In this document: one piece after another, positions 1 through 64,000 of the stretch
How the letters are laid out: each line of letters begins with the position of its first letter
How positions within the stretch are numbered: position 1 is the first letter of the stretch
Sequence record: MH051915
Origin: Enterobacteria phage vB_EcoM_IME339
Direction: 5' to 3' (one strand)
Length of the DNA stretch: 64,000 nt
Made by a program: the position numbers and the translations under genes
Notes under the pieces: model-generated
Databases searched by the model: none
Told to the model about the DNA's origin: nothing
The model's input: the letters and a program-made list of their open reading frames with translations, nothing else

Positions 1-140
1 CCGAAAGGTTGGGGCTTTTTGGTATCTAGGCCTTTCTGGACCTCTCTAGTCATCATTTGGTTTATACCCTTTATAATATATTATCCTATCTTTTAATTGC
101 CCCTCCCTGCCCTAGAATTCCCTAAAACTTTTTAAAAAAT

Positions 141-229
141 TTTTCACAAAACGGTTTACATCTCTGTTCTTCCATGGTACTATACAACTATCAACTACTG
201 ATACAGAAAACAACTTGGAGAATGAAATG
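141..229 (+). promoter_or_regulatory. repeated promoter-leader cassette, copy 1
   Basis: GTTTAC (154-159), 18-nt spacer, TACTAT (178-183); conserved leader 'caactatcaactactgatacag'; GGAG SD; ATG 227. Same module recurs at five other sites. Confidence 0.6.
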
Positions 230-490
230 GATAATTACGGCGAACTGTTCAACTTCTTTATGAAATGCGTTTCAGAAGATTTCGGTCGTACAGTGAATGA
301 TATTAAAGTTATCGGTCCTGATCATCCGATGTTTGAAACTTACGCAGTAATGGGTAATGAAGATGGTCAGTGGTATACTGTAAAGGTTGTGATTAACATG
401 TTTACAGCAGAAGGTTATGTTAAACTGTCTTCTAAAGTTTACCACGATAACGACGAAATCGCAGAAGAATATTTCAATAATATGAAATAA
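227..490 (+). CDS. hypothetical protein (87 aa), first cargo gene behind cassette copy 1
   Basis: ORF track 215..490 (TTG); internal ATG at 227 follows GGAG SD. Confidence 0.5.
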   Translation: MDNYGELFNFFMKCVSEDFGRTVNDIKVIGPDHPMFETYAVMGNEDGQWYTVKVVINMFTAEGYVKLSSKVYHDNDEIAEEYFNNMK

Positions 491-545
491 GTTTACACAG
501 GCTCATGATTGAGATATTATGAGCCTGTAACTTGAGGAGAACATA

Positions 546-944
546 ATGAATATTGAAGATAAAGAAATGCGAGAGTTATATAATTCATTAACACCCGAAC
601 AACAAAAAGCTGCCAAAGAATTAGAGAAAGCTCTTAGTTTAAGCTTGACAAAAACTGATTGGGCCGCCGTGTATGAAGAAAAAATGAGGTCTGAAAATGA
701 AGCTATCGAGAGAAATGAATGGATTGTAAACACCAAGATTAGTTCTGATGGCTGCTCTGTTGAGGTGTCAGCTGTAGTTAAAGGTACTCATGGCGAAGAA
801 TCATGGGGCTGGCATAATGAGGCAAACAAATATATTGTTCTCTCAACGTCAAAAACTTATGGTCAAAAGGTTCCTGTATCCAAAGCTATTATTAAGCAAG
901 CTCAATGGGAAGCCAATGAAATCTGTCTCGCAAAAATGAAATAA
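546..944 (+). CDS. hypothetical protein (132 aa)
   Basis: ORF with GAGGAG SD; hairpin-embedded promoter-like GTTTACA upstream (491-526). Confidence 0.5.
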   Translation: MNIEDKEMRELYNSLTPEQQKAAKELEKALSLSLTKTDWAAVYEEKMRSENEAIERNEWIVNTKISSDGCSVEVSAVVKGTHGEESWGWHNEANKYIVLSTSKTYGQKVPVSKAIIKQAQWEANEICLAKMK

Positions 945-1018
945 CATGTTTACATTTCTCAAATAACAGGATATAATTCTACACGGATTTTAAATCTTAA
1001 TCAACCTAAGGAAATATT

Positions 1019-1612
1019 ATGAACACACTGAAGAAAATTGTTGAGTTTATTCGCACTAAACTTGGTTCTGCTATGGCTAAAAATCTATCTGTCGAAGAAC
1101 AGTATACTGCTGCAGCAGCAAAACTACTTGATAAAATTAAAGATCTAAAAACTGCTTCTGTTAAATCTATTAATGAAGAAAAACGTATTCGTGAACTTAT
1201 TGTCGAAAAGAATCGACAGGCTGAATCAAAAGAGCGTGAAATTCGTAAACTTCTTTCCGAAGGTCAAGATGTAACAATGCACGCTAAACTCGGCTTGCTA
1301 TATCGTCGAACGGCTGAGCAGTTGACTACTAAGGCTGACGGTTATGCTGAAATGCGAATTGAAATCGCTAAGAAAGTAGTTGAGTTAGATGATGCTCGTC
1401 AAGAACTTGCAGTTAAATTGGAATATATCCGTGAAACTCGTGCAGCAAATGCCCTTGGAATTAGTACTGCAGATGATGTAGTTGAAATCGCAGCGCTGAC
1501 TAAGGTTGATATTGAAGATACCCTTGCTCGAGTTGAAACCTTTAACGGTAATATTTCCGGGGTTGAAACTACCTCTGCCGATGTCCAGGAATATATTAAT
1601 TCTCTGAAATAA
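1019..1612 (+). CDS. coiled-coil protein (197 aa), possibly PspA/IM30-like
   Basis: Heptad-rich Lys/Glu sequence; followed by UUCG-hairpin terminator. PspA resemblance is by eye only. Confidence 0.5.
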
Positions 1613-1617
1613 TGATA

Positions 1618-1640
1618 AGGGGCTTCGGCCCCTATTACTT
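1618..1640 (+). terminator. intrinsic terminator-like hairpin (aggggCTTCGgcccct)
   Basis: GC stem with UUCG loop after ORF 1019..1612; weak T-run. Confidence 0.5.
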
Positions 1641-1653
1641 GGAGTAAATAGGA

Positions 1654-2259
1654 ATGAAAATGCAAAGTGATTTCAATTCAATGTTTGAAGAGTTCCAAAG
1701 ACAGGTTGATGTTCCAGACCAATTACTAAATGCTCTTAAACGTATGGCAGAAGGACGTAATTATTATTGGGGGTCTTCATATGAAACTGATGAAAGTCTT
1801 TCTGGATTTTATAAAGGTAAAAAGTCTTTAATACGTCCTGGAATACTTATTAAAAGTATTGAATCAATTCATTCATTGACATGTGATTTTGATGTTGAAT
1901 TTACTGATTTCATTTCTCCTGAATGGACAGTTTGTTATTTAAATGACGATTATGATTATCTTGGCGTTTATAGTTTAAGTGACGCATGGTTTAAACGTAA
2001 TTTACAAAAGTCAAATTTGTTCTATATTGATACTACGGTAAAATTTCAGGGAAAGAAATATTTCTTTACTCTTATAGTTGATTCTGAAACAAAGCATGAA
2101 AATAAACGTATTCTTAGCAAAAAGAATATCTTAACTATTGTTGATGATCTTTTTGATAAATTCGTGGAAAATCCTAATTTTGAAAGCGATTTATTATTAG
2201 AAAAATTTGTTAAGGAATGTAGAGAATATGTCAAAGCCATCACTATACCTTCCAAGTAA
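1654..2259 (+). CDS. hypothetical protein (201 aa) sharing C-terminal junction motif with the next three genes
   Basis: C-terminus ...EKFVKECRE resembles the ...ECRK(I/L)K tails of the following ORFs. Confidence 0.5.
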   Translation: MKMQSDFNSMFEEFQRQVDVPDQLLNALKRMAEGRNYYWGSSYETDESLSGFYKGKKSLIRPGILIKSIESIHSLTCDFDVEFTDFISPEWTVCYLNDDYDYLGVYSLSDAWFKRNLQKSNLFYIDTTVKFQGKKYFFTLIVDSETKHENKRILSKKNILTIVDDLFDKFVENPNFESDLLLEKFVKECREYVKAITIPSK

Positions 2260-2620
2260 ACCTGTGAAGTATGAATTAAAGCGCCAGCTAATTTCTACTG
2301 ATGTATTAATAGGTCCTGTTATACTCATATCATTTGTAATTCTATTGATTATTGGAGGTGTTTTAGATGTTATGACTGATATTGATTCTGGCGAAATACT
2401 TGTGTTAATGCTAATTCTTCCATTAATAGTTCCACTTTTATTAGTACCTGTAAATTGGATAGGATATTGGTATCAAGGAAGACATTATCGTAAACGTGTA
2501 CGTGATTGGAAAGCACAGTGTAAAAAGATTAAAAAGGAACACCAGCTTAAACTTGTTGAGTATGAATTTAATGAAATTATGAAATTTGTTAAGGAATCAC
2601 GATGCAAAAGCCAAAACTAA
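2228..2620 (+). CDS. small membrane protein (about 130 aa, two predicted TM helices), paralog family
   Basis: ORF track 2207..2620; internal ATG at 2228; hydrophobic segments; C-terminal ...FVKESRC. Confidence 0.45.
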   Translation: MSKPSLYLPSKPVKYELKRQLISTDVLIGPVILISFVILLIIGGVLDVMTDIDSGEILVLMLILPLIVPLLLVPVNWIGYWYQGRHYRKRVRDWKAQCKKIKKEHQLKLVEYEFNEIMKFVKESRCKSQN

Positions 2621-2964
2621 ATAAAGTCAAATATTCGTTCCCCGAGGCACTATTAATTCTTGCCGTGTCAGTATTTGCAGCTCTTGCTGGTAGTCTTATT
2701 GGATTGTTAATTGACTGTATTATTTTAAACATCGATGGTTCAGCAATTATAACAGAGGTTTGGAGTGAACTTCGTTTTACTATAGCGATTACATTATTTT
2801 CATTCTTTGGTACCATGCTATATTTTCATTATGATAATTTTAAAATAAATTGGCAAAGAAAAAAGGATTACAAAATACAATTAAAAGAATATAATAGCTA
2901 CATGTCTTATATTGAAAATGAATCAATGAAAGAGTTTGTGAGTGATTGCAGGAAAATCAAATGA
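2602..2964 (+). CDS. small membrane protein (120 aa), paralog family
   Basis: Two hydrophobic helices; C-terminus ...EFVSDCRKIK; stop overlaps next ATG (AAATGA). Confidence 0.5.
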   Translation: MQKPKLNKVKYSFPEALLILAVSVFAALAGSLIGLLIDCIILNIDGSAIITEVWSELRFTIAITLFSFFGTMLYFHYDNFKINWQRKKDYKIQLKEYNSYMSYIENESMKEFVSDCRKIK

Positions 2965-3449
2965 TTTTAAAAACTCGCTGGTATGATTTAGATGACGGGG
3001 ATGATGGCATTTCAGTTGATAGAGTTGACTGGAATGGCTGTTCCGAAGATATGAAAAATTTGCTGATTAGGGAGTTTAGAATGGGATATCAACCAGTTAA
3101 GCCATCTACTGCAACAGATGATAAATTCGTGTGTATTCATAATGGTCGCGCTAAATTAACGAACGCTGATTGGTTCACAGATAAGATTATGATTCTGTGG
3201 TATATTATTAGTTTTCCTGTGACATCATTTGTATTTTGCTTCTTTGGAGAAAGTCCAGTAGGCAGAACGGAAGATTGGATTCTTTTAATTATACTTGTTA
3301 ATATTTTTACAGCAGCAGTACTATCAGGAATATGGTGCGTGTTCATTGAAATGCCATGGCGGTTACGTAGGCAGCAAAAGATTTTTGATGAAAAGAAATA
3401 TACTCAAAATTTAAATAATTTTATCACTGAATGCAGGAAATTAAAATGA
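2961..3449 (+). CDS. small membrane protein (162 aa), paralog family
   Basis: ORF track 2946 (TTG); ATG at 2961; hydrophobic helices; C-terminus ...FITECRKLK overlapping nudE start. Confidence 0.5.
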   Translation: MILKTRWYDLDDGDDGISVDRVDWNGCSEDMKNLLIREFRMGYQPVKPSTATDDKFVCIHNGRAKLTNADWFTDKIMILWYIISFPVTSFVFCFFGESPVGRTEDWILLIILVNIFTAAVLSGIWCVFIEMPWRLRRQQKIFDEKKYTQNLNNFITECRKLK

Positions 3450-3886
3450 AAACATTATCAGCTGGTATTATCTTTATGACAGAAGATAAAGATTTATTTA
3501 TGGGACGAGTTACTGGTTCTCGTAAGCCTGGAATGATGGCACATCGTTGGGATATTCCAAAGGGGCGTGTAGAAAGTTCTGATTTGAATGCACTGGAAGC
3601 TGCAAAAAGAGAATGTTTAGAAGAGACTGGCTTTAGTAATTATAATCCAGACCTTCTAGAAGACCTAGGTGTATTTAAATATTCTAGTAATAAAGACTTA
3701 CAGTTGTTTTATTATACGATTCCAGTAGAGCATGAGATGTTTAGAAATTGCCATTGTGAGTCTTATTTTGAAAATAAAGATGGCGTTATGATTCCAGAGA
3801 TGGATGCTTTTGCTCTTATTCCTCGTACTCAGTGGCAATATGTGATGGCTCCTTCACTTTACCGAATAATGAACAGCCTCTTTTAA
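3446..3886 (+). CDS. nudE: Nudix hydrolase (T4 NudE / e.1-like)
   Basis: Nudix box GRVESSDLNALEAAKRECLEETGF; sits immediately upstream of lysozyme e as in T4. Confidence 0.8.
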   Translation: MKTLSAGIIFMTEDKDLFMGRVTGSRKPGMMAHRWDIPKGRVESSDLNALEAAKRECLEETGFSNYNPDLLEDLGVFKYSSNKDLQLFYYTIPVEHEMFRNCHCESYFENKDGVMIPEMDAFALIPRTQWQYVMAPSLYRIMNSLF

Positions 3887-4417
<531 letters not shown>

Positions 4418-4421
4418 AGTT

Positions 4422-4451
4422 GTTTACTTTCTCCTAGAATTGTGATAGTAT
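4422..4451 (+). promoter_or_regulatory. early promoter upstream of denV
   Basis: GTTTAC, 18-nt spacer, TAGTAT. Confidence 0.5.
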
Positions 4452-4476
4452 ATTCACAGTTACTTGGAGGGATAAA

Positions 4477-4893
4477 ATGACTCGTATTAATTTGACTTTA
4501 GTATCTGAACTTGCTGATCAACATTTAATCGCAGAATACCGTGAACTGCCGCGTGTTTTTGGTATAGTTCGTAAACATGTTGCAAATGGTAAACGGGTTA
4601 AAGATTTTAAAATATCTTCCGAGTTTATTTTAGGTTCTGGTCATGTTACGTTCTTTTATGATAAGTTAGAATTTTTGCGAAAGCGTCAATCAGACATTAT
4701 AACGGAATGCTTAAAACGTGGGTTTAGTATAAAAGATACTGAAGTTCCTGACATCAGCGATATTCCAGCAGAATGGAAAAATGATTATAATCCATGCAAA
4801 TCAGCTATTAAGTTGAGTCAACAACGACTCGATGAAAAAATTTTAATGAAGCCACACTGGTATAAATACTACGGTAAAAATATTTACATTTAA
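4477..4893 (+). CDS. denV: endonuclease V (pyrimidine dimer glycosylase)
   Basis: 138 aa, [28 protein letters not shown]; strong similarity to recalled T4 DenV. Confidence 0.93.
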
Positions 4894-4902
4894 AGGAAAC
4901 AC

Positions 4903-5376
4903 ATGAAAACATATCAAGAATTTATCACTGAAGCAGCTATTAATTCTCAAATTATTGCTGAATCTTTTACTGATCTTTTGAAATTTAAAAAAGGTCAAAA
5001 AATCACTGCTGTATTGGATGATGGTACAGAAGTTGAGATGGATGTACAGGGATATAATTATGCAGTAGATGGAAAACTGTATAATAAATCTCACGCTAAA
5101 TTTGATTCATTTGACGACTTTGTTAATACAGTTGAAGATGAAAAAACTCGTAGATCAATTTCAACTGGCGATGCTAAGGTTCTTATGGCGCACGGCCATG
5201 AACGTATCCGCGCCAAACAGAATAAAATGGGTGAAGATAATTTTGCATTAGTTGGTTATCAATCTGGTAAGCAAACTTATGGCTATCAGCGTACTGCTAC
5301 CATGTATAACAAAAATGGTAAAATCGCTTTCGTGAATAGCAAAGGCTCTATTCAGTACGTCAAATCATTCAAATAA
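4903..5376 (+). CDS. internal protein with capsid-targeting N-terminus (IPII/IPIII-like)
   Basis: Starts MKTYQEFITEA, the CTS motif of T4 internal proteins; basic 157-aa body. Lies after denV rather than between e and denV. Confidence 0.7.
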   Translation: MKTYQEFITEAAINSQIIAESFTDLLKFKKGQKITAVLDDGTEVEMDVQGYNYAVDGKLYNKSHAKFDSFDDFVNTVEDEKTRRSISTGDAKVLMAHGHERIRAKQNKMGEDNFALVGYQSGKQTYGYQRTATMYNKNGKIAFVNSKGSIQYVKSFK

Positions 5377-5529
5377 GCAAATAAGAAATATGGGAACAAG
5401 CTGGACCTCATGATTCTATGAGGGATTCCCGCCAACCTGTAATAAGGTCGAGCCTGAGTGCGGTAATGGGTAAATACAGAAATGGACAATTCATGCGCCA
5501 TGGAATGGCCCAAATTTAGAGAGAATAAA

Positions 5530-6069
5530 ATGAGAACATTTTTAACTGGTCCTTATCTATCCCTGATGAATGCTTTTACACACCATTCTGATGCTAGAGT
5601 AGAAGAAATTTGTAAAAACGATTATATCCCACCATTTGAAGACTTACTCAAACAGTATTGCACACTTCGACTAGATGGTGGACGTCAATCTGGTAAATCA
5701 ACTGCTGTGACTAACTTTGCTGCTAATTGGCTGTATGACGGTGGAACAGTTATTGTTCTTTCTAATACTTCAGCTTACGCTAAAATTTCTGCGGGCCACA
5801 TTAAAAAAGAATTTTCGCGTTATTCTAATGATGATATTCGATTCCGCTTATTTACTGATTCTGTGCGCAGTTTTATTGGCAATAAAGGAAGCAAGTTCAG
5901 GGGTTTATTGCTTTCGCGAATTTTGTATATAATTGATGAGCCTGTTAAAGCTCCCGATATGGATAAAATTTATGATATTCATATTGACACTGTACATTAC
6001 TGTTGCAATAGCAAGTGTTGCATTGGTGGTATTACTCGCCCGCAGTTTTTCGTAATTGGAATGCAATGA
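5530..6069 (+). CDS. small P-loop NTPase (about 180 aa)
   Basis: Walker A GGRQSGKST, Walker B-like ILYIIDEP; ORF track 5482..6069, ATG 5530 chosen. Confidence 0.5.
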   Translation: MRTFLTGPYLSLMNAFTHHSDARVEEICKNDYIPPFEDLLKQYCTLRLDGGRQSGKSTAVTNFAANWLYDGGTVIVLSNTSAYAKISAGHIKKEFSRYSNDDIRFRLFTDSVRSFIGNKGSKFRGLLLSRILYIIDEPVKAPDMDKIYDIHIDTVHYCCNSKCCIGGITRPQFFVIGMQ

Positions 6070-6395
6070 TGACAGATACGCAACTTTTCGAATATCTTTA
6101 TTTTTCGCCAAAAACTATTAAAAATAAATTGGTGAATCATTTTGAAATTTTGGCAAATAACAACGTCTTGAGCGAATTTTATCCTAAGCAATACAAATTA
6201 CAAAAAGGTGTATTCAAAGGATGCAGAGTTTTGTGTACTGCTCCTAATGCAAGATTAATGAATAAAATTCCATATTTTACCATGGAATTTATTGATGGAC
6301 CTTTTAAAGGACTAATCACCCAAAGTTTAATGGCATATGATTCTGAGCCATTTTTAATTAAAGAACAATCTTGGATAAATTTATTTTCTAATTGA
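6066..6395 (+). CDS. hypothetical protein (109 aa)
   Basis: ATG at 6066 overlaps upstream stop (ATGA); ORF track 6015..6395. Confidence 0.45.
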
Positions 6396-6403
6396 GAGGT
6401 TAT

Positions 6404-6766
6404 ATGAAAGCATATCAAATTCTTGAAGGCACGCATAAAGGTACTATTTATTTTGAAGATGGTATTCAAGCGCGAATTATTGTTTCTAAAACCTTTAAAG
6501 AGGACTCTTTTGTAGACCCAGAAATTTTCTATGGTTTGCATGCCCGTGAAATTGAAATTGAAACACAACCTACAGTTAAAATTGAAGGTGGTCAACACCT
6601 GAACGTTAACGTTCTGCGTCGTGAAACTCTGGAAGATGCAGTTAAGCATCCGGAAAAATATCCGCAGCTGACCATCCGTGTATCCGGTTATGCAGTTCGC
6701 TTTAACTCTCTGACTCCGGAACAGCAACGCGACGTTATTGCTCGTACCTTTACTGAGAGTTTGTAA
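6404..6766 (+). CDS. autonomous glycyl-radical cofactor (GrcA/YfiD-like; T4 Y06I-like)
   Basis: C-terminal RVSGYAVRF glycyl-radical motif; last ~60 aa recalled as matching E. coli GrcA; local GC/codon shift. Confidence 0.85.
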
Positions 6767-6987
6767 TGGCAAAGATAATTATTGAAGGTTCTGAAGATGT
6801 GTTAAATGCTTTCGCCGAATGGTTTAGTAATTCAGGCGAACAGCAATTTAATGAAGCGTGGAACATGGGTGATATTAGTGGAATTTATCCTACGACAGAA
6901 ATTTCTGTTCAAGGATATGGAATTCATGAACCTATTCGTTTAGTTGAATATGATTTATGTACTGGTGAGGAAGTCAAATATGATTGA
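6766..6987 (+). CDS. hypothetical protein (73 aa)
   Basis: ORF; start overlaps upstream stop (TAATG). Confidence 0.45.
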   Translation: MAKIIIEGSEDVLNAFAEWFSNSGEQQFNEAWNMGDISGIYPTTEISVQGYGIHEPIRLVEYDLCTGEEVKYD

Positions 6988-7246
6988 AGATATTAAGGGT
7001 TATAAGCCACATACTGAAGAGAAAATCGGTAAAGTGAATGCTATCAAAGATGCTGAAGTTCGTTTAGGACTTATCTTTGATGCTTTATATGATGAATTCT
7101 GGGAAGCACTAGATAATTGTGAAGACTGTGAATTCGCGAAGAATTATGCTGAAAGCCTTGATCAGTTAACTATTGCTAAAACTAAACTCAAAGAAGCCAG
7201 TATGTGGGCTTGTCGTGCTGTGTTCCAACCAGAGGAAAAATATTAA
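6980..7246 (+). CDS. hypothetical protein (88 aa)
   Basis: ORF track 6944..7246; ATG 6980 overlaps upstream stop. Confidence 0.4.
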
Positions 7247-7524
7247 TGGCTCAATTAAGCGCAGGGTTTGGTTATGAGTATTATACTGCCCCTCGTCGTG
7301 TATCTGTCGCTCCTAAGAAAATTCAAAGTCTTGATGACTTCCAAGAAGTAGTCCGTAAAGCTTTCCAGGACTACGCACGTTATCTTAAAGAAGATTCACA
7401 GGACTGTCTCGAAGAAGATGAAATTGCTTACTATGAGCAGCGTCTTGAACAGCTTAAAAACCTACATGAGGTTCGTGCAGAAGTTACAAAGTCTATGAAT
7501 AAATTGATTAGATTTAAAGAATAA
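7246..7524 (+). CDS. hypothetical protein (92 aa)
   Basis: ORF track 7204..7524; ATG 7246 overlaps upstream stop. Confidence 0.45.
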
Positions 7525-7526
7525 CT

Positions 7527-7556
7527 GTTTACTTTTCCTCTTGACTGTGGTATAAT
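7527..7556 (+). promoter_or_regulatory. early promoter upstream of regB
   Basis: GTTTAC, 18-nt spacer, TGTGGTATAAT. Confidence 0.6.
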
Positions 7557-7583
7557 TTTTCTATCAGTTAAGAGGAGAATAAC

Positions 7584-8045
7584 ATGACTATCAACACAGA
7601 AGTTTTTATCCGTCGAAATAAGCTCCGTCGTCACTTTGAGTCGGAGTTTCGTCAAATTAACAATGAGATTCGTGAGGCATCAAAAGCAGCAGGGGTCTCA
7701 TCGTTTCATCTAAAATATTCTCAACATCTTCTTGATCGTGCAATTCAACGGGAGATTGATGAGACATATGTTTTTGAATTATTCCACAAAATAAAAGACC
7801 ATGTTTTAGAAGTTAATGAATTCCTGAGTATGCCTCCACGCCCTGATATTGACGAAGATTTTATTGATGGTGTTGAATATCGTCCTGGGCGTTTAGAAAT
7901 CACAGATGGAAATCTTTGGCTTGGATTTACAGTTTGTAAACCTAATGCGAAGTTCAAAGACCCGTCGCTTCAATGCAGGATGGCAATTATCAACAGTCGT
8001 CGTTTACCGGGAAAGGCTTCTAAGGCAGTAATTAAAACTCAATGA
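7584..8045 (+). CDS. regB: RegB site-specific endoribonuclease
   Basis: 153 aa, MTINTEVFIRRNKLRRHFESEF...; length and sequence as recalled for T4 RegB. Confidence 0.9.
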   Translation: MTINTEVFIRRNKLRRHFESEFRQINNEIREASKAAGVSSFHLKYSQHLLDRAIQREIDETYVFELFHKIKDHVLEVNEFLSMPPRPDIDEDFIDGVEYRPGRLEITDGNLWLGFTVCKPNAKFKDPSLQCRMAIINSRRLPGKASKAVIKTQ

Positions 8046-8052
8046 GGTAAGC

Positions 8053-8598
8053 ATGAGAAAAGCACTACTCGCTGGTCTATTGGCCATTTCTATGATGGCA
8101 CATAGCTCCGAGCATACTTTCAGTAATGTCCAACTCGATAACATGCGTTACGCGTATCAATTCGGGGAACAATTTTCTAAGGATGGAAAATATAAAACAC
8201 ACAAAAATATCCACAAGAGCGGATTAGGCCATATAATGGCTGCTATTTTATGGCAAGAAAGCTCTGCCGGAGTTAATTTAAAATCTAAACCAAAGCATCA
8301 CGCTTATGGAATGTTCCAAAATTATTTGCCTACTATGCGAGCGAGAGTTAAGGAACTTGGTTATAATATGACCGATGCTGAAATAAAAAGAATGTTGAAT
8401 AAACGGTCCAATTCAGCTTCCTGGGCGTACATTGAACTTTCTTATTGGTTAAATATACATAAGGGCGATATAAGAAAGGCAATATCCTCTTATAATTCGG
8501 GATGGAATGTTAAAGCAGGTTCTAAATATGCTTCTGAAGTCCTAGAAAAGGCTAATTACCTTAAAAATAATAAACTTTTGGAAATAGTAAATGACTAA
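8053..8598 (+). CDS. secreted lytic transglycosylase-like protein (vs.1 position)
   Basis: N-terminal signal peptide; Slt-like core (...ESSAG...YGMFQ...). Confidence 0.65.
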   Translation: MRKALLAGLLAISMMAHSSEHTFSNVQLDNMRYAYQFGEQFSKDGKYKTHKNIHKSGLGHIMAAILWQESSAGVNLKSKPKHHAYGMFQNYLPTMRARVKELGYNMTDAEIKRMLNKRSNSASWAYIELSYWLNIHKGDIRKAISSYNSGWNVKAGSKYASEVLEKANYLKNNKLLEIVND

Positions 8599-8938
8599 AA
8601 TTTTGGTTTTATGTATAGGATTAATTTCATTTTCTGCTTCTGCGTTAGCAAATACATCATATACTGAAATTAGAGAGTATGTAAATCGCACTGCGGCAGA
8701 TTATTGTGGGAAAAATAAAGCATGCCAAGCTGAATTTGCGCAGAAATTAATATATGCATATAAAGACGGAGAAAGAGATAAATCAAGCAGATACAAAAAC
8801 GATACATTATTAAAACGATATGCTAAAAAGTGGAATACCTTAGAATGTTCAGTTGCGGAGGAGAAAGATAAAGCCGCTTGTCATTCAATGGTTGACCGTT
8901 TGGTAGATTCTTATAATCGAGGATTGAGTACTAGATGA
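8591..8938 (+). CDS. secreted Cys-containing protein (115 aa; vs position)
   Basis: Signal peptide MTKILVLCIGLISFSASALA; four Cys in mature part. Confidence 0.5.
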   Translation: MTKILVLCIGLISFSASALANTSYTEIREYVNRTAADYCGKNKACQAEFAQKLIYAYKDGERDKSSRYKNDTLLKRYAKKWNTLECSVAEEKDKAACHSMVDRLVDSYNRGLSTR

Positions 8939-9402
8939 TTGTAAAATATATCAAGGGCGATATTGTCGCCCTTTTCGCTGAAGGTAAAAATATTGCGCAT
9001 GGATGCAATTGTTTTCATACTATGGGTTCAGGCGTAGCGGGTCAATTAACCAAAGCTTTCCCTAAAATTTTGGAAGCTGATAAATTACAGACTGAATGGG
9101 GTGATGTAACTAAACTTGGTTCTTACTCAGTCTATGAAAAATACTTTAGGACTCATAAAGCGTATTGCTTCAACCTTTATACTCAATTTCAACCAGGGCC
9201 AAATTTTGAGTATTCCGCTTTAATGAATTGTATGTTAGAATTAAATGAGTTTGGTGAAAATAAACTGATTAAACCTACAATCTATATGCCTAGGATTGGT
9301 GCAGGCATAGGTAAAGGGAACTGGGATATTATTGAGGGGATTTTAGATACATATTCCTCTAAATTAGAAATTGTGATTGTTGATTGGGAACCATTATTAT
9401 GA
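8935..9402 (+). CDS. macro-domain-like protein (155 aa)
   Basis: KGDIV...IAHGCNCFHTMGSGVAGQL and PRIGAGIGKGNW resemble macro-domain ADP-ribose-binding motifs. Confidence 0.55.
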   Translation: MIVKYIKGDIVALFAEGKNIAHGCNCFHTMGSGVAGQLTKAFPKILEADKLQTEWGDVTKLGSYSVYEKYFRTHKAYCFNLYTQFQPGPNFEYSALMNCMLELNEFGENKLIKPTIYMPRIGAGIGKGNWDIIEGILDTYSSKLEIVIVDWEPLL

Positions 9403-9611
9403 ATATACATTATCCACATCCATATGACCCAAAGAATAAGGCAGTAATTATTCGTCAATGGGAACGCATTTGCCGTACTAAATGCCCAATTAATAGTCCA
9501 CATGACGTAGATAAAGACTACATTGGAACATTCGTTGAATATACCTTTATTGATAAGAAAGGTCGTAAACAGCATGTAGAAGAATACTGCTTAAAGGTTA
9601 CATGGTTATGA
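9399..9611 (+). CDS. hypothetical protein (70 aa)
   Basis: ORF track 9384..9611; ATG 9399 overlaps upstream stop. Confidence 0.45.
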   Translation: MNIHYPHPYDPKNKAVIIRQWERICRTKCPINSPHDVDKDYIGTFVEYTFIDKKGRKQHVEEYCLKVTWL

Positions 9612-9814
9612 GCCAAACTAGTATTCTTAAAAATGCCCATTGTGAAAAGTGTAAATGGCCAGTTGTTTTTGCTTTATGCAACGATGAAATGGCTTGTGAT
9701 TTCGATTATTGGTGCTATTGTTCTAATAAAGGATGCATCAATCATAAAGGTGAAGGATTTTATTCGGGATTTTATCCTTATCCAGATTTCGTTAAAGAAG
9801 GTAAACCGAAATGA
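9608..9814 (+). CDS. Cys-rich small protein (68 aa), possible zinc binder
   Basis: CEKCKW...CNDEMACDFDYWCYCSNKGC. Confidence 0.45.
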   Translation: MSQTSILKNAHCEKCKWPVVFALCNDEMACDFDYWCYCSNKGCINHKGEGFYSGFYPYPDFVKEGKPK

Positions 9815-9984
9815 ATAGTTCTGAGTTACAGTATGAAGTGTTACGTGAGCTTGATAATTTAATTGAACTCGCTGTCAATAAAGGTTTTGCCATTGGAATC
9901 GGTCAAAAAGATACTGGTCATTTAACTATGGAAATATTTAAGCAAAAGCGAATTATTTTAAAACTCCTGGAAATTAATATATGA
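9811..9984 (+). CDS. hypothetical protein (57 aa)
   Basis: Hand-translated ORF below ORF-track cutoff; overlapping junctions both ends. Confidence 0.35.
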   Translation: MNSSELQYEVLRELDNLIELAVNKGFAIGIGQKDTGHLTMEIFKQKRIILKLLEINI

Positions 9985-10166
9985 GTCTGAGTAAAGAACA
10001 AAAAGATAAATTGTTTGAGCTTATCCATGAACTTCTAGATGAGCATACAGAAGCAAACACCTTTTATGATGAATACGGCCCGCTATCTCCCGAACAGCAA
10101 GAAGAATTTGCTGATCGGTTTGATAAGAAAGAAAACGAATTAATAGCTTATGTGAATACGCTTTAA
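9981..10166 (+). CDS. hypothetical acidic protein (61 aa)
   Basis: ORF track; start overlaps upstream stop. Confidence 0.45.
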   Translation: MSLSKEQKDKLFELIHELLDEHTEANTFYDEYGPLSPEQQEEFADRFDKKENELIAYVNTL

Positions 10167-10175
10167 GAAGGTGAT

Positions 10176-10757
10176 ATGGCGAGTTTAATTTTTACTTATG
10201 CAGCAATGAATGCTGGAAAATCTGCTTCTCTTTTGACTGCTGCGCATAATTATAAAGAGCGCGGAATGAGTGTATTAGTTCTTAAGCCTGCTATTGATAC
10301 TCGCGATTCTGTCTGTGAAGTCGTTTCTCGCATTGGAATTAAGCAGGAAGCAAATATTATTACAGATGATATGGATATTTTCGAGTTCTATAAATGGGCT
10401 GAAGCACAAAAAGATATTCATTGCGTATTTGTAGATGAAGCCCAGTTTTTAAAAACTGAACAGGTGCATCAATTGAGCCGAATTGTTGATACATATAATG
10501 TTCCTGTTATGGCCTATGGTCTAAGGACTGATTTCGCCGGAAAATTATTTGAAGGTTCTAAAGAACTTTTGGCGATTGCAGATAAACTTATTGAACTAAA
10601 GGCAGTTTGTCATTGTGGTAAAAAAGCTATTATGACAGCTCGATTAATGGAAGATGGAACACCCGTTAAAGAAGGTAATCAAATCTGTATTGGTGATGAA
10701 ATTTATGTTTCTTTGTGTAGAAAACATTGGAATGAATTAACTAAAAAGCTCGGTTAG
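10176..10757 (+). CDS. tk: thymidine kinase
   Basis: 193 aa; P-loop AMNAGKS; C-terminal Cys cluster; matches T4 Tk length. Confidence 0.95.
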   Translation: MASLIFTYAAMNAGKSASLLTAAHNYKERGMSVLVLKPAIDTRDSVCEVVSRIGIKQEANIITDDMDIFEFYKWAEAQKDIHCVFVDEAQFLKTEQVHQLSRIVDTYNVPVMAYGLRTDFAGKLFEGSKELLAIADKLIELKAVCHCGKKAIMTARLMEDGTPVKEGNQICIGDEIYVSLCRKHWNELTKKLG

Positions 10758-10766
10758 TGCAAAAGT

Positions 10767-10774
10767 TATAAATA
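10767..10774 (+). promoter_or_regulatory. late-promoter motif TATAAATA
   Basis: Exact TATAAATA about 26 nt upstream of ORF 10800. Confidence 0.5.
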
Positions 10775-10799
10775 GGTTTATCTAACTAAAGGGGTATAT

Positions 10800-11012
10800 A
10801 TGCTACAATTAACTGAAAAGCAACTTCGCAATCTTACTGTTCTTCAATTAGATGAAATTCGTAGGGAAGTTGGAAATATCATTTCAGCTTTGCGTCGAGA
10901 AGTATCACTCAACCAATCTCCGGCAGACTATACTAGATTGCGAAATTTTGAAAAATACCTTGATAAAGTTAAGGCCGTGCATCGGCATAAAGTAAATACA
11001 GGACAAAAATGA
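10800..11012 (+). CDS. hypothetical protein (70 aa; rI.1 position)
   Basis: ORF downstream of late-promoter motif. Confidence 0.5.
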
Positions 11013-11024
11013 TAGGAGGCCTTT

Positions 11025-11318
11025 ATGGCCTTAAAAGCAACGGCACTATTTGCCATGCTAGGATTAGCGTTTGCTTTATCTCCACCGATTGAAGCGAATG
11101 TCGATCCTCATTTTGATAAATTTATGGAATCTGGTATTAGACACGTTTATATGCTTTTTGAAAACAAAAGCGTAGAATCATCTGAACAGTTCTATAGTTT
11201 TATGCGAACGACTTATAAAAATGACCCGTGCTCTTCCGATTTTGAATGTATAGAGCGAGGCGCGGAGATGGCACAATCATACGCTAGAATTATGAACATT
11301 AAATTGGAGACTGAATGA
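11025..11318 (+). CDS. rI: lysis-inhibition regulator rI-like protein
   Basis: 97 aa with N-terminal signal-anchor (MALKATALFAMLGLAFALS); matches T4 rI size and map position. Confidence 0.7.
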   Translation: MALKATALFAMLGLAFALSPPIEANVDPHFDKFMESGIRHVYMLFENKSVESSEQFYSFMRTTYKNDPCSSDFECIERGAEMAQSYARIMNIKLETE

Positions 11319-11701
11319 AATTCAGCGACTTTTCACAAAGTGGAAAACCTTCAAAGGCAGATGAATACTTAGGTTTATTAATGGCTGCACAAGCTTATTT
11401 TCATTCTGCGCATTTTGAAACTAAAAATTATGCTAGACACAAAGCATACGATTTTATTTTCTCCGAGTTGCCAGATTTGATTGATAAATTTGGTGAGCAA
11501 TATTTGGGGTATTCTGGTAGAAAATACACGCCGTCAATTCCGGATGCCAGTAAACTTCCTACCGACACAATTAAAATGATTGATCGTATACTAGACCAAT
11601 CTGACAGCATTTACAAAGAAATGCCTCCAGCCATTCAAAGCACGATAGATGATATTACTGGAATGTTTTACCAGAGTAAGTATCTTCTTTCCCTCGAATA
11701 A
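11315..11701 (+). CDS. hypothetical protein (128 aa; rI.-1 position)
   Basis: ORF overlapping rI stop; followed by terminator. Confidence 0.55.
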
Positions 11702-11705
11702 CATT

Positions 11706-11727
11706 AGTCTCCTTCGGGAGACTTTTT
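11706..11727 (+). terminator. intrinsic terminator (gtctccTTCGggagac + T6)
   Basis: Perfect hairpin and T-run. Confidence 0.7.
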
Positions 11728-11734
11728 TCATTTT

Positions 11735-11799
11735 ACCGGTTTACTTTCCATTTGAGCTGTGATACTATACAACCATCGGATAAAGAGGAGAACATCATG
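11735..11799 (+). promoter_or_regulatory. diverged copy of the promoter-leader cassette
   Basis: GTTTAC ... 'gatactatacaaccatcgg' ... GAGGAG ... ATG 11797; related to copies 1-5. Confidence 0.45.
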
Positions 11800-11985
11800 A
11801 AAATTGAAGCACTTAATCAAGAAGGAAATATCTACGTCATCATTAATGGTGATTTTTTCGTCGACATGGATGAAGTTACTAGTGAAGAACTTGTAGAACT
11901 TCTTAAGAAACGCTATGATATGTGTGATGAAGCTGCAACTCATATGGCGTGTGCAATATTCTCTCTTTCATATGTGGTGGAATAA
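11797..11985 (+). CDS. hypothetical protein (62 aa)
   Basis: ORF track 11752..11985; ATG 11797 behind SD. Confidence 0.4.
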
Positions 11986-12167
11986 TGATTAGTATCGAAC
12001 AAGCAGATAAAATTAAAGAATTGGTAGCTTTAATTCGCAAAGCAGATGAGGAACGCGTTAACTTTGCCTTATCAGGTATTGAAGAATTTGAAGCTAAAGT
12101 TGATAATGCTTTAGAAGCTTTAGATATGTTTCTTGATGAAATTATCGATCATAATACGAGAGTTTAA
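11985..12167 (+). CDS. hypothetical protein (60 aa)
   Basis: ORF track 11949..12167; ATG overlaps stop (TAATG). Confidence 0.4.
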   Translation: MISIEQADKIKELVALIRKADEERVNFALSGIEEFEAKVDNALEALDMFLDEIIDHNTRV

Positions 12168-12169
12168 GT

Positions 12170-12364
12170 ATGCTAACACGTGAACAGTTTGAAAAAATCA
12201 TTAAATTAGCACGTGATATTGAAATAGATTCATACCAATTGGCAGTTGAGCATTGTGAAGGATATTCATACGATGGTATAGAAGCAGCTAAAAAGGATTT
12301 GGATAAATCCAAAGCTAAGTTAGTTCAATATCTTGAAATGATTAGGTGGAATAATGAAAACTGA
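12170..12364 (+). CDS. hypothetical protein (64 aa)
   Basis: ORF track. Confidence 0.45.
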   Translation: MLTREQFEKIIKLARDIEIDSYQLAVEHCEGYSYDGIEAAKKDLDKSKAKLVQYLEMIRWNNEN

Positions 12365-12527
12365 AAAGCAGATGTTTTTAATGAAGCTAATTGAAGAATA
12401 TGCTAACGCAGTTTCTGACTATGAGTATTCTGCTCGGGAAAGAGGTACAGCTTTCGCAAAGGAAGAAATGAAAATCATGGTTGATGCTCACACAAAGCTT
12501 CAGAATTTTATTGAAAACGTCATTTAA
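12354..12527 (+). CDS. hypothetical protein (57 aa)
   Basis: Hand-translated, below cutoff; overlaps upstream gene end. Confidence 0.35.
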   Translation: MKTEKQMFLMKLIEEYANAVSDYEYSARERGTAFAKEEMKIMVDAHTKLQNFIENVI

Positions 12528-12529
12528 TA

Positions 12530-12559
12530 GTTTACAGGTTGGCAAGGTTATGGTATAGT
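12530..12559 (+). promoter_or_regulatory. early promoter
   Basis: GTTTAC, 18-nt spacer, TATAGT; inverted repeat just downstream. Confidence 0.5.
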
Positions 12560-12694
12560 AATCTTGTCAACTGTCAAGGAGAAGAGAATGAAAGTTTTGT
12601 TTGTTGTGTATGTGATGATTCAATATAATTACCCAATGTTTACTTATAATCTGGTGAACAACATTATTGATATTATTCAAAGGAGTATGTAATT

Positions 12695-13252
12695 GTGAGT
12701 GAGTCGAAGAGAATCAATATGAAACGATTGGTATTAGAAGTTAGTCCGCTTTTTGGCGAATTGGCTATAGAAAAAGTAAATAATATGTATCGTTTGACGC
12801 AAGAAGACGATATGCTATATTTTACGCCCAGTGAAATCATTCATTTAACCCAAATTGAAAATCCTTATACTGATAAAATTGTAAGCATTAATGATGAGCA
12901 TAAAATTCATTTTTATTCTTCATGCCCAGGATTTAATATTGAAAGCGAGTCAATATGCTTATCAGTTATCCATTGGGACAGTTTTATAGATAAGATTAAA
13001 TATTTTTATTATTCTAATGAAAGAAAACATAGTTTAAAATGGTTTAAAAATTGCAATGCTATTATTACTAACGCTTGCAATCAGAATGATGAAACTGTTT
13101 TAAACGTATCAAAATGTTATGAAGATGGAGACGTCTTAACTATTCGTCAAATTGACGATTTTCGATCGCATATTGTCACATTTACCAAAGACGAAGCTAT
13201 TGCGCTAAAGACTTATCTTGATTCTGTCATTCCAACTATGATTTCAAAGTGA
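12695..13252 (+). CDS. hypothetical protein (185 aa), paralog of next ORF
   Basis: GTG start behind AGGAG; C-terminus ...TKDEAIALKTYLDSVIPTM matches next ORF. Confidence 0.55.
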   Translation: MSESKRINMKRLVLEVSPLFGELAIEKVNNMYRLTQEDDMLYFTPSEIIHLTQIENPYTDKIVSINDEHKIHFYSSCPGFNIESESICLSVIHWDSFIDKIKYFYYSNERKHSLKWFKNCNAIITNACNQNDETVLNVSKCYEDGDVLTIRQIDDFRSHIVTFTKDEAIALKTYLDSVIPTMISK

Positions 13253-13258
13253 GGAAAT

Positions 13259-13780
13259 ATGTTTATTTCAAGTGGAAGTGGTTTAATTCGTGTTGAATTT
13301 AAAAATGACATCTTCCTTATTCAAGGAGACGATATTATTAAAATGAGTTATGATGAAATTAAGAAAATTTGTAATGCTCTTGAAAATCATGGAAAGGTGA
13401 ATGCTGTCATTGATATTGGCGATTTATGGGTGACACTTTATGAAGTATCCGAAGGATTTAACATTGAAGATGAAAACAACATCTTAGCTATTGATAAAAG
13501 AAGCGATTTGTTTGATGTGTTAAAAGTTTATGAACAGTCAAACGGTGGAAGAAAAGCTGCATTGATTTATCAAAAACCACATTCATGTGGAACTGCTTCA
13601 ATTATTTCAGATATTGAAGATGAAACTGATACTTATATGTGTATTTTAAAAGCTGGTGGTGACCGTCATCCGGATTTTATTTCTATTCGTCAAAACAATG
13701 GAGAAATTTCATTATCAAAATCAGAAGCTGAAGCTATGATTAAGTATTTAACAACTGTTACACCTTCAATGAAAGGATGA
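13259..13780 (+). CDS. hypothetical protein (173 aa), paralog of previous ORF
   Basis: C-terminus ...SKSEAEAMIKYLTTVTPSM. Confidence 0.55.
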   Translation: MFISSGSGLIRVEFKNDIFLIQGDDIIKMSYDEIKKICNALENHGKVNAVIDIGDLWVTLYEVSEGFNIEDENNILAIDKRSDLFDVLKVYEQSNGGRKAALIYQKPHSCGTASIISDIEDETDTYMCILKAGGDRHPDFISIRQNNGEISLSKSEAEAMIKYLTTVTPSMKG

Positions 13781-14250
13781 TTATAATTATGGTTATTAAT
13801 GAAAACTCTTGGCATTATAAATTATTCAAAATGTTTAACGACGAATGGAAACGACCTAAGACACTGTGCGCGTATTTTTGGTCTATTGTTATCCCTACAT
13901 TTTTCGTTTCTTTATTCGGATGTACTATGCTCGCAGGTCTAACTATTATCTGCGCAGAAATCATACAGAAATGGCTTATTTTTGGTAGTTTATGGACTCT
14001 TATTCCATCAGCATTTATACTTGCCATTTTGCTTGTTTTACTTATTATTGGTTCATTTGTTATTCCTGCACAACTGCATGAAAAATATAAAGATTATAAA
14101 TGGAAAAAGGATTATGCTTTACATGTAGAAAATATTGATAGGGCGTATAAAGGTTTACCTCCTATTCAACCCAAGAAATCTATTATCGTCGAATTTTTAA
14201 AAGCGCGCAAAGCTAAAGTATGTCCTGTTATTGAATATAAGGCTGAATGA
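13777..14250 (+). CDS. integral membrane protein (157 aa)
   Basis: Several hydrophobic helices; ATGA-coupled to neighbours. Confidence 0.55.
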   Translation: MIIIMVINENSWHYKLFKMFNDEWKRPKTLCAYFWSIVIPTFFVSLFGCTMLAGLTIICAEIIQKWLIFGSLWTLIPSAFILAILLVLLIIGSFVIPAQLHEKYKDYKWKKDYALHVENIDRAYKGLPPIQPKKSIIVEFLKARKAKVCPVIEYKAE

Positions 14251-15260
14251 TGAAAACAGTAATGAAAAGCTATTTTGGTAGTCATCTTTATGGAACTTCT
14301 ACTCCAGAATCTGATGTAGATTTTAAAGAAATCTTTGTTCCTCCTGCTCGCGATATTCTTATCGGAAATGTTAAAGAGCATATGAGTAAAAACACTAACA
14401 ACACATCATCTAAAAACACTAAAGATGATATTGACCACGAACTATACAGTCTTAAGTATTTCTTTAAATTAGCAGCAGATGGTGAAACTGTAGCATTGGA
14501 TATGCTCCACACTCCACCTGAACTTGTAGTTAAATCTGATTTGCCTGATGTATGGAAGTTTATTCAAGATAATCGTTCTCGTTTTTATACGACTAACATG
14601 AAATCCTATTTAGGGTATGTTCGCAAGCAAGCTTCTAAATACGGTGTTAAGGGTTCTCGTTTGGCCGCATTACGTGATGTATTGAAAGTAGTTAATCAAA
14701 TCCCTGAGCAATGGGTTGATTACCAAGAAGACGGCTCCATTAAGCAGCGTCGCACTAAAGTTGAAGATATTAAGCATCGTCTTCCAGAGAACGAATTCTG
14801 TGAATGGGTATTCCATAATCATGAGAAAACAGGTCCACAAACGTTCTACACTGTGTTGGGTCGTAAATATCAAACAACGCTTTCTCTTATTGAGCTTAAG
14901 CAGTCACTGAATAAATTAGATGCTGAATACGGCGAACGTGCTCGTAAGGCTGAAGCGAATGAGGGCATCGACTGGAAAGCTCTGAGTCATGCTTGTCGTG
15001 GTGGACTCCAACTATTGGAAATTTACAAAACTGGTGACTTAGTCTATCCACTTCAAGACGCTCCATTTATTCTCGACGTGAAGTTGGGTAAACATCCATT
15101 TAAAACTGTTCAAGAGTTTTTGGAAGATGTGGTCGATCAAGTAGAAGCAGCATCCATTGAAGCTTCTAAGAACGGTATGCAGCAAAAAGTAGACATGGGT
15201 TTCTGGGATGACTTCCTTGAGAGGGTTTATCTTGAAAACCATCGAAGTTATTATAAATGA
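14247..15260 (+). CDS. nucleotidyltransferase-fold protein (Pol-beta superfamily motif)
   Basis: GSHLYGTSTPESDVDF (GS-x9-DxD) and downstream ALDML acidic residue. Confidence 0.6.
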   Translation: MMKTVMKSYFGSHLYGTSTPESDVDFKEIFVPPARDILIGNVKEHMSKNTNNTSSKNTKDDIDHELYSLKYFFKLAADGETVALDMLHTPPELVVKSDLPDVWKFIQDNRSRFYTTNMKSYLGYVRKQASKYGVKGSRLAALRDVLKVVNQIPEQWVDYQEDGSIKQRRTKVEDIKHRLPENEFCEWVFHNHEKTGPQTFYTVLGRKYQTTLSLIELKQSLNKLDAEYGERARKAEANEGIDWKALSHACRGGLQLLEIYKTGDLVYPLQDAPFILDVKLGKHPFKTVQEFLEDVVDQVEAASIEASKNGMQQKVDMGFWDDFLERVYLENHRSYYK

Positions 15261-15262
15261 TA

Positions 15263-15286
15263 GGGAGCCTTCGGGCTCCCTTTTTT
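15263..15286 (+). terminator. intrinsic terminator (gggagcCTTCGggctccc + T6)
   Basis: Perfect UUCG hairpin and T-run. Confidence 0.75.
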
Positions 15287-15296
15287 ATTTCAAAAT

Positions 15297-15377
15297 TTTT
15301 TCACAAAACGGTTTACAAGCATAAAGCTTTATGGTACTATACAACTATCAACTGATACGGATTTGGAGAATAAAATG
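15297..15377 (+). promoter_or_regulatory. repeated promoter-leader cassette, copy 2
   Basis: 'ttttcacaaaacggtttaca...ggtactatacaactatcaact...ttggagaataaaATG'. Confidence 0.6.
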
Positions 15378-16343
15378 AAAACTGTAACTATCAATAAGGG
15401 TATCTACTTCGGTAAAGAAATCTCTGGAACTTTTGAGCTCTTAGGCGAATGGTTCCCAGATAATGCTCCGGTAGATGCACAAGGAGATGGTAAAGTTTTT
15501 GTTGAAATTGACGGTAAACGTCGCGGTGTTTGGGTTTACAAATCAGATATTTCATATGATGGTGTAAAGGTTGAAGAAGTTAAAGAATCGTATGAAGATA
15601 TGAAAACCCGCATTAATAAAAGATTTAATGTTATGGGAATGATGACGAATGGTATTATTAATGGAAATATTCGTTCATTAATTATCTCTGGCGCAGCAGG
15701 TATTGGTAAAACGTATTCTTTAGATAAAGCTTTGAATAAAGCAAATGATATTGGATACATTGAATATAAAAGCATTAATGGTAAAATCTCTGGTATTGGT
15801 CTTTATGAGCAGCTTTGGAATAATCGTGAAGAGAATTCTGTCCTTTTGATTGATGATGTGGATGTTTTCTCTGATATGGACATTCTTAATCTTCTAAAAG
15901 CCGCTCTGGACACCGGAGAGACCCGTAAAGTCTGCTGGAGCACTGCGTCTTCTTACTTAGAAGAAAAAGGCATTGAGCGTGAGTTTGAATTTAAAGGAAC
16001 GATTGTTTTTATCACAAACGTTGACATTGACCGCGAATTAGACCGTGGTACTAAACTTGCTCCACACTTACAAGCATTAGTGTCCCGCTCGGTTTATTTA
16101 GATTTGGGTGTTCACACTAATGAAGAAATTATGGTCAGGGTTGAAGATGTTATTCTTTCAACTGACATGATGCAAAAGCGCGGTCTTTCTGATGAAGAAA
16201 CTTATAAAGCATTATCATGGATGAAAGTTAATGTTAATCGTTTACGCAATGTTTCACTGCGTACTGCTCTTTATCTTGCTGACTTTATTATGACCGATAA
16301 AAACGGTTGGGAAGAAATCGCTGAGGTTACTCTTCTGAAATAA
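15375..16343 (+). CDS. AAA/P-loop ATPase (322 aa)
   Basis: Walker A GAAGIGKT, Walker B VLLIDDVD; ATG 15375 after cassette SD. Confidence 0.6.
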   Translation: MKTVTINKGIYFGKEISGTFELLGEWFPDNAPVDAQGDGKVFVEIDGKRRGVWVYKSDISYDGVKVEEVKESYEDMKTRINKRFNVMGMMTNGIINGNIRSLIISGAAGIGKTYSLDKALNKANDIGYIEYKSINGKISGIGLYEQLWNNREENSVLLIDDVDVFSDMDILNLLKAALDTGETRKVCWSTASSYLEEKGIEREFEFKGTIVFITNVDIDRELDRGTKLAPHLQALVSRSVYLDLGVHTNEEIMVRVEDVILSTDMMQKRGLSDEETYKALSWMKVNVNRLRNVSLRTALYLADFIMTDKNGWEEIAEVTLLK

Positions 16344-16444
16344 TTCATAAGAGGACTTCTATGACAAAAAGGCAGTTCAGAAATAGATTATATGGACTGC
16401 CATTAAAAAGATGACTAGAATTAAACTGGTGAATGGAGGTAGTG

Positions 16445-16747
16445 ATGTTATACTCAAAGGCTCGTGAAATTTACGAAACTAAAATTAAAGAAGCAGTATT
16501 TCAGTTCGCAACGACAATGCGATGGACAAATGACTGGGAGTATTCAAAAAATCATAAGAAGCCCATGGTGACAAGAAAGGCTCATATGTTAGTGTTAATA
16601 GACCGTGAGCAGATTAAAGCCCGAGAAGCCCTCCAGAATCATAAAAAGGCTGCCTTTGAATGGTTTATGGATAACACTGCTCCTGAGACCAAGAAAGCGG
16701 TAAGTGCATGGTTCAGTGGAAAAAATTGTGAAAGAAGTTTCTTTTAG
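16445..16747 (+). CDS. hypothetical protein (100 aa)
   Basis: ORF track 16433; ATG 16445 behind GGAGG. Confidence 0.45.
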   Translation: MLYSKAREIYETKIKEAVFQFATTMRWTNDWEYSKNHKKPMVTRKAHMLVLIDREQIKAREALQNHKKAAFEWFMDNTAPETKKAVSAWFSGKNCERSFF

Positions 16748-16810
16748 TGGTTTACAAGACTGTTCCTCTGTGGTACTATACAACTATCAACTACGGAGGA
16801 ACACAAAATG
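16748..16810 (+). promoter_or_regulatory. repeated promoter-leader cassette, copy 3 (shortened leader)
   Basis: GTTTACA ... 'tggtactatacaactatcaactacggagga' ... ATG 16808. Confidence 0.55.
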
Positions 16811-17335
16811 AACGCTAAAGATATTTTCAACTTGGTAAATTACAACGATGGTAAATTTAAATCTGAAGCGCAAAGCAAGTTCTTTAACGACATCTCAATC
16901 GGAGGTGAAATCACTGTTGATGGAGGACAAATTTACAAATCCCGTTGGAATTGGATCGTTATTATTGATGAGATCGGTATTGTAGAAATTTACAAAAATA
17001 CGAATAAAAATCGTACATTGCACTGGTCTCGTGATACTAACGAACAGTACAAAAAGGATAAAGCATCTAAATTATCTCGTGTAACTCAAGAAGATATTGA
17101 GTTCATCAAGAAAGATATTTTAATGTATGATAATTTAATTGCTGAAGAGCAAGCTGTTATTGATAAATTTGACGAGATTAAAGCTTCTCGTGAAATTCCT
17201 GATTTTATGAAAGAATCGGTAAATGAACGATACACTCTCATTTCAGAGCGTATTGAAACTTACAAAAAGCAAAGAGCTGAACGCCAAAATACTCTTCGGA
17301 AGTTTGAAGAACGGTTAAAGACGGTACTCGCATAA
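16808..17335 (+). CDS. hypothetical protein (175 aa)
   Basis: ORF immediately behind cassette copy 3. Confidence 0.5.
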   Translation: MNAKDIFNLVNYNDGKFKSEAQSKFFNDISIGGEITVDGGQIYKSRWNWIVIIDEIGIVEIYKNTNKNRTLHWSRDTNEQYKKDKASKLSRVTQEDIEFIKKDILMYDNLIAEEQAVIDKFDEIKASREIPDFMKESVNERYTLISERIETYKKQRAERQNTLRKFEERLKTVLA

Positions 17336-17390
17336 CCGCTTTATACCAAGGATGGTATAATGGTTCTAAGCCCTTTTAATTGAGATTATT

Positions 17391-17798
17391 ATGAAACAGT
17401 TGATAATTAAAAGATTGAATTTATTGATATGTTGTTTATGTGTAGTAGTTGCATATGGTTATTACGCAATTAATGATTATATGCATTATAAAGATTATGA
17501 TGTTACTGTAGTTAATACCATTACAGGAACACAAGGAAAAGGGTCTAGTTTATCGTTTATTGCCGTATATGAACTCAAAGATGGTTATAGATTTGGTGAA
17601 TATATTTCCCCAGAGATGTATTCTTCAATAGAAAAAGGTGATAATATTACTGTAAGTTTACGTCCTTTCGACGTAAAACAGACATGGTTTGATAATATTG
17701 TTTGGTTCTTTGGAATGGTATTAGTTCAATCTGTGTGTGGTGCTTATATAGTCTGTTCCATCTTATTCTGTATATTTAGTAAAATTGAAATTGAGTGA
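17391..17798 (+). CDS. membrane protein (135 aa)
   Basis: N- and C-terminal hydrophobic helices; -10-like TATAAT upstream. Confidence 0.5.
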   Translation: MKQLIIKRLNLLICCLCVVVAYGYYAINDYMHYKDYDVTVVNTITGTQGKGSSLSFIAVYELKDGYRFGEYISPEMYSSIEKGDNITVSLRPFDVKQTWFDNIVWFFGMVLVQSVCGAYIVCSILFCIFSKIEIE

Positions 17799-17863
17799 GG
17801 AAAATATGTCAGTAGTAATTAATAATGTCAATGCAGTAATTAAATCTTTAGTTAATAAAAAAA

Positions 17864-18697
17864 ATGATGAATGAATGGACTGTATTTCGTCGTGGAGAGC
17901 CAGATAAATTTTTTCATAGATTTAACCCAACTTTGGATTTGAATGTTATCGACAGAGATGTTCATGCTGAAATTTTAGATAAGTTTAAAGTTGATATTGG
18001 ATTTGGATTAGAAAAACATTTACAGCGAACAAATGGATCTGGAATGAGTTTATCTAATCGCATTATGAAAGCCCTTAATAAAATTGGAGCGTTGTCTCGT
18101 ATTAACGCGAGTGAAATTCTTCGTAATTATAATAAAGGATATGACCTTTATGGTCGACTAATGCCGAAGTTATCATTTGACCAAATGATTGCAGATTTGT
18201 GGGAAAATCAAAGACGATTATTAGCATTAGGCGCTCGATTAGCTAAAGGTCTAGATAAACAAATGATTTTTAAGACCAATAATACAGAAGACCTTAAATG
18301 CTTTAAATTTAGTATTCGTGGAGATGATTATTACATCAGAGCTCACTCTACAGATTATGTTAATATGGGTCATCATCTCTGTTTAGCTTTTGAAGTTTTA
18401 AAAGAAGCTGGAACATTAGAATATTCATCTGGGGCAAAATGTCCTATTGGTTCAAGTTGTATTTTAATTTATCGCCCGGATGAATCCAGTTCAACTACAT
18501 TGCCTACGAAACCTGTACCAGTTCGTAGTAACGAAAAACATTCTGAACAAATTGATTATTTTAATAAACAGATTGAAGAGCTGAATATTTCTATTCAACA
18601 ATATGACGATGAAATTTTCAGACTATCTGGATTGAGTAGTAAAGCTAAATCTGAGCGTGAAAAGTTAATTAAAATCGTTGATTTACTTAAATCTTAA
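17864..18697 (+). CDS. coiled-coil-tailed protein A (277 aa), tandem family member
   Basis: C-terminal heptad segment; first of four adjacent 280-350-aa ORFs of similar architecture. Confidence 0.55.
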   Translation: MMNEWTVFRRGEPDKFFHRFNPTLDLNVIDRDVHAEILDKFKVDIGFGLEKHLQRTNGSGMSLSNRIMKALNKIGALSRINASEILRNYNKGYDLYGRLMPKLSFDQMIADLWENQRRLLALGARLAKGLDKQMIFKTNNTEDLKCFKFSIRGDDYYIRAHSTDYVNMGHHLCLAFEVLKEAGTLEYSSGAKCPIGSSCILIYRPDESSSTTLPTKPVPVRSNEKHSEQIDYFNKQIEELNISIQQYDDEIFRLSGLSSKAKSEREKLIKIVDLLKS

Positions 18698-18705
18698 GGA
18701 ATACC

Positions 18706-19734
18706 ATGAAAACTCGTTCTCAAATTGAAGATATGGTTCGTAATGCCAGCTATACTCGTGATGTTATGACATTTTTGTGTGAAAATAATTTAGACCCTGA
18801 TAAAGTTAATCATGTTATTCATCACTTTAAGTATACAAATAGCAGTGAATGGATACGTAATTTTAGTAAAGCAGGGTATATTACACAAATGACGGCTCGT
18901 GAGCAGCTCACAGATTTCTGTAAAACTATTGATTATAAAAATCCTCTATTTGTTCAAGGCGTTGGTCAAAGTAAGGTCGATTTATCATCTGGATTTTTCA
19001 ATCCAAATCATTATCGTATTGAATGGAGATTTATTGCTCTGTTCCGTAGACAATTAAAGCAAATTTTATCAACTGCGAGTCGATTGAAAGGTTCTGATAT
19101 TAACTTAAAGAACCTGAAATTTGATGGTTATACTCTTCAGATGGAAGTAAGACCATTAAAAGAAAATAACAGAACTGCACGAATTAGCTTTAAACCTAAT
19201 ACAAAAAATTCTCTTTCAATTTGCGAATGCCTTAAATCGCAGTTGACAGAAGCATTTAAGTATATGGATGTTGTTGCTGCAGTTCATTCTAAGATTTTAC
19301 CTCGTTTTGAGCGAAATTGGGAACATACAACAACGTATGAACTTGATATGATCGTTTCATTTAAATATGAATTTTTGAGAAAGGACGAAGTTACACAAGA
19401 GAAAAAGCAAGAAGTGCAAGATAACTTAAATTTAAATTTATCCAATTACTCATCAAACGATCCTAAATGTTGGATGTACAGTTCAAGTAGTACAGATGCA
19501 TGGAAACTTAATAAAGTGAGTTTTCTTCCTACTGAAAATTCAAATTTTAAACCTGTAGAAAAATGGCACGCCGATGCGATTGAGAAGTCTCTTAAAGCAG
19601 TAGATGATGAACTTGTTAAAGCAACTAATGAAATGTTAGAAGCTGAAAAGGTGTTAGAACAAGCACAATCAAGAGTTCAAAATCTGACAAAGCAACGTTC
19701 TAAACTGAACAATGCACTAAATGCACTGAACTAG
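18706..19734 (+). CDS. coiled-coil-tailed protein B (342 aa), tandem family member
   Basis: N-terminus MKTR..; internal ...KYMDVVAAVH; coiled-coil tail ...LNNALNALN. Confidence 0.6.
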   Translation: MKTRSQIEDMVRNASYTRDVMTFLCENNLDPDKVNHVIHHFKYTNSSEWIRNFSKAGYITQMTAREQLTDFCKTIDYKNPLFVQGVGQSKVDLSSGFFNPNHYRIEWRFIALFRRQLKQILSTASRLKGSDINLKNLKFDGYTLQMEVRPLKENNRTARISFKPNTKNSLSICECLKSQLTEAFKYMDVVAAVHSKILPRFERNWEHTTTYELDMIVSFKYEFLRKDEVTQEKKQEVQDNLNLNLSNYSSNDPKCWMYSSSSTDAWKLNKVSFLPTENSNFKPVEKWHADAIEKSLKAVDDELVKATNEMLEAEKVLEQAQSRVQNLTKQRSKLNNALNALN

Positions 19735-19763
19735 TTTACTTTGCCACAAGGATGTGGTATAAT
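19734..19763 (+). promoter_or_regulatory. early promoter with inverted repeat over the -10
   Basis: GTTTAC, 18 nt, 'ccacaaggatgtggTATAAT'; near-identical promoter at 63946-63975. Confidence 0.55.
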
Positions 19764-19791
19764 GTTCTTACTTTCTACTGAGGAGATTATT

Positions 19792-20793
19792 ATGACTCGT
19801 AACGAATATATCAAATCATTCAATAGCGTTATTGATGATAAAGTTAAACCCATGTCTAGTCAGAATGCTGTTCTTTCTATTATCAATCAATGGCTCAGCA
19901 GTATTGATGCAAGTATTGTTTCTTCCAGTAAATTTATTCATGAAGTTCGTGAAATTTCTAGCCGCGTAGATAAAGATGATATTAAGATAACCTTTAAAGG
20001 GTCTCGTCTTCTTTCATATTTGGTTAATCGGGATATTCTTGGTAATTTTGGGAAAGAAATTAAACGAACTAAAGGTGTAATAGGATACAATTGGTTCGGT
20101 GATGTTAATTCTTATCATCTTAATATTAAAGAAGACCCTAAGAATATTTTTACTCGTCGTTGGATTAGTAATTTCAGACTTTTCAAGAAGCAACTTTTAA
20201 AATCAGCTTCTAAATTATGTTATGGTGATTATCGTCAAATTCATCCTTTGGCTTCTGATATGATTATCGTAAAAGAATATGAGCTTGATAAAAATAAAGT
20301 AGCTATTTTTGTGAATTATGAATTTTTTACACCAGAAGCTAACCAAAAGAATATTAATAAATTTTTCTCAATTGCTAGCACTATAACTCATCAATTAGAA
20401 ACGGCTTTGGATTGTATGGAAACTGTAAAAAGTATTCATACATATCCTTTCAAAAATATGGGTGGTTGGGAAGGATATAAAATTGTAATTAGTCTTCGTG
20501 AAGTGAAATGTGCGTACTCACCGACTGATAAAGAAATTTACCAACAAAAATGTGAAGAAATTGTGAATACTCCTAAAGAAGAAACTACCCTTGAGGAACT
20601 AATGGAATGTCTTGACGATTCACCTGAACCGGTAGAAATTCGTCCAGAAGTTATTGCACTAGAAAAAGCTTATAAAGAAGTTCTAGAAATTTCTAATAAA
20701 GCGCAGAAAGAATATGAGCAGGCTAAAAGGATTTGGGAAGAATCTGTTAATCGCCTGGATCGTCTTGAACAAGCTTTACAGTTAATTAAGTAA
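19792..20793 (+). CDS. coiled-coil-tailed protein C (333 aa), tandem family member
   Basis: ORF track 19741 (TTG); ATG 19792 behind GAGGAG; coiled-coil tail. Confidence 0.55.
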   Translation: MTRNEYIKSFNSVIDDKVKPMSSQNAVLSIINQWLSSIDASIVSSSKFIHEVREISSRVDKDDIKITFKGSRLLSYLVNRDILGNFGKEIKRTKGVIGYNWFGDVNSYHLNIKEDPKNIFTRRWISNFRLFKKQLLKSASKLCYGDYRQIHPLASDMIIVKEYELDKNKVAIFVNYEFFTPEANQKNINKFFSIASTITHQLETALDCMETVKSIHTYPFKNMGGWEGYKIVISLREVKCAYSPTDKEIYQQKCEEIVNTPKEETTLEELMECLDDSPEPVEIRPEVIALEKAYKEVLEISNKAQKEYEQAKRIWEESVNRLDRLEQALQLIK

Positions 20794-20845
20794 TTTAAAG
20801 CCAAGGATGGCTCGGAGTATAAATCATTAACCAAGTGAGAAGAAC

Positions 20846-21775
20846 ATGAAAACTCGTAAACATTATATTGATTATTTTGACAGTCTTATTACTAAACACC
20901 GTAATTATCAGATCGGACACAGAGCAGTAATCAATAATATTCTTCGTGATTTCCTTCAATATGTTGGCCAGGAAAATCATATCTGTAAAGATACTCAAAA
21001 CGCTTATTCTCATTCGTTAGGCAATTTGCTTGAATGGTTTAAACGTTCTCGTATGTTATCTTCTACTGTAGCTCGCGATAACATTAAAAACTTTATGAAG
21101 CCAAGCTTCATTAAATCTGCGACATCTATAACCGATTTGGTTGAATTTACTATTGTTAACGATGTTAAAAAGACCCATTTAGCCGATTGGTTATCTACCA
21201 TTCCTGAAACTAAATTTGCTGATAAATTTGCTTGTCAGTTCAATGACCAAGTGAATATGCTTTTTAAGCATGCTCGCAAACTATTTACCGCAGGCGATGA
21301 CCGTACAAATACAGTTCATGTTAAGGATTGGGTTATTGCTGATGAAGTAACACACAAGCCAGGTGGTTCATCAGTGGTAATTAATATCCAAGTTCCTTAT
21401 TATTACTCACGTAATCTTGGCACCATGAACTCTAAAGAAATTAATAAGCACAACAAAACTATTCGTTCGTTGTCTTATAAACTCCGCATGATGTTAAAAA
21501 TCATGGACGTAGTAGAAATGTATGACGAAATCGAAGATAATGGTTCAATGTTATACAGTTCACGTATTCTAATTAAACTGAAGAACCCTAATACATATAA
21601 GACAGTTGTAAAAGAGCCTAAAGTAGAAAAAATTGATAACTTGAGCGAAGAACGTGAATATCTCAATGCTCGTTTGATTGAAGTTGAAGCCCAGATTGCC
21701 GAACACACCAAATTGTTAAAAGCTCTTAATGCAAAAGCAAATGGTTTACGTAATGCTATTGAGGTATTGAAATGA
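20846..21775 (+). CDS. coiled-coil-tailed protein D (309 aa), tandem family member
   Basis: N-terminus MKTR..; ...KIMDVVEMYDE; coiled-coil tail. Confidence 0.6.
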   Translation: MKTRKHYIDYFDSLITKHRNYQIGHRAVINNILRDFLQYVGQENHICKDTQNAYSHSLGNLLEWFKRSRMLSSTVARDNIKNFMKPSFIKSATSITDLVEFTIVNDVKKTHLADWLSTIPETKFADKFACQFNDQVNMLFKHARKLFTAGDDRTNTVHVKDWVIADEVTHKPGGSSVVINIQVPYYYSRNLGTMNSKEINKHNKTIRSLSYKLRMMLKIMDVVEMYDEIEDNGSMLYSSRILIKLKNPNTYKTVVKEPKVEKIDNLSEEREYLNARLIEVEAQIAEHTKLLKALNAKANGLRNAIEVLK

Positions 21776-22140
21776 AAAAGCGTCTATTAGAAGATATTGC
21801 CGAAGCTTCAGATTTTCCTGAATGGACTCCATGCGCTGGGTTTGATAAAGGACTGTTAGTTACTGACGATTTAGATTTTAAACCTCCAGCCTGGGATGCT
21901 ATTATGGCTATGGTTGAACGTCGCGAAAGGGCTTCTAAAAACGTTCCTAATTGTCCTGAATGCGGTACTGAACAGGTTCAATTGATTAACTGGCGTAAAC
22001 CGGAACTTGAATATAAATGCCGTCATTGTAAACACAAATTTAGCAAGCATGCTCCGGAAATGGTTAAATTACCTGACTCTACTGAGTTCTTTAAAGAACT
22101 TGCGAGTGTTCAACCAATGCCTAATAATATTTTGGATTAA
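21772..22140 (+). CDS. zinc-ribbon protein (122 aa)
   Basis: CPECG...CRHCKHKF; ATGA junction. Confidence 0.5.
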
Positions 22141-22141
22141 A

Positions 22142-22384
22142 ATGACCAAGCGTAAAGAATATATGGAGACTGCTGAAAAAGCAGTCCGTGAATTAGCAAT
22201 AGCGTATTATAATGAACATGGTAAATTTCCTGATAGATACAGCGTGCTTAAATCTGCTTTAACTCGTTCATATAAAAATATGCTATCAGAAGTAAGTGAT
22301 ATTATATACAAACATAAAGAACAAACGGGCCAAAGTCTTGATTACGACGAGACTTTTAAACAAGTACTAGGAATTAAGGAATAA
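22142..22384 (+). CDS. hypothetical protein (80 aa)
   Basis: ORF track 22007; ATG 22142 just after upstream stop. Confidence 0.45.
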
Positions 22385-22385
22385 T

Positions 22386-22649
22386 ATGTTTAAAGTATAT
22401 GGTTATGATAGCAACATCCATAAATGTGTGTATTGCGATAATGCAAAACGTCTTTTGACCGTGAAGAAACAGCCGTTTGAATTTATCAACATTATGCCGG
22501 AAAAAGGTGTTTTTGATGATGAGAAAATCGCTGAGCTTCTGACGAAACTGGGTCGTGATACTCAAATTGGACTGACGATGCCACAAGTATTTGCTCCTGA
22601 TGGAAGTCATATTGGTGGATTTGACCAATTGCGGGAATACTTTAAATGA
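22386..22649 (+). CDS. nrdC: glutaredoxin/thioredoxin NrdC
   Basis: 87 aa; CVYC redox motif; T4 NrdC size and position. Confidence 0.85.
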   Translation: MFKVYGYDSNIHKCVYCDNAKRLLTVKKQPFEFINIMPEKGVFDDEKIAELLTKLGRDTQIGLTMPQVFAPDGSHIGGFDQLREYFK

Positions 22650-22861
22650 TGCTCGAAGGAACTGATTATATCCATGACTACCGCGGAAGCGCGGTATATG
22701 TAGGTGATGAGGTTGCAGTTTACTATGGGTATGGAACTTTGATGACAGCCAAGGTTATTCAAATTAAAAATAATCGTGCTAAACTCGAAGTTTATTATTC
22801 TAACGGTGAAAAGTCTATTTCTAAATGGAAATATGGCGATTGTATGGTCAAACTGGGGTAA
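22646..22861 (+). CDS. hypothetical protein (71 aa)
   Basis: ORF track; ATGA junction. Confidence 0.45.
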   Translation: MMLEGTDYIHDYRGSAVYVGDEVAVYYGYGTLMTAKVIQIKNNRAKLEVYYSNGEKSISKWKYGDCMVKLG

Positions 22862-22863
22862 AT

Positions 22864-23034
22864 ATGATTTACGATATTAATGTATCAAGAACTCCGTCAA
22901 TGGTTACTATTCCTGCTGAAGAATTAGATCGTCTTCAGAAAATTGAAGAACTTCTTTGGGAAATTGAATCTGATTTGCCATCAGGATTAGAATCCTGGAT
23001 TGATTATGAAGAACTTAATAAATTGCGAAATTAA
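22864..23034 (+). CDS. hypothetical protein (56 aa)
   Basis: ORF track 22825; ATG 22864 after upstream stop. Confidence 0.35.
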   Translation: MIYDINVSRTPSMVTIPAEELDRLQKIEELLWEIESDLPSGLESWIDYEELNKLRN

Positions 23035-23044
23035 TTGGTGAAAA

Positions 23045-23365
23045 ATGAATATTGAAAATAAATTAGATGTTGATGCAGTTCTGAGTGAAATCATCGAAGA
23101 CCATGATGCATTTTCAGAAAATTATGATTTCGATTTTTCGGATTATCTTAAACCTATCGAAATAGAAGACTGGGTGCAAGATGGTAAATGCCAATATCGC
23201 CAGTGTGTTTATTTTAGTCCAAAACACAATGTACATGTTTCCGTAAATGAAACTCGCTCAGGTTCTTATCATTCTGACTGGTATTATGCAGTTCCGACTG
23301 TTGAACTAGTCGAGCCCCGTGAACGTGTAGTAACTCAGACAGTACGAGAATGGATTACGCTATAA
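23045..23365 (+). CDS. hypothetical protein (106 aa)
   Basis: ORF track. Confidence 0.5.
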   Translation: MNIENKLDVDAVLSEIIEDHDAFSENYDFDFSDYLKPIEIEDWVQDGKCQYRQCVYFSPKHNVHVSVNETRSGSYHSDWYYAVPTVELVEPRERVVTQTVREWITL

Positions 23366-23505
23366 AACCTTGGTGGGCGGCTAGATGGGAAACTGTAGAG
23401 CCAGAGCCGGAAGAACCGGTTTACACTGATGAAGAAACAGTATATAATGAACCGACGATAAATGACATAATTGATATGGAGATGGGACATGATTACAGTA
23501 GATAA
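23350..23505 (+). CDS. possible small acidic protein (51 aa) in alternate frame
   Basis: Hand-translated MDYAIKPWWAARWETVEPEPEEPVYTDEETVYNEPT...; overlaps both neighbours; locally GC-richer. Confidence 0.3.
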   Translation: MDYAIKPWWAARWETVEPEPEEPVYTDEETVYNEPTINDIIDMEMGHDYSR

Positions 23506-23935
23506 GTGGTTTAGAATTAATCGTGCTGATAAAGGGTTGTGTAATTACTGGCCTGAACTTAGTGCAGGTACTGTCTTTAAAGTTCGTGAACTTGCAAAAG
23601 AATGTGAAGATGACATAGAACCTGATACTGGAATTATTGAAATTGAACTTTCTGATGGAAAGATTATTAACATCTATGATAAGCCAATTACGTATTGGTG
23701 CTTGTGGAATACTGAATCCGCAGAAAATGGCGAAATTGAAGAAGTTGTAGAACGAATTGATCAAGTTATTCGGAAGCCTGAAGCCGCTTTTCAAGGTGAA
23801 CGTATTTCATACGCATTATCTAAATTAGCTGCACAAGAAAATAACGATGGCTATGAAGGAAATTTAATGCAAGCCGCGGCAGAATATATTGAATGGCTTG
23901 AAACCCAAATTTCTTTTTCTGACCGAGCGTTTTAA
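23489..23935 (+). CDS. hypothetical protein (148 aa) at the T4 pin map position
   Basis: ORF track 23471 (TTG); ATG 23489; identity with Pin not verifiable here. Confidence 0.45.
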   Translation: MITVDKWFRINRADKGLCNYWPELSAGTVFKVRELAKECEDDIEPDTGIIEIELSDGKIINIYDKPITYWCLWNTESAENGEIEEVVERIDQVIRKPEAAFQGERISYALSKLAAQENNDGYEGNLMQAAAEYIEWLETQISFSDRAF

Positions 23936-23952
23936 TACTTGAAATAATAAAT

Positions 23953-23977
23953 ACCCTTATCTATTTAAGGTAAGGGT
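23953..23977 (+). promoter_or_regulatory. stem-loop just upstream of gene 49 start
   Basis: 'acccttatctatttaaggtaagggt', 7-bp stem, ends 6 nt before ATG 23984. Confidence 0.5.
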
Positions 23978-23983
23978 TTTATT

Positions 23984-24457
23984 ATGTTATTGACTGGCAA
24001 ATTATACAAAGAAGAAAAACAGAAATTTTATAATGCACAAAACGGTAAATGCTTAATTTGCCAACGAGAACTAAATCCTGATGTTCAAGCTAATCACCTC
24101 GACCATGACCACGAATTAAATGGACCAAAAGCAGGAAAGGTGCGTGGATTGCTCTGTAATCTTTGCAATGCAGCGGAAGGTCAAATGAAGCATAAATTTA
24201 ATCGTTCTGGCTTAAAGGGACAAGGTGTTGATTATCTTGAATGGTTAGAAAATTTACTTACTTATTTAAAATCCGATTACACCCAAAATAATATTCACCC
24301 TAACTTCGTTGGAGATAAATCAAAGGAATTTTCTCGTTTAGGAAAAGAGGAAATGATGGCTGAGATGCTTCAAAGAGGATTTGAATATAATGAATCTGAC
24401 ACTAAAACACAATTAATAGCTTCATTTAAGAAGCAGCTTAGAAAGAGTTTAAAATGA
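23984..24457 (+). CDS. 49: endonuclease VII (Holliday-junction resolvase), gene 49
   Basis: 157 aa; Zn-binding CLIC...HLDHDH...CNLCN; matches T4 gp49. Confidence 0.9.
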   Translation: MLLTGKLYKEEKQKFYNAQNGKCLICQRELNPDVQANHLDHDHELNGPKAGKVRGLLCNLCNAAEGQMKHKFNRSGLKGQGVDYLEWLENLLTYLKSDYTQNNIHPNFVGDKSKEFSRLGKEEMMAEMLQRGFEYNESDTKTQLIASFKKQLRKSLK

Positions 24458-26271
24458 CAATTGAAAAAGAAATTGAAGGATTGATTCATAAAACTAATAA
24501 AGACCTTTTGAACGAGAATGCTAATAAAGATTCTCGTGTTTTTCCAACTCAACGGGACCTTATGGCTGGTATTGTGTCTAAACACATTGCCAAAAATATG
24601 GTCCCGTCTTTTATTATGAAAGCGCATGAAAGCGGAATTATCCATTTCCATGATATTGATTATTCCCCTGCTCTTCCATTTACTAATTGCTGTTTAGTAG
24701 ATTTAAAAGGAATGCTTGAAAACGGATTTAAGCTCGGTAATGCGCAGATTGAAACTCCTAAATCAATCGGCGTTGCTACTGCAATTATGGCACAAATTAC
24801 TGCACAGGTTGCTTCCCATCAATATGGCGGAACGACTTTTGCGAATGTAGATAAAGTACTTTCTCCTTATGTTAAACGCACCTATGCAAAACATATTGAG
24901 GATGCAGAAAAATGGCAAATCGCTGATGCGTTGAATTATGCCCAATCTAAAACAGAAAAAGACGTATACGATGCATTCCAAGCTTATGAATATGAAGTAA
25001 ATACTCTCTTTAGTTCAAATGGACAAACGCCTTTTGTAACAATTACATTTGGTACGGGAACTGACTGGACTGAACGAATGATTCAGAAAGCAATTCTGAA
25101 AAATCGTATTAAAGGCCTTGGCCGTGATGGAATAACTCCTATTTTCCCTAAGCTTGTTATGTTCGTTGAAGAGGGTGTCAATCTTTATAAAGATGATCCG
25201 AACTATGATATTAAGCAGCTTGCGTTAGAATGTGCAAGCAAAAGAATGTATCCTGATATTATTTCAGCTAAGAACAATAAAGCTATCACCGGTTCATCTA
25301 TTCCTGTTTCTCCAATGGGTTGCCGTAGTTTCTTAAGCGTATGGAAAGATTCGACTGGTAATGAAATTCTTGATGGACGTAATAATCTCGGTGTTGTAAC
25401 ACTGAATCTTCCTCGCATTGCGTTAGATTCTTATATTGGAACACAATTCAATGAACAGAAATTTGCCGAATTGTTCAATGAACGAATGGATTTGTGTTTT
25501 GAAGCTTTGATGTGTAGAATTAGTTCCTTAAAAGGAGTTAAAGCGACCGTTGCTCCTATTCTTTACCAAGAAGGTGCATTCGGGGTTCGTCTTAAACCTG
25601 ATGACGACATAATTGAGTTATTTAAAAACGGTAGAAGTTCAGTGTCCCTAGGATACATTGGTATTCACGAATTGAATATTCTTGTCGGTCGTGATATTGG
25701 ACAGGAAATTTTGACTAAAATGAATGCTCGTCTTAAACGGTGGACTGAAAGAACCGGTTTTGCTTTTAGCTTGTATTCTACTCCTGCTGAAAACCTGTGC
25801 TATCGCTTCTGTAAACTTGATACTGAAAAATATGGAAGTGTAAAAGATGTTACTGATAAAGGCTGGTACACTAATAGTTTCCATGTTTCAGTAGAAGAAA
25901 ATATTACTCCGTTTGAAAAGATTTCTCGCGAAGCCCCATATCATTTCATTGCGACAGGTGGTCACATTTCTTATGTTGAACTTCCTGATATGAAAAATAA
26001 CTTAAAAGGTCTTGAGGCTGTATGGGATTATGCTGCACAACATTTAGATTATTTTGGTGTTAACATGCCAGTAGATAAATGTTTTACATGTGGAAGTACC
26101 CATGAAATGACTCCTACTGAAAACGGATTTGTTTGTTCTATTTGTGGAGAAACTGATCCTAAAAAGATGAATACGATAAGAAGAACTTGTGGTTATTTGG
26201 GAAATCCGAACGAACGCGGATTTAATCTCGGCAAAAATAAAGAAATCATGCATAGGGTTAAACACCAATGA
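24454..26271 (+). CDS. nrdD: anaerobic ribonucleoside-triphosphate reductase NrdD (uninterrupted)
   Basis: 605 aa contiguous ORF; C-terminal glycyl-radical region (...RRTCGYLG) and Cys cluster. Confidence 0.95.
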   Translation: MTIEKEIEGLIHKTNKDLLNENANKDSRVFPTQRDLMAGIVSKHIAKNMVPSFIMKAHESGIIHFHDIDYSPALPFTNCCLVDLKGMLENGFKLGNAQIETPKSIGVATAIMAQITAQVASHQYGGTTFANVDKVLSPYVKRTYAKHIEDAEKWQIADALNYAQSKTEKDVYDAFQAYEYEVNTLFSSNGQTPFVTITFGTGTDWTERMIQKAILKNRIKGLGRDGITPIFPKLVMFVEEGVNLYKDDPNYDIKQLALECASKRMYPDIISAKNNKAITGSSIPVSPMGCRSFLSVWKDSTGNEILDGRNNLGVVTLNLPRIALDSYIGTQFNEQKFAELFNERMDLCFEALMCRISSLKGVKATVAPILYQEGAFGVRLKPDDDIIELFKNGRSSVSLGYIGIHELNILVGRDIGQEILTKMNARLKRWTERTGFAFSLYSTPAENLCYRFCKLDTEKYGSVKDVTDKGWYTNSFHVSVEENITPFEKISREAPYHFIATGGHISYVELPDMKNNLKGLEAVWDYAAQHLDYFGVNMPVDKCFTCGSTHEMTPTENGFVCSICGETDPKKMNTIRRTCGYLGNPNERGFNLGKNKEIMHRVKHQ

Positions 26272-26738
26272 ATTATGATAGATTTTATCCTTGCGATTTT
26301 GTGAATGGCCCTGGATGCAGGGTCGTTCTTTTCGTTACAGGTTGTTTGCATAAATGCGAAGGGTGTTATAATAAATCAACATGGAATGCTAGAAATGGCG
26401 TTCCATTCACTGGTGAAACACTGGAACAATTAATTGAATGTTTGAATAATGATTATATAGAAGGATTAACTATAACTGGAGGAGACCCTCTCTATCCTGA
26501 TAACCGAGATGTTATTCACTCTGTGGTTCAAACAGTAAAAAATCTTTATCCAAATAAAAGCATTTGGTTGTGGACAGGATATAAATTTGAAGATATTAAA
26601 CAACTAGAAATGCTTAAATATGTTGATGTTATTATTGATGGGAAGTATGAGAAAAATCTTCCTACCAAAAAGCTGTGGCGAGGATCAGATAATCAGCGAC
26701 TTTGGTCAAATACCGATGGGGTGTGGAAACATGATTAA
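26268..26738 (+). CDS. nrdG: anaerobic RNR activating enzyme NrdG (radical SAM)
   Basis: 156 aa; Cys-rich motif CLHKCEGCYN; ATGA-coupled to nrdD. Confidence 0.9.
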   Translation: MNYDRFYPCDFVNGPGCRVVLFVTGCLHKCEGCYNKSTWNARNGVPFTGETLEQLIECLNNDYIEGLTITGGDPLYPDNRDVIHSVVQTVKNLYPNKSIWLWTGYKFEDIKQLEMLKYVDVIIDGKYEKNLPTKKLWRGSDNQRLWSNTDGVWKHD

Positions 26739-26853
26739 ATTGAATTATATTATGGACACTATAAATGATATGATTTTTCATTTTGGTCCAGAATTTTATT
26801 CGCAATATAGTTTAGTGCTTATCAATGCTTGGTTAATCAATTAAGGGTAAAAT

Positions 26854-27066
26854 ATGTATAAATTTCGTAAAGGTTTAGCTGATTTTCTTACAACCGTAAC
26901 ATTCTTTTTGTTTATGGCAGTTGGAGCTATTTTCCTTATTCCTTTTATTGTTATATTTTTCGTGATTAGTTTGATTTCTCCAGAAAAAGGACTGTCTTCT
27001 AGCGAGTTCAATGAGCGTTTGGATAAAATTACTAATAAGCTGAATGCTGCTCTTAGTAAGGAATAG
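26854..27066 (+). CDS. small membrane protein (70 aa)
   Basis: Hydrophobic core FLFMAVGAIFLIPFIVIFFVISLI. Confidence 0.45.
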   Translation: MYKFRKGLADFLTTVTFFLFMAVGAIFLIPFIVIFFVISLISPEKGLSSSEFNERLDKITNKLNAALSKE

Positions 27067-27068
27067 TT

Positions 27069-27377
27069 GTGAAACAAAACAAGATTGAAGTCTATGGAAT
27101 TCCAGATGAAGTAGGTCGTTGTCCTGGATGTCAATCAGTTACAAAACTTCTAAAGGAGCTCAATGCTCCTTTTACTTTCTATAAAGTTCTTACAAATAAT
27201 GGTAAGATCGAGTATGATCGTCCACTGATTGTATCTCTTGCTAAACGCGCTGGATTCACATCTCTTAACATTCGTTATCCAGTCATTTTCATCAATGATT
27301 CTAGACAAAAGAACATTAAACACTTCAAAGAAACTCTCATTTCACTTGGATATGATAGAGATATCATAGAAGACTAA
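27069..27377 (+). CDS. nrdH: glutaredoxin-like protein NrdH
   Basis: 102 aa, GTG start; CPGC redox motif. Confidence 0.7.
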   Translation: MKQNKIEVYGIPDEVGRCPGCQSVTKLLKELNAPFTFYKVLTNNGKIEYDRPLIVSLAKRAGFTSLNIRYPVIFINDSRQKNIKHFKETLISLGYDRDIIED

Positions 27378-27381
27378 GACG

Positions 27382-27403
27382 GGCCCTCTGGGCCTTTCTT
27401 TCT
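27382..27403 (+). terminator. intrinsic terminator-like hairpin after nrdH
   Basis: 'gggccctctgggcc' then T-rich run. Confidence 0.5.
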
Positions 27404-27703
27404 AACATTCTGTATATTACCATTCTAAGCTATCGTTCCCTTCTTATCATTCCCTAAAATAATTTTCACAAAGTTGTTTACAACAAGTTCAAACTGTGGT
27501 ATTATTAACATATGAATTGCCTTTGAGGAATTGATATGGTTGATAAAGAGATTAAAAAGATCAGTATTATCGTGTTAACGGACATATTGTTATTGTTACA
27601 GCAGTAGATGATTTTGAGGTTCACTATACTTTACTTAAATGGAATAAACGCTTGATTTGTGATCGTGCTGTATTTAGTTCAGTTGCTAAGGAAATTAAAC
27701 TCC

Positions 27704-27997
27704 ATGGGTAAAACGTATCGTCGTAAAGACTTGAAAGTTTGTGATTATGACTATTTTGGAAAGCGTAAAGCTCCTGATGGTGTAAGTCATAAAGATATGG
27801 TCGAAAACATTTTTCGCTCTGATAAATGGCGTAGAATGAAAGGCATTGATTCAGAAGTTAAAGATGAGCTAAATCGCCAATTACGTGGTGAAGTAAGAAA
27901 GTTGAAAAAATCAGTTTACATTGACGATGATTTTGATTACAATACTTCTCAACGAGTTGCTAAGCGTAAATCAAACGAGTGTTATCGTTATAACTGA
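27704..27997 (+). CDS. basic protein (97 aa)
   Basis: ORF track 27659; ATG 27704 chosen; Lys/Arg-rich. Confidence 0.4.
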   Translation: MGKTYRRKDLKVCDYDYFGKRKAPDGVSHKDMVENIFRSDKWRRMKGIDSEVKDELNRQLRGEVRKLKKSVYIDDDFDYNTSQRVAKRKSNECYRYN

Positions 27998-28004
27998 GGA
28001 AAAT

Positions 28005-28136
28005 ATGAATATCAAACGCATGCTTTTTAAACAAGGATTATACACTTTAAATGTTGCTCCAAAAGGCGATACGACCAAGTGGTCAGTAAATGACTGGATT
28101 AAATTTATTGATGAAAATGGTAACTGGAAAATTTAA
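28005..28136 (+). CDS. hypothetical small protein (43 aa)
   Basis: ATG behind GAGGA SD; below ORF-track cutoff. Confidence 0.3.
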   Translation: MNIKRMLFKQGLYTLNVAPKGDTTKWSVNDWIKFIDENGNWKI

Positions 28137-28337
28137 ATGAATCCTGAATCTAAATTATCGCAACGAATTGCTGAAGCTCGTCGTCAGTTCTTTGAAAATA
28201 TGATAGCCCAAGGTATTGATGACGAAGTTTTTCTAAACTGGTTTTGGAATCACAAATATTCAAAATGCGCAGGAGCAATATTAATATCAGCTGCAATGAT
28301 GTACGAAGGCTGGAAGGGTGCCAAAAAAATTAGCTAA
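28137..28337 (+). CDS. hypothetical protein (66 aa)
   Basis: ORF track; followed by UUCG terminator hairpin (28337-28353). Confidence 0.4.
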   Translation: MNPESKLSQRIAEARRQFFENMIAQGIDDEVFLNWFWNHKYSKCAGAILISAAMMYEGWKGAKKIS

Positions 28338-28388
28338 GGGCTTCGGCCCTTTTGGATAATAAAATTTTAATGTAATTGAGGATAATGT

Positions 28389-28715
28389 ATGACTATTCAA
28401 ATTAAAAACGCCATCAATTCTTATGCATATGATAAAGTAGTTTCTTTGCTAGAAAAAGGTGATATTGTAACTCCTCAAATTTTGGATAAATGGGAAAAAG
28501 AGCTTCATCAGACGATGAAACAGAATGATCAGAAGATTGGGCGCAATACTGTCCGTGAATTGTTGGTTCAATATATCTTGTCAGAATTTGATGTTAAAGC
28601 TTTTGGCGTAGAATCTAAAGCTTATCAAAAGCATGAAATTTCCGATAAAACTATTCGTCGTATGAAAAATCAACGCAAGAAAAAATTTGCTGACCTGAAA
28701 ATTGCTAAGGTATGA
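28389..28715 (+). CDS. hypothetical protein (108 aa)
   Basis: ORF track. Confidence 0.5.
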   Translation: MTIQIKNAINSYAYDKVVSLLEKGDIVTPQILDKWEKELHQTMKQNDQKIGRNTVRELLVQYILSEFDVKAFGVESKAYQKHEISDKTIRRMKNQRKKKFADLKIAKV

Positions 28716-28933
28716 ATATGAACGAAGCTCTTATTAACGATTTGCGTCTTGCCGGATATGAAGTAAATACAAATGGCATTGGTTTAACTCAAATTGAAGG
28801 AAATGGATTCATCCTTGAGTATGAATTTAGCCAATGGTGGTTATACGCTAATTATGGCGAATTGATTGAATACGTTGACCAGTTTGATTCACTAGATGCA
28901 GCTCTTGAAGCGGCTAAGTTGATGAATGTATGA
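28712..28933 (+). CDS. hypothetical protein (73 aa)
   Basis: ORF track; ATGA junction. Confidence 0.45.
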   Translation: MNMNEALINDLRLAGYEVNTNGIGLTQIEGNGFILEYEFSQWWLYANYGELIEYVDQFDSLDAALEAAKLMNV

Positions 28934-29199
28934 AATTAATTAATATTTCTATTACTATTGAAAATTATGGAATTTTCTACGTTGATCAATACATGAAAAT
29001 TTCATTTTTCCCAAATAAGACTGGTGTTGGATATTGGGAAAGCCATGTTTCTGAATTAAATGAAAGTGAATATGCTAGCACACATGAAAAGTTTTTAGAC
29101 TTTTTATATCATGCTGATTTAACTAGTCATTACATAGATATTCATGAATTTAAAAAGATGATGGAAAAAGTGTTCCAAGCATACTGCTTACTTAGATAA
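28930..29199 (+). CDS. hypothetical protein (89 aa)
   Basis: ORF track; ATGA junction. Confidence 0.45.
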   Translation: MKLINISITIENYGIFYVDQYMKISFFPNKTGVGYWESHVSELNESEYASTHEKFLDFLYHADLTSHYIDIHEFKKMMEKVFQAYCLLR

Positions 29200-29212
29200 C
29201 TGATATCCTCTA

Positions 29213-29240
29213 TGCTTTAAGATAGATCTTCAAATATTAT
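29213..29240 (+). promoter_or_regulatory. middle-promoter-like element (MotA box TGCTTTA + -10) upstream of gene 55
   Basis: TGCTTTA at 29213-29219; TATTAT 15 nt downstream; inverted repeat 'agatct...agatct' around -10. Confidence 0.45.
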
Positions 29241-29277
29241 GATATAATAGATCTATGAATTGAGCTAAGAGGTGAAA

Positions 29278-29835
29278 ATGTCAGAAACTAAGCCTAAATA
29301 TAATTACGTAAACAATAAAGAGCTTTTACAAGCTATTATTGATTGGAAAACAGAATTAGCAAATAATAAAGACCCAAATAAAGTAGTTCGTCAGAATGAT
29401 ACTATCGGATTAGCCATTATGCTTATCGCAGAAGGCTTATCTAAACGTTTCAACTTTTCAGGATACACCCAATCCTGGAAACAAGAAATGATTGCAGATG
29501 GTATAGAAGCTTCTATTAAGGGGCTTCATAATTTTGATGAAACGAAATATAAAAACCCACATGCATATATAACTCAAGCTTGTTTTAATGCATTCGTCCA
29601 ACGTATTAAAAAAGAACGTAAGGAAGTTGCAAAGAAATACAGTTACTTCGTTCACAATGTCTATGACAGTCGTGACGACGATATGGTTGCGTTAGTAGAT
29701 GAAACTTTTATTCAAGACATCTACGATAAAATGACGCATTACGAAGAATCAACCTATAGAACACCGGGGGCTGAAAAGAAAAGTGTTGTAGACGATTCTC
29801 CTAGTTTGGATTTTTTATATGAGGCTAACGATTAA
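29278..29835 (+). CDS. 55: late sigma factor gp55
   Basis: 185 aa, [23 protein letters not shown]...; recalled T4 gp55 sequence and length. Confidence 0.95.
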
Positions 29836-30037
29836 CCTCTCCGGATTCTTGGAAGAAATACCTGAAGTTGAAGCTATTCCCTATTTACTTAAAATGTATC
29901 TCAGGGAAGTTTTAGCTCTTGACATTGATATTGATCCAGAAAATCCGTATGATACCGCTTTTAAATCTAATGGTGTAGAATTAAACTATCGGTATCATTT
30001 AACAGATGATGATTTTTATTTTATATTAGAGAAATAA
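29819..30037 (+). CDS. hypothetical protein (72 aa)
   Basis: ORF track; overlaps end of gene 55. Confidence 0.45.
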
Positions 30038-30038
30038 T

Positions 30039-30356
30039 ATGACTGATAAACCCGAAATTAATGATGAAGTGGAAAAGCTTATTTCTTCTATTGAAGAAAA
30101 GAACCGTCTTGAAGCAGAAAGAAAAGCAAATAAGTTATTGTCTAAAAACAAACGCGAACTGAACCGTCTTTATAAGCACGCTCAGATTGCAGCTGAAAAC
30201 AATAATTTTGCTCAATACGAATATGCTATCAAGAAAAGTCGGGATATTCTAAAACAGCCATATAACGATGAACTCATTAGTATTCTTTGGAAGACTACTA
30301 GATCGCAGATTGAGGATATGATTGATGCTTACACGCGTAAAATTCAAGCGTCTTAA
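30039..30356 (+). CDS. hypothetical protein (105 aa)
   Basis: ORF track. Confidence 0.5.
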   Translation: MTDKPEINDEVEKLISSIEEKNRLEAERKANKLLSKNKRELNRLYKHAQIAAENNNFAQYEYAIKKSRDILKQPYNDELISILWKTTRSQIEDMIDAYTRKIQAS

Positions 30357-30528
30357 AATTAATGCAGGATTTACTGAATCTTTGAACGGTCATCTTTGTG
30401 TGAAAATTTCTGAAAAAGAATACCATGATAGTTCAATTAAAGAAGTTAATCCTCCTATTGTAAGAGCAGACCCTAATATGAAAGTGTGGGTTGATTCCTA
30501 TCAAGTCAAAAAATGGTGGCAGCTGTGA
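30322..30528 (+). CDS. hypothetical protein (68 aa)
   Basis: ORF track; overlaps upstream ORF. Confidence 0.4.
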   Translation: MMLTRVKFKRLKINAGFTESLNGHLCVKISEKEYHDSSIKEVNPPIVRADPNMKVWVDSYQVKKWWQL

Positions 30529-30723
30529 AAGATGAACGCCCAGACTTGTGAAATAGATTATAATAAAATTCGTTCCTCTAAAGTAGAAATGATGAGGCGC
30601 TTTAAAGAGTCTCATGATAAAGCTAAAGCAGAAGGAACTATAACACATAAACGTATAAAATTTAGAAGCTCTAATGAGCCTCTGTATGGTGTATTATGCG
30701 GATAGGAGCTTTGGCTCCTATAT

Positions 30724-30747
30724 TGCTTTATAAATTTTTGGTAAAAT
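30724..30747 (+). promoter_or_regulatory. middle-promoter-like element upstream of a-gt
   Basis: TGCTTTA 30724-30730, TAAAAT 11 nt downstream; hairpin 'aggagctttggctcct' just upstream. Confidence 0.45.
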
Positions 30748-30771
30748 AAACCAAAACAATGAGGATATTAA

Positions 30772-31974
30772 ATGAAAGTATGTATTTTTATGGCTCGAGG
30801 TCTTGAAGGTTGCGGTGTAACTAAATTTTCTCTTGAGCAACGTGATTGGTTTATTAAAAATGGTCATGAAGTAACTTTGGTTTATGCTAAAGATAAATCA
30901 TTTACACGTAATTGCGCGCATGATTATAAATCATTTTCAATTCCGGTTTTATTGGCAAAAGAATACGATAAAACACTTAAGCTGGTAAATGATTGTGATA
31001 TTCTAATTATCAATTCAGTTCCTGCTACTTCAGTCGAAGAAGACACTATTAATAACTATAAAAAAATTATTGATAACATTAAACCTTCAGTTCGTGTTGT
31101 AGTTTATCAACATGACCATTCTTCTCTTTCTTTGCGCCGAAATTTGGGATTAGAAGAAACTGTTCGTCGAGCTGATGTTATTTTTAGTCATTCTGATAAT
31201 GGTGATTTTAATAAAGTTCTGATGAAAGAATGGTATCCAGAAACAGTTTCTCTGTTTGATGATATTGAAGAAGCACCGACTGTATACAACTTTCAGCCTC
31301 CTATGGATATTGCGAAGGTTCGATCAACCTACTGGAAAGATGTTTCTGAAATTAACATGAATGTCAACCGTTGGATTGGTCGTACGACTACATGGAAAGG
31401 TTTTTATCAGATGTTTGATTTTCACGAAAAACATCTTAAACCTGCTGGACTAAGTACTATTATGGAAGGTCTGGAACGTTCTCCAGCGTTCATTCCTATT
31501 AAAGAAAAAGGAATTCCATACGAGTATTATCGTCTTCATCAAGTAGACCAAATTAAAATTGCTCCTAATTTGCCAACGCAAATTCTCGACCGTTATGTAA
31601 ATAGCGAAATGCTTGAACGCATGAGTAAATCCGGATTTGGTTATCAGTTGAGTAAGTTGGACAAAAAATATCTACAACGTTCTTTAGAATATACTCATCT
31701 CGAGCTTGGCGCGTGCGGAACAATTCCAGTATTTTGGAAATCTACTGGCGAAAATTTAAAATTCCGTGTTGATAATACTCCGTTAATTTCTCATGATAGT
31801 GGTATCGTTTGGTTTGATGAAAATGACATGGAATCAACATTTGAGCGTATTAAAGAACTGTCATCTGACCGAGCTCTTTATGACTGTGAACGCGAAAAAG
31901 CTTATGAATTTTTGTATCAGCATCAAGATTCAAGCTTCTGCTTTAAAGAACAGTTTGACATTATTACAAAATAA
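30772..31974 (+). CDS. a-gt: DNA alpha-glucosyltransferase
   Basis: 400 aa, MKVCIFMARGLEGCGVTKFSLEQRDWFIKNGHEVTLVYAKDK...; recalled T4 alpha-gt. Confidence 0.9.
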   Translation: MKVCIFMARGLEGCGVTKFSLEQRDWFIKNGHEVTLVYAKDKSFTRNCAHDYKSFSIPVLLAKEYDKTLKLVNDCDILIINSVPATSVEEDTINNYKKIIDNIKPSVRVVVYQHDHSSLSLRRNLGLEETVRRADVIFSHSDNGDFNKVLMKEWYPETVSLFDDIEEAPTVYNFQPPMDIAKVRSTYWKDVSEINMNVNRWIGRTTTWKGFYQMFDFHEKHLKPAGLSTIMEGLERSPAFIPIKEKGIPYEYYRLHQVDQIKIAPNLPTQILDRYVNSEMLERMSKSGFGYQLSKLDKKYLQRSLEYTHLELGACGTIPVFWKSTGENLKFRVDNTPLISHDSGIVWFDENDMESTFERIKELSSDRALYDCEREKAYEFLYQHQDSSFCFKEQFDIITK

Positions 31975-31996
31975 AGGGCTTCGGCCCTTTAGCTTT
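31975..31996 (+). terminator. UUCG-hairpin terminator (agggCTTCGgccct)
   Basis: Directly after a-gt stop; followed by 'ggagtttgatataat' promoter-like segment. Confidence 0.6.
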
Positions 31997-32013
31997 ATAC
32001 GGAGTTTGATATA

Positions 32014-32154
32014 ATGATATTTCTTGGATATGTGATACTTTTTCTCGCATTTTATCTATTCACTAGAGCATGTTGGATTGGGTTCTTTAGCACTCCAGAT
32101 GGATTTATTTCAATAATTTTATTTTGCATTTCAATGACGGTTCTTGATATATGA
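32014..32154 (+). CDS. possible hydrophobic peptide (46 aa)
   Basis: Hand-translated MIFLGYVILFLAFYLF...; ATGA-coupled to gene 47. Confidence 0.3.
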   Translation: MIFLGYVILFLAFYLFTRACWIGFFSTPDGFISIILFCISMTVLDI

Positions 32155-33170
32155 AAATTTTAAATTTAGGTGATTGGCATTTAGGTGTTAAAGCCGATGA
32201 TGAGTGGGTTCAATCCATTCAGTTGGATGGAATTAAACAAGCAATAGAATATTCTAAGAAAAACGGAATTACTACATGGATTCAATACGGCGATATTTTT
32301 GATGTGCGAAAAGCCATCACGCATAAAACTATGGAGTTCGCTCGTGAAATAGTTCAAATGCTTGATGATGCTGGTATTACCCTACATACTGTCGTAGGAA
32401 ACCATGATATGCACTTTAAAAATACTTTAACTCCAAATGCTTCTACCGAGCTTTTGGCTAAATATCCTAATGTTAAAGTATATGATAAGCCTACTACAGT
32501 AGATTTTGACGGATGTTTGATTGATTTAATTCCTTGGATGTGCGAAGAAAATACTGGTGAAATTCTTGAACATATTAAAACTTCATCTGCTTCTTTTTGT
32601 GTTGGTCACTGGGAACTGAATGGATTTTATTTTTATAAAGGAATGAAATCTCACGGTCTTGAACCTGATTTCCTTAAGACTTATAAAGAGGTATGGTCTG
32701 GTCACTTCCATACTATCTCTGAGGCTGCTAACGTCAGATATATTGGGACACCATGGACACTAACTGCAGGTGACGAGAATGACCCTCGCGGGTTCTGGAT
32801 GTTTGATACAGAAACAGAACGAATGGAATTTATTCCAAACAACACTACCTGGCATCGTCGAATTCAATATCCATTTAAGGGAAAAATTGACTATAAAGAT
32901 TTTACAAATCTATCAGTGCGTGTTATAGTAACTGAAGTAGACAAAAATCTAACGAAGTTCGAATCTGAACTAGAAAAAGTTGTGCATTCATTACGAGTTG
33001 TGTCAAAGATTGATAACTCAGTCGAGTCAGATGATAGTGAAGAAGTTGAAGTTCAATCTCTTCAGACGTTGATGGAAGAATACATTAATGCAATTCCAGA
33101 CATCACTGATTCTGACCGCGAAGCACTTATTCAATATGCAAATCAGTTATATGTAGAGGCAACACAATGA
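32151..33170 (+). CDS. 47: recombination endonuclease subunit gp47 (Mre11-like)
   Basis: 339 aa; phosphoesterase motifs (GDWHLG, GNHD); T4 gp47 length. Confidence 0.95.
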   Translation: MKILNLGDWHLGVKADDEWVQSIQLDGIKQAIEYSKKNGITTWIQYGDIFDVRKAITHKTMEFAREIVQMLDDAGITLHTVVGNHDMHFKNTLTPNASTELLAKYPNVKVYDKPTTVDFDGCLIDLIPWMCEENTGEILEHIKTSSASFCVGHWELNGFYFYKGMKSHGLEPDFLKTYKEVWSGHFHTISEAANVRYIGTPWTLTAGDENDPRGFWMFDTETERMEFIPNNTTWHRRIQYPFKGKIDYKDFTNLSVRVIVTEVDKNLTKFESELEKVVHSLRVVSKIDNSVESDDSEEVEVQSLQTLMEEYINAIPDITDSDREALIQYANQLYVEATQ

Positions 33171-33430
33171 CTTTTGATGAATTTAAAAATGTTATGATGA
33201 GTCAGCATTTTGAATGCGAAGTAAAAGATGATATTGGGCATAAAGAAATTATTGAATACTGGTTTGAACCGCTAGAGGTTGAAGATGATTGTATTAAAAA
33301 GGTTACGGTCTGCACTGACTGGGCTGTATCTTTTAACTTCAACATTTTAGATAATGACACACCTAAATCATTACAAGATATGGCTGTATCTTGTATTAAG
33401 GATGCATACTGTGAAGTTTTCGACATTTGA
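33167..33430 (+). CDS. hypothetical protein (87 aa)
   Basis: ORF track; ATGA junction. Confidence 0.5.
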   Translation: MTFDEFKNVMMSQHFECEVKDDIGHKEIIEYWFEPLEVEDDCIKKVTVCTDWAVSFNFNILDNDTPKSLQDMAVSCIKDAYCEVFDI

Positions 33431-33617
33431 CATTAACGATGAATTCGTAGCAAATATTGATTACACCGAAGAAGATTCTAGATATGTTGGAATAATTTAT
33501 ATCACATCAAAAGCAGCGCAAGGTGTTGTTTGCATGGCTGAATTTGATGAATACTTTTTAGATTATGATGATATGATAGAATGGTCTAAAAGATACATTA
33601 AAAGGAATCTTTTGTGA
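33402..33617 (+). CDS. hypothetical protein (about 71 aa)
   Basis: ORF track 33354; start uncertain. Confidence 0.35.
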   Translation: MHTVKFSTFDINDEFVANIDYTEEDSRYVGIIYITSKAAQGVVCMAEFDEYFLDYDDMIEWSKRYIKRNLL

Positions 33618-35296
33618 AGAATTTTAAACTAAACCGAGTTAGGTATCAAAATATAATGTCAGTAGGTGGAAATCCTATTGACATTCAACTAGATAAGGTT
33701 CAAAAAACTCTTATTACCGGGCGAAATGGCGGTGGTAAGTCTACTATGTTAGAAGCCATCACATTTGGGCTTTTTGGCAAGCCATTCCGTGATGTAAAGA
33801 AAGGTCAATTAATAAACAGCACGAATAAGAAAGAACTTTTAGTTGAACTGTGGATGGAATATGATGAGAAAAAGTACTATATCAAAAGAGGACAAAAACC
33901 AAACGTTTTCGAAATCACCGTTAACGGTACACGTCTTAATGAATCTGCCAGCAGTAAAGATTTCCAAGCAGAATTTGAACAGCTTATCGGAATGTCATAT
34001 GCCAGTTTCAAGCAGATTGTTGTACTTGGTACAGCAGGGTATACCCCTTTCATGGGTTTGTCGACCCCTGCACGAAGAAAGCTTGTGGAAGACCTGCTCG
34101 AGGTAGGAACATTAGCTGAAATGGATAAGCTTAATAAAGCACTAATACGTGAATTAAATTCACAAAACCAAGTGCTTGATGTTAAAAAAGATAGTATTAT
34201 CCAGCAAATTAAAATATATAATGATAACGTTGAACGCCAGAAAAAATTAACTGGTGATAACCTTACTCGTCTACAGAATATGTATGATGATTTGGCAAAA
34301 GAAGCTAGAACGTTAAAATCGGAAATAGAAGAAGCTAATGAAAGATTAGTTAATATTGTTTTGGATGAAGACCCGACTGATGCATTTAATAAAATCGGTC
34401 AAGAAGCATTTTTAATTAAATCAAAAATTGACTCGTATAATAAAGTCATTAATATGTATCACGAAGGTGGATTATGTCCAACCTGTTTGTCACAATTAAG
34501 TTCCGGTGATAAAGTTGTTTCTAAAATTAAAGATAAAGTTTCTGAATGCACGCATTCGTTTGAACAGCTTTCAACACATCGTGATAATTTAAAAGTTCTC
34601 GTTGATGAATACCGAGATAATATTAAAACCCAGCAGACGTTGGCGAATGATATTCGCAATAAAAAGCAATCTCTAATCACGACTGTAGATAAAGCTAAAA
34701 AAGTTAAAGCGGCTATAGAAAAAGCATCATCCGAGTTTATTGACCATGCTGATGAAATAGCACTGCTTCAAGAAGAACTTGATAAAATTGTTAAGACAAA
34801 AACTAATTTAGTAATGGAAAAATACCACAGAGGAATTTTGACTGATATGCTCAAAGATTCTGGTATTAAAGGTGCTATTATTAAAAAGTACATTCCATTA
34901 TTTAATAAGCAGATTAACCATTATCTTAAAATAATGGAAGCGGATTATGTGTTTACATTAGATGAAGAATTTAATGAGACAATTAAATCCCGTGGTCGTG
35001 AAGATTTTAGTTATGCTTCATTTAGTGAAGGTGAAAAAGCACGAATTGATATTGCTCTTTTATTTACTTGGCGTGATATTGCTTCTATTGTATCTGGTGT
35101 TAGTATTAGTACATTAATACTCGATGAAGTGTTTGATGGGTCATTTGATGCCGAAGGTATTAAAGGTGTAGCTAATATTATAAATTCAATGAAAAATACT
35201 AATGTTTTTATAATTTCACATAAAGACCATGACCCACAAGAATATGGTCAGCATCTTCAAATGAAGAAAGTTGGTCGATTTACTGTAATGGTTTAA
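33614..35296 (+). CDS. 46: recombination endonuclease subunit gp46 (Rad50/SbcC-like ATPase)
   Basis: 560 aa, GTG start; Walker A GRNGGGKST; central coiled coil with CPTC hook; Walker B LILDEVFD. Confidence 0.95.
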   Translation: MKNFKLNRVRYQNIMSVGGNPIDIQLDKVQKTLITGRNGGGKSTMLEAITFGLFGKPFRDVKKGQLINSTNKKELLVELWMEYDEKKYYIKRGQKPNVFEITVNGTRLNESASSKDFQAEFEQLIGMSYASFKQIVVLGTAGYTPFMGLSTPARRKLVEDLLEVGTLAEMDKLNKALIRELNSQNQVLDVKKDSIIQQIKIYNDNVERQKKLTGDNLTRLQNMYDDLAKEARTLKSEIEEANERLVNIVLDEDPTDAFNKIGQEAFLIKSKIDSYNKVINMYHEGGLCPTCLSQLSSGDKVVSKIKDKVSECTHSFEQLSTHRDNLKVLVDEYRDNIKTQQTLANDIRNKKQSLITTVDKAKKVKAAIEKASSEFIDHADEIALLQEELDKIVKTKTNLVMEKYHRGILTDMLKDSGIKGAIIKKYIPLFNKQINHYLKIMEADYVFTLDEEFNETIKSRGREDFSYASFSEGEKARIDIALLFTWRDIASIVSGVSISTLILDEVFDGSFDAEGIKGVANIINSMKNTNVFIISHKDHDPQEYGQHLQMKKVGRFTVMV

Positions 35297-35310
35297 TTTA
35301 TAAGAGATTA

Positions 35311-35334
35311 TGCTTTAATTTATTAGAGTATAAT
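35311..35334 (+). promoter_or_regulatory. middle-promoter-like element upstream of 45.2/rpbA/45
   Basis: TGCTTTA 35311-35317; TATAAT 35329-35334. Confidence 0.5.
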
Positions 35335-35351
35335 CTCTATGGAGGAAAAAT

Positions 35352-35540
35352 ATGGAATATTCAACTGGACAGCATCTATTAACTATTCCTGAAATAAAAC
35401 GATATATTCTGAGAAATAATTTTTCTAATGAAGAGCATATAGTTACTGAATCTATGCTTAAGAATGCATTTAAAGCAGAATATACGAAAATAATGTCCAA
35501 CAGAAATGAAGCTTGGACTGTTACTGATTATTATGACTAA
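35352..35540 (+). CDS. hypothetical protein (62 aa; 45.2 position)
   Basis: ORF track. Confidence 0.55.
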   Translation: MEYSTGQHLLTIPEIKRYILRNNFSNEEHIVTESMLKNAFKAEYTKIMSNRNEAWTVTDYYD

Positions 35541-35549
35541 AGGTGTATT

Positions 35550-35939
35550 ATGACTAAAATTACTGTGAATTATACTGTTGATGTAAAAGATATTCAGCCA
35601 AAACACGTGCGTTCTGATTCAAATCCACAAAACCAAAATAAAATTCGTCGAGCATGGGTTTTGTCTCTTTCTGATAACGCGATGGAAGTTATTCAGAGCA
35701 AAATTAAATCTGCACCTGCTCGTCATGCGTATTATGAAGCTATCGATCGTGAAGTAAGTAATAAATGGATTGAACTAATGCGCAAACATACGACAGAATC
35801 TCTAAATGCCGGTGCTAAATTTATTATGACTTCATGTGGTGAACGTCTTGAAGATGATTATTGTGGTAATGCAGATGAACGTCTAATTGTTGCTGCTCAA
35901 ATTGTTGCAGAAACAATTGCTGCTGATTTTAATCGTTAA
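35550..35939 (+). CDS. rpbA: RNA polymerase-binding protein RpbA
   Basis: 129 aa ORF between 46 and 45, as T4 rpbA. Confidence 0.75.
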
Positions 35940-35994
35940 TTGCTTTATTAAATTAGTTATAAAATTAAATCTCATTTGAATTGAAGGAAATTAC

Positions 35995-36681
35995 ATGAAA
36001 CTGTCTAAAGATACTACTGCTCTGCTTAAAAATTTCGCTACTATTAACTCTGGTATTATGCTTAAATCCGGTCAATTTATTATGACTCGCGCGGTTAATG
36101 GTACAACTTATGCAGAAGCAAATATTTCTGACACTATTGATTTTGATGTAGCAATTTACGATTTGAACGGTTTTCTCGGTATTCTGTCTCTAGTTAATGA
36201 CGATGCAGAAATTTCCCAATCAGAAGATGGAAATATTAAAATTGCTGATGCCCGTTCAACAATTTTTTGGCCAGCAGCTGATCCGAGTACAGTAGTTGCT
36301 CCTAATAAACCAATTCCATTCCCGGTAGCATCTGTTGTTACTGAAATTAAAGCTGAAGACCTTCAACAACTGTTGCGTGTATCTCGTGGTCTGCAGATTG
36401 ATACAATTGCTATCACAGTAAAAGAAGGTAAAATCGTAATTAACGGTTTTAATAAAGTAGAAGATTCTGCTTTGACTCGTGTTAAATATTCTTTGACTCT
36501 TGGTGATTATGATGGTGAAAATACATTTAATTTCATTATCAATATGGCAAATATGAAAATGCAACCAGGAAATTATAAACTTCTACTCTGGGCAAAAGGT
36601 AAACAAGGCGCTGCTAAATTTGAAGGTGAACACGCGAATTATGTAGTAGCTCTTGAAGCTGATTCTACCCACGATTTTTAA
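35995..36681 (+). CDS. 45: sliding clamp gp45
   Basis: 228 aa, MKLSKDTTALLKNFATINSGIMLKSG...; T4 gp45. Confidence 0.95.
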   Translation: MKLSKDTTALLKNFATINSGIMLKSGQFIMTRAVNGTTYAEANISDTIDFDVAIYDLNGFLGILSLVNDDAEISQSEDGNIKIADARSTIFWPAADPSTVVAPNKPIPFPVASVVTEIKAEDLQQLLRVSRGLQIDTIAITVKEGKIVINGFNKVEDSALTRVKYSLTLGDYDGENTFNFIINMANMKMQPGNYKLLLWAKGKQGAAKFEGEHANYVVALEADSTHDF

Positions 36682-36684
36682 TAA

Positions 36685-36701
36685 AGGGCTTCGGCCCTTT
36701 A
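36685..36701 (+). terminator. UUCG-hairpin terminator after gene 45
   Basis: 'agggCTTCGgccct' + TTT. Confidence 0.6.
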
Positions 36702-36732
36702 TAATTTACACTAAAACTTGAATGAGGAAATT

Positions 36733-37692
36733 ATGATTACTGTAAATGAAAAAGAACACATTCTTGAACAGAAATATCGTCCATCTACTATCGATGAATG
36801 TATTCTTCCCGCCTTTGATAAAGAAACCTTTAAATCTATTACAAGTAAAGGTAAGATTCCACATATTATTCTTCATTCTCCTTCTCCAGGAACAGGTAAA
36901 ACAACTGTAGCAAAAGCATTGTGTCATGATGTAAATGCTGATATGATGTTTGTGAATGGATCAGATTGTAAAATTGATTTCGTTCGTGGTCCTTTGACTA
37001 ATTTTGCCAGTGCAGCTTCATTTGATGGTCGTCAAAAAGTAATCGTTATTGATGAATTTGACCGTTCAGGGTTAGCAGAGTCTCAGCGACATCTTCGTTC
37101 CTTTATGGAAGCTTATAGTTCAAACTGCAGCATTATTATTACTGCTAACAATATTGATGGTATTATTAAACCGCTTCAGTCACGCTGCCGAGTTATTACG
37201 TTCGGTCAACCGACTGATGAAGATAAAATTGAAATGATGAAGCAGATGATTCGTCGATTGACTGAAATCTGTAAGCATGAAGGAATTGCTATAGCTGATA
37301 TGAAAGTTGTAGCAGCTTTGGTTAAAAAGAATTTTCCTGATTTTCGTAAAACTATTGGTGAGCTCGATAGTTATTCATCTAAAGGTGTTTTGGATGCTGG
37401 TATTTTATCACTGGTTACTAATGATCGTGGTGCTATTGATGATGTTCTTGAATCTCTCAAAAATAAAGATGTTAAACAGCTCAGAGCTTTAGCGCCAAAA
37501 TACGCAGCTGATTATTCGTGGTTCGTAGGTAAACTTGCCGAAGAAATTTATACACGCGTAACTCCGCAAAGTATTATTCGTATGTATGAAATTGTTGGTG
37601 AAAATAACCAGTATCATGGAATTGCGGCTAATACGGAATTACATTTAGCATATCTTTTCATTCAATTAGCATGCGAAATGCAGTGGAAGTGA
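36733..37692 (+). CDS. 44: clamp loader large subunit gp44
   Basis: 319 aa; Walker A SPGTGKTT; ORF track 36718, ATG 36733. Confidence 0.95.
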
Positions 37693-37693
37693 T

Positions 37694-38257
37694 ATGAGCT
37701 TATTTGAAGATGATATTCAATTAAACGAGCATCAAGTTGCTTGGTATTCAAAAGATTGGACAGCTGTCCAATCTGCTGCTGATTCTTTTAAGGAAAAAGC
37801 TGAAAATGAATTTTTTGAAATAATTGGAGCTATTAATAATAAAACTAAATGCTCTATTGCTCAAAAAGATTATTCAAAATACATGGTTGAGAATGCATTA
37901 TCACAATTTCCTGAATGCATGCCAGCTGTATATGCGATGAATTTAATTGGATCAGGTTTAAGCGATGAAGCCCATTTTAATTATCTGATGGCTGCTGTTC
38001 CTCGGGGTAAAAGATATGGTAAATGGGCAAAACTGGTCGAAGATTCTACTGAAGTATTGATTATTAAGTTACTTGCTAAGCGGTATCAAGTTAATACAAA
38101 TGATGCAATTAACTATAAATCAATTCTTACTAAAAATGGAAAACTTCCTTTAGTATTAAAAGAACTAAAAGGTTTAGTCACGGATGATTTTTTGAAAGAA
38201 GTGACTAAGAATGTAAAAGAACAGAAACAACTCAAAAAACTAGCATTGGAATGGTAA
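37694..38257 (+). CDS. 62: clamp loader small subunit gp62
   Basis: 187 aa directly after gene 44. Confidence 0.9.
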
Positions 38258-38258
38258 A

Positions 38259-38627
38259 ATGATTGAAATTACTCTTAAAAAACCTGAAGATTTTCTGAAA
38301 GTAAAAGAAACTTTGACTCGTATGGGAATTGCTAATAATAAAGATAAAGTTCTATATCAGTCCTGCCACATTCTTCAGAAAAAAGGACTATACTATATCG
38401 TTCATTTTAAAGAAATGCTTCGTATGGATGGCCGTCAGGTTGAAATGACAGAAGAAGATGAAGTTCGTCGTGATTCGATTGCGTGGCTGTTAGAAGATTG
38501 GGGATTGATTGAAATCGTTCCTGGTCAAAGAACTTTTATGAAAGATTTGACCAATAACTTCCGAGTTATTTCTTTTAAACAAAAACACGAATGGAAACTC
38601 GTTCCTAAATATACGATTGGTAATTAA
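38259..38627 (+). CDS. regA: translational repressor RegA
   Basis: 122 aa, MIEITLKKPEDFLKVKETLTRMGIANNK...; T4 RegA. Confidence 0.95.
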   Translation: MIEITLKKPEDFLKVKETLTRMGIANNKDKVLYQSCHILQKKGLYYIVHFKEMLRMDGRQVEMTEEDEVRRDSIAWLLEDWGLIEIVPGQRTFMKDLTNNFRVISFKQKHEWKLVPKYTIGN

Positions 38628-38629
38628 GC

Positions 38630-38647
38630 AAGGGGCTTCGGCCCCTT
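38630..38647 (+). terminator. UUCG-hairpin (aaggggCTTCGgcccctt) after regA
   Basis: Perfect stem; followed by 'ggagtataat'. Confidence 0.55.
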
Positions 38648-38705
38648 ATTTGGAGTATAATATATCAAGAGCCTAATAACTCGGGCTATAAACTAAGGAA
38701 TATCT

Positions 38706-41402
38706 ATGAAAGAATTTTATATCTCTATCGAAACAGTCGGAAATAACATTGTTGAGCGTTATATTGATGAAAATGGAAAGGAACGTACTCGTGAAGTAGA
38801 ATATCTTCCAACTATGTTTAGGCATTGTAAGGAAGAGTCAAAATACAAAGACATTTATGGTAAAAATTGTGCTCCTCAAAAATTTCCATCAATGAAAGAT
38901 GCACGAGATTGGATGAAACGAATGGAAGACATCGGTCTCGAAGCTCTCGGTATGAACGATTTTAAACTCGCTTATATCAGTGATACATATGGTTCAGAAA
39001 TTGTTTATGACCGAAAATTTGTTCGTGTAGCTAACTGTGACATTGAGGTTACTGGTGATAAATTTCCTGACCCAATGAAAGCAGAATATGAAATTGATGC
39101 TATCACTCATTATGATTCAATTGACGACCGTTTTTACGTCTTTGACTTGTTGAATTCAATGTACGGTTCAGTATCAAAATGGGATGCAAAGTTAGCTGCT
39201 AAGCTTGACTGTGAAGGTGGTGATGAAGTTCCTCAAGAAATTCTTGACCGAGTAATTTATATGCCATTCGATAATGAGCGTGATATGCTTATGGAATATA
39301 TTAATCTCTGGGAACAGAAACGACCGGCTATTTTTACCGGTTGGAATATTGAGGGATTTGACGTTCCGTATATCATGAATCGCGTTAAAATGGTTCTGGG
39401 TGAACGTAGTATGAAACGCTTCTCTCCAATCGGTCGAGTAAAATCTAAACTAATTCAAAATATGTACGGTAGCAAAGAAATTTATTCTATTGATGGCGTA
39501 TCTATTCTTGATTATTTAGATTTGTACAAGAAATTCGCATTTACTAATTTGCCATCGTTCTCTTTGGAATCAGTTGCTCAACATGAAACCAAAAAAGGTA
39601 AATTGCCGTACGATGGTCCTATTAATAAACTTCGTGAGACTAATCATCAACGATACATTAGTTATAACATTATTGACGTAGAATCAGTTCAAGCAATTGA
39701 TAAAATTCGTGGGTTTATCGATCTAGTTTTAAGTATGTCTTATTACGCTAAAATGCCTTTTTCTGGTGTAATGAGCCCTATTAAAACTTGGGATGCTATT
39801 ATTTTTAACTCACTGAAAGGTGAACATAAGGTTATTCCTCAACAAGGTTCGCACGTTAAACAGAGTTTTCCAGGTGCATTTGTGTTTGAACCTAAACCGA
39901 TTGCTCGTCGATACATTATGAGTTTTGACTTGACGTCTCTGTATCCTAGCATTATTCGTCAGGTTAACATTAGTCCTGAAACTATTCGTGGACAGTTTAA
40001 AGTTCATCCAATTCATGAATATATCGCAGGAACAGCTCCTAAGCCAAGTGATGAATATTCTTGCTCTCCGAATGGATGGATGTATGATAAGCACCAAGAA
40101 GGTATCATTCCAAAGGAAATCGCTAAAGTATTTTTCCAGCGTAAAGATTGGAAAAAGAAAATGTTCGCGGAAGAAATGAATGCCGAAGCTATTAAAAAGA
40201 TTATTATGAAAGGTGCAGGGTCTTGCTCAACTAAACCAGAAGTTGAACGATATGTTAAGTTCAATGATGATTTCTTAAACGAATTATCGAATTACACCGA
40301 ATCTGTTCTTAATAGTCTGATTGAAGAATGTGAAAAAGCTGCTACACTTGCTAACACAAATCAGCTGAACCGTAAAATTCTTATTAACAGTCTTTATGGT
40401 GCTCTTGGTAATATTCATTTCCGCTACTATGATTTGCGAAATGCTACTGCTATCACAATTTTCGGTCAAGTTGGTATTCAGTGGATTGCTCGCAAAATTA
40501 ATGAATATCTAAATAAAGTGTGTGGAACTAATGGTGAAGATTTCATCGCAGCAGGTGATACTGATTCGGTATATGTTTGTGTAGATAAAGTTATTGAAAA
40601 AGTAGGTCTTGATCGCTTTAAAGAACAAAATGATTTAGTTGAATTTATGAATCAGTTTGGTAAGAAAAAGATGGAACCTATGATTGATGTTGCATATCGT
40701 GAGTTATGTGATTATATGAATAACCGCGAGCATCTGATGCATATGGACCGTGAAGCTATTTCTTGCCCTCCGCTTGGTTCAAAGGGTGTCGGTGGATTTT
40801 GGAAAGCGAAAAAACGTTATGCTCTGAACGTTTATGACATGGAAGATAAGCGATTTGCCGAACCGCATCTAAAAATTATGGGTATGGAAACTCAACAGAG
40901 TTCAACACCAAAAGCAGTACAAGAAGCTCTCGAAGAAAGTATTCGTCGTATTCTTCAGGAAGGTGAAGAGTCTGTCCAAGAATATTACAAGAACTTTGAG
41001 AAAGAATATCGTCAACTTGATTATAAAGTTATTGCTGAAGTAAAAACTGCGAACGATATAGCGAAATATGATGATAAAGGTTGGCCAGGATTTAAATGCC
41101 CGTTCCACATTCGTGGGGTGCTAACTTATCGTCGAGCTGTTAGTGGTTTAGGTGTAGCTCCAATTTTGGATGGAAATAAGGTAATGGTTCTTCCATTACG
41201 TGAGGGAAATCCATTTGGTGACAAGTGTATTGCTTGGCCGTCGGGTACGGAACTTCCAAAAGAAATTCGTTCTGATGTACTGTCTTGGATTGACTACTCA
41301 ACTTTGTTCCAAAAATCGTTTGTTAAACCGCTTGCGGGTATGTGTGAATCGGCAGGTATGGACTATGAGGAAAAAGCTTCGTTAGACTTCCTGTTTGGCT
41401 GA
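38706..41402 (+). CDS. 43: DNA polymerase gp43 (family B)
   Basis: 898 aa; exonuclease and polymerase motifs (YGDTDS); T4 gp43 length. Confidence 0.97.
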   Translation: MKEFYISIETVGNNIVERYIDENGKERTREVEYLPTMFRHCKEESKYKDIYGKNCAPQKFPSMKDARDWMKRMEDIGLEALGMNDFKLAYISDTYGSEIVYDRKFVRVANCDIEVTGDKFPDPMKAEYEIDAITHYDSIDDRFYVFDLLNSMYGSVSKWDAKLAAKLDCEGGDEVPQEILDRVIYMPFDNERDMLMEYINLWEQKRPAIFTGWNIEGFDVPYIMNRVKMVLGERSMKRFSPIGRVKSKLIQNMYGSKEIYSIDGVSILDYLDLYKKFAFTNLPSFSLESVAQHETKKGKLPYDGPINKLRETNHQRYISYNIIDVESVQAIDKIRGFIDLVLSMSYYAKMPFSGVMSPIKTWDAIIFNSLKGEHKVIPQQGSHVKQSFPGAFVFEPKPIARRYIMSFDLTSLYPSIIRQVNISPETIRGQFKVHPIHEYIAGTAPKPSDEYSCSPNGWMYDKHQEGIIPKEIAKVFFQRKDWKKKMFAEEMNAEAIKKIIMKGAGSCSTKPEVERYVKFNDDFLNELSNYTESVLNSLIEECEKAATLANTNQLNRKILINSLYGALGNIHFRYYDLRNATAITIFGQVGIQWIARKINEYLNKVCGTNGEDFIAAGDTDSVYVCVDKVIEKVGLDRFKEQNDLVEFMNQFGKKKMEPMIDVAYRELCDYMNNREHLMHMDREAISCPPLGSKGVGGFWKAKKRYALNVYDMEDKRFAEPHLKIMGMETQQSSTPKAVQEALEESIRRILQEGEESVQEYYKNFEKEYRQLDYKVIAEVKTANDIAKYDDKGWPGFKCPFHIRGVLTYRRAVSGLGVAPILDGNKVMVLPLREGNPFGDKCIAWPSGTELPKEIRSDVLSWIDYSTLFQKSFVKPLAGMCESAGMDYEEKASLDFLFG

Positions 41403-41415
41403 TAGAATAAATCTA

Positions 41416-41436
41416 GGGACCTCCGGGTCCCTTTTT
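41416..41436 (+). terminator. intrinsic terminator (gggaccTCCGggtccc + T5)
   Basis: Perfect hairpin and T-run after gene 43. Confidence 0.7.
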
Positions 41437-41478
41437 CATACAAGTAATATAAATCTATACTTAGGAAAAATAGATGAT

Positions 41479-41590
41479 TCTGGACCTCTGGAATTCATTA
41501 AAAATTTTTTTCACAAAATGGTTTACATCCCGGTTCCTTTGTGGTACTATACAACTATCAACTACTGATACAGATTTGGAGAATGAAATG
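41479..41590 (+). promoter_or_regulatory. repeated promoter-leader cassette, copy 4
   Basis: Shares 'tctggacctct..gaattc..ttttcacaaaa(c/t)ggtttaca...ggtactatacaactatcaactactgatacag..ttggagaatgaaATG' with copy 1. Confidence 0.6.
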
Positions 41591-41968
41591 AAAATCGCTA
41601 TTTTGGTTATTGCATTGGGTCTTACTGGTTGTGTAGCTCAAGGACCAGTAGTAAATCAGTCTGATGCAGGAAAAATTGTAAACTGTTCAAGCAAATTTTA
41701 TAATCCTAACGTCAAGTGTTATAAAGAAGCTCCAAAACAGACAGTAGAACAAATGCAGGCGAATTTTGACGAAGCTATTCGTTCAGATGAATCTGCCCAA
41801 GCATATCGTAATTCAGATGTAATTACACGCGAAGAAAAAATTGAAAATTACTGCGCCGTTCTTTGGGCAAATTGGGCTAATAATTACCAATGGCGTACAG
41901 GTAAAAACGCTCCGATGGAGTATGTAGTGAATTCTTATAATTCATGTGTAAAAAATTTGACTAAGTGA
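41588..41968 (+). CDS. lipoprotein (126 aa) next to imm
   Basis: Signal peptide plus lipobox LTGC; ATG 41588 behind cassette SD. Confidence 0.6.
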   Translation: MKIAILVIALGLTGCVAQGPVVNQSDAGKIVNCSSKFYNPNVKCYKEAPKQTVEQMQANFDEAIRSDESAQAYRNSDVITREEKIENYCAVLWANWANNYQWRTGKNAPMEYVVNSYNSCVKNLTK

Positions 41969-41975
41969 GGAAAAC

Positions 41976-42227
41976 ATGGAAACTTTAGTAGCAGGTTCAA
42001 TTTTTATGGTTTTAGTTTCAGGCGTGTTGGCTATTATTATATACATGCTTCCGTGGTTCATCGCCTTGATGCGTGGGTCAAAATCGACAGTAGGAATCTT
42101 TTTCACATCTTTACTGTTTAACTGGTCAATCATTGGTTGGTTTATTACATTTATTTGGTCAATTGCGGGTGAAACTAAAAAATCTGTACAGCAAAATCAA
42201 GTAATTATCATCAGAGAGAAGGAATGA
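41976..42227 (+). CDS. imm: superinfection immunity membrane protein Imm
   Basis: 83 aa, two hydrophobic helices; T4 Imm size and position between 43 and 42. Confidence 0.8.
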   Translation: METLVAGSIFMVLVSGVLAIIIYMLPWFIALMRGSKSTVGIFFTSLLFNWSIIGWFITFIWSIAGETKKSVQQNQVIIIREKE

Positions 42228-42373
42228 AAAGCAAAATTTTAGCAGTATTGCTTTTAATCTTGATGATTATAATAAGTATATACTATAGCGTAACGGTTCC
42301 TTGCATGATTCCGACACTTATTATAGGTTGGGGTTTATTACTGTTACAAGTTAAATATGAATGTATCAATTGA
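42224..42373 (+). CDS. possible small membrane peptide (49 aa)
   Basis: Hand-translated MKSKILAVLLLILMIIISIYY...; ATGA-coupled to imm. Confidence 0.3.
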   Translation: MKSKILAVLLLILMIIISIYYSVTVPCMIPTLIIGWGLLLLQVKYECIN

Positions 42374-42380
42374 GGTTTAA

Positions 42381-43121
42381 ATGATTAATGACTCTATGAC
42401 AGTTGAAGAAATCCGTCTTCATTTGGGAATTGCATTAAAGGAAAAAGATTTCGTAGTTGATAAAACTGGTGTTAAAACTATTGAAATTATTGGTGCATCA
42501 TTTGTAGCAGATGAACCTTTTATTTTTGGCGCTCTTAATGATGAATACATTCAGCGTGAACTTGAATGGTATAAGTCTCAAAGTTTGTTTGTTAAAGATA
42601 TTCCAGGTGAAACACCAAAGATTTGGCAGCAGGTAGCATCTTCTAAAGGCGAAATTAACTCGAATTATGGTTGGGCTATCTGGTCAGAAGATAACTATGC
42701 TCAGTATGATATGTGTTTAGCTGAACTTGGTCAAAATCCTGATTCTCGGCGTGGTATCATGATTTATACTCGTCCATCCATGCAGTTTGACTACAACAAA
42801 GATGGTATGTCAGATTTCATGTGTACGAATACAGTACAGTACCTGATTCGTGATAAGAAAGTCAATGCAGTAGTAAGCATGCGTTCAAATGACGTGGTCT
42901 TCGGATTCCGTAATGATTATGCATGGCAAAAATACGTACTAGATAAATTAGTATCTGATTTGAATGCAGGTGATTCAACTCGCCAGTATAAAGCAGGTTC
43001 CATTATATGGAATGTCGGGAGCCTTCATGTGTATTCTCGTCATTTTTATTTGGTTGACCATTGGTGGAAAACCGGCGAAACTCATATTGCGAAAAAAGAT
43101 TATAATGGTGAGTGGAAATGA
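42381..43121 (+). CDS. 42: dCMP hydroxymethylase gp42
   Basis: 246 aa; thymidylate-synthase-like fold; T4 gp42 length. Confidence 0.95.
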   Translation: MINDSMTVEEIRLHLGIALKEKDFVVDKTGVKTIEIIGASFVADEPFIFGALNDEYIQRELEWYKSQSLFVKDIPGETPKIWQQVASSKGEINSNYGWAIWSEDNYAQYDMCLAELGQNPDSRRGIMIYTRPSMQFDYNKDGMSDFMCTNTVQYLIRDKKVNAVVSMRSNDVVFGFRNDYAWQKYVLDKLVSDLNAGDSTRQYKAGSIIWNVGSLHVYSRHFYLVDHWWKTGETHIAKKDYNGEWK

Positions 43122-43960
43122 TTCAATTTGTAATTCCAAGCTATCAACGCGTAGGGGCAGTTTCTGCCCTTGATATGTTTCCGACTGATTATGAACCTCA
43201 TATTGTAGTACGTGAACATGAAGAAAAAGCTTATTATGACGCTTACGGGTCTAGAGCTAAAATTATAACTATTCCTGATGATGTTAATGGAATTGCTGGA
43301 ACTCGTAAAGCAATTACTGATATGTATGCAGGTCAACGAATTTGGATGATTGATGATGATACTACTATTCGTATGAGTTCAATGCGAAAGAAAGATGATC
43401 GTCGCTGCGTAGATAAAATTAATCAATTAACTCGTGAACAGTTCTATGAATTGATTCAATACGTGGAAGATGCCATGGATTGCGGGTATTATCACGGTCA
43501 TGCTCGTCTACCTATTTTTAAAATTACTTCATCTTGGGGTAATTATCGTGAAAATTCATATGGATTCACGAATACATGGTATGACCTCGGAAAACTTACT
43601 ACAGAACAAATTGGGTATGGAAAAATTGATTTATGCGAAGATATGTATGCATTTCTCAATTTAATTAACCAAGGTTATCCGCATTTGGCTTTGTTCAAAT
43701 ATCTGGTTGTGTCTGGAAAAGCGCAGGCTCCTGGCGGATGTAGTTCAATTCGTAGTAATTCAAAACATAATAGAGCTCTTGAGCAAATCAATAGAGAGTT
43801 TCCAGAGCAAGCTCGTTGGAAAACTTCTAATATTGAAAAACGAAAATCATTAGGTGAAGAAGACGAGCCATTAAAGGTTCTTCGTATGTGTGTTTCGCGC
43901 AAAGAAAAATCAGAAGCGTTTCATAAGTTTAATGCTATTCATCCAATAGCAGTCGATTAA
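43118..43960 (+). CDS. putative glycosyltransferase (DxD motif) at the beta-gt position
   Basis: 280 aa, ...RIWMIDDDTT...; unlike recalled T4 beta-gt; may correspond to T2/T6-type beta-alpha-gt. Confidence 0.55.
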   Translation: MIQFVIPSYQRVGAVSALDMFPTDYEPHIVVREHEEKAYYDAYGSRAKIITIPDDVNGIAGTRKAITDMYAGQRIWMIDDDTTIRMSSMRKKDDRRCVDKINQLTREQFYELIQYVEDAMDCGYYHGHARLPIFKITSSWGNYRENSYGFTNTWYDLGKLTTEQIGYGKIDLCEDMYAFLNLINQGYPHLALFKYLVVSGKAQAPGGCSSIRSNSKHNRALEQINREFPEQARWKTSNIEKRKSLGEEDEPLKVLRMCVSRKEKSEAFHKFNAIHPIAVD

Positions 43961-43984
43961 TGCCTAAATTTATTGTGTTATAAT
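43961..43984 (+). promoter_or_regulatory. middle-promoter-like element upstream of uvsX
   Basis: TGCCTAA (near MotA box) 43961-43967; TATAAT 43979-43984. Confidence 0.4.
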
Positions 43985-44037
43985 TACCCTATCTTTAACC
44001 AGTGAGGAAAATATAATGATGCCTATGGAAAAAATGA

Positions 44038-45219
44038 ATGTCTATTGCAGATTTAAAATCCCGTTTGATTAAAGCTTCCACTTCTAAAATGACTGCTGAA
44101 CTGACTACATCTAAATTCTTTAATGAAAAGGATGTAATCCGTACAAAAATTCCAATGCTTAATATCGCTATTTCCGGCGCGATTGATGGTGGTATGCAGT
44201 CTGGTTTAACTATTTTTGCAGGTCCTTCTAAACACTTTAAATCAAATATGTCTTTGACTATGGTTGCGGCGTATTTGAACAAATATCCTGATGCGGTTTG
44301 TCTATTTTATGATAGCGAATTTGGTATTACTCCAGCTTATTTGCGATCCATGGGAGTTGACCCGGAACGAGTAATTCATACACCAATCCAGTCAGTTGAA
44401 CAACTGAAAATTGATATGGTGAATCAGCTTGAAGCTATTGAGCGCGGTGAAAAAGTTATTGTATTCATCGACTCAATCGGTAATATGGCTTCTAAGAAAG
44501 AAACGGAAGATGCCTTGAATGAAAAATCTGTGGCAGATATGACTCGTGCTAAATCACTGAAGTCATTATTCCGTATTGTTACTCCTTATTTTAGTATTAA
44601 AAACATTCCGTGCGTTGCGGTTAACCATACAATTGAAACAATTGAAATGTTTAGTAAAACCGTGATGACAGGTGGTACAGGCGTAATGTATTCGGCTGAT
44701 ACTGTATTCATTATCGGTAAGCGTCAGATTAAAGATGGTTCTGATCTTCAGGGGTATCAATTTGTTCTAAATGTAGAAAAATCTCGTACCGTTAAAGAAA
44801 AAAGTAAATTCTTTATTGATGTTAAATTTGACGGTGGTATCGATCCTTATTCTGGATTGTTAGATATGGCTCTTGAATTAGGATTTGTAGTAAAACCTAA
44901 AAATGGCTGGTATGCTCGTGAATTTCTTGATGAAGAAACCGGCGAGATGATTCGCGAAGAAAAATCTTGGCGTGCAAAAGATACCAACTGTACTACATTC
45001 TGGGGTCCTTTATTTAAGCATCAACCATTCCGAGATGCTATTAAACGCGCTTATCAGTTGGGTGCTATTGATAGTAATGAAATTGTTGAAGCTGAAGTTG
45101 ATGAATTGATTAACTCAAAGGTTGAAAAATTTAAATCTCCAGAAAGTAAAAGTAAATCAGCAGCTGATTTAGAAACTGACCTAGATCAGTTAAGTGATAT
45201 GGAAGAATTTAATGAATAA
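44038..45219 (+). CDS. uvsX: RecA-like recombinase UvsX
   Basis: 393 aa; Walker A GPSKHFKS; strong similarity to recalled T4 UvsX. Confidence 0.97.
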   Translation: MSIADLKSRLIKASTSKMTAELTTSKFFNEKDVIRTKIPMLNIAISGAIDGGMQSGLTIFAGPSKHFKSNMSLTMVAAYLNKYPDAVCLFYDSEFGITPAYLRSMGVDPERVIHTPIQSVEQLKIDMVNQLEAIERGEKVIVFIDSIGNMASKKETEDALNEKSVADMTRAKSLKSLFRIVTPYFSIKNIPCVAVNHTIETIEMFSKTVMTGGTGVMYSADTVFIIGKRQIKDGSDLQGYQFVLNVEKSRTVKEKSKFFIDVKFDGGIDPYSGLLDMALELGFVVKPKNGWYAREFLDEETGEMIREEKSWRAKDTNCTTFWGPLFKHQPFRDAIKRAYQLGAIDSNEIVEAEVDELINSKVEKFKSPESKSKSAADLETDLDQLSDMEEFNE

Positions 45220-45550
45220 AGATGATTTAGATCTAGAAATTATCGATGAATCCCCCTCTTCGGAGGGGGAAGAAGAAAGAAAAGAACGTCTTTTTAATGA
45301 ATCTCTTAAGATAATTAAATCTGCCATGGAAAATGTTATCCAGGAGATTGTCATTAAACTAGAAGATGGTTCTACACACATTGTGTATGTGACAAAATTA
45401 GATTGGGTTGATGGAAAAGTCGTAATGGACTTTGCTGTTCTTGACCAAGAAAGAAAAGCTGAGTTAGCTCCTCATGTAGAAAAATGTATTACAATGCAAC
45501 TACAAGATGCATTTAATAAAAGGTCAAAGAAAAAATTTAAATTCTTTTAA
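45212..45550 (+). CDS. 40: head vertex assembly chaperone gp40
   Basis: ORF overlapping uvsX end; acidic N-terminus; contains intragenic GC hairpin. Confidence 0.8.
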   Translation: MNKDDLDLEIIDESPSSEGEEERKERLFNESLKIIKSAMENVIQEIVIKLEDGSTHIVYVTKLDWVDGKVVMDFAVLDQERKAELAPHVEKCITMQLQDAFNKRSKKKFKFF

Positions 45551-45559
45551 GGAGTAAGT

Positions 45560-46987
45560 GTGGTAGAAATTATTCTTTCTCATCTCATATTTGATCAAGC
45601 TTATTTTTCAAAAGTTTGGCCATATATGGATTCAGAATATTTTGAAAGTGGTCCAGCTAAAAATACATTCAAATTAATTAAATCTCATGTCAATGAGTAC
45701 CATAGCGTTCCATCTATTAATGCGTTAAATGTTGCATTAGAAAATAGTTCATTTACTGAAACAGAATATTCTGGTGTAAAAACACTTATTTCAAAACTGG
45801 CTGATTCTCCGGAAGACCATAGCTGGTTAGTAAAAGAAACAGAAAAATATGTTCAGCAAAGGGCGATGTTTAATGCTACGTCTAAAATAATTGAAATTCA
45901 AACTAATGCTGAGCTTCCTCCGGAAAAACGAAATAAGAAAATGCCAGATGTAGGTGCTATTCCTGACATCATGCGTCAAGCATTATCAATTTCATTTGAT
46001 AGTTACGTTGGTCATGATTGGATGGATGACTACGAAGCGCGTTGGCTATCTTATATGAATAAAGCTCGTAAGGTTCCATTTAAACTCAAAATTCTAAATA
46101 AAATTACTAAAGGCGGAGCTGAAACTGGAACACTGAACGTTTTAATGGCTGGTGTTAACGTTGGTAAGTCATTAGGTCTGTGTTCATTGGCAGCAGATTA
46201 TTTACAGCTCGGTCATAATGTTCTTTACATTTCAATGGAAATGGCAGAAGAAGTCTGTGCTAAGCGTATTGACGCTAATATGCTCGATGTTTCTCTTGAT
46301 GACATTGATGATGGGCATATTTCTTACGCTGAATATAAAGGAAAAATGGAAAAATGGCGTGAGAAATCTACTCTTGGACGTTTAATCGTTAAACAGTATC
46401 CTACTGGTGGAGCAGACGCTAATACATTTCGATCGCTTTTAAATGAATTAAAGCTCAAGAAGAATTTTGTTCCAACAATCATTATTGTTGACTATCTGGG
46501 TATTTGTAAATCTTGCCGCATTAGAGTTTATTCAGAAAATAGTTACACAACTGTTAAAGCCATCGCAGAAGAATTGCGTGCTCTGGCTGTTGAAACCGAA
46601 ACTGTTCTTTGGACTGCAGCACAGGTTGGTAAGCAAGCTTGGGATTCTTCTGATGTTAACATGAGCGATATTGCAGAATCTGCCGGTCTTCCAGCAACAG
46701 CCGATTTTATGCTTGCGGTCATTGAAACCGAGGAGTTAGCAGCTGCTGAACAACAACTAATTAAGCAAATCAAATCACGATATGGTGATAAGAATAAATG
46801 GAATAAGTTTTTGATGGGTGTTCAAAAAGGAAATCAGAAATGGGTAGAAATTGAACAAGATTCTACTCCAACTGAAGTGAACGAAGTGGCAGGTTCACAG
46901 CAGATTCAAGCTGAGCAGAATCGCTATCAAAGAAATGAATCGGCTCGAGCTCAGTTAGATGCTTTGGCAAATGAATTAAAATTTTAG
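45560..46987 (+). CDS. 41: replicative DNA helicase gp41 (DnaB-like)
   Basis: 475 aa, GTG start; Walker A GVNVGKS. Confidence 0.97.
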   Translation: MVEIILSHLIFDQAYFSKVWPYMDSEYFESGPAKNTFKLIKSHVNEYHSVPSINALNVALENSSFTETEYSGVKTLISKLADSPEDHSWLVKETEKYVQQRAMFNATSKIIEIQTNAELPPEKRNKKMPDVGAIPDIMRQALSISFDSYVGHDWMDDYEARWLSYMNKARKVPFKLKILNKITKGGAETGTLNVLMAGVNVGKSLGLCSLAADYLQLGHNVLYISMEMAEEVCAKRIDANMLDVSLDDIDDGHISYAEYKGKMEKWREKSTLGRLIVKQYPTGGADANTFRSLLNELKLKKNFVPTIIIVDYLGICKSCRIRVYSENSYTTVKAIAEELRALAVETETVLWTAAQVGKQAWDSSDVNMSDIAESAGLPATADFMLAVIETEELAAAEQQLIKQIKSRYGDKNKWNKFLMGVQKGNQKWVEIEQDSTPTEVNEVAGSQQIQAEQNRYQRNESARAQLDALANELKF

Positions 46988-47016
46988 TTTACAAGCTGAC
47001 AAGACTATGGTATAGT
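46987..47016 (+). promoter_or_regulatory. early promoter with inverted repeat over -10
   Basis: GTTTAC, 18 nt, TATAGT inside 'gacaagactatggtatagtagtcttgt'. Confidence 0.55.
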
Positions 47017-47045
47017 AGTCTTGTTGGTTAAATGGGGAGATTGTT

Positions 47046-47228
47046 ATGGAATTGGTAAAGGTAGTTTTTATGGGGTGGTTTAAGAATGAAAGCATGTTTA
47101 CTAAAGAAATCACAATGATGAAAGATGACGTTCAATGGGCTACTACTCAATATGCTGAAGTTAATAAAGCATTAGTTAAAGCTTTCATTGATGACAAGAA
47201 AGTATGTGAAGTTGATTGTCGAGGATAA
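47046..47228 (+). CDS. dmd: Dmd antitoxin (discriminator of mRNA degradation)
   Basis: 60 aa, first ORF after gene 41 as in T4 (61.5); sequence recalled as Dmd-like. Confidence 0.7.
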   Translation: MELVKVVFMGWFKNESMFTKEITMMKDDVQWATTQYAEVNKALVKAFIDDKKVCEVDCRG

Positions 47229-47229
47229 T

Positions 47230-47472
47230 ATGCATATTGTTTTATTTAAACCTACTCCGTATAATGTCAGGAAAAATACTCAATTCAAAGCACTTGTTGC
47301 AGATACGTGGGAATTGGTGTTAGATATTCCAGCAGAAGAAAGTCCTCCATTTGGTCGAGTGGAATTTATTAAGTTTGCTGTGCGCCCTACGAAGCGACAG
47401 ATTCGCCAATGCAAAAGATACTTTCGTAAAATCGTCAAGTTAGAGAAACAGTTATTGATGCTAGTAAAATAG
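47230..47472 (+). CDS. hypothetical protein (80 aa; 61.4 position)
   Basis: ORF track 47188; ATG 47230 behind SD. Confidence 0.5.
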   Translation: MHIVLFKPTPYNVRKNTQFKALVADTWELVLDIPAEESPPFGRVEFIKFAVRPTKRQIRQCKRYFRKIVKLEKQLLMLVK

Positions 47473-47474
47473 TA

Positions 47475-47504
47475 GTTTACAAGCTGATAGAGTTGTGTTA
47501 TAGT
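47475..47504 (+). promoter_or_regulatory. early promoter with inverted repeat over -10
   Basis: GTTTAC, 18 nt, TATAGT; 'gctgatagag...ctatcagc'. Confidence 0.5.
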
Positions 47505-47535
47505 AATTCTATCAGCTAATCGCGGAGAAAAGAAA

Positions 47536-47790
47536 ATGATGCTAGTTAATAGAGAATATCAGTTTAAATCAGAAGAAGATTTGGAAAAATTCGCGAGTGG
47601 TTGTGAACTGAATAGACGCACAGCTAAAGTCATAGGATTAAAACCCTTTACAGTTCTAGATTGTGAAGTTTCTAAATTCCGCAGAGGGTGTTCTATTAGC
47701 GGTCATGCTCTGGTTGATGGGAACACATTTTTCTTTGTTTTTAGCGTCAGAGAACTTTTATTGATTAACGAACTTGAGGAAATAAAATAG
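47536..47790 (+). CDS. hypothetical protein (84 aa)
   Basis: ORF track. Confidence 0.5.
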   Translation: MMLVNREYQFKSEEDLEKFASGCELNRRTAKVIGLKPFTVLDCEVSKFRRGCSISGHALVDGNTFFFVFSVRELLLINELEEIK

Positions 47791-47854
47791 TTTACTTTTA
47801 TTTTAAACATGTTATTATAGACCTATCAAAACAAACGAGTAAATGGAGAACAAA

Positions 47855-48037
47855 ATGTCTAAAGTATCAGGTTATCAATTATTAACACAAGAACAACGTT
47901 CAGAGATGGATTCTTTACAAGAACGGTGTCAGCATAGAAATAACGCACTTGATTCATTTTTATTAGTTGAATATGAAAACTTGTGCTCTAGACTTGAAAA
48001 AGAATATGTTCATCAACATGAAGGAGGAGAAGAATGA
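47855..48037 (+). CDS. hypothetical protein (60 aa)
   Basis: ORF track 47843; ATG 47855 behind GGAG. Confidence 0.45.
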   Translation: MSKVSGYQLLTQEQRSEMDSLQERCQHRNNALDSFLLVEYENLCSRLEKEYVHQHEGGEE

Positions 48038-48140
48038 AACTGAAATCACCAATTATTGCAATTTGTCTGTTTGCTTCTACTAGTGTTTACTTTTGTTGAA
48101 AATTGAGATACTATAAACATAAACTACTGAGGAGATTATC

Positions 48141-48434
48141 ATGAAAAAATTTATCTTTGCTGCAATTTTTGCTTTATCTTCTTGCGCTGCTCAGCCTGCT
48201 ATGGCGGGTTATGACAAAGATTTGTGTGAATGGTCTATGACTGCAGATCAGACTGAAGTTGAAACTCAAATTGAAGCAGATATTATGAATATCGTTGAGC
48301 GTGATCGTCCTGAAATGAAAGCTGAAGTGCAAAAACAGCTTAAGTCTGGTGGTGTAATGCAGTATAATTATGTTCTATATTGCGATAAAAACTTTAATAA
48401 TAAAAATATCATCGCTGAAGTGGTAGGTGAGTAA
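48141..48434 (+). CDS. sp: periplasmic Spackle-like protein
   Basis: 97 aa; signal peptide MKKFIFAAIFALSSCAAQPAMA; T4 Sp (61.3) size and position. Confidence 0.65.
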   Translation: MKKFIFAAIFALSSCAAQPAMAGYDKDLCEWSMTADQTEVETQIEADIMNIVERDRPEMKAEVQKQLKSGGVMQYNYVLYCDKNFNNKNIIAEVVGE

Positions 48435-48446
48435 TTAGAGGTTAGT

Positions 48447-48803
48447 ATGTATAGTTCTGAATTTTCATATTTAAAAATGGAAAAAATTTCATACGATTTT
48501 ATAGATGAAAAGGTTTATTACAGTTTCCATGAACCATGTTTTAATAGTGAGGTCGGGTTTATTGTAGTAAAAGACAATTTCATTTTAAAAATATATTCGG
48601 CATTAAAGGATTTTCACTACGAAAATATTAACCTAAAATTTGACAAAGAAAACGTTCGTAATTGCGCAGTAACAATTACAGGAAATAAAGGTACATGCGT
48701 TATGCTATCTGATGAAATTAATGATTTGTTAAATGATGCCGAAAAGGTTGCTATTCCATCGATTGATGACCAAATTTTTAATGCTTTTATGAATAGAGGT
48801 TAA
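48447..48803 (+). CDS. hypothetical protein (118 aa; 61.2 position)
   Basis: ORF track. Confidence 0.5.
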   Translation: MYSSEFSYLKMEKISYDFIDEKVYYSFHEPCFNSEVGFIVVKDNFILKIYSALKDFHYENINLKFDKENVRNCAVTITGNKGTCVMLSDEINDLLNDAEKVAIPSIDDQIFNAFMNRG

Positions 48804-48804
48804 T

Positions 48805-48970
48805 GTGAAAACATATAAAGAATTTATCAAAGAAGATATGGTAGCTGGAGATTCGGGTGGTAATCCTGAAAATATCTCCACTGGAACAACATCAGGCGCT
48901 GTAGTAAATAAAGGTCCTGAACAGATTCCTAAAAAGAAAAAAGAGGAATCTAAAGAAAAAGAAGAGTAAA
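48805..48970 (+). CDS. small protein (54 aa) with capsid-targeting-like N-terminus
   Basis: Hand-translated, GTG start: (M)KTYKEFIKEDMVAGDSGGNPEN...KKKKEESKEKEE; N-terminus resembles MKTYQEFI CTS. Confidence 0.4.
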
Positions 48971-48971
48971 A

Positions 48972-50000
48972 ATGTCATCAATACCTTGGATTGATAATGA
49001 GTTTGCATATCGTGCATTAGCTCATTTACCTAAATTCACACAAGTAAATAATAGTTCAACTTTTAAATTACGGTTTAGATGCCCCGTTTGCGGAGATTCA
49101 AAAACCGACCAAAATAAAGCCCGTGGATGGTATTACGGCGATAATAATGAAGGAAATATTCATTGTTATAACTGTAACTATCATGCACCAATCGGAATAT
49201 ATTTAAAGGAGTTTGAACCCGATTTATATCGTGAGTATATCTTTGAAATAAGAAAAGAAAAAGGTAAAAGTCGTCCAGTAGAAAAACTTAAAGAACTTCC
49301 TAAACAACCTGAGAAGAAAATAATTAAATCTCTTCCGTCATGCGTTAGATTAGATAAACTGGCGGAAGACCATCCAATTATAAAATATGTAAAAGCTCGC
49401 TGTATTCCAAAGGATAAATGGAAATATCTTTGGTTTACAACCGAATGGCCTAAATTAGTTAATAGCATAGCACCAGGAACATACAAAAAGGAAATACCTG
49501 AGCCTCGTCTTGTTATTCCAATTTATAATGCTAATGGAAAAGCTGAGTCTTTTCAAGGACGTGCATTAAAGAAAGATGCTCCTCAAAAATATATCACCAT
49601 CAAAGCTTATCCTGAGGCAACAAAAATTTATGGAGTTGAACGAGTCAAAGATGGTGATGTATATGTTCTAGAAGGACCCATAGATTCACTTTTTATTGAA
49701 AATGGTATAGCTATTACGGGTGGTCAATTAGACCTAGAAATTGTTCCATTTAAAGATAGACGTGTGTGGGTTTTAGATAATGAACCTCGTCATCCTGACA
49801 CTATTAAACGAATGACTAAATTAGTTGATGCAGGAGAAAGGGTTATGTTTTGGGACAAATCTCCCTGGAAATCAAAAGATGTTAATGATATGATTAGAAA
49901 GGAAGGTGCAACCCCTGAACAAATTATGGAATATATGAAAAATAATATTGCTCAAGGGTTGATGGCTAAAATGCGGCTATCTAAATATGCTAAGATTTAA
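48972..50000 (+). CDS. 61: DNA primase gp61
   Basis: 342 aa; zinc-ribbon CPVCGDSK...CYNC; Toprim core. Confidence 0.95.
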   Translation: MSSIPWIDNEFAYRALAHLPKFTQVNNSSTFKLRFRCPVCGDSKTDQNKARGWYYGDNNEGNIHCYNCNYHAPIGIYLKEFEPDLYREYIFEIRKEKGKSRPVEKLKELPKQPEKKIIKSLPSCVRLDKLAEDHPIIKYVKARCIPKDKWKYLWFTTEWPKLVNSIAPGTYKKEIPEPRLVIPIYNANGKAESFQGRALKKDAPQKYITIKAYPEATKIYGVERVKDGDVYVLEGPIDSLFIENGIAITGGQLDLEIVPFKDRRVWVLDNEPRHPDTIKRMTKLVDAGERVMFWDKSPWKSKDVNDMIRKEGATPEQIMEYMKNNIAQGLMAKMRLSKYAKI

Positions 50001-50197
50001 ATTAACCCAACCAAAGCAAATGCTAAATCTACGAATGTATCAAGAGTAATTACTGGAATACTAACGCCATGAGCAATAGCAACTGGCGATAAAACAAAAT
50101 TCCAAAGTAAAATTCCTATCATAGCAGAAATAGTAAAAGCTATACGTTTTTTATTACCTTTTATGGCATTAACAAGTGCCATTAATTTTTGTACCAT
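49997..50197 (-). CDS. small hydrophobic membrane protein (66 aa), antisense-oriented
   Basis: Only ORF in the 61-56 intergenic gap; GGAGGA SD 5-10 nt upstream on minus strand. Confidence 0.45.
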   Translation of the reverse strand: MVQKLMALVNAIKGNKKRIAFTISAMIGILLWNFVLSPVAIAHGVSIPVITLDTFVDLAFALVGLI

Positions 50198-50268
50198 ATA
50201 TCCTCCTTATTGCTTTATATATTTATTGTATAATTAATCTACTAATCCATGAATTGAAAGGAAAAATA

Positions 50269-50787
50269 ATGGCATACTTTAATGAATGCGCTCATTTGAT
50301 CGAAGGTGTTGATAAAGCAAATCGTGCATATGCTGAGAATATTATGCACAATATTGACCCGCTGCAGGTTATGCTTGATATGCAGCGGCATTTACAAATT
50401 CGTTTGGCTAACGATAAACCAGAAACAAATCGTCATCCCGATTCACTTGAAACTGCGGGAGAAGTTCTTGCTTGGCTGCGAAACCAAGACGATTATATCG
50501 CAGACGAAACTCGCGAGCTATATACTTCTCTTGGTGGTATGAGCAATGGCGAAAAAGAAGCTTCTGCTGTATGGAAACCTTGGAAGAAACGTTATTCTGA
50601 AATGCAATCCAAGAAAATTCAAGATTTATCTCCTGAAGATCAACTTGAAATTAAATTTGAATTGATTGATCAATTTCACTTTTTCATGAATAAATTCATT
50701 GCTCTTGGAATGTCAGCTGAAGAAATCTTTAAACTTTATTATTTGAAAAATGCTGAAAACTTCGCTCGTCAAGATCGAGGTTATTAA
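50269..50787 (+). CDS. 56: dCTP pyrophosphatase gp56 (MazG-like)
   Basis: ORF track 50176 (extension rejected); ATG 50269. Confidence 0.85.
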   Translation: MAYFNECAHLIEGVDKANRAYAENIMHNIDPLQVMLDMQRHLQIRLANDKPETNRHPDSLETAGEVLAWLRNQDDYIADETRELYTSLGGMSNGEKEASAVWKPWKKRYSEMQSKKIQDLSPEDQLEIKFELIDQFHFFMNKFIALGMSAEEIFKLYYLKNAENFARQDRGY

Positions 50788-50987
50788 TGGCTCGTTTAAA
50801 TAAACGCCAGCTTAAGAAAGCCCACAAGAAACGTATTGACCAGCTATTTAAAAATTATGACAAAGAGCTCGTGTGTGAGCTCTTATCTAATCAGCTTCGT
50901 GCGGTTGATTGGGTTGTAGAAGAAGGTCCTGATGAAATTTTTGTCAGCGAAGAAGCCTTAAAATTAATTATAGAGCATTCAAAATGA
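50787..50987 (+). CDS. hypothetical basic protein (66 aa)
   Basis: ORF track; TAATG junction. Confidence 0.45.
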   Translation: MARLNKRQLKKAHKKRIDQLFKNYDKELVCELLSNQLRAVDWVVEEGPDEIFVSEEALKLIIEHSK

Positions 50988-51157
50988 AAATATCCAAAGA
51001 AGAATTTATTAGACGACAAAAAGCTTTAATTAATTTACACGAGTGGTATGCTTACCAGCTTAAAGTAGATAGCTCTAATATAAATGCTGTAATGGCTTTA
51101 TATAAACAAATTCAAGATGAACACGAATTCCTGGCACAAGTTTTCATTGAAGACTGA
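50984..51157 (+). CDS. hypothetical protein (57 aa)
   Basis: Hand-translated; ATGA junction. Confidence 0.35.
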   Translation: MKISKEEFIRRQKALINLHEWYAYQLKVDSSNINAVMALYKQIQDEHEFLAQVFIED

Positions 51158-51165
51158 TATAAATA
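51158..51165 (+). promoter_or_regulatory. late promoter motif TATAAATA upstream of soc
   Basis: Exact TATAAATA 32 nt before soc ATG. Confidence 0.6.
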
Positions 51166-51196
51166 CACCTGTAATTAAACAATAAAGGAGTTTATT

Positions 51197-51433
51197 ATGG
51201 GTGGTTTCGTTAACATCAAGACCTTTACTCATCCAGCGGGTGAAGGCAAAGAAGTTAAAGGTATGGAAGTTTCTGTTCCGTTTGAAATTTATTCTAACGA
51301 GCATCGTATCGCAGATTCTCATTATCAGATCTTTCCGTCAGAAAAGGCAGCATATTCTACTGTAGTTTCTGATGCAGCTGATTGGAAAACTAAGAATGCT
51401 GCAATGTTTACGCCTACACAAATAGGTGGTTAA
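51197..51433 (+). CDS. soc: small outer capsid protein Soc
   Basis: 78 aa; ...VNIKTF...HYQIFPSEKAAYSTV... recalled as Soc-like. Confidence 0.8.
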   Translation: MGGFVNIKTFTHPAGEGKEVKGMEVSVPFEIYSNEHRIADSHYQIFPSEKAAYSTVVSDAADWKTKNAAMFTPTQIGG

Positions 51434-51439
51434 TAATTC

Positions 51440-51465
51440 AAGGACTCCTCCGGGAGTCCTTTTTT
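51440..51465 (+). terminator. intrinsic terminator (aggactccTCCGggagtcct + T6)
   Basis: Perfect hairpin and T-run after soc; early promoter (GTTTAC...TATAAT) follows. Confidence 0.75.
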
Positions 51466-51531
51466 CATTTTACTGGTTTACTTTCCAAAATGAGTATGGT
51501 ATAATAAAATTATCTTATAGAGGAGAGCACT

Positions 51532-51738
51532 ATGTTAAATCGTTGGATTAAACCAAATGAAGATTTAGATATTATCATTTCACGGCATGTAATGAAGAAA
51601 TATGAACTGCAGCCATGGTCTACAGAAGTTGTTGTGCATTCATTTATGATGTACGCAGATGGTTCTGTCGAATTTAATGCAGAAATTCGATATGATTATG
51701 GCGAGAAGCAAGTCGAATTCAAGAGAGGCTTTTTGTAA
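51532..51738 (+). CDS. hypothetical protein (68 aa)
   Basis: ORF track. Confidence 0.45.
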   Translation: MLNRWIKPNEDLDIIISRHVMKKYELQPWSTEVVVHSFMMYADGSVEFNAEIRYDYGEKQVEFKRGFL

Positions 51739-52079
51739 TGTTTATCTTTAATTGGTTTAAAAGCTTCTTTACAGATTTTTTCTCTACAACTCCTGGAGAA
51801 GGTGTAGTTCCTATTTCAAATGACTACCTTCCTTTAACTGTAGTTGAATATGTTTATATGGGAGATGGAACAGTAGAAGCAGTTACTATGACTTATGAAG
51901 AAGCCCAAGAATATTATAAAAATCCTTGGCGCTGGTCAACACCTATTACATCATCTAATACACAGAATACACAGTCTAGTTCTGATTCATATGACACTAA
52001 TGTTCCTGTTCATGTATGGACGGGCGATTCGTGTGGAAGTTCTTGTGATTCTAGTTGTTCATCTACATCTTGTGATTGA
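51738..52079 (+). CDS. hypothetical protein (113 aa) with Ser/Cys-rich C-terminus
   Basis: C-terminal ...[18 protein letters not shown]. Confidence 0.5.
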
Positions 52080-52087
52080 GGAAAATT

Positions 52088-52573
52088 ATGGAAGCGATTT
52101 TGTTTGAAATGTATATTAGCAGTAAAAGTATGTCGTTTGCTAAAGACGTTCCAATTACCGTAGCAGTAATGATTGATAAGGGTTATTGTGACCCAATGTA
52201 TCTCGTAGAAAATTTCGTTTCAATGCCAGTTCCAGAAGATGCTGAAATAAAACTTAAAAAGATTGGTATTATTGAAACTGTACCAAATATTCCGTTTAGA
52301 GCAATTGAAGCATTTACTAAATCCGAATACATTAATGTTAGCGCAGAACAATATAATGATAATCCTCTATCTTTCTATTCGTATGATTCAGTATATAGCT
52401 GGAAAATAGATAAAGGAAATAAATTTATAATTGTGAGTGAAGATGCTTTATCATACTTTATTTCTTCTGTATGGAATAGTTTACATCCAAATTTGCTAAA
52501 AATTCATGAATTTGATGATGCTCCTACTGTTGTTTTAGGTAAAACAAATGAAAGTTCTGAAGAAAATGCTTGA
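52088..52573 (+). CDS. hypothetical protein (161 aa; mrh map position)
   Basis: ORF track 52076; ATG 52088 behind GAGG. Confidence 0.5.
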
Positions 52574-52751
52574 ATGGTTCAGTAGACCAAACCCAATGTA
52601 CATTGACGATGGTTGGGTTGAACAAGCAAATAAAGAAATGCAGAACGAATCAGAAGAATGGATGAAATCAATGATTAGCATTGAGAAAGAAAAGAAATTA
52701 GAACGCTCAGCGCTTAAATTGATGAGAGACATCTATGGGGATAAATCATGA
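52566..52751 (+). CDS. hypothetical protein (61 aa)
   Basis: ORF track 52548; ATG 52566 overlaps upstream stop. Confidence 0.4.
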
Positions 52752-52912
52752 ACAAAGATATGACGTTAGAAGAGGCCAAGGCTAAAGCAAATGAAGCTTT
52801 AGATTTGCTTCTTAAAATTGGCAGTAAAATGATGGAAGAAAATGAGAAATATATCCAGGAAAACAAAATTCCTGATGGTCCATTAGTAGGCAAAAGGAAA
52901 TCGCATGATTGA
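52748..52912 (+). CDS. hypothetical protein (54 aa)
   Basis: Hand-translated; ATGA junctions both sides. Confidence 0.35.
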
Positions 52913-53387
52913 AGTAGCAAAACATTATTCAATAGAATTTATGTCTAAAGAAGGTAAATCAGTAAATACACTTGATAAAAAGTGCTCATTAATTATTCCT
53001 TTAGCAGAAAATCCGGATATTTTAATTAAAGATATAAAAGAAAGAAAATATCCAGAAAATGTTATTCTAATTATAAAGCATACTGAAGATATTTTGCAGA
53101 ATACTGATTCACCGTTTTCTTCTTCTGAAGCTTTAACTATTAAAGGCTATAAAAGAGCTCATGAATATGGTCTTTTTGACCTGTTTGAAGACGATAAAGT
53201 TAAATTAGCACTTAATTTAGCAGGTCAATCTTCTAAAAGTAAAACATTCATTATTGAAGATATTAAAGATATAAATGCATTTGTTAAGATGGTCTGGGCT
53301 CATTTTGACGTTGGACTACGCTGGAGAATGTCCGAAGAAGAAAGAAAAATTATTGAAGCTAATCGTTATTTTGGTTTTTATCGCTAG
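52905..53387 (+). CDS. hypothetical protein (160 aa)
   Basis: ORF track. Confidence 0.5.
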
Positions 53388-53395
53388 GAATTAAT

Positions 53396-53578
53396 ATGGA
53401 TTTATTTGAGATGTTAGAAGATAATCATTCTACGAATATCCAGAATGATTCTAGTGATTATAAGAAAGAGTACCGTATAGTATTACAGAATTATGGAATT
53501 GAAGCCCCAGATGCTCTTCTAGAAGAACTAGCTTCATACCATCTTGACCCTCCGCCCTGGGCTCCCTGGGCAAAATAA
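53396..53578 (+). CDS. hypothetical acidic protein (60 aa)
   Basis: ORF track. Confidence 0.45.
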   Translation: MDLFEMLEDNHSTNIQNDSSDYKKEYRIVLQNYGIEAPDALLEELASYHLDPPPWAPWAK

Positions 53579-53589
53579 TTCAAAAAGTT

Positions 53590-53619
53590 GTTTACTTTCC
53601 TTCCTAACAATGATATGAT
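53590..53619 (+). promoter_or_regulatory. early promoter upstream of modB-like gene
   Basis: GTTTAC, 18 nt, TATGAT. Confidence 0.5.
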
Positions 53620-53645
53620 AGCTTCTGAAGTATATGGAGGCTATC

Positions 53646-54269
53646 ATGATTATTAATCTTGCAGATGTTGAACAGTTATCTATAAAAGCTGAAAGCGTTG
53701 ATTTTCAATATGATATGTATAAAAAGGTCTGTGAAAAATTTACTGACTTTGAACAGTCAGTTCTTTGGCAATGTATGGAAGCCAAAAAGAATGAAGCTCT
53801 TCATCGGCAGTTGAATAAAATCATTAAAAAGCATTTAACTAAATCACCTTATCAGCTATATCGTGGTATATCAAAATCGACAAAAGAACTCATTAAAGAT
53901 TTACAAGTTGGAGAAGTGTTTTCAACGAATAGAGTAGATTCATTTACTACTAGTTTGCACACAGCGTGCGGTTTTTCTTATGTTGAGTATTTCACTGAAA
54001 TAATATTTCGCTTAAAAACTGATAAAGCTTTTAATTATTCTGACCATATCAGCGATATTATACTTTCTTCTCCTAATACTGAGTTTAAGTATACATATGA
54101 AGATACTGACGGATTAGATTCAGAACGTACTGATAACTTAATGATGATTGTGCGTGAACAAGAATGGATGATTCCAATTGGAAAGTATAAAATAACTTCT
54201 ATTTCAAAAGAAAAATTACACGATTCATTTGGAACATTTAAAGTGTATGATATTGAGGTAGTTGAATGA
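53646..54269 (+). CDS. modB: ADP-ribosyltransferase (ModB-like)
   Basis: R-S-E triad: YRG, STN, EQEW. Confidence 0.7.
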   Translation: MIINLADVEQLSIKAESVDFQYDMYKKVCEKFTDFEQSVLWQCMEAKKNEALHRQLNKIIKKHLTKSPYQLYRGISKSTKELIKDLQVGEVFSTNRVDSFTTSLHTACGFSYVEYFTEIIFRLKTDKAFNYSDHISDIILSSPNTEFKYTYEDTDGLDSERTDNLMMIVREQEWMIPIGKYKITSISKEKLHDSFGTFKVYDIEVVE

Positions 54270-54868
54270 AATATTCAGCAATGCAATTAAAAGATTTTAA
54301 AATCAAATCAATGGATGCATCGGTGCGTGCTTCTATTCGTGAAGAATTACTTTCTGAAGGATTTAATTTATCTGAAATTGAACTTTTAATTCATTGTATT
54401 ACTAATAAGCCAGACGATCATTCTTGGTTAAATGAAATAATCAAATCTCGTTTGGTTCCAAACGATAAACCTCTTTGGAGAGGTGTTCCAGTTGAGACTA
54501 AGCAGGTGTTAAATCAAGGAATTGATATTATTACATTTGATAAAGTAGTATCAGCTTCATATGATAAAAATATAGCTCTACATTTTGCTTCTGGATTAGA
54601 ATACAACACGCAAGTTATTTTTGAATTCAAAGCTCCTATGGTATTTAATTTCCAGGAGTATGCTATAAAAGCTCTACGTTGTAAAGAATATAGTCCGAGT
54701 TTTAAGTTTCCAGATAGCCATCGTTATCGTAATATGGAATTAGTTTCAGATGAACAAGAAGTAATGATACCAGCTGGAAGTGTATTTAGAATTGCGGATA
54801 GATACGAGTATAAAAAGCATTCAACATACACTATCTATACTCTTGACTTTGAAGGATTTAATCTATAA
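54266..54868 (+). CDS. modA: ADP-ribosyltransferase (ModA-like)
   Basis: R-S-E triad: WRG, SAS, EQEV; paralog of previous gene. Confidence 0.7.
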   Translation: MKYSAMQLKDFKIKSMDASVRASIREELLSEGFNLSEIELLIHCITNKPDDHSWLNEIIKSRLVPNDKPLWRGVPVETKQVLNQGIDIITFDKVVSASYDKNIALHFASGLEYNTQVIFEFKAPMVFNFQEYAIKALRCKEYSPSFKFPDSHRYRNMELVSDEQEVMIPAGSVFRIADRYEYKKHSTYTIYTLDFEGFNL

Positions 54869-54984
54869 TGGAAGGACTTAGATTCATTATACCATGAAAG
54901 TTTTAAAGCATTTTTCATAAAGTTGTTTACAAGCTGAAGTAAAAATGTTATAGTATAAGTAGTTAACCCGTCCGTGAGAAAAAT

Positions 54985-55731
54985 ATGAAACTGTCTAATA
55001 ATCAAATTCGTAAAATTACACGTCGCTTAGAGCATACTCAGGCATCTGCCAAAAGACGTTCTAAAGATTTTAACTTAGACTTCAATTACATTAAGAACAT
55101 TTTAGATCAGAAAGTTTGCGCTTACTCGGGAGAACCTTTTGATAATCGTATTGAAGGAGAGAAATTATCATTAGAACGTTTTGATAATAACGTTGGATAC
55201 ATTAAAGGGAATGTTATTGCAGTAAAGAAAAAGTATAATACATTTCGTTCTGATTATACTTTAGAAGAGTTGATTGAAAAGCGTGATTTATTTGCTTTGC
55301 GAATTGGTCGTTCATCTGCGAAAAAAGTTCATAAACTAAATTTAGATGAAAAGAAATGGGCTAAAATCAAAAAGACTTATAATCAAATTAAAGCTATACA
55401 GAAAAAACGTGAAAACCGAATTGAGCACATTTCTCAGCTTTCTAAATCAAAACAAACTTCTGACGTTAAGCTAACGATTATAGCACTTAAAGCTCGTATT
55501 GATGGTTCTCGTATAGCAGAAGGCGCTGAAGTTGTTAAATTGAACGTTCTTCTTAAAGGCTCGGATTGGAAAACTGTGAAAAAGCTGTCAGAAGCAGAAA
55601 TGCAATATGATATGTGTGATAAAATTATTCAAGGTGTAGAGCGGTATCAAAACTTGTCTTTTATTGATAAACTTAAACTGAAAAGAGGATACCCGCTAAA
55701 TTGTTCAATTTTTAAACTTATCCGAGGATAA
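54985..55731 (+). CDS. 248-aa protein at the srd map position with degenerate HNH-like motif
   Basis: CAYSGEPF...SLERFDNNVGYIKGNVIAV resembles phage HNH motif but lacks C-terminal Zn cysteines. Confidence 0.5.
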   Translation: MKLSNNQIRKITRRLEHTQASAKRRSKDFNLDFNYIKNILDQKVCAYSGEPFDNRIEGEKLSLERFDNNVGYIKGNVIAVKKKYNTFRSDYTLEELIEKRDLFALRIGRSSAKKVHKLNLDEKKWAKIKKTYNQIKAIQKKRENRIEHISQLSKSKQTSDVKLTIIALKARIDGSRIAEGAEVVKLNVLLKGSDWKTVKKLSEAEMQYDMCDKIIQGVERYQNLSFIDKLKLKRGYPLNCSIFKLIRG

Positions 55732-55732
55732 T

Positions 55733-56044
55733 ATGTTTTATGTATATGCGATAGTGTATAGAGATAAAGATGGATTTGCGGTGCCTGTTCCTCTTGATGA
55801 ACATCGCCCTGCTGTATTTTTTGAAAGGGAGATTGCTGATAAAGTATTTACAACTCTTAAAGAGCAGTATCAACTAGCTTTAGGTATGGGAATTCCGAGA
55901 TTAGTTGAGACTCCACGCAAGTTTTGGTTTAATAAAATAGAAGTTAAACATGTTAAGCCTGATGTAGACACGCAAAGATTATATCGGCGAATTTTAGATA
56001 CTGGGCGTATTGTTAGTATACCAATTGCAGGGAATTTACGATGA
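55733..56044 (+). CDS. hypothetical protein (103 aa; dda.1 position)
   Basis: ORF track; ATGA-coupled to dda. Confidence 0.5.
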   Translation: MFYVYAIVYRDKDGFAVPVPLDEHRPAVFFEREIADKVFTTLKEQYQLALGMGIPRLVETPRKFWFNKIEVKHVKPDVDTQRLYRRILDTGRIVSIPIAGNLR

Positions 56045-57360
56045 CATTTGATGATTTGACAGAAGGCCAGAAAAATGCCTTTAACATCGTTATGAGGGCT
56101 ATCAAAGAAAAGAAACATCATGTAACTATTAATGGACCTGCCGGTACTGGTAAAACTACTCTTACTAAGTTCATCATTGAAGCTTTAATATCTACGGGCG
56201 AAACTGGCATTATTTTAGCAGCTCCTACACATGCAGCTAAAAAGATTCTTTCAAAACTGTCAGGGAAAGAAGCGAGTACTATTCATAGTATTCTTAAAAT
56301 TAACCCCGTAACATACGAAGAAAACGTTCTTTTTGAACAAAAAGAAGTACCGGATTTAGCCAAATGTAGAGTATTAATCTGCGACGAAGTGTCAATGTAT
56401 GATAGAAAGCTATTTAAAATTCTGCTTTCAACTATCCCGCCATGGTGTACTATAATTGGAATAGGCGATAATAAGCAAATTAGACCTGTTGACCCAGGGG
56501 AAAACACTGCTTATATCAGTCCATTCTTTACACATAAAGATTTTTATCAGTGTGAACTCACTGAAGTTAAACGCAGTAATGCTCCTATTATTGATGTAGC
56601 TACTGATGTTCGCAACGGTAAGTGGATTTATGATAAAGTTGTTGACGGACATGGAGTACGTGGATTTACTGGTGATACCGCTTTACGCGATTTTATGGTA
56701 AATTATTTTTCAATCGTTAAATCACTAGATGATTTGTTTGAAAATCGCGTAATGGCATTTACGAATAAATCTGTTGATAAGTTAAATAGCATTATTCGTA
56801 AAAAGATTTTTGAAACTGATAAAGATTTTATTGTCGGTGAAATTATTGTAATGCAGGAACCGTTAATTAAAACATATAAAATTGATGGAAAGCCTGTGTC
56901 AGAAATTATTTTTAATAACGGACAATTAGTTCGTATTATAGAAGCAGAATATACATCAACATTTGTTAAAGCTCGTGGCGTTCCTGGAGAATATCTAATT
57001 CGTCATTGGGATTTAACAGTAGAAACTTACGGTGATGATGAATATTATCGTGAAAAGATTAAAATAATTTCATCTGATGAAGAGCTGTATAAGTTTAACT
57101 TATTTTTAGGTAAAACTGCAGAAACTTACAAAAATTGGAATAAAGGTGGAAAAGCTCCATGGAGCGATTTTTGGGATGCTAAATCACAGTTTAGTAAAGT
57201 GAAAGCACTTCCTGCATCAACATTCCATAAAGCTCAGGGCATGTCTGTAGACCGTGCTTTTATCTATACGCCTTGTATCCATTATGCAGATGCTGAACTA
57301 GCTCAGCAGCTTCTTTATGTTGGTGTAACACGTGGTCGTTATGATGTATTTTATGTATGA
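56041..57360 (+). CDS. dda: DNA helicase Dda (SF1)
   Basis: 439 aa; Walker A GPAGTGKTT; T4 Dda length. Confidence 0.95.
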   Translation: MTFDDLTEGQKNAFNIVMRAIKEKKHHVTINGPAGTGKTTLTKFIIEALISTGETGIILAAPTHAAKKILSKLSGKEASTIHSILKINPVTYEENVLFEQKEVPDLAKCRVLICDEVSMYDRKLFKILLSTIPPWCTIIGIGDNKQIRPVDPGENTAYISPFFTHKDFYQCELTEVKRSNAPIIDVATDVRNGKWIYDKVVDGHGVRGFTGDTALRDFMVNYFSIVKSLDDLFENRVMAFTNKSVDKLNSIIRKKIFETDKDFIVGEIIVMQEPLIKTYKIDGKPVSEIIFNNGQLVRIIEAEYTSTFVKARGVPGEYLIRHWDLTVETYGDDEYYREKIKIISSDEELYKFNLFLGKTAETYKNWNKGGKAPWSDFWDAKSQFSKVKALPASTFHKAQGMSVDRAFIYTPCIHYADAELAQQLLYVGVTRGRYDVFYV

Positions 57361-57381
57361 TTAAATTTGAGGAAGCTATTC

Positions 57382-57627
57382 GTGGAAATAACTAAAGACC
57401 AGTTTTATCTACTTCAAGATAAAGTGAGCGAAATTTATGAAATAGCTTATAGTAAAAATCGCAGAAATGTAAAAATTGAATCAGGCAAGTTAATGCTTCA
57501 ATTGGAAGAAATTGAACGAGATTTGATTGCGTTAGAATTCTTTTGTGGTGAAGTGAAAACTGTTACAATTAGTGATTATGTTTTAGGTGAAATTAGCCAT
57601 CTTTATAAGGCGGTTATTAATGATTGA
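57382..57627 (+). CDS. hypothetical protein (about 81 aa), tandem paralog 1
   Basis: GTG start behind GAGGAAG; ...LQLEEIERDLIALEFF...ISDYVLGEI similar to next ORF. Confidence 0.45.
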   Translation: MEITKDQFYLLQDKVSEIYEIAYSKNRRNVKIESGKLMLQLEEIERDLIALEFFCGEVKTVTISDYVLGEISHLYKAVIND

Positions 57628-57862
57628 ATTAAGTTTGCATCAGTTTAAATCTCTTATGACAAATGTTAAAGCTGTCATTGAGGAAAATCAAGGACCTGAT
57701 AATGTTACTATTCGCGAAAAAGCTTCAAAGATAGTATACAGTCTTGAAGAGATACAAAAAGATATTGAATCTATGGCAAAATTTATTGATGAGCCTATTA
57801 ATAAAGTTTATATCCAAGATTATACTGTAGGTCAAATTCGCGATTTAGCGAGGAAAATTTAA
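57620..57862 (+). CDS. hypothetical protein (80 aa), tandem paralog 2
   Basis: ...YSLEEIQKDIESMAKF...IQDYTVGQI. Confidence 0.45.
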   Translation: MIELSLHQFKSLMTNVKAVIEENQGPDNVTIREKASKIVYSLEEIQKDIESMAKFIDEPINKVYIQDYTVGQIRDLARKI

Positions 57863-58545
57863 TGTTTGATTTTATTATAGATTTTGAAACAATGGGAAGC
57901 GGTGAAAAGGCAGCTGTTATTGATTTGGCTGTTATTGCCTTTGACCCTAATCCAGAAGTAGTTGAAACGTTTGATGAATTAGTTTCACGTGGCATCAAAA
58001 TCAAATTTGATTTAAAAAGCCAAAAAGGACATCGTCTTTTTACTAAAAGCACTATCGAATGGTGGAAAAATCAGTCTCCTGAAGCTCGAAAAAATATTGC
58101 ACCATCAGATGAAGATGTAAGCACTATCGATGGTATTGTAAAATTTAATGATTACATCAATGCGCATAACATCGATCCTTGGAAATCTCAAGGCTGGTGC
58201 CGTGGAATGTCGTTTGATTTTCCAATTTTAGTCGATCTCATTCGCGATATTCAACGTCTTAATGGCGTTTCTGAGAATGAACTTGACACATTTAAGTTAG
58301 AACCATGTAAATTCTGGAATCAGCGTGATATTCGTACCAGAATTGAAGCACTTCTCCTTGTTCGTGATATGACCACGTGTCCTCTTCCAAAAGGAACTTT
58401 GGATGGATTCGTTGCACATGATTCTATTCATGACTGTGCGAAAGACATCCTGATGATGAAGTATGCTTTGCGATATGCTATGGGTCTTGAAGATGCCCCG
58501 TCAGAGGAAGAGTGCGATCCTCTGTCTCTTCCAACAAAACGATAA
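57862..58545 (+). CDS. dexA: exonuclease A (DexA, DEDD family)
   Basis: 227 aa; N-terminal DFETMG motif; T4 DexA length. Confidence 0.9.
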   Translation: MFDFIIDFETMGSGEKAAVIDLAVIAFDPNPEVVETFDELVSRGIKIKFDLKSQKGHRLFTKSTIEWWKNQSPEARKNIAPSDEDVSTIDGIVKFNDYINAHNIDPWKSQGWCRGMSFDFPILVDLIRDIQRLNGVSENELDTFKLEPCKFWNQRDIRTRIEALLLVRDMTTCPLPKGTLDGFVAHDSIHDCAKDILMMKYALRYAMGLEDAPSEEECDPLSLPTKR

Positions 58546-58551
58546 AAAGTT

Positions 58552-58581
58552 GTTTACTTCCTCGGTTAGTTGTGGTATTAT
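58552..58581 (+). promoter_or_regulatory. early promoter
   Basis: GTTTAC, 18 nt, TATTAT. Confidence 0.5.
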
Positions 58582-58608
58582 AACACCATAGCTGCTGAGG
58601 ATAATAAA

Positions 58609-59112
58609 ATGAAAATTTATCGTGTTGAATCATCATTTAGTATTCTTAATTGTGAAGATGCTATAACAATACGTCGAAATCTTTGTGTTCAAATAACGCC
58701 GTACAGGAGTATAATAGATTCATGGAGCGAAGAGTGGTTATTACACGTAGGTTATGATAGACCTAATTTTACGCATCATAGTAATGATAACAAAAGAATT
58801 CCTCTTCCGCGCGAAGACAAATTATTAGTTAAAAATGCTAATATAGCAATTAATACTAACTTTGAGAAAGAAGAATATGTAGGCGTAGATCATTATATTC
58901 CCGGATGGTTTATAGCTCTTTATCATTTTGCTTTCGCTAGTGAATATGATATGATGAGATGGTTCACACGAGAAGAGCGTGAAGAATTATCTTCTAAAGG
59001 ATTTTATCTTGCTGTATACGAAGTGCCAGATGACCAAGTTATCATTGGCGGGCACCAAGTAATGTTCCGCAAATCCCATGCTGAACTTGTAGATTTTATT
59101 GAAATGAGATAA
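58609..59112 (+). CDS. hypothetical protein (167 aa)
   Basis: ORF track 58570; ATG 58609 behind GAGGA. Confidence 0.5.
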   Translation: MKIYRVESSFSILNCEDAITIRRNLCVQITPYRSIIDSWSEEWLLHVGYDRPNFTHHSNDNKRIPLPREDKLLVKNANIAINTNFEKEEYVGVDHYIPGWFIALYHFAFASEYDMMRWFTREEREELSSKGFYLAVYEVPDDQVIIGGHQVMFRKSHAELVDFIEMR

Positions 59113-59114
59113 TT

Positions 59115-59657
59115 ATGAAATTTAATTATAATCCTGAATACACCCCAAATCCTATAGATAAAATATTTGATATGGATATAGCAAGCATGTACGGCACTCT
59201 TGTTAAACCATTAGAAATTAAGGAAACTTTTATGACTGCTCGGACCATCGAAATTGGCAAAATCTACAAACTGGTTGAAACTGAAATTAAAACTACTGAA
59301 CTAAGTTTGGGTTATAAAGCATTGACTAGTGTTTTTGGTGAAGGCGAGTTTGTGGTTAAAAGTTTTTCAAAAAGTAACTGGCACGATAAGAATAAAGCTT
59401 ACGTGATTCGAGCACAACGCTTAGATAATGATGAAGTAATTAAAACTATAGTCTTTGAAGCAGAGCTTATCCTCTTTCAAGAATGCGATCCTACTGACCT
59501 TCTAACTCGTGCAGTAGCTATTAAGACCCCATTTATTTCGGTCTGTGGTTGGGTAACAGACCAGTGGATTGAAGATGGTGTTGAACTTCTGAATGTTGTT
59601 CATGCAGGTGATTTTAGTGTAGTACCTCGTAGTGCGGTGGTAGCTATTTTGAATTAA
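59115..59657 (+). CDS. hypothetical protein (180 aa), paralog of next ORF
   Basis: C-terminus ...VTDQWIEDGVELLNVVHAGDFSVVP matches next ORF. Confidence 0.5.
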   Translation: MKFNYNPEYTPNPIDKIFDMDIASMYGTLVKPLEIKETFMTARTIEIGKIYKLVETEIKTTELSLGYKALTSVFGEGEFVVKSFSKSNWHDKNKAYVIRAQRLDNDEVIKTIVFEAELILFQECDPTDLLTRAVAIKTPFISVCGWVTDQWIEDGVELLNVVHAGDFSVVPRSAVVAILN

Positions 59658-59659
59658 TA

Positions 59660-59689
59660 GTTTACAAACTCTTGGGACCAGAGTATAAT
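59660..59689 (+). promoter_or_regulatory. early promoter with inverted repeat over -10
   Basis: GTTTAC, 18 nt, 'gggaccagagTATAATggtccc'. Confidence 0.55.
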
Positions 59690-59733
59690 GGTCCCGCGGA
59701 GTATAAAATCTTTTTAACAAGTGAGAGATAACT

Positions 59734-60225
59734 ATGATTATTAATATTGGTGAAATTGCTCGTGTATCTGATAAATCCCGTTCTAAAGCAGCAGGAAAAT
59801 TGGTCGAAATTGTAAGCATTCAGCTTAAACATGGTGTTAAAGATGAAGATTCTGAAGTAAAAGTGCGTATCATTCCTAAAGATGGAAAGTCTAAACCTCA
59901 GTTTGGCTATGTTCGTGCGAAATTTCTTGAATCTGCGTTTTTGAAAGCTGTTCCTGCTAAAGGAATTGAAACAATTGATACTTCGCATGTAGGTGTAGAC
60001 TTTAAGTGGAAACTCGGTCAGGCTATTAAGTTCGTTGCTCCTTGTGAATTCGAATTTACCGAAGGTGAGGAAGGGGTTGTTCACCGTACCCGCGCTATGT
60101 GTGCATACATTACCGATCAATGGGTAGAAGATGGCGTTAAGTTGTACAACGCAGTATTTTTAGGAACATACAAAGTCATTCCCGAAAGTTGGATTAAACA
60201 CTATAGCAAAGCCCGCTATGCATAA
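59734..60225 (+). CDS. MotB-like protein (163 aa)
   Basis: Size and map position of T4 motB; identity not verifiable here. Confidence 0.5.
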   Translation: MIINIGEIARVSDKSRSKAAGKLVEIVSIQLKHGVKDEDSEVKVRIIPKDGKSKPQFGYVRAKFLESAFLKAVPAKGIETIDTSHVGVDFKWKLGQAIKFVAPCEFEFTEGEEGVVHRTRAMCAYITDQWVEDGVKLYNAVFLGTYKVIPESWIKHYSKARYA

Positions 60226-60236
60226 AATTTAAAATT

Positions 60237-60326
60237 TTTTCATAAAACTATATACATCAGTAGTTGATTATGGTACTATATCAATATCAACTACTGATAC
60301 AGAAAAACAACTTGGAGAATAAAATG
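60237..60326 (+). promoter_or_regulatory. repeated promoter-leader cassette, copy 5
   Basis: '...atcagtagttgattatggtactatatcaatatcaactactgatacag...cttggagaataaaATG'; -35 region replaced by inverted repeat of the leader. Confidence 0.55.
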
Positions 60327-60593
60327 GAAAACTTAATTATCATCGAACAATCTTTCAACGATTATGGTATGGCTTATGGTTATCGTGCGATAATGGAAGA
60401 TTCTCGTGGATGTGTTATCGATATTGCAGAATGTAAAGATTTACTGCAGCTTTTGAAGATTGTTCGTAAAAATTGGGATTGTGAAAACATTAAAGTTCGT
60501 GTTGTAACGGAAGAAGAAACTGTTTTTCATGATGTAAAATTTGCCAAAGGTGCTGCTACTCTTCTGAAACGCATCGCTCCACTGTTCAATTAA
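60324..60593 (+). CDS. hypothetical protein (89 aa) behind cassette copy 5
   Basis: ORF track 60264 (extension rejected); ATG 60324. Confidence 0.5.
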   Translation: MENLIIIEQSFNDYGMAYGYRAIMEDSRGCVIDIAECKDLLQLLKIVRKNWDCENIKVRVVTEEETVFHDVKFAKGAATLLKRIAPLFN

Positions 60594-60606
60594 TGAGGAA
60601 ATTGTA

Positions 60607-60822
60607 ATGAAACGTAAAATTGTTCAGAACTGCACTAATGACGAATTTGAAGATGTATTATTTGATCCAGATTTGGTAGTGGTTCAAAAAGAACATACCG
60701 TTAAGTTTACTCACTTGACTTCGGTTTATGTGTATGAAAAGGTTGGTGATAAACAGCCAATTTACGGTGTATTTCGTGAAATTACTGAAGATGGCACAAC
60801 TTACTGGAAGGAAATTTATTAA
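60607..60822 (+). CDS. hypothetical protein (71 aa; cef map position)
   Basis: ORF track; same length as T4 Cef. Confidence 0.45.
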
Positions 60823-61241
60823 TGGCTATTAGATTTGAAGTTAATAAATGGTATCAATTTAAAAATAAACAAGCTCAAGAAAATTTTATTAAAGACCATA
60901 CTGATAACGGAATCTATGCACGACGTTTAGGTATGAAACCTTTTAAAATTTTAGATGCTGATTATCTTGGGCGTCCTACTAAAATTATGTTATCTACTGG
61001 CACAATTGGATATGCAAAACATGGCGATATCCTTGACGAAAACTTTATCTGGCTTTCTACTAACGAAGCTGGGTTCTTTGATGAAGTGGAAAATCCATAT
61101 CAGGCTGCTGAAGAACAAGAGCAGGAAGAGCAAGAACAAATAGAAGATTTCACAGAATTCCCTGTCATGAAAGTTACTATTGAAAATAATGAACAGGCAT
61201 GGTCTTTGTATCAGATGTTGAAAGCACACTTTAAGGAATAA
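60822..61241 (+). CDS. hypothetical protein (139 aa) with acidic [10 protein letters not shown] tract
   Basis: ORF track; goF map position. Confidence 0.5.
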
Positions 61242-61243
61242 TT

Positions 61244-61420
61244 ATGCCAATGTATGATTATAAATGCCAATCCGAAGATTGTGGGCATGAATATGAAAAA
61301 ATTAAAAAGATTTCTGAACGAGAAAATGATGTTTGCCCTAAATGTCATCGTTTGTCTACTCGTCGGCCTTCTGCTCCTAAGCATGTGAATGGTGGATTTT
61401 ACGACTTACTTAAAGGGTAA
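61244..61420 (+). CDS. zinc-ribbon small protein (58 aa)
   Basis: Hand-translated MPMYDYKCQSEDCGHEY...CPKCH (FmdB-like CxxC pairs). Confidence 0.4.
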   Translation: MPMYDYKCQSEDCGHEYEKIKKISERENDVCPKCHRLSTRRPSAPKHVNGGFYDLLKG

Positions 61421-61422
61421 TT

Positions 61423-61794
61423 ATGTTTAAAATTGGTAAGAAATATCGTGTTCGCGAAGGTGAAGAAAAGAAATATCTACTTTCTTCTATTTATAGGAAT
61501 GGTTCTATTAATGCCGTAATATCTACAAGTGAATTTATCGTTGAAGATATGAAAGGTAATAATGTTACAATGATTAGTACAGCATCTGGAAATGATGGAA
61601 AAATTCTTCACAGTTTTCAGAGTAATGTTCTAATTTATGATGAAGAATTTGACTTCTTCGAAGAAGTTACAGAAGATTTTGATTTTGAATGCACTATCAC
61701 TATGAAATCTGGCGACCCTATTTCTTTTACAGTTAAAGATGAAAGAAGTCGCTTGAGAATTATTAGTCTCCTTCAAGCCATTAAATTTGAGTGA
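61423..61794 (+). CDS. hypothetical protein (123 aa)
   Basis: ORF track. Confidence 0.5.
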   Translation: MFKIGKKYRVREGEEKKYLLSSIYRNGSINAVISTSEFIVEDMKGNNVTMISTASGNDGKILHSFQSNVLIYDEEFDFFEEVTEDFDFECTITMKSGDPISFTVKDERSRLRIISLLQAIKFE

Positions 61795-61798
61795 AATT

Positions 61799-62059
61799 AT
61801 GAAATATGTTAATCGTTCTATCGCGGCATTAGTATTAGCAGTATCTTTAGTAGGATGTACTGATGCTGACAATGCAACCAAAGTTTTGTCTTCAAGTGGT
61901 TTTACTAATATTGAAATCACTGGATATAATTGGTTTGGTTGCTCTGAAAATGATTTCCAACATACTGGATTTCGTGCTATTGGACCTACCGGGCAGAAAG
62001 TAGAAGGAACAGTATGTTCTGGTCTTTTCTTCAAGGATTCGACTATCCGTTTTAAATAA
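61799..62059 (+). CDS. lipoprotein (86 aa)
   Basis: Signal peptide plus lipobox LVGC; followed by terminator. Confidence 0.55.
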   Translation: MKYVNRSIAALVLAVSLVGCTDADNATKVLSSSGFTNIEITGYNWFGCSENDFQHTGFRAIGPTGQKVEGTVCSGLFFKDSTIRFK

Positions 62060-62078
62060 AAGGCCTTCGGGCCTTTAG
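62060..62078 (+). terminator. UUCG-hairpin terminator (aaggcCTTCGggcctt)
   Basis: Followed by 'ggagtataat' promoter-like segment before gene 39. Confidence 0.6.
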
Positions 62079-62128
62079 CTTTATGATTACCGGAGTATAA
62101 TATTCCCGAAACCAAACGAGGATAAGTG

Positions 62129-63946
62129 ATGATTAAGAATGAAATTAAAATTCTGAGCGATATTGAACATATCAAAAAGCGTAGCGGCATGTATATTGGC
62201 TCTTCTGCTAATGAAATGCATGAGCGCTTTCTGTTTGGTAAATGGGAAAGTGTTCAGTATGTACCTGGTCTTGTTAAGCTTATTGATGAAATTATCGATA
62301 ACTCAGTAGATGAAGGTATTCGTACTAAGTTTAAATTCGCAAATAAAATTAATGTTACTATCAAAAACAATCAAGTAACAGTTGAAGATAACGGTCGTGG
62401 TATTCCACAAGCGATGGTTAAAACACCTACCGGTGAAGAAATTCCTGGTCCAGTTGCTGCATGGACTATTCCAAAAGCAGGTGGTAACTTTGGTGATGAT
62501 AAAGAACGCGTCACCGGCGGTATGAACGGCGTTGGTTCTAGTTTAACTAACATTTTTTCTGTGATGTTTGTCGGTGAAACTGGCGACGGTCAAAATAATA
62601 TTGTAGTTCGTTGTTCAAACGGCATGGAAAATAAATCATGGGAAGATATTCCTGGAAAATGGAAAGGAACTCGCGTTACTTTCATTCCCGATTTTATGTC
62701 ATTTGAAACTAATGAGCTATCTCAGGTTTATCTTGACATTACACTGGATCGTCTCCAGACACTTGCAGTAGTTTATCCTGATATTCAATTTACCTTTAAT
62801 GGTAAAAAGGTTCAGGGTAATTTTAAGAAATATGCACGTCAATATGATGAACATGCTATCGTTCAAGAACAAGAAAACTGTTCTATTGCGGTTGGTCGTT
62901 CACCGGATGGTTTTCGTCAATTAACATACGTCAATAACATTCATACTAAGAATGGCGGCCATCACATTGACTGCGTTATGGATGATATTTGTGAAGACCT
63001 TATTCCGCAAATCAAACGTAAATTCAAAATTGATGTAACTAAAGCACGTGTTAAAGAATGTTTGACTATCGTTATGTTTGTTCGTGATATGAAAAACATG
63101 CGATTTGATTCTCAAACTAAAGAGCGTTTGACTTCTCCTTTTGGTGAAATTCGTAGTCATATTCAGCTTGATGCTAAAAAGATTTCACGCGCTATTTTAA
63201 ATAATGAAGCAATTTTAATGCCAATCATTGAAGCTGCCTTGGCTCGTAAATTGGCGGCAGAAAAAGCAGCAGAAACTAAAGCAGCTAAAAAGGCTTCTAA
63301 AGCTAAGGTTCATAAACATATTAAAGCGAATCTTTGTGGTAAAGATGCTGACACTACTCTTTTCTTGACTGAGGGTGATTCTGCTATCGGATATCTTATT
63401 GATGTTCGTGATAAAGAACTTCATGGTGGTTATCCATTACGTGGTAAAGTTCTCAACAGTTGGGGTATGTCATATGCTGATATGCTTAAAAATAAAGAAC
63501 TGTTTGATATTTGCGCAATCACTGGATTAGTTCTTGGTGAAAAGGCTGAAAACTTAAATTATCATAATATTGCCATTATGACTGACGCTGACCATGATGG
63601 TCTAGGAAGCATTTATCCTTCTCTGCTCGGATTTTTTAGTAATTGGCCAGAACTGTTTGAACAAGGAAGAATTCGCTTTGTCAAAACTCCTGTAATCATC
63701 GCTCAGGTCGGTAAAAAACAAGAATGGTTTTATACAGTCGCTGAATATGAGAGTGCCAAAGATGCTCTACCTAAACATAGCATCCGTTATATTAAAGGAC
63801 TTGGCTCTTTGGAAAAATCTGAATATCGTGAGATGATTCAAAATCCAGTATATGATGTTGTTAAACTTCCTGAGAACTGGAAAGAGCTTTTTGAAATGCT
63901 CATGGGAGATAATGCTGACCTTCGTAAAGAATGGATGAGCCAATAG
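62129..63946 (+). CDS. 39: DNA topoisomerase II large subunit, uninterrupted
   Basis: 605 aa; GyrB-like ATPase motifs; extends through the region T4 splits into gene 60. Confidence 0.95.
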   Translation: MIKNEIKILSDIEHIKKRSGMYIGSSANEMHERFLFGKWESVQYVPGLVKLIDEIIDNSVDEGIRTKFKFANKINVTIKNNQVTVEDNGRGIPQAMVKTPTGEEIPGPVAAWTIPKAGGNFGDDKERVTGGMNGVGSSLTNIFSVMFVGETGDGQNNIVVRCSNGMENKSWEDIPGKWKGTRVTFIPDFMSFETNELSQVYLDITLDRLQTLAVVYPDIQFTFNGKKVQGNFKKYARQYDEHAIVQEQENCSIAVGRSPDGFRQLTYVNNIHTKNGGHHIDCVMDDICEDLIPQIKRKFKIDVTKARVKECLTIVMFVRDMKNMRFDSQTKERLTSPFGEIRSHIQLDAKKISRAILNNEAILMPIIEAALARKLAAEKAAETKAAKKASKAKVHKHIKANLCGKDADTTLFLTEGDSAIGYLIDVRDKELHGGYPLRGKVLNSWGMSYADMLKNKELFDICAITGLVLGEKAENLNYHNIAIMTDADHDGLGSIYPSLLGFFSNWPELFEQGRIRFVKTPVIIAQVGKKQEWFYTVAEYESAKDALPKHSIRYIKGLGSLEKSEYREMIQNPVYDVVKLPENWKELFEMLMGDNADLRKEWMSQ

Positions 63947-63975
63947 TTTACTTTACCACAAGGATGTGGTATAAT
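63946..63975 (+). promoter_or_regulatory. early promoter, near-duplicate of the one at 19734-19763
   Basis: GTTTAC, 18 nt, 'ccacaaggatgtggTATAAT'. Confidence 0.55.
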
Positions 63976-64000
63976 TAATTGGGTAAATGAGGATATTGAA

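Follow-up and report, generated by a model that had tools for sequence, protein, structure and literature searches.

The closest described relative of the RNA reported here is SroH of Escherichia coli (b4691, Rfam RF00372), a chromosomal, separately transcribed sRNA of 161 nt that has its own Rho-independent terminator and is encoded between yjaZ and thiH. In E. coli K-12, sroH occupies positions 4328-4488 of our locus L048; thiH is on the same strand and ends 247 nt upstream of it. The literature reports envelope-stress sensitivity of a deletion mutant, polyadenylation and PNPase binding of the RNA, its accumulation in stationary phase, and one target supported by EMSA; a 2012 survey found sroH to be lost in several E. 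coli and Shigella lineages. Our literature search returned no paper tying sroH to phages or describing the T4 region upstream of vs.8 as RNA.

Phage T4 itself has the non-coding RNAs rnaC and rnaD (species 1 and 2), which are associated with tRNA genes. Three-way-junction riboswitch aptamers (purine, TPP and similar) combine a compact junction and invariant unpaired nucleotides with variable helices and loops. T4-type phages are also said to carry promoter-early stem-loop cassettes, in which the stem-loop stands immediately before the early promoter.

The window analysed here is a stretch of 64,000 nt from Enterobacteria phage vB_EcoM_IME339 (MH051915). The region of interest is 96-97% identical to Tequatrovirus genomes, and its + strand is the direction of the T4 early genes. 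A sequence-only reading had pointed to a GC-rich, structured, non-coding stretch with hairpin potential, followed by a small P-loop NTPase gene. The features of the locus are as follows.

4477-4893: denV
4903-5376, + strand: gene of the internal virion protein Ip (DUF7412, phrog_3155; E = 1e-95 for Pfam DUF7412, E = 1e-101 for phrog_3155)
5377-5529: non-coding gap of ~153 nt, from the end of Ip (5376) to ATG 5530
5392-5513, + strand: whole RNA element, ~120 nt (5′ domain, three-way-junction core, 3′ box), supported by phage matches, presence before vs.8 in every T4-like genus sampled, and GC content
5392-5430, + strand: 5′ domain, helix P0 enclosing an internal loop and hairpin P0a
5392-5396 with 5426-5430, + strand: P0, GGGAA with UUCCC
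5397-5405, + strand: internal loop CAAGCUGGA
5406-5411 with 5418-5423, + strand: P0a, the hairpin of the sequence-only reading
5431-5471, + strand: three-way-junction core, 74.6 bits with model R1, supported by covariation
A5434-U5467, C5433-G5468, C5432-G5470: P1, with G5469 bulged
5435-5438 with 5445-5448: P2, loop GUAAUA
5449-5451: J2/3, CGA
G5452-C5461, C5453-G5460: P3 (2 bp), with a variable 6-nt loop
5462-5466: J3/1, GGUAA
5482-5513, + strand: 3′ box, AUGGA-N8-AUGNGCCANGGAAUGGCCC, kept in T4-like phages only (alignment A5)
5418-5519, + strand: 33-codon ORF, which PinkRuby annotates as a CDS and the T4 record joins to vs.8; in our judgement no gene, but a by-product of the RNA
5530-6069, + strand: vs.8 orthologue, a stand-alone ASCE/RecA-like P-loop ATPase of 179 aa, with Walker A at residues 50-57 and Walker B at residues 132-138
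3′ of the vs.8 orthologue: vs.7, then the vs.6 (GrcA-like) gene

The order Ip, vs.8, vs.7, vs.6 is the T4 order, and 15 nt separate the Ip stop codon from the RNA element. The high GC content was borne out: positions 5400-5499 have a GC fraction of 0.49, against a window mean of 0.345 (sd 0.05), a value this high being found in only 0.3% of the 100-nt windows. No promoter-like or terminator-like site was found on the + strand of 5377-5529, and ARAGORN found no tRNA or tmRNA genes in the window. Further downstream (window 6406-6766 and beyond, and the gene tables of L077 and L079), we observed the GrcA-like glycyl-radical cofactor gene (vs.6), the Acb2/anti-CBASS gene (vs.4), regB and a ValRS modifier gene. 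With such neighbours, the RNA element heads a block of host-takeover and anti-defence genes.

The core was derived from an alignment of 23 phage sequences (A1), which gave P1 (3 bp), P2 (4 bp and loop), P3 (2 bp and variable loop) and the joining strands C-R-A and GGUAA, and which was the basis of model R1. The consensus reads ...CCA-ACCU[loop]AGGU-CRA-GY[loop]RC-GGUAA-UG(G)G..., with invariant junction nucleotides. When 35 sequences were aligned to the model (A8), they were best described by a P1 with a bulged G, and compensatory changes were found in five of the nine core pairs. The counts in A8 were as follows.

P1 closing pair: AU 24, CG 5, UG 5, UA 1
P1 third pair: CG 24, GC 5, AU 4
P2 first pair: AU 33, GC 1, GU 1
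P2 fourth pair: UA 29, AU 5
P3 second pair: CG 24, GC 6, UA 4, AU 1

Canonical pairs filled 94.8% of the cells in A8, compared to 31-40% with the partners slid by 1-3 columns, and the observed covariation score was reached by none of 500 shuffles. The length of P2 ranged from 3 or 4 bp to 17 bp across the sequences. That the + strand is the functional one follows from the U-G pairs. Two biases must also be noted: the retrieval patterns behind most of the sequences included the invariant core, which partly builds in the invariance of the core positions, and sequences aligned to a model tend to agree with it. The retrieval patterns left the covarying positions free, except for a purine/pyrimidine limit at the P3 position in some scans. 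A Pectobacterium match (L061, 31.8 bits), which was selected by pattern and lies antisense inside a dmsA-like ORF, is probably spurious; it stayed in A8.

The support for the structure is comparative and not thermodynamic, since the whole gap folded alone shows no unusual stability (MFE z = -0.24). Folds of single sequences disagreed with each other. Forcing the junction cost 6-12 kcal/mol in the nearest-neighbour model, which does not favour it; this cost suggests that stabilising tertiary contacts or a bound partner must be assumed. An alternative P3 proposed by RNAalifold (GCC/GGU) was rejected, since sroH breaks it whereas the 2-bp P3 covaries. Two small hairpins in the 3′ box, P4 (5482-5485/5491-5494) and P5 (5497-5500/5506-5509), were rejected, with no covariation and three violations. 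Judged by the comparison of sequences, the gap holds an aptamer-like fold that is backed by covariation.

The 5′ domain varies more than the core. The hairpin noticed earlier (cctcat-gattct-atgagg, 5406-5423) proved to have compensatory changes in relatives: P0a is CCUCA/UGAGG in locus L020, CUGAA/UUCAG in sroH, CACAU/AUGUG in rV5-like phages and CUACG/CGUAG in L035, and in the same order P0 is GGGAG/CUCCC, GGAUG/CAUCC, GGGG/CCCC and GGAAC/GUUCC. The architecture of P0, asymmetric internal loop, P0a and short linker is common to the T4-type and rV5-type copies, L035 and sroH, with a sequence that differs and is self-complementary in each. The Mosigvirus-type relatives have a different 5′ hairpin, and P0 is broken in L019, which leaves only the junction as universal. 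In three metagenome/viral contigs (L129, L134 and L045), GGGAG...CUCCC seems to pair around the core as a whole, which would be another way to close the junction; within this subfamily, the L3 loop is wholly different (CGUGU compared to AGAUG).

About 1000 phage records matched the ~153-nt gap. All T4-like genera sampled have the element ahead of vs.8, even at 45-59% Vs.8 protein identity. Four distant T4-like genomes found via their Vs.8 proteins (L076-L079) carried the core ~60 nt upstream of the vs.8 ATG (E = 1e-10 to 1e-21), with a core identity of 74-92% compared to 64-71% for vs.8 DNA. With a 45-nt piece of the gap, matches extended to phages outside the T4-like group. Scans with patterns and the inspection of individual records placed the core in rV5-like phages (Vequintavirus), KP591P1-type Klebsiella siphophages and a 360-kb jumbo phage contig, as well as in ~43-kb and 90-96-kb phage contigs and in marine and other metagenome contigs. 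Most of these non-T4-like copies share their strand with tRNA genes, at distances of ~60 nt to several hundred nt, and in L036 an 11-bp intrinsic terminator follows directly 3′ of the core. With the fold kept and covarying in T4-like genera, in unrelated phages and in a host sRNA, the structured intergenic element of the sequence-only reading has stronger support than a single sequence could show.

Two side observations concern these phages. In the rV5-like phages, the tRNA cluster that contains the SroH-like element also contains a tRNA-like gene of ~98 nt (L003 3083-3181; L018 1714-1812; L069 270-367), to which ARAGORN assigned a four-base anticodon (atcc); one record annotates it as tRNA-Stop(tta). 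In the 288-kb Klebsiella phage vB_Kpn_AM_K4 (L005 2040-2250), the element ends early, after AUGUGC, and 3′ of it lie two copies of a ~130-nt unit (gtgatagttccacatgttgagtataatgctcgcggatgcggaatgcagag...) resembling a repeated promoter cassette.

At gathering thresholds, Rfam gave no match to the element, the threshold of sroH being 80 bits. The check in Rfam that had been proposed for the hairpin was therefore empty at curated thresholds, but at E <= 10 it returned, besides a chance snoRNA match, a weak match to sroH (RF00372; 8.2 bits, E = 9.7) that proved to be a true lead. Model R1, built from phages with no bacterial sequence, found E. coli sroH at 36.4 bits (E = 2e-8 in 235 kb, ~4e-7 when scaled to the whole genome), and random loci that matched the retrieval pattern alone scored 10-22 bits with R1. 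The sroH core has the form AACCUG...AAGGUC-AAG-GC-N5-CC-GGUAAUGG, and the two sequences align as follows.

sroH: ...CAUCCCGC-AACCUG[CGauuauCG]CAAGGUC-AAG-GC-AAAGU-CC-GGUAAUGGCG...
window: ...GAUUCCCGCCAACCUG-UAAUAAGGUC-GAG-CC-UGAGU-GC-GGUAAUGGGU...

The P3 pair is G-C in sroH and C-G, U-A or A-U elsewhere. Outside the reach of model R1, sroH and the phage element also have in common the P0/P0a architecture and the flanking words UCCCGC(C)AACCUG. The sroH orthologues of other enterics (L068, L104 and L143) keep the core, with a P2 of 3 to 17 bp and a covarying P1, and metagenome contigs yielded further sroH orthologues with divergent P2. In 5,426 E. coli genomes, BLAST found nothing that matches the element; set beside the R1 match, this means that the relation to sroH is visible only to a structure-aware model. 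A strict pattern scan of one genome for each of 185,579 species returned 0 matches, and with a looser pattern the core turned up in Escherichia and Shigella alone (sroH), the other matches being chance ones in coding regions. The likeness of the sroH flanks to the T4-type element goes beyond what the core model demands, a possible sign of exchange between T-even phages and Escherichia. No Rfam family covers the element, and a phage-borne, probably mRNA-embedded relative of SroH is new to the literature searched.

Existing records read part of the gap as protein, in one of three ways: an N-terminal extension of Vs.8 (219 aa, T4 record), a Vs.8 starting at ATG 5482 (195 aa), or a separate 33-aa peptide (5418-5519). 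The T4 record begins vs.8 at the equivalent of 5418 (L001 1531-2190 = NC_000866 64253-64912, 219 aa), PinkRuby annotates the 33-aa ORF as a CDS (L002 1542-1643), many database clusters (194-196 aa) have their first codon at the 5482 equivalent, inside the 3′ box, and the frame reading QPVIRSSPSAVMG is open in most T4-like phages. In the window, however, the frame opened at 5418 ends at 5517-5519 and is not in register with vs.8; in T4 it is in frame only through an 8-nt insertion. Starts are missing or frames interrupted in L016, L033, L023 and the rV5-like phages, the different P2 length of sroH changes the frame, and L013 and L033 read the 3′ box in different frames. The pattern of substitution also argues against coding: changes fall in RNA loops and covarying pairs, and the third position of an ATA codon never varies, whereas its first and second positions do. 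PHROGs has no family for the 33-aa product. Moreover, every full-length Vs.8 homologue starts, and aligns, from M(R/K)TFLT, which marks ATG 5530 as the conserved start; the 219-aa Vs.8 of the T4 record has, in addition to the ~179 aa of the conserved protein, 40 N-terminal residues that come from translating the RNA element. We therefore give a protein-coding gap hardly any credence, and the T4 reference annotation should be corrected, the first 40 codons of its vs.8 being the RNA element.

The ORF itself (5530-6069) belongs to the T4 Vs.8 family, as indicated by phrog_1488 (residues 3-179, E = 1.3e-78) and by synteny, and is 90-97% identical to close relatives. T4 Vs.8 has the same Walker A and B motifs and the same place upstream of vs.7, vs.6 (GrcA-like) and regB. 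The two motifs noticed from the sequence, Walker A (GGRQSGKS) and Walker B (ILYIIDEP), were confirmed as invariant or nearly so in 17 homologues, GGRQSGK and IIDEP being invariant. In the AlphaFold2 model (pLDDT 81), the protein forms a single RecA-like ASCE domain of alternating strands and helices, for which Foldseek returned helicase, RecD and terminase ATPase domains (probability 0.9-1.0, with TM only 0.4-0.5, the best neighbours at 0.45-0.5). Sequence searches of Pfam, NCBIfam, PADLOC and the PDB gave only sub-threshold AAA, terminase or PtuA matches. Assignment as a terminase large subunit was rejected: Pfam Terminase_6N reached 14.6 bits compared to a cut-off of 22, and the protein has 179 aa and no second domain. 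A profile search of 1.84 billion representative proteins found only 51 Vs.8 clusters, mostly stand-alone proteins of ~130-185 aa or shorter fragments, and no larger Vs.8 family. Vs.8 is an ordinary orthologue in a narrow, phage-specific ATPase family. The sequence-only reading had named a plain orthologue of a known T4 vs.x ORF as what would refute it for the NTPase, and such an orthologue is what the profile search showed (E = 1e-78 for T4 vs.8, phrog_1488); this half of the locus yields nothing beyond a vs.8 orthologue.

A different reading of the gap would place its function in the DNA, either as a recombination or mobile-cassette scar related to certain early-promoter cassettes or as a protein-binding site. 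It starts from the 9-mer ctggacctc, which the sequence-only reading had linked to cassette copies 1 and 4. On the + strand of the window, CTGGACCTC occurs three times (36, 5401 and 41480), compared to 0.09 expected, and the other two copies stand ~100 nt upstream of two early-promoter cassette copies (window 100-230 and 41490-41590) of the form ttttcacaaaa-GGTTTACA-N17-GGTACTATACAACTATCAACTACTGATACAG...GGAGAATGAAATG. In addition, the gap adjoins highly variable Ip genes, and cassette copy 4 reads ATGATTCT-GGACCTC, permuted with respect to GGACCTC-ATGATTCT in the RNA element. The sharing is real, but its link to the cassettes is not convincingly above chance: the two cassette copies are one repeat and count as one independent event, and since the 9-mer was chosen post hoc from ~140 candidates, one extra match among them is unsurprising and the sharing is weak evidence. 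A DNA site would not be expected to show compensatory changes by which pairing is kept, strand-specific G-U pairs among them; the + strand of the gap lacks promoter-like and terminator-like sites, and the window has no second copy of the core (next best R1 match, 9.8 bits). A DNA-level feature is thus very unlikely. The gap was also rejected as a promoter-early stem-loop cassette, with no promoter-like site 3′ of the hairpin, and the true early-promoter cassettes in the window look different.

On comparative grounds, the conservation of the element, its + strand, its covariation-supported fold, its homology to SroH and its non-coding nature can be taken as established. Our best guess for its function is a host-factor-binding, SroH-like RNA. 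As no promoter or terminator of its own was found, the + strand of the gap would be part of the Ip-to-vs.8 early-region message, in which it would form a folded RNA domain of ~120 nt. The junction is constant, whereas the flanking domains, downstream genes and transcript contexts vary, so that the ~40-nt junction is most likely a recognition site at the RNA level; the factor recognised would be one that enterobacterial hosts share, either a protein or perhaps a small ligand. The phage copies would then mimic or compete with host SroH. The occurrence of the junction in an mRNA leader, in tRNA clusters, in a terminated short transcript (L036) and in a host sRNA favours such a self-contained module binding a host factor. 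In the T4-like phages the module would have become fixed in the vs.8 leader, and it may also affect the vs.8 message. On balance, we consider it rather probable that the conserved ~120-nt RNA with its SroH-homologous junction is a recognition module for a common host factor, and that the phage copies imitate or compete with SroH.

The serious rival, given the strict linkage to vs.8, is regulation specific to vs.8 in T4-like phages. The element would then be a cis-acting leader, riboswitch-like or a protein operator, in which the junction binds a ligand or protein and the 3′ box is the expression platform for vs.8 translation or message stability. Throughout the T4-like genera the element keeps its tight link to vs.8 while the genes before it change (denV, various Ip genes, lysozyme), a pattern that suits a role in cis no less than one in trans. 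The spacing from core to vs.8 ATG is constant at ~60 nt, the conserved unpaired junction nucleotides are aptamer-like, and the 3′ box (5493-5511) could pair over 12 bp with the 3′ part of the core (99% of cells). This alternative pairing, however, does not covary (99.1% observed compared to 98.9% in shuffles) and is no stabler than with shuffled downstream sequence (z from -1.8 to +0.9, median near 0). Forcing the junction left the predicted accessibility of the ribosome-binding site and start codon unchanged in 14 of 18 sequences. Elsewhere the same core stands before unrelated genes or before none, and it is also found in a terminated sRNA; in L016 the element, 3′ box included, precedes an Ip gene and not vs.8. 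A leader dedicated to vs.8 is, on this evidence, unlikely.

The host-factor-binding reading has a broader form, in which the SroH-type junction would be an unrecognised class of ligand- or protein-binding RNA. Virulent enterobacterial phages of five or more unrelated lineages (T4-like, rV5-like, the KP591P1-like Klebsiella siphophage type, a jumbo phage, and others) would have captured it, or would share it with their hosts, so as to mimic or titrate the partner of SroH. We hold this form to be possible but rather doubtful; if true, it would amount to widespread phage RNA mimicry of a host regulatory RNA.

Compared to the systems described above, the element resembles the three-way-junction riboswitch aptamers in its compact junction, invariant unpaired nucleotides, variable helices and loops and, in T4-like phages, its position in a 5′ leader. 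It differs from them in that no Rfam riboswitch model matched even at E <= 10, in the lack of a consistent class of downstream genes outside the T4-like phages, and in the lack of a supported expression platform. The non-T4 copies of the core share with T4 rnaC and rnaD the association of a phage non-coding RNA with tRNA genes. Unlike those RNAs, to which it has no sequence or model similarity, the element lies 5-6 kb from the T4 tRNA region; the best R1 match in the T4 tRNA-region locus (L047) scored 9.7 bits and fell outside the rnaC and rnaD features, and we rejected both as relatives.

SroH differs from the phage element in being transcribed separately, as the element has no promoter-like or terminator-like site of its own, in a longer P2 (7 to 17 bp) and in lacking the T4-type 3′ box, and the Rfam model of sroH, with which the element scores 8.2 bits against the 80-bit threshold, carries no structure. 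One of the best-studied viruses thereby gains a conserved structured RNA, and SroH, an orphan sRNA, gains its first covariation-supported core structure and a large phage kin, with ~1000 phage records for the T4-type region alone. Both the role of SroH and the use of a host sRNA module by lytic phages become testable, with SroH and the T4 element side by side. Like the phage element, SroH has the three-way-junction core, preceded by P0, an internal loop, P0a and a short linker, in the setting of similar flanking words.

Follow-up and report, generated by a model that had tools for sequence, protein, structure and literature searches.

Replacement of an internal segment of the T-even phage gene vs.6 by host chromosomal grcA, with different donors in coliphages and Klebsiella phages

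The vs.6 gene in the stretch of phage DNA analysed here (64 kb in all, hereafter the window) is a homolog of bacterial grcA long established in phages, and its segment encoding the glycyl-radical domain has been overwritten by the corresponding segment of the E. coli chromosomal gene. The host DNA is an internal gene-conversion patch that arose by homologous replacement, not by fusion, and the same replacement is found with different donors, E. coli grcA in three coliphage genera and Klebsiella grcA in Jiaodavirus. We place at roughly 88% the probability of the reading that combines these elements, i.e. an old grcA homolog serving as a spare part for pyruvate formate-lyase (PFL), the radical-domain segment of which was overwritten by host chromosomal grcA from different donors. 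The gene and its biochemical function had been described before, and the present contribution concerns its evolution.

The coding sequence lies on the plus strand between an ATG at 6404 and a TAA stop at 6764-6766 and encodes 120 residues. A Shine-Dalgarno-like GAGAGG, recognised from the sequence (6394-6399, plus strand), is located 4 nt 5’ of the ATG and overlaps the TGA stop (6393-6395) of a vs.7-like ORF upstream; at the other end, the vs.6 stop codon overlaps the ATG (6766) of a vs.5-like ORF. The gene occupies the same place as in T4, with vs.7-like and vs.5-like ORFs on either side and regB downstream, and the T4 annotation equates vs.6 with GrcA. A scan for promoters and terminators near vs.6 returned sites no commoner than in shuffled controls. 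The assignment of the 6404-6766 product as a Y06I-type, GrcA-like autonomous glycyl-radical cofactor is based on the ORF, Pfam and PDB matches and the T4 annotation. Gly_radical (PF01228, E=2.2e-18) is the sole Pfam domain of the 120-residue product, the search yielding no domain in residues 1-59. PDB matches are to YfiD (6OWR, E=4.6e-42) and to residues 697-759 of PflB (E=4.8e-26), and phrog_1209 is matched over the full length. The best NCBIfam model is TIGR04365 (spare_glycyl, an equivalog; E=1.4e-45), on which the product scores 154.6 bits, under the cut-off of 170, because its N-terminus is diverged or short; E. coli GrcA scores 233.9 bits on the same model.

As the original prediction had it, the ORF carries the glycyl-radical signature RVSGYAVRF, which the codon table and the 6OWR and 1CM5 alignments place at residues 92-100 (6677-6703, plus strand). 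In these alignments the radical-bearing Gly95, encoded at 6686-6688, is equivalent to G102 of YfiD and G734 of PflB. T4 Y06I, cited there as a comparable protein, proves to be the ortholog: 118 of 120 residues are identical, the exceptions being residue 54 (T here, P in T4) and residue 73 (a host-type R here, H in T4). The nrdD and nrdG genes mentioned alongside it are likewise present in the window, as nrdD at 24454-26271, the product of which also has a Gly_radical domain, and an NrdG-type ORF at 26268-26738. We rejected the vs.6 product as the catalytic subunit of a glycyl radical enzyme, as it matches just the last ~63 residues of PflB.

Three parts can be distinguished along the gene. [quoted passage not shown] It is followed by the host-derived conversion patch (6582-6756, plus strand), which corresponds to nucleotides 200-374 of E. 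coli grcA, i.e. codons 68-124 in the structured glycyl-radical domain, and is identical to it at 173 of 175 positions. A phage-type tail, G AGT TTG TAA (6757-6766, plus strand; A AGC CTG TAA in E. coli), delimits the tract on the 3’ side. The match to E. coli grcA is exact from 6582 to 6726 (145 nt); 47 codons in a row are the same, after which there are only synonymous differences, and the two changes private to the patch, 6727 G>A and 6739 C>T, are both synonymous. Residues 61-120 of the product are identical to residues 68-127 of E. coli GrcA, in agreement with the predicted match of the last ~60 residues.

At the DNA level, 6582-6766 shows 97.3% identity over 185 nt to grcA in 5,426 of 5,426 complete E. 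coli genomes. Synonymous divergence of the patch from E. coli is ~0.07, compared with dS values above 1.2 for phage lineages that have not been converted. Since conservation of the protein alone predicts saturated synonymous sites, the host identity of the patch goes far beyond what amino-acid conservation can account for, and the suggestion that a host segment was recently acquired is borne out. Identity over the same interval falls from E. coli through cryptic Escherichia (96.2%) and Citrobacter (90%) to Klebsiella (~85%) and Salmonella (83%), indicating that E. coli specifically was the donor. The patch is 97-100% identical to grcA at the DNA level and 80% identical to pflB. Against E. coli genomes, blastn found no match 5’ of query position 179 of the gene, and megablast of the whole 64-kb window found none other than the vs.6 patch; two other GC-rich spots evaluated as candidate host patches (23245-23431 and 46558-46754) had no E. 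coli match.

Base composition and codon usage change at the same point. GC content is 0.48 in the patch, 0.331 in the 5’ half and 0.345 in the window, and just 0.06% of 175-nt windows reach the value of the patch. GC3 rises from 0.19 to 0.40, and the fraction of E. coli-optimal codons from 0.47 to 0.81, which ranks the patch among the highest 0.04% when 58-codon windows of long ORFs are compared; leucine is encoded by CTG (5/5), proline by CCG (3/3) and arginine by CGT or CGC (6/6). Thus, GC and codon usage are not uniform across the gene, and the 3’ half, which had been described as GC-richer and rich in host-preferred codons (CTG, CGT, CCG) from about 6587 to 6766, is so, with the boundary corrected to 6581|6582.

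The affinities of individual sites switch accordingly. In tests made outgroup by outgroup, informative sites in the 5’ half followed the phage outgroups in 49-67 cases and the host in 8-23, whereas in the patch 26-36 followed the host and 0-1 the outgroup (Fisher p 1e-10 to 8e-21). A stricter test requiring at least 6 of 8 outgroups to agree left the patch with just 2 informative sites, the outgroups differing from one another at synonymous sites. In the tail, sites 6760/6761 are mosaic among Tequatroviruses, and the ancestral tail GAG AGT CTA is common to RB16/KP15-type genes.

The N-terminal half had been regarded as phage-specific, which we do not find. In an hhalign comparison restricted to the N-terminal halves, the phage and bacterial GrcA profiles were matched with a probability of 91.2% (E=9.8e-7, 33% identity over 45 columns), and the alignment, though weak, is collinear up to the junction; phmmer aligned residues 22-120 of the product to residues 28-127 of YfiD. 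At the nucleotide level the 5’ half is 88% identical to that of Mosigvirus and Carettavirus and 72% identical to that of Jiaodavirus. The same full-length, 120-aa gene is present without a host patch in T4-type phages of the PG7/CC31-like, RB16/RB43-like and KP15-like groups; the 3’ half of these non-converted lineages is 77-85% identical to any sampled host, with saturated dS. Among the early T4-like genomes, vs.6 is retained in 6 of 6 (PMC1524935). Because the N-terminal half is homologous to that of GrcA, non-converted relatives carry the gene at full length and the last ~10 nt are of phage type, we conclude that host DNA replaced an internal part of a pre-existing phage gene.

The same pattern is seen across phages. 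In Tequatrovirus, Mosigvirus and Carettavirus, 170-175 of the 175 patch positions are identical to E. coli grcA (175 in phiE142, 174 in T4), and the E. coli-type patch is present in T4, T2, the RB phages and metagenomic viral contigs. In Jiaodavirus phages, 167-170 of 175 positions match Klebsiella grcA and 150-153 match E. coli grcA, and a 158-nt exact run with Klebsiella grcA begins at the same codon as the E. coli-type patch. This donor was found by scanning metagenomes with a 32-mer of KPV15: our first bacterial sample (80 species, GTDB scan) lacked K. pneumoniae, and the GC-rich KPV15 3’ half was only 87-90% identical to its best match there. The bacterial contigs encode exactly GRCA_KLEP7. 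Overall, 637 phage records matched E. coli grcA at 95% identity or more and 134 matched Klebsiella grcA at 90% or more, and all of these matches begin at host position 199-202. In pairwise comparisons of the window with Carettavirus or Mosigvirus, dS is 0.45-0.55 in the 5’ half and 0.05-0.10 in the patch, and the genes flanking vs.6 are 64-71% identical. Tequatroviruses isolated on Yersinia, Salmonella, Citrobacter or Hafnia retain the E. coli patch, indicating either that conversion is rare on laboratory time scales or that E. coli is their true host. In ZN18, a Tequatrovirus isolated on Yersinia, 2 of 3 private differences are those of Yersinia grcA, although these bases are shared by 28-59 of the 82 bacteria compared. 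Host matching at the protein level in old lineages (Klebsiella type in KP15, E. coli type in RB16) was considered and set aside, as the RB16-type allele also occurs in Enterobacter, Citrobacter and Klebsiella phages. The process is not universal, since the grcA-like genes of T5-like, rV5-like, jumbo and Aeromonas phages showed no host-identical tract.

The original prediction had described the gene as a chimera of a phage-specific N-terminus and a recently acquired host segment. In its full form this reading has a phage N-terminal module unrelated to GrcA joined, by a one-off illegitimate recombination, to a newly captured host 3’ fragment. The host segment stands, but the fusion does not: the boundary is indeed sharp, with no DNA similarity upstream, and residues 1-59 are devoid of a Pfam match, yet the N-terminal half is homologous to that of GrcA, relatives that lack the patch carry this gene at full length, phage-type sequence occupies the last ~10-25 nt so that the host DNA is internal between homologous phage sequence, and Klebsiella phages use the same junction with another donor. 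We regard a fusion as very improbable. Even less credible is that there was no recent transfer, and that purifying selection together with convergent codon optimisation to the host tRNA pool held an ancient segment identical to the host. Protein divergence of the C-terminal domain is extremely low in every phage lineage (dN about 0-0.08) and the codons of E. coli grcA are mostly optimal (Fop 0.81 in the patch), but non-converted lineages encoding nearly the same protein are saturated in dS to hosts, and in 5 of 6 patch-free control pairs dS in the patch region is at least that of the 5’ half. Moreover, the phage matches E. coli at non-optimal codons as well (CAA, AAG, TAT, CAT, GAT, TTT), Klebsiella phages match the differing codons of Klebsiella (CAG, GAG, TAC, GAC, TTC), and exact host runs measure 145-175 nt in patched copies versus 17-38 nt in non-converted ones (56 nt in one, L022). 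Mis-assembled host reads, or conversion during growth in the laboratory, might be suspected given that E. coli is the propagation host and the patch is E. coli DNA. We give this almost no weight, as 637 independently sequenced records of phages, as well as viral contigs from metagenomes, contain the patch, which is in frame between phage sequence on both sides, bears lineage-specific substitutions, and is of E. coli type in phages isolated on Yersinia, Salmonella or Hafnia and of Klebsiella type in Klebsiella phages. Passage of the grcA 3’ half from T-even phages to enterobacteria is just as implausible. Identity by itself is symmetric and nothing specific favours that direction, whereas host grcA is uniform between its 5’ and 3’ parts in GC3 (0.42/0.43), in GC and in divergence from the orthologs of other genera, indicating vertical descent of the host gene; the composition of the patch is host-like and an extreme outlier in the phage, and 5,426 of 5,426 E. 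coli genomes carry the segment, at the ung-grcA locus.

A more serious alternative concerns the number of events. The coliphage patches could all derive from a single conversion by E. coli grcA that subsequently spread from phage to phage among Tequatrovirus, Mosigvirus and Carettavirus, making two events in total with that of Klebsiella; conversion by the host would on this view be rare and not recurrent. The 5’ junction and the G at 6757 are common to every coliphage copy, T-even phages recombine freely, and the 5’ half (88%) is also closer between genera than the flanking genes. However, the stretch over which the genera are nearly identical is that of host homology and does not spill at random into the flanks, Tequatrovirus and Mosigvirus/Carettavirus share no derived non-E. 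coli substitution in the patch, and each lineage is separately 0-5 changes away from E. coli. Besides, Jiaodavirus arrived at the same junction in an independent host event, and a tract limited by homology equally predicts a common junction and tail. On balance we think a single coliphage conversion unlikely, though by no means negligible, and prefer the reading in which host chromosomal grcA overwrote the radical-domain segment of a phage homolog from different donors.

In YfiD, residues 1-60 are disordered and residues 61-127 structured (PMC8683613). The 5’ junction sits where the similarity between phage and host collapses, near the boundary between the disordered N-terminal half and the structured domain, and the tract would be limited there by homology. 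Fragments of degraded host DNA may serve as templates for T4 recombination-dependent replication or synthesis-dependent strand annealing, the predicted outcome being a crossover-free patch carrying phage-modified bases. T4 breaks down cytosine-containing host DNA, and this should make host-to-phage exchange less likely. Once in place, a host-identical patch would ease further conversion, so that the segment could track the local host. We tentatively propose, with rather less than even confidence, that recurrent conversion templated on the chromosome keeps the radical domain of vs.6 matched to the enterobacterial host of each lineage. If so, strictly virulent T-even phages, for all their modified DNA and degradation of host DNA, use the host chromosome in nature as a recombination or repair template with a frequency sufficient for species-specific footprints to become fixed; the process would be self-reinforcing, the host-identical patch being the best substrate for the next conversion, and the patch would record the recent reservoir host, for instance E. 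coli for Tequatroviruses isolated on Yersinia, Salmonella or Hafnia. Conversion may also have adaptive value, in that it would fit the domain anew to the local PflB and PflA when the host changes.

Regarding function, the near-identity to T4 Y06I (118/120) suggests that the vs.6 product is a stand-alone copy of the PFL glycyl-radical domain that acts as a spare part for oxygen-cleaved PFL. For T4 Y06I itself it has been shown biochemically that the PFL-activating enzyme installs the radical and that oxygen-cleaved PFL becomes active again (Wagner et al. 2001, as cited in PMC8683613), and both Y06I and YfiD are described as validated spare parts (PMC8683613). By analogy, host PflA would place the radical on Gly95 of the vs.6 product, and the radical-bearing domain would dock into host PflB that has lost its C-terminus to the oxygen-dependent cut at Gly734. 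Production of acetyl-CoA and formate would thereby be regained in infected cells under anaerobic or microaerobic conditions, such as those of the gut.

Modification of their own DNA and breakdown of that of the host are generally considered to shut T-even phages off from the host genome. The patch is an unusually clean, base-resolved case in which part of a metabolic gene of a virulent phage has been overwritten by the host chromosomal copy; more than 750 sequenced phages carry the host-type patch, which covers two host genera and has one junction. It allows homologous exchange from the host to T-even phages to be gauged in nature, makes vs.6/grcA an experimentally testable system, and is a candidate marker of the recent host for T4-like therapy phages. 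For annotators, it serves as a reminder that a phage gene identical to one of the host, at the DNA or protein level, need not be contamination, and that equivalog cut-offs can miss a chimeric protein. In the accessible literature we came across no account of vs.6 being identical to the host at the DNA level, or of recurrent host-specific conversion, although an earlier mention is possible.

Set beside known systems, the vs.6 product shares with E. coli GrcA/YfiD the identical C-terminal 60 residues, the Gly_radical domain and the RVSGYAVRF motif, but is 7 residues shorter and only ~33% identical over its N-terminal ~59 residues. With full-size glycyl radical enzymes (PflB, TdcE, NrdD) it has the C-terminal glycyl-radical domain in common, but it lacks the catalytic barrel and cysteines and has 120 residues instead of ~600-800. 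As for the exchange itself, marker rescue in T4 proceeds by short homologous exchange with resident, cytosine-containing plasmid DNA through the phage recombination machinery. It resembles the vs.6 case in that a short segment is exchanged with cytosine-containing DNA in the infected cell, and differs in that the T4 inserts there are engineered into plasmids, whereas the donor of vs.6 is a natural chromosome and the product has become fixed in the wild. The exchange also resembles that of cyanophage psbA and psbD, for which intragenic recombination between host and phage, patchy G+C, exchange in both directions and clustering by host have been described (Zeidner 2005; Sullivan et al. 2006, PMC1484495). 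In both systems a phage copy of a host metabolic gene is patchy in G+C, exchanges segments with the host and clusters by host. The vs.6 phages, however, which comprise T-even coliphages and phages of Klebsiella, have modified DNA and break down the chromosome of their host. Whereas the signals in psbA are of a statistical kind, more diffuse and bidirectional, the vs.6 tract is single, sharply bounded, 158-175 nt long, 97-100% identical to an extant host species and clearly directed from host to phage, with a junction that recurs in two host genera. The features by which psbA exchange is judged are all found in vs.6: a host-like segment, incongruence along the gene, an identified donor and direction, and an independent event in Klebsiella phages.

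The window phage is T4-type and Tequatrovirus-like, and the region of the gene at 6404-6766 (+ strand) aligns with hundreds of Tequatrovirus genomes at 95-98% identity. Lysozyme e (3923-4417) and denV (4477-4893) lie just upstream; the ATG at 6404 is preceded by GAGAGG (6394-6399, +), the glycyl-radical signature RVSGYAVRF is encoded at 6677-6703 (+), and the TAA stop (6764-6766, +) overlaps the ATG of the following ORF. The 120-residue product is the ortholog of T4 vs.6, named “autonomous glycyl radical cofactor GrcA” in RefSeq, with 118/120 amino acids identical. Gly_radical is the one domain found (Pfam, E=2.2e-18). Among solved structures, the product is closest to E. coli YfiD/GrcA (6OWR, E=4.6e-42, aligned over residues 22-120) and to PflB, of which the final 63 residues align; from residue 61 to residue 120 its sequence equals that of E. 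coli GrcA 68-127. Judged by sequence, every test except the NCBIfam GrcA equivalog threshold (154.6 versus 170 bits) assigns the gene to the GrcA/YfiD spare-part proteins. As the summary in PMC8683613 has it, Wagner et al. (2001) showed the spare-part function for T4 Y06I, and the 118/120 identity suggests the same function here. Host PflA would install the radical on Gly95 of the vs.6 protein, the radical-bearing domain would stand in for the C-terminal fragment that O2 cleavage at Gly734 removes from host PflB, and pyruvate formate-lyase would thereby stay active in infected cells in low-oxygen habitats. A 197-aa antisense ORF (6179-6772, - strand) covering the entire gene is unsupported; AT-rich sequence with few opposite-strand stop codons most likely accounts for it.

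Elsewhere in the window, denV follows lysozyme e directly; in T4 the two are separated by ipIII and ipII. After denV comes a different internal-virion-protein gene of 157 aa (4903-5376; phrog_3155, E=1e-101). Since only 20-50% of 3923-5376 is alignable with two Tequatroviruses (Yersinia phage ZN18 and locus L003), this is a plastic ip locus. The nrdD gene (24454-26271; Pfam NRDD 3e-171 and Gly_radical) runs as one ORF of 605 aa with no interruption and therefore appears intron-less, unlike T4 nrdD, which carries a group I intron; an NrdG-type activase ORF (26268-26738, 156 aa, CxxxCxxC motif) follows it.

The original prediction of a GC-rich, host-like 3’ half is borne out. Using blastn, 6582-6766 matched at 97.3% identity in 5,426/5,426 complete E. 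coli genomes, always in grcA, and nothing upstream of 6582 matched in any of them. The exact run spans 6582-6726 (145 nt; 47 identical codons in succession in the codon alignment) and is followed by five synonymous differences. GC is 0.48 in the patch (6582-6756) versus 0.33 in the 5’ half (6404-6581) and 0.345 in the whole window, GC3 is 0.40 versus 0.19 and the E. coli-optimal codon fraction 0.81 versus 0.47. Only 0.06% of 175-nt windows attain the GC of the patch, and its codon fraction ranks within the top 0.04% of 58-codon windows in long ORFs. When the entire 64 kb was compared with E. coli genomes by megablast, the sole matches were the patch and, at 80% identity, its counterpart in pflB. 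A GC of at least 0.48 over 175 nt is otherwise attained only at 23245-23431 (small ORFs upstream of pin) and 46558-46754 (in a gp41-like helicase ORF, 45560-46987), neither of which has an E. coli DNA match. Identity to 6582-6766 falls from 97.3% in E. coli to 96.2% in cryptic Escherichia, 90% in Citrobacter amalonaticus, about 84-85% in Klebsiella and Enterobacter and 83% in Salmonella, which identifies E. coli specifically as the donor.

The prediction had also interpreted the gene as a chimera; the host-derived segment stands, the phage-specific N-terminus fused to it does not. Fusion to an unrelated N-terminus is contradicted by the N-half itself: aligned alone using hhalign, phage and bacterial GrcA N-halves are homologous (probability 91%, E about 1e-6, 33% identity) and collinear as far as the junction. 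It is also contradicted by full-length relatives, as the same 120-aa gene occurs without a host patch in PG7/CC31-like, RB16/RB43/CfP1-like and KP15-like T4-type lineages, where 3’ halves show only 77-85% identity to any of 81 bacterial grcA genes and dS against hosts is saturated with the protein almost unchanged. vs.6 is listed as conserved in 6/6 T4-like genomes by Nolan et al. 2006 (PMC1524935). Finally, the last ~10 nt up to the stop, G AGT TTG TAA (6757-6766), are phage-type, resembling GAG AGT CTA of the non-converted lineages rather than A AGC CTG of E. coli. At informative sites, i.e. positions that distinguish E. coli from an outgroup phage, the 5’ half follows the phage at 49-67 versus 8-23 and the patch follows the host at 26-36 versus 0-1 (Fisher p 1e-10 to 5e-19 for the switch). 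Together, these results indicate an internal conversion patch inside an old phage gene. The reverse direction, phage to host, is contradicted by the uniformity of E. coli grcA: GC3 is 0.42 (5’) and 0.43 (3’), both halves are about equally diverged from orthologs within Enterobacteriaceae, and a more divergent 5’ half is seen only in the distant orthologs of Yersinia and Haemophilus. Transfer thus ran from host to phage.

Selection or codon convergence as the source of this identity is contradicted by dS controls. Between coliphage genera, dS falls from 0.45-0.55 in the 5’ half to 0.05-0.10 in the patch, whereas in 5/6 lineage pairs without a host-identical patch the dS of the region is at least that of the 5’ half, and there is therefore no intrinsic synonymous constraint. 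Codon convergence is excluded because non-optimal E. coli codons were copied too. An artefact or laboratory conversion is contradicted by the 637 independent GenBank phage records that match positions 200-384 of E. coli grcA at 95% identity or more, by lineage-specific substitutions, and by Tequatroviruses isolated on Yersinia (24 records; e.g. ZN18), Salmonella, Citrobacter, Hafnia (e.g. IsaacDaniel) and Serratia, which have retained the E. coli patch (96-98%); what the patch records may be the reservoir host in nature, not the host used for isolation. A further 134 records match positions 202-369 of Klebsiella grcA at 90% identity or more. None of the 637 and 134 records reaches upstream of host position 199 or holds a full-length host-like grcA.

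The patch matches E. coli grcA at 175/175 positions in phiE142 (Carettavirus), 174/175 in T4 (Tequatrovirus), 173/175 in the window phage and in ST0 (Mosigvirus), and 170/175 in WFK (Mosigvirus), with phiE142 flanking genes only 64-71% identical to the window. A single event spread between these three genera by phage-phage recombination is less favoured; separate conversions by E. coli are favoured, though not proven, because the genera have no derived sites in common and the island coincides with host homology. T4 vs.6 (NC_000866, 5558-5920, - strand) has zero synonymous differences from E. coli in the patch and one non-synonymous change (CGT>CAT, R73H) in a domain that does not vary otherwise; at this residue the window phage retains Arg, as in the host. 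In Escherichia phage OES_C-2 (Tequatrovirus; L196:1329-1685), the 5’ half has lost 6 nt in frame, which removes ‘EI’ (118 aa), and the phage G at 6757 is combined with an E. coli-like tail at 6760/6761 (AGC CTG). Across Tequatroviruses, sites 6760/6761 show all four haplotypes, and the 3’ tract end is therefore mosaic.

In the Jiaodaviruses KPV15, Roth76 and Nispero, the 3’ half has 56% GC and matches Klebsiella grcA at 167-170/175 versus 150-153/175 for E. coli. A metagenome scan with a KPV15 32-mer returned >20 bacterial contigs (56-58% GC, ung-grcA-srmB synteny) encoding exactly GRCA_KLEP7. The 158-nt exact run common to these phages and Klebsiella begins at the identical codon as the E. 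coli patch (..ATT|GAA GGC GGT..) and ends ~25 nt before the stop. Acquisition is thus recurrent and host-specific. In the KPV15 record (L027:1501-1862, KY000080.1, GenBank/IMG-VR), a 1-nt deletion frameshifts vs.6 (362 nt); the gene is intact in its close relatives Roth76, L170 and Nispero, and the frameshift is probably a sequencing error. The KP15 (Klebsiella phage, L018:1501-1863) and RB16 (L015:1501-1863) copies are old and codon-ameliorated, with saturated dS against hosts; their C-termini are identical to Klebsiella (L..E) and E. coli (E..K) GrcA, respectively, and a short micro-tract of KP15, CTG GAT GCG GTT GA, is Klebsiella-like. Since the RB16-type allele also occurs in Enterobacter, Citrobacter and Klebsiella phage isolates, host matching is not clean.

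Exact matches of non-converted copies to any bacterial grcA reach at most 17-38 nt, except in a T4-like human-metagenome contig (L022, IMGVR_UViG_3300008607_000007, 1501-1890), where 56 nt near the 3’ end of the gene match Haemophilus grcA (L140/L142) exactly. It agrees with Haemophilus at about 8 sites differing in close relatives (L021, L023-L025, L032) and may be a third, Pasteurellaceae-side conversion tract, the evidence being weaker because phage and host GC are similar. A 19-kb contig of 46% GC (L030:1501-1794, IMGVR_UViG_2706794630_000006) carries a whole-length grcA-like gene (150-aa ORF), 86-91% identical to Yersinia grcA across both halves; rather than being a T4-like copy, it may belong to a host fragment or a prophage region included in the viral collection.

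YfiD residues 1-60 are disordered and aid binding and activation, and residues 61-127 form the structured domain (PMC8683613), to which the patch (host codons 68-124) essentially corresponds. We propose that, during infection, fragments of the host chromosome pair with the conserved segment of vs.6 and that gene conversion or SDSA, via the phage recombination-replication machinery, copies them in, so that the new strand would carry phage-modified bases. Homology collapse in the fast-evolving disordered half would set the upstream limit and the gene end the downstream one, and a converted segment would be a perfect substrate for the next conversion. In lineages whose codons are fully “ameliorated”, conservation of the vs.6 protein is just as strong; host identity at the DNA level may be selected or a neutral consequence of homology.

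The biochemical function of the T4 gene is already published; in the openly accessible literature, we found no description of a host-derived patch in vs.6/grcA. The phenomenon belongs with intragenic host-phage recombination in auxiliary metabolic genes, as described for cyanophage psbA/psbD (PMC1484495). It differs from that system in occurring in T-even enterophages, in its sharp boundaries, in being 97-100% identical to extant host species, and in its replication in two host genera with a single junction.

Follow-up and report, generated by a model that had tools for sequence, protein, structure and literature searches.

Genomic context of tk.4

The DNA analysed here, referred to as the window, comprises 64,000 nucleotides of a single strand. 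The gene tk.4 lies in its first part among the genes regB, vs.1, vs, tk.3 and tk (Table 1). The product of tk.4 is 100 % identical over 155 aa to the T4 protein deposited as 'ORF 60.5' (X04567.1), which is Tk.4, as found by tblastn. The open reading frame is the Tequatrovirus gene tk.4, lately renamed adfM (anti-DarT factor, macrodomain). The gene order regB-vs.1-vs-tk.4-tk.3...tk is that of T4-like records, and both the protein and its slot between vs and tk.3 are the same as in T4, a sister Tequatrovirus. The 3 kb around tk.4 share 99.8 % identity with Escherichia phage vB_EcoM_IME537 and at least 95 % identity with several hundred Tequatrovirus records. Since the best match of the first 25 kb of the window in the phage collection reaches 97 %, the window as a whole represents a T4-like phage, yet not T4 itself.

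Table 1. Positions of the genes, sequence motifs and signals discussed for tk.4 in the window.
Feature	Position	Strand	Remarks
Best sigma-70-like promoter match	7528..7556	+	TTTACT-17-TATAAT with TG; consensus scan only
regB	7584-8045		co-directional with tk.4
vs.1	8053-8598		co-directional with tk.4
vs	8591-8938		co-directional with tk.4
Likely Shine-Dalgarno sequence of tk.4	8920-8923	+	AGGA; read from the sequence
ATGA overlap of vs and tk.4	8935..8938	+	vs stop TGA 8936-8938, tk.4 start ATG 8935-8937; sequence and ORF table
tk.4 / adfM CDS	8935..9402	+	155 aa; one macrodomain, without extra domain
Perfect 8-bp GC-rich hairpin	8953-8973		AAGGGCGA-tattg-TCGCCCTT; inside tk.4, codons 7-13
Loop 1 motif	8992..9048	+	IAHGCNCFHTMGSGVAGQL; residues 20-38; holds Asn25 (codon 9007-9009) and the G-x-G-x-A stretch
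N-L-Y-T-Q motif	9172..9186	+	residues 80-84; Gln84 codon 9184-9186
Loop 2 (diphosphate-binding) motif	9289..9324	+	PRIGAGIGKGNW; residues 119-130; from alignments
tk.3 as mechanical ORF	9384-9611		TTG start at 9384; co-directional with tk.4
ATGA overlap of tk.4 and tk.3	9399..9402	+	tk.4 stop TGA 9400-9402, probable tk.3 start ATG 9399-9401; sequence
tk	10176-10757		3' of tk.4, tk.3 and small ORFs
ModB-like ADP-ribosyltransferase	53634-54269		PHROG 832
ModA-like ADP-ribosyltransferase	54266-54868		PHROG 832

Because ATGA overlaps are found at both its start and its stop, tk.4 is part of a tightly packed co-directional block. The overlap at the start suggests that translation of tk.4 may be coupled to that of vs. 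The alignment of the PHROG 2008 profile with the mechanically called tk.3 ORF begins at residue 6, which corresponds to ATG 9399. For this reason, the true start of tk.3 is probably this ATG, overlapping the tk.4 stop. The best sigma-70-like promoter match is a weak candidate for an early promoter that could drive tk.4 within the regB...tk block, since the consensus scan revealed no enrichment of promoter sites in the region over shuffles (17 sites versus 18.4 expected).

For two of the neighbouring genes, the N-terminus of the product reads as a putative cleavable signal peptide, namely MTKILVLCIGLISFSASALA/NTS in Vs and MRKALLAGLLAISMMAHS/SEH in Vs.1. The latter is also weakly similar to lytic tail proteins (PHROG 2013, E 7.8e-5). 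Export would be unusual for Vs, given its annotation as modifying the cytoplasmic valyl-tRNA synthetase.

Inside tk.4, a perfect hairpin is located close to the start of the coding sequence. On the minus strand, a T-rich tail follows the hairpin, which is scored as terminator-like; its fold there has z = -3.1 versus shuffles. The fold around it on the plus strand has z -0.6 and is not significant. Tequatrovirus Sf24, whose homologue has 58 % aa identity overall to Tk.4, and Mosigvirus mobillu share every nucleotide of the stem, as does Dhakavirus ESCO10, where the hairpin differs by a loop change only. Moonvirus, Jiaodavirus and Serratia phage 4S do not have the stem, and the peptide differs there too. 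The hairpin could terminate antisense or late transcription, or it could act in translation.

Domain assignment and predicted fold

The preliminary description of this DNA, made from the sequence alone, had reported an ORF of 155 aa encoding a macro-domain-like protein. Both statements held: the ORF is present in the sequence and the ORF table, and the domain was recovered by profile search as well as by structure prediction. The Pfam profile Macro (PF01661) matches residues 22-132 over profile positions 2-113 of 118 with 27.7 bits (E 2.9e-6), above its gathering score of 22, and PHROG 335 matches Tk.4 at 1.3e-65. In a phmmer search against the PDB sequences, Tk.4 matched BT1257, Poa1p, SCO6735, DarG and TARG1. 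A profile built from 61 homologues strengthened the PDB matches to E-values of 3e-18 through 3e-11.

Structure prediction with AlphaFold2 and the alignment of these 61 sequences resulted in a model with a pLDDT of 95.5 and a pTM of 0.90. The model obtained from the single sequence of Tk.4 was unusable (pLDDT 37.8). The alignment-based model has the predicted three-layer alpha/beta/alpha architecture of a macro fold, and a Foldseek search against the PDB with it returned TARG1, Poa1p, BT1257 and DarG with a probability of 1.0 and TM-scores of 0.72-0.82. Structurally, Tk.4 is nearer to the class of TARG1, DarG, SCO6735, BT1257 and Poa1p than to the MacroD, viral, macroH2A and PARG classes. From the Pfam and PHROG matches, the PDB profile matches, the AlphaFold2 model and the Foldseek matches, Tk.4 is, by its modelled fold, a free-standing macrodomain of the TARG1/DarG/ALC1-like class. 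Within this class, the profile scores are alike for all reference groups (69 to 47 bits), with hhalign probabilities of 99.1 versus 98.8 for the DarG-type and SCO6735-type sets. As Tk.4 is also roughly equidistant from Poa1p in sequence and structure, the substrate is not fixed by similarity alone.

Active site and conserved residues

The two motifs quoted in the preliminary description as resembling ADP-ribose-binding elements are indeed the two ADP-ribose-binding loops of the macro fold, at residues 20-38 and 119-130. The predicted loops consist of N25...G31-S-G33-V-A35 and I121-G122-A-G124, respectively, in agreement with the patterns N-x5-G-x-G-[VIL]-A and G-x-G. The invariance of individual residues was assessed in the alignment of the 61 homologues and in 140 further representatives at 50 % identity. 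In loop 1, G23, N25, C26, G33 and A35 are invariant among the 61 homologues. The 140 additional representatives likewise all have N25, C26 and A35, and G23 and G33 are each retained in 139 of them. M30 and G31 are at least 90 % conserved in the 61-sequence alignment but not invariant. In loop 2, P119, I121, G122 and G124 are invariant in this alignment, and G122 and G124 also in the 140 additional representatives. Q84, which lies outside both loops in the N-L-Y-T-Q motif, is invariant in both sets (61 + 140 sequences).

Gln84 occupies the column of the catalytic lysine of TARG1 (K84) and DarG (K80) in three independent alignments: the HMMER profile against the PDB, MAFFT with added references, and hhalign against the DarG-type set. 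The dyad used by human TARG1/OARD1 (PDB 4J5R) is Lys84/Asp125; in Tk.4 these positions are taken by Gln84 and Gly126, respectively. A Gln in the column of Gln84 is common to BT1257, SCO6735 and ALC1. Asn25 of loop 1 aligns with Asn27 of SCO6735, with the Asn of DarG and with Asn23 of PhiKZ gp104. In total, N25/Q84/G122/G124 of Tk.4 correspond to N27/Q85/G126/G128 of SCO6735, and all four are invariant in the 61 + 140 sequences. Judged by these alignments, the active site of Tk.4 is of a lysine-less Asn25/Gln84 type and not of the DarG type. This anatomy was not found stated in the literature consulted. It implies that catalytically dead mutants of Tk.4 would be N25A or Q84A rather than a lysine mutant, and the type of the active site bears on the annotation of 'AdfM' across phages and on family counts.

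Comparison with related macrodomains

The glutamine-type arrangement is also found in SCO6735 (PDB 5E3B) from Streptomyces coelicolor and in BT1257 (PDB 2FG1/2AFC) from Bacteroides, both ALC1-like macrodomains that, as Tk.4, combine a Gln at the Lys column with the loop-1 Asn. Their identity to Tk.4 is only about 22-29 %, and both have a Lys-bearing mobile loop, 5 residues longer than in DarG and TARG1, whose extension is absent in Tk.4 (gap of 5-6 residues). Further differences concern Val25 and the I-G-Q motif of SCO6735, for which Tk.4 has Gly23 and Y-T-Q. Moreover, SCO6735 is chromosomal and induced by DNA damage, whereas Tk.4 is a phage-encoded counter-defence. In published work on SCO6735, Gln85 replaces the lysine of TARG1 and DarG, and the mutants Q85A and N27S lose activity; mutation at N27, Q85 or G128 inactivates the protein. 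Thymidine-ADPr made by DarT is cleaved by SCO6735 in vitro, and E. coli exposed to DarT is rescued by this enzyme. The mechanism proposed for it is water-mediated, with Asn27 positioning Gln85 and Gln85 positioning the distal ribose. Its authors tie the Lys-bearing mobile loop to efficient DNA processing.

DarG (DarG2; PDB 5M31, 5M3E, 5M3I, 7OMU) has Lys80 (Taq/Mtb DarG) in an F-P-T-K motif where Tk.4 has Gln84 in Y-T-Q. It also has a C-terminal DarT-binding domain and an adjoining darT gene, and Tk.4 has neither. The NCBIfam model of DarG (NF048014) reaches only 30.3 bits with Tk.4 versus a cutoff of 250 and is covered at positions 2-146 of 338; the PADLOC model of DarG matches with an E-value of 1.3e-9 at positions 2-145 of 329. 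No darT gene lies beside tk.4, which is flanked by vs and tk.3 within a block of phage early genes. An assignment of Tk.4 as a DarG macrodomain was rejected on these grounds, namely the missing catalytic Lys, the missing C-terminal domain, the missing adjoining darT and a score of 30 bits versus 250.

The name 'AdfM' has also been given to gp104 of PhiKZ (Cell Rep 2026, PMC13309987), which, like Tk.4, is a free-standing phage macrodomain countering DarTG2. PhiKZ gp104, a protein that the phage nucleus imports, removes DarT2 marks from DNA in vitro (PMC13309987). Knowledge of the T4 protein comes from genetics only, whereas gp104 is biochemically characterised. In addition, gp104 contains the DarG-type F-P-T-K lysine that Tk.4 does not have, and it is nearest to DarG (E 9e-25). 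The sole BLASTP match between Tk.4 and gp104 covers 23 residues around the loop-1 Asn. With such a short local match, the two proteins were rejected as orthologues, and T4 and PhiKZ AdfM look like independent acquisitions from different subfamilies. The use of one name by two groups for different proteins, given independently, carries a risk of annotation confusion.

Yeast Poa1p (PDB 6LFQ) is described as an ADP-ribose-1''-phosphate phosphatase. Aligned by eye (LFTSS versus LYTQF), it has a Ser at the site of Gln84; the pairing printed by HMMER is shifted by one residue and places this Ser opposite F85 of Tk.4. The Poa1p sites mutated in PDB 6LFS/6LFT are His23 and Ser30, for which Tk.4 has His22 and Thr29. 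His22 is at least 90 % conserved in the 61-sequence alignment.

Probable function against DarTG2

The gene is already known: its domain is annotated in GenBank, and a function has been assigned to it genetically. DarT2 ADP-ribosylates thymidine in ssDNA, by which replication is blocked, and DarG2 combines a macrodomain hydrolase with a DarT-binding domain. T4 without adfA and adfN stays resistant to DarTG2, and another factor had been predicted in earlier work. When a T4 transposon library was exposed to DarTG2 (HIDEN-SEQ), tk.4 was the single significant hit; a clean T4 tk.4 knockout was sensitised to DarTG2, and the gene was renamed adfM (bioRxiv 10.1101/2025.11.20.689424). In the same preprint, it 'seems likely' to the authors that an enzymatic reaction takes ADP-ribose off the DNA. 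The genetic support comes from this one preprint, in which DarTG2 was plasmid-borne, and no biochemical study of T4 Tk.4 was found in the searchable literature. In T2, the proteome of infected cells included Tk.4, and RIL-seq revealed pairing of the tk.4 mRNA and the host sRNA ArcZ on Hfq (bioRxiv 10.64898/2026.06.19.733364). The gene is wrongly labelled as a 'putative thymidine kinase' in that work.

By analogy with SCO6735, Tk.4 most probably hydrolyses the thymidine-ADPr placed by DarT2 on phage ssDNA, using a water-mediated mechanism with Asn25 and Gln84; here, both the hydrolytic chemistry and the thymidine-ADPr substrate are what we infer. In a DarTG2 host infected by a T4-like phage, DarT2 would attach ADP-ribose to thymidines in ssDNA, and replication would stop. 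Tk.4 would bind the ADP-ribose via its two Gly-rich loops and hydrolyse the thymine-ribose bond, so that ADP-ribose would be freed and replicable DNA regained. In this role, Tk.4 would be an orphan enzymatic antitoxin.

Two features of the aligned sequence appear to count against hydrolysis by Tk.4, namely that it is without the lysine required in DarG and TARG1 and without the mobile-loop extension of SCO6735. The missing lysine would suit a non-catalytic protein that binds ADP-ribosylated DNA or DarT2 and shields or inhibits it, comparable to the antitoxin mimic AdfB of ICP1, which neutralises DarT through direct binding. ALC1, which reads ADP-ribose and does not hydrolyse it, likewise has a Gln at the site of Gln84, yet, unlike Tk.4, it is without the Asn and the second Gly. 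Such a binding role is very improbable for Tk.4, as it keeps all positions at which mutation inactivates SCO6735 (N27, Q85 and G128 in SCO6735 numbering), and these are invariant in about 200 representatives. Furthermore, Tk.4 has no counterpart of the C-terminal DarT-binding domain of DarG, as reflected by the NCBIfam score, and for this reason Tk.4 is more likely to reverse the modification as an enzyme than to sequester the toxin.

A role as a metabolite enzyme, either as a Poa1p-like ADP-ribose-1''-phosphate phosphatase or as an O-acetyl-ADP-ribose deacetylase, is suggested by names in the databases. Existing GenBank labels include 'macro domain protein', 'Poa1p-like family protein', 'ADP-ribose binding module protein' and 'phosphatase', and homologues of tk.4 are further named 'O-acetyl-ADP-ribose deacetylase'. 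However, the phosphatase and deacetylase names were transferred by homology, the by-eye alignment puts a Ser of Poa1p at the site of the invariant Gln84, and a metabolite activity would leave the DarTG2-specific phenotype without explanation. For T4 infection, a Tpt1-type source of Appr-1''-p is not known. A metabolite enzyme is therefore quite improbable. The suggestion in the preliminary description that the protein might degrade ADP-ribose-derived signals fares no better, since the sole reported phenotype of tk.4 loss is DarTG2 sensitivity.

The preliminary description had also pointed to two ADP-ribosyltransferases encoded in this genome and considered them as possible writers for which Tk.4 would be the eraser. 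The two genes are present and are ModB- and ModA-like. The protein ADP-ribosyltransferases ModA, ModB and Alt are specific for arginine, and Tk.4 could erase the ADP-ribose or RNA chains that they put on host proteins, e.g. RNA polymerase. The presence of ModB and ModA homologues in the same genome (53634-54868) and the fact that macrodomains are the commonest ADP-ribose erasers would be compatible with this; an arginine-specific macrodomain, MavL, also exists according to a cited reference. Nevertheless, the linkages documented for the class of Tk.4 (TARG1/DarG/SCO6735/ALC1-like) are those of thymine, uracil, Glu/Asp esters and phosphate, not of arginine, and MavL-type structures are absent from the best 50-60 structural matches of Tk.4. 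The ModB and ModA genes are located about 44 kb from tk.4, without co-transcription, and tk.4 behaved as conditionally needed under DarTG2 only (bioRxiv 10.1101/2025.11.20.689424). This makes an erasure of ModA, ModB or Alt marks extremely improbable. Because DarTG2 sensitivity is the only phenotype reported for tk.4 loss and tk.4 was the single hit of the screen, the genetic data point to bacterial DarT2 acting on DNA as the writer opposed by Tk.4, and not to ModA or ModB. The partner proposed for tk.4 in the preliminary description is probably wrong.

Hydrolysis of DarT2 marks by Tk.4 would add to the enzymatic counter-defences that T-even phages stack against DNA ADP-ribosylation, with AdfA and AdfN (NADAR) directed against DarTG1 and its guanine marks and Tk.4/AdfM against DarTG2 and its thymine marks. 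The adfA gene was not located within the window, and the ORFs of the 61.x region (47000-48970) all have at most 118 aa. An ORF at 50176-50787 was considered as adfA and rejected, as it is gene 56, encoding a dCTPase (dCTP pyrophosphatase) of 203 aa. The genome is mosaic, as shown by this gene, which has 98 % identity to other Tequatrovirus records and only about 75 % to T4. As estimated from the T4 map, adfN (T4 30.3) presumably lies outside the window.

A broader interpretation is that T4-type AdfM forms a phage-specific third TARG1-like lineage, maybe with a wider substrate range, which we consider rather unlikely. Such a lineage may combine a Gln site like that of SCO6735 with a short loop like that of DarG, and it may have been recruited apart from PhiKZ AdfM. 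If the mechanism of SCO6735 is shared, uracil-ADP-ribose on RNA and ADP-ribose on acidic residues of proteins, which belong to the range of SCO6735 and TARG1, might be substrates as well. With a wider range, if true, Tk.4 could neutralise further nucleic-acid ADP-ribosylating defences besides DarTG2, or it could remove by-products left by the transferases of the phage.

Distribution of the Tk.4 family

Homologues of Tk.4 are numerous: 1,263 clusters at 50 % identity match with an E-value of at most 1e-30, and 18,278 representatives match at E <= 1e-3. With tblastn, matches were obtained in 2,749 phage records from many genera. Tk.4 is best described as belonging to its own, largely phage-borne macrodomain subfamily. 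A bacterial homologue beside darT was sought, and none was found in the one contig examined, which stems from a 'Bacilli bacterium' MAG. The entry 'MAG: macro domain-containing protein [Bacilli bacterium]' (GCA_051648945.1, JBOFGC010000414.1, 1927-2397) was rejected as bacterial, as its contig is T4-like phage DNA with genes for Rnl1, Pnk, dCMP deaminase, a Dda-like helicase and a T4 spanin. The macrodomain gene on this contig is located between an ORF without an assigned role and the helicase gene, and not beside tk.

Among the 140 best representatives of the family, about 15 % are longer, with 200-470 aa, and contain the macrodomain fused to N- or C-terminal extensions; examples of such extended proteins have 472, 302, 269 and 274 aa. 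The partner domains of these extended Tk.4-type proteins might hint at more substrates.

Follow-up and report, generated by a model that had tools for sequence, protein, structure and literature searches.

The nrdC.3–nrdC.6 array of a T4-like phage: four diverged paralogs, one with a known anti-Dsr1 ortholog and three candidates for immune evasion

Among lytic phages T4 serves as the reference, and the majority of its ∼150 accessory genes still await a function. That gap is raised anew by four consecutive open reading frames (ORFs; 277, 342, 333 and 309 aa) in Enterobacteria phage vB_EcoM_IME339 (record MH051915), a Tequatrovirus of which one stretch of 64,000 nucleotides, the window, was analysed. 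A sequence-only reading had described the four as divergent paralogs of common architecture with coiled-coil tails, and had guessed at a part in an arms race with the host. Are they truly copies of one gene, and what might such copies do? We refer to them as A to D, in the order in which they lie.

The array and its spacers

All four ORFs were found, accompanied by a remnant upstream of A and by short elements in the spacers:

17806–17874, plus strand: remnant of the ancestral nrdC.6 5′ end (first 19–20 codons, MSVVINNVNAVIKSLVNKK...), now a 22-codon ORF ended by the frameshift; from comparison with SA20RB, Manna and T4 DNA
17857–17864, plus strand: frame-shifting homopolymer run, A8 (A7 in relatives); its final A opens the ATG of ORF A
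17864–18697, plus strand: paralog A, nrdC.6 ortholog, 277 aa as encoded here; phrog_2257; homologs with Pfam PF26899 (Phage_T4_Y05B)
18706–19734, plus strand: paralog B, nrdC.5 ortholog, 342 aa; Pfam DUF7235 (PF23882), phrog_2351; T4 ortholog counteracts Dsr1
19735–19763, plus strand: early-promoter-like site just upstream of C, TTTACT-17-TATAAT with TG extension; consensus scan, 10/12 matches
19742–19759, plus strand: inverted repeat inside the promoter spacer, 7-pair hairpin, loop with AAGGATG; also flagged as terminator-like
19792–20793, plus strand: paralog C, nrdC.4 ortholog, 333 aa; phrog_1435; 90.1% identity with T4 NrdC.4
20794–20845, plus strand: C–D spacer, short hairpin (20801–20815, similar to 19742–19759) and TTTAAA-18-TATAAA
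20846–21775, plus strand: paralog D, nrdC.3 ortholog, 309 aa, non-T4 allele class; phrog_1435; homologs with Pfam PF26897 (Phage_T4_Y04OP)

The intergenic gaps measure 8 nt (A–B), 57 nt (B–C) and 52 nt (C–D), and a 4-nt overlap joins D to the gene that follows. The close packing claimed for B, C and D is thus borne out and holds for the whole array, A included. A search of the rest of the window brought up no extra family member. The early promoter of inverted-repeat type ascribed to one copy is recognisable as a consensus match enclosing the repeat, and the equivalent site in the close relative SA20RB is annotated as T4 early-promoter-like; judged by its sequence, it is a putative promoter of C. 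A start for C at 19792 is preceded by GAGGAG 7 nt upstream of the ATG, and the starts at 19741 and 19762 in a mechanical ORF list were set aside because both fall inside the promoter. By eye, the C–D spacer resembles the B–C promoter region and is a putative promoter at most.

The 5′ end of A is frameshifted. Alignment with SA20RB, Manna and T4 places the upstream ATG of the ancestral nrdC.6 frame at 17806, and the extra A in the homopolymer run leaves A N-terminally shortened in the window, at 277 aa against 296 aa in its database homologs and relatives. The match of A to phrog_2257 (E 7.3e-143) pairs residues 2–277 with profile positions 20–303, the first 19 positions being unmatched owing to the frameshift. 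The A8 run may be an error of sequencing or assembly; otherwise the N-terminus is truly truncated. The reference T4 nrdC.6 is frameshifted at its 3′ end and lacks the tail, whereas A lacks its first 19 residues instead.

Homology among the four proteins

Curated families distribute the four proteins over three groups. B scores 401.8 bits on DUF7235, where the cutoff is 30 (residues 1–342 on model positions 1–307), a model left unmatched by A, C and D. A belongs with T4 NrdC.6 in PF26899/phrog_2257, the former by the annotation of its homologs. Full-length matches to phrog_1435 were obtained for C and D (E 3.7e-166 and 1.1e-116), and PF26897 is carried by D homologs (precomputed) and by a C-like protein on contig L014. 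The C–D paralogy is thus already present in curated families, in which PF26897/phrog_1435 holds T4 NrdC.3 and NrdC.4, with NrdC.5 and NrdC.6 outside. Searches of the ORFs against NCBIfam and PADLOC returned sub-threshold noise only.

Pairwise BLASTP among A–D detected C–D alone (E 5e-7; HHalign 97.7% probability, E 2e-12), with no significant match between A and B or from either to C or D, so that ‘divergent’ is apt. First-pass HHalign with single subfamily profiles was non-significant for A–B, A–C, A–D and B–D, and the best A–B match fell in the tail. This silence of pairwise comparison and the tail match would both suit convergence, in which unrelated proteins merely have a coiled-coil tail in common. 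Such an origin is nonetheless very improbable. Against a merged C+D profile, B reached 93.6% probability (E 2e-7) and A 70% (E 4e-5). Linking all four needed enriched subfamily profiles (one iteration of added members, C and D merged), which aligned A–B (96.5%, E 7e-10), A–CD (95.6%, E 1.3e-8) and B–CD (97.8%, E 1.3e-12), each in the globular region. The profile–profile alignments are collinear (A 62–186, B 48–195, C 59–217), and reversed-profile controls (n=22) stayed flat, at P 0.12–0.68 and, for the enriched-profile comparison, P 0.14–0.52. Intermediate sequences that match two or three subfamily HMMs bridge the subfamilies, and the A and B models, each used as a fold-search query, retrieved shared ∼300-aa proteins of T4-like phages.

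Three motifs likewise align across all subfamilies: [FL]-K/R-x-[SAG]-x-[LI]-[ST]-x3-A-x3-L-x-x-[FY]; F-x3-[hydrophobic]-x6-[IL]-L-x4-R/K-L-x-x-G-D; and a third, L-x2-A-[LF]-x2-M-D-V-V-like, where A deviates most (EVLKEAG). Together with the common C-terminus, an amphipathic helix ending L-x2-A-[LIV]-x2-L-K, they stand in register in an alignment of 18 sequences (A4), and the same positions are conserved in 32 superfamily representatives. B and D start MKTR and carry MDVV, as had been noticed in the bare sequence; C instead starts MTR and carries METV. A, C and D are remote paralogs of B, at 13–27% identity, and the four genes do descend, with divergence, from a single ancestral gene. The sequence-only reading had held that paralogy would fall if each copy were an ortholog of a distinct characterised T4 nrdC.x protein. 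Distinct orthologs they are, but three of these are uncharacterised, and orthology to different T4 genes does not conflict with mutual paralogy. The genes themselves are known; uniting all four and proposing A, C and D as candidates is an apparently new but modest step.

The superfamily is small, with 37 clusters among 1.84 billion representatives, and all the named members that were found come from T4-like phages. Its HMM found none in the examined loci of Aeromonas phage 25, Escherichia phage Lw1 and JSE. The superfamily profile also matched seven stretches of a 2706-aa protein (P0220), probably spuriously.

Fold, tail and evolution

The AlphaFold2 model of A (mean pLDDT 75.8) comprises N-terminal helices, an alpha-beta-beta-alpha-beta-beta core (105–203) and terminal helices (224–276). 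That of B is weak overall (mean pLDDT 53.5), with a core at 102–219 (pLDDT 60–84) and a helix at 286–341, core and helix together at pLDDT 60–93. Compared by the order of their secondary-structure elements, the two models, B at low confidence, agree. The T4-like phage proteins that both models matched in BFVD include Mineola A0A2Z4QAR2. No relative of solved structure was found, and a profile search of PDB sequences returned coiled coils only (SPC42, GCN4, NEMO), with all matches in the tail.

The heptad-repeat tails, claimed for the four alike, fared unevenly. Those of A and B find support in the AlphaFold2 helices and in a heptad test with a crude score, in which the observed value was reached by 0/200 shuffles for A and 7/200 for B. 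D is marginal (16/200), and the tail of C is unsupported in the same crude test, its best window being N-terminal.

Values of dN/dS are 0.18–0.38 for B and C, 0.08–0.31 for D and 0.03–0.20 for A, compared with 0.00–0.05 for the neighbours. The ratio is 5–10 times that of the neighbours for B and C and less consistently raised for D and A, the latter being low (0.03–0.05) against two of three relatives. Relaxed constraint is a possible source of the raised values, gene-wide dN/dS being <1 for all four; at 0.03–0.38, well below 1, these values indicate purifying selection on every copy. B is 92.8% identical to T4 NrdC.5, lies likewise between nrdC.6 and nrdC.4, and concentrates its allelic variability in residues 21–60 and 181–280, with core and tail conserved. 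D alleles are dimorphic and common to several genera: D is 60.3% identical to T4 NrdC.3, 96–97% to the SA20RB and Manna proteins and 87% to that of Mosigvirus HX01. Orthologs of A and C persist in Dhakavirus and Gaprivervirus at 42–53% identity, which argues for retention over long times.

When copy number was compared across phages, loss and fusion were seen as much as expansion. Intact copies range from 1 to 4, changing by deletions and by fusions between copies. Pinarejo lacks A, Manna lacks B and C, and ACG-C40 lacks most of B, C and D; in most of ∼500–740 phage records all four ORFs are intact.

A counter-defence role and its alternatives

One copy has a published function. T4 nrdC.5 overcomes the Dsr1 NADase defence (Srikant, Guegler and Laub, eLife 2022, PMC9391042). 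The evidence is genetic: deletion of dsr1 in ECOR17 restores infection, and nrdC.5 in trans rescues the deletion mutant on MG1655 carrying ECOR17 dsr1 (PMC9391042). B is the ortholog of this DUF7235 protein and differs from it in nothing material. In T4 transposon data, nrdC.3, nrdC.4, nrdC.5 and nrdC.6 are all non-essential, and a HIDEN-SEQ comparison found no significant effect of insertions in nrdC.3–6 (adjusted values 1.0). The array sits in an early cluster beside pin (Lon protease inhibitor) and other host-directed genes, and the adjacent nrdC.1 inhibits Septu. The arms-race guess stands on experiment for one copy, through its T4 ortholog. A, C and D are good candidates for immune evasion because they are copies of a gene known to disarm Dsr1; their dN/dS, alleles, deletions and fusions, non-essentiality and the neighbouring Septu inhibitor point the same way indirectly.

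We consider it fairly probable that the array encodes early-expressed, oligomeric, non-enzymatic binders, each blocking a host immune sensor. Two negative results argue against an enzyme: among the 32 superfamily representatives hydrophobic residues fill nearly every conserved position and none of the polar ones is invariant, and no enzyme domain was matched in Pfam, NCBIfam, PADLOC or PDB sequences. In each protein the conserved core would be preceded by a variable N-terminal helical region and followed, beyond a variable linker, by a C-terminal amphipathic helix, the probable driver of dimerisation or oligomerisation. Most likely, such proteins would act as stoichiometric binders of host immune proteins. 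B (NrdC.5) would neutralise the Dsr1 SIR2 NADase by occupying its sensor domain before the triggering late capsid protein appears, much as DSAD1 may do on DSR2. DSAD1 reportedly binds the sensor domain of DSR2. It is a phage protein that acts against this defence-associated sirtuin NADase, whose activation is otherwise triggered by a structural protein of the phage (PMC10973363, PMC10981675, PMC11087589). No sequence or fold similarity to DSAD1 was found, and the pairing is proposed as a functional analogy for B and Dsr1. EcDsr1 has its sensor in common with Avs7 and is triggered by a phage major capsid protein (PMC13581612), which lends plausibility to an early protein that occludes the sensor. 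A, C and D may act likewise on other sensors or on other Dsr1/Avs7-type variants, with duplication, allele exchange and deletion tuning the repertoire to the hosts met.

Many GenBank records label these proteins ‘thioredoxin’, and a redox or nucleotide-metabolism role would agree with those public product names and with the position beside nrdC and nrdD, and with nothing else. This reading is effectively refuted: Pfam, NCBIfam and PDB sequence searches gave no thioredoxin or other enzyme domain, CxxC is absent from all four sequences, and the family as a whole conserves no polar residue. Apparently the label was carried over from the gene name nrdC.x; a separate 87-aa ORF (22386–22649) encodes NrdC, the real thioredoxin. 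The four could instead be host-takeover factors, early dimeric adaptors on the nucleoid, RNA polymerase, proteases or the membrane that improve infection of certain hosts, with an anti-Dsr1 effect that is indirect. Their location in the early cluster, lack of catalytic residues and non-essentiality would all suit such adaptors, as would the purely genetic nature of the nrdC.5 rescue; NrdC.5 could indeed work at one remove, through the trigger, say, or through NAD metabolism. We regard this account as unlikely, however, since the NrdC.5 phenotype is strictly dsr1-dependent, in ECOR17 as with plasmid dsr1 in MG1655, and since fast evolution, allele exchange and frequent loss suit variable targets better than housekeeping ones.

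A further account, which we hold to be quite unlikely, grants a defence role to B only and treats A, C and D as redundant or decaying duplicates kept by linkage. The frameshifts of A here and of T4 nrdC.6, the natural losses and the lack of a reported phenotype for A, C and D speak for it. However, B too is lost in some phages, and decay sits poorly with the many records in which the array is intact, with purifying selection on each gene and with the persistence of A and C in distant genera. The preferred reading, sensor-blocking binders, could be carried further, to a modular toolkit in which each of NrdC.3–6 occludes a different clade of Avs7/Dsr1-type sensors, perhaps by mimicry of the capsid surface, with the tail matching the oligomeric state of the receptor. 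This extension is a long shot. The bilobed sensor in question is fused to >20 effector types, and if the extension were true, a single diversifying phage family would neutralise an entire class of immune receptors that sense capsids.

Other T4 counter-defence loci (the dmd-tifA-adfA ‘anti-TA island’, IPI–IPIII and nrdC.1) are likewise non-essential, form clusters in hyperplastic regions and narrow the host range when lost, their clusters being lost by microhomology deletions. Those clusters consist of unrelated genes as far as reported, whereas the members of the NrdC.3–6 array have all diverged from one gene. In practice the gain is modest, as the genes, the C–D relationship and the NrdC.5 phenotype were already public. 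Nonetheless, if nrdC.3, nrdC.4 and nrdC.6 are copies of the anti-Dsr1 gene, four ‘hypothetical proteins’ turn into a single family whose function can be put to the test, and the host range of therapeutic T4-like phages is predicted to depend on which copies are intact. With its conserved core and tail, variable N-terminus and linker, dimorphic alleles and fusions, the array would offer a natural series in which to follow the evolution of counter-defence specificity.

Layout of the nrdC.3-6 array

Judged by its sequence, the window is a segment of a Tequatrovirus genome. Its 3.9-kb array region shares 98.6% identity with Shigella phage sb3 and has matches in 655 phage records. All four ORFs described in the sequence-only reading are present at the claimed lengths, and their coordinates bear out the close packing. 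T4 reference annotation and protein identity assign them as orthologs of nrdC.6, nrdC.5, nrdC.4 and nrdC.3 (hereafter A to D), genes annotated ever since the T4 genome was sequenced. The MKTR/MTR starts and the MDVV motif of B and D were found as claimed. The array is flanked by nrdC.7 and nrdC.2 and lies upstream of gp49 and nrdD, in the nrdC.11-to-nrdC cluster, which is transcribed early.

Features of the array, in window coordinates
17806-17874, cut-off 5′ ORF of nrdC.6
17864-18697, A, nrdC.6 ortholog
18706-19734, B, nrdC.5 ortholog
19735-19763, promoter-like site from a consensus scan, TTTACT-17-TATAAT with TG extension
19742-19759, 7-pair inverted repeat overlapping the promoter-like site
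19792-20793, C, nrdC.4 ortholog
20846-21775, D, nrdC.3 ortholog

For ORF C, the 333-aa form, with GAGGAG before its start, is the sensible one; longer mechanical versions were rejected because they begin inside the promoter-like site. That site and its inverted repeat support the putative early promoter that had been placed at the B-C junction, in agreement with the close relative phage SA20RB, where the equivalent site is annotated as T4 early-promoter-like. The B-C (19735-19791) and C-D (20794-20845) spacers look related: each runs in order from a TTTA... start through a short hairpin with an AAGGATG loop and TATAAT or TATAAA to a purine-rich ribosome-binding site. The start context CATGAAAACTCGT is shared by B and D as well (17 of 19 nt). 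These likenesses are consistent with duplication of a unit comprising a gene and its upstream region.

NrdC.6 of relatives is 296 aa long. The window has an A8 run at 17857-17864 where SA20RB and other relatives have A7 (Salmonella phage Manna also differs here). The extra A shifts the frame and cuts off the first 19 codons (ATG at 17806), with the ORF restarting at 17864; it is either an assembly error or a genuine truncation. In the T4 reference (NC_000866), a 1-nt deletion near record position 52,117 (GAGCTGAATATT to GAGCTG-ATATT) puts nrdC.6 out of frame, so that the annotated product, 275 aa ending in MMMKFSDYLD, lacks the C-terminal helix. Because nrdC.6 is 891 nt (296 codons) in the T4 annotation used by the HIDEN-SEQ preprint, the reference may be in error here or have a lesion particular to its strain.

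Paralogy and predicted architecture

Among the four proteins, BLASTP detects only the C-D pair (E 5e-7; 159 residues aligned at 27% identity), both members of which PHROGs assigns to phrog_1435. When family alignments were compared by HHalign, C matched D at 97.7% probability (E 2e-12), B matched the merged C+D profile (CD) at 93.6% (E 2e-7; B 53-195 on C 68-217) and A matched it at 70% (E 4e-5; A 66-153 on C 63-166). Enriched profiles, in which each subfamily was extended by members found only with its own HMM, gave 96.5% for A-B (E 7e-10), 95.6% for A-CD (E 1.3e-8) and 97.8% for B-CD (E 1.3e-12). Reversed profiles, used as controls in 22 comparisons, gave P 0.12-0.68 and scores of 12.7-19.2, versus 41.7-94.5 in the significant comparisons. 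The proposal of four divergent paralogs is thus upheld, all three subfamily pairs being clear at the profile level, and the significant segments lie in the globular part rather than the tail. In a MAFFT alignment that covers every subfamily (18 sequences), three motifs fall in register, as does the exact C-terminus (L-x2-A-x3-L-K, then stop). Two proteins from the global search bridge the subfamilies, matching the A, B and CD HMMs at 8e-14, 8e-7 and 1e-4 (P0207) and at 1e-4, 6e-9 and 4e-7 (P0214). At the nucleotide level, a 16-nt exact match, AAACAGATTGAAGAGC (KQIEE), between the A tail (18565-18580) and the T4 nrdC.3 tail (BLASTN E 0.001) may be chance or a trace of tail exchange.

The AlphaFold2 model of A (mean pLDDT 75.8) predicts N-terminal helices, a helix at 105-126, strands at 147-152 and 155-160, a helix at 168-181 and strands at 186-192 and 198-203; this core would be followed by a disordered linker and two further helices (224-253, 259-276). 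B is modelled with low confidence overall (mean pLDDT 53.5). Its better-scored part has the same predicted order of elements (helix 102-128, two strands, helix 169-185, two strands), then a putative disordered linker of ∼60 residues and a helix at 286-341 with pLDDT 79-93. Foldseek searches of BFVD with either model returned uncharacterised ∼270-370 aa proteins of T4-like phages infecting Klebsiella, Enterobacter, Pectobacterium, Acinetobacter, Yersinia, Erwinia and Serratia, with some targets common to both searches. The coiled-coil tails ascribed to all four proteins fared unevenly in a crude heptad test, which supported them in A and B, was marginal for D and did not support one in C.

Some of these relationships were already on record. 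Both phrog_1435 and Pfam PF26897 already reflect the C-D link, the name of the latter, Phage_T4_Y04OP, suggesting that it spans two T4 proteins; DUF7235 is NrdC.5 and PF26899 is NrdC.6. Unification of the four into one superfamily was not found in Pfam, PHROGs or the searchable literature. Many GenBank and UniRef entries for NrdC.3-6, and even NrdC.7-11, are named 'thioredoxin'. We rejected this label: none of them has a thioredoxin domain, and the product name is, by sequence, an artefact of nrdC.x name propagation.

Copy number, fusions and probable allele exchange

A search of 1.84 billion cluster representatives with the four-subfamily profile (E up to 1e-3) recovered only 37 clusters, most of them 280-354 aa and matched full length. 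Named members, looked up for ten clusters, all belong to T4-like phages. Copy number, which the sequence-only reading had proposed comparing across T-even genomes, ranges from one to four by lineage.

NrdC.3-6 members by lineage
Tequatrovirus: 4 copies (nrdC.6,.5,.4,.3)
Mosigvirus: 3 copies (nrdC.6,.5,.3)
Dhakavirus, Gaprivervirus and metagenomic contig L014: 3 copies (nrdC.6,.5,.4)
Jiaodavirus and Moonvirus: 1 copy, directly upstream of the nrdC.2/nrdC genes
Karamvirus and an Acinetobacter phage: 1 copy (weaker evidence), ∼330 aa, positioned as in Jiaodavirus and Moonvirus

In the loci retrieved from Aeromonas phage 25, Escherichia phage Lw1 and JSE, the superfamily HMM gave no hit. Around nrdC.11, the distant T4-like phages Aeromonas phage 25 (L010 7782-8840 and 12571-14052) and Lw1 (L012 6108-7166) carry genes annotated as NMN adenylyltransferase/NUDIX hydrolase and, in Aeromonas phage 25 only, as a NAMPT-like protein. 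These genes resemble the NARP2 NAD-reconstitution pathway and, since no NrdC.3-6 member was detected at these loci, may represent another way of countering NAD-depleting defences from this position. Elsewhere, Gaprivervirus, Dhakavirus and the metagenomic contig have a small hydrophobic, membrane-protein-like ORF of 62-71 aa between nrdC.6 and nrdC.5 (loci L002 4844-5059 and L003 4855-5043, contig L014 5777-5992). The window lacks this ORF, its A-B gap being only 8 nt.

Deletion and fusion variants occur within Tequatrovirus. Manna (L004 5215-6252) has lost B, with A and C fused in frame at a ...DDEI/EEI... microhomology; ACG-C40 (L015 4305-4716) keeps A with a B-D remnant; Pinarejo (L016 4501-4641) has lost A except its last 47 codons. 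The metagenomic protein P0056 is a B-D fusion.

Two classes of D allele occur. That of the window shares 60% identity with T4 NrdC.3 and 87% with the Mosigvirus HX01 protein; NrdC.11 from those same genomes is ∼78% identical between the two genera, a pattern that points to exchange of D alleles across genera. The adjacent nrdC.2 (21772-22140) has 57% protein identity to T4, versus 98-100% for nrdC.1, nrdC and nrdC.8-10. Since D and nrdC.2 are both far more divergent from T4 than their neighbours, and D is closer to Mosigvirus, the sequences suggest that a D-nrdC.2 block was replaced by recombination across genera.

Computed for the window against T4, SA20RB and Manna, dN/dS was 0.03-0.20 for A, 0.18-0.24 for B, 0.25-0.38 for C (0.77 across the 83-residue tail kept in Manna) and 0.08-0.31 for D; nrdC.10,.9,.8,.1, nrdC and gp49 gave 0.00-0.05. 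B alleles vary mainly in residues 21-60 and 181-280, and hardly at all in the core (61-180) and tail. Elevated dN/dS (0.20-0.41) is likewise seen for NrdC.7 (17391-17798), a predicted membrane protein encoded directly upstream of the array; the gene that bears the nrdC.7 annotation in Mosigvirus lies instead downstream of nrdC.2.

Proposed counter-defence function

The anti-Dsr1 phenotype of nrdC.5 is already published. A T4 clone with a compensatory deletion did not plate on ECOR17; disrupting dsr1 restored plating, plasmid-borne dsr1 protected MG1655 from the clone, and nrdC.5 supplied in trans restored infection (Srikant, Guegler and Laub, eLife 2022, PMC9391042). Dsr1 is a SIR2 NADase with a sensor common to Avs7, and it is triggered by a phage major capsid protein (PMC13581612). 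The HIDEN-SEQ preprint classes nrdC.3,.4,.5 and.6 as non-essential and reports that neighbouring nrdC.1 inhibits Septu. The earlier suggestion of an arms-race or anti-defence locus was sensible: it holds for the ortholog of B, as T4 nrdC.5 overcomes Dsr1, and leaves A, C and D as candidates.

Across 32 superfamily representatives, conserved positions are almost all hydrophobic and no polar residue is invariant; searches of Pfam, NCBIfam and PADLOC found no enzyme domain. Together with the NrdC.5 genetics and the early cluster, these features favour a model in which NrdC.3-6 proteins would be stoichiometric binders, probably dimerised through their tails, that block immune sensors early in infection. 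By analogy, B may act on Dsr1 as the phage inhibitor DSAD1 does on DSR2. That the proteins bind, where they would do so and what A, C and D do are inferences.

The array is real and was correctly observed; it adds modestly to a known family and does not amount to a system of a new kind. By uniting the four proteins in one superfamily, the analysis nominates three uncharacterised genes, nrdC.3, nrdC.4 and nrdC.6, as candidate counter-defence genes.
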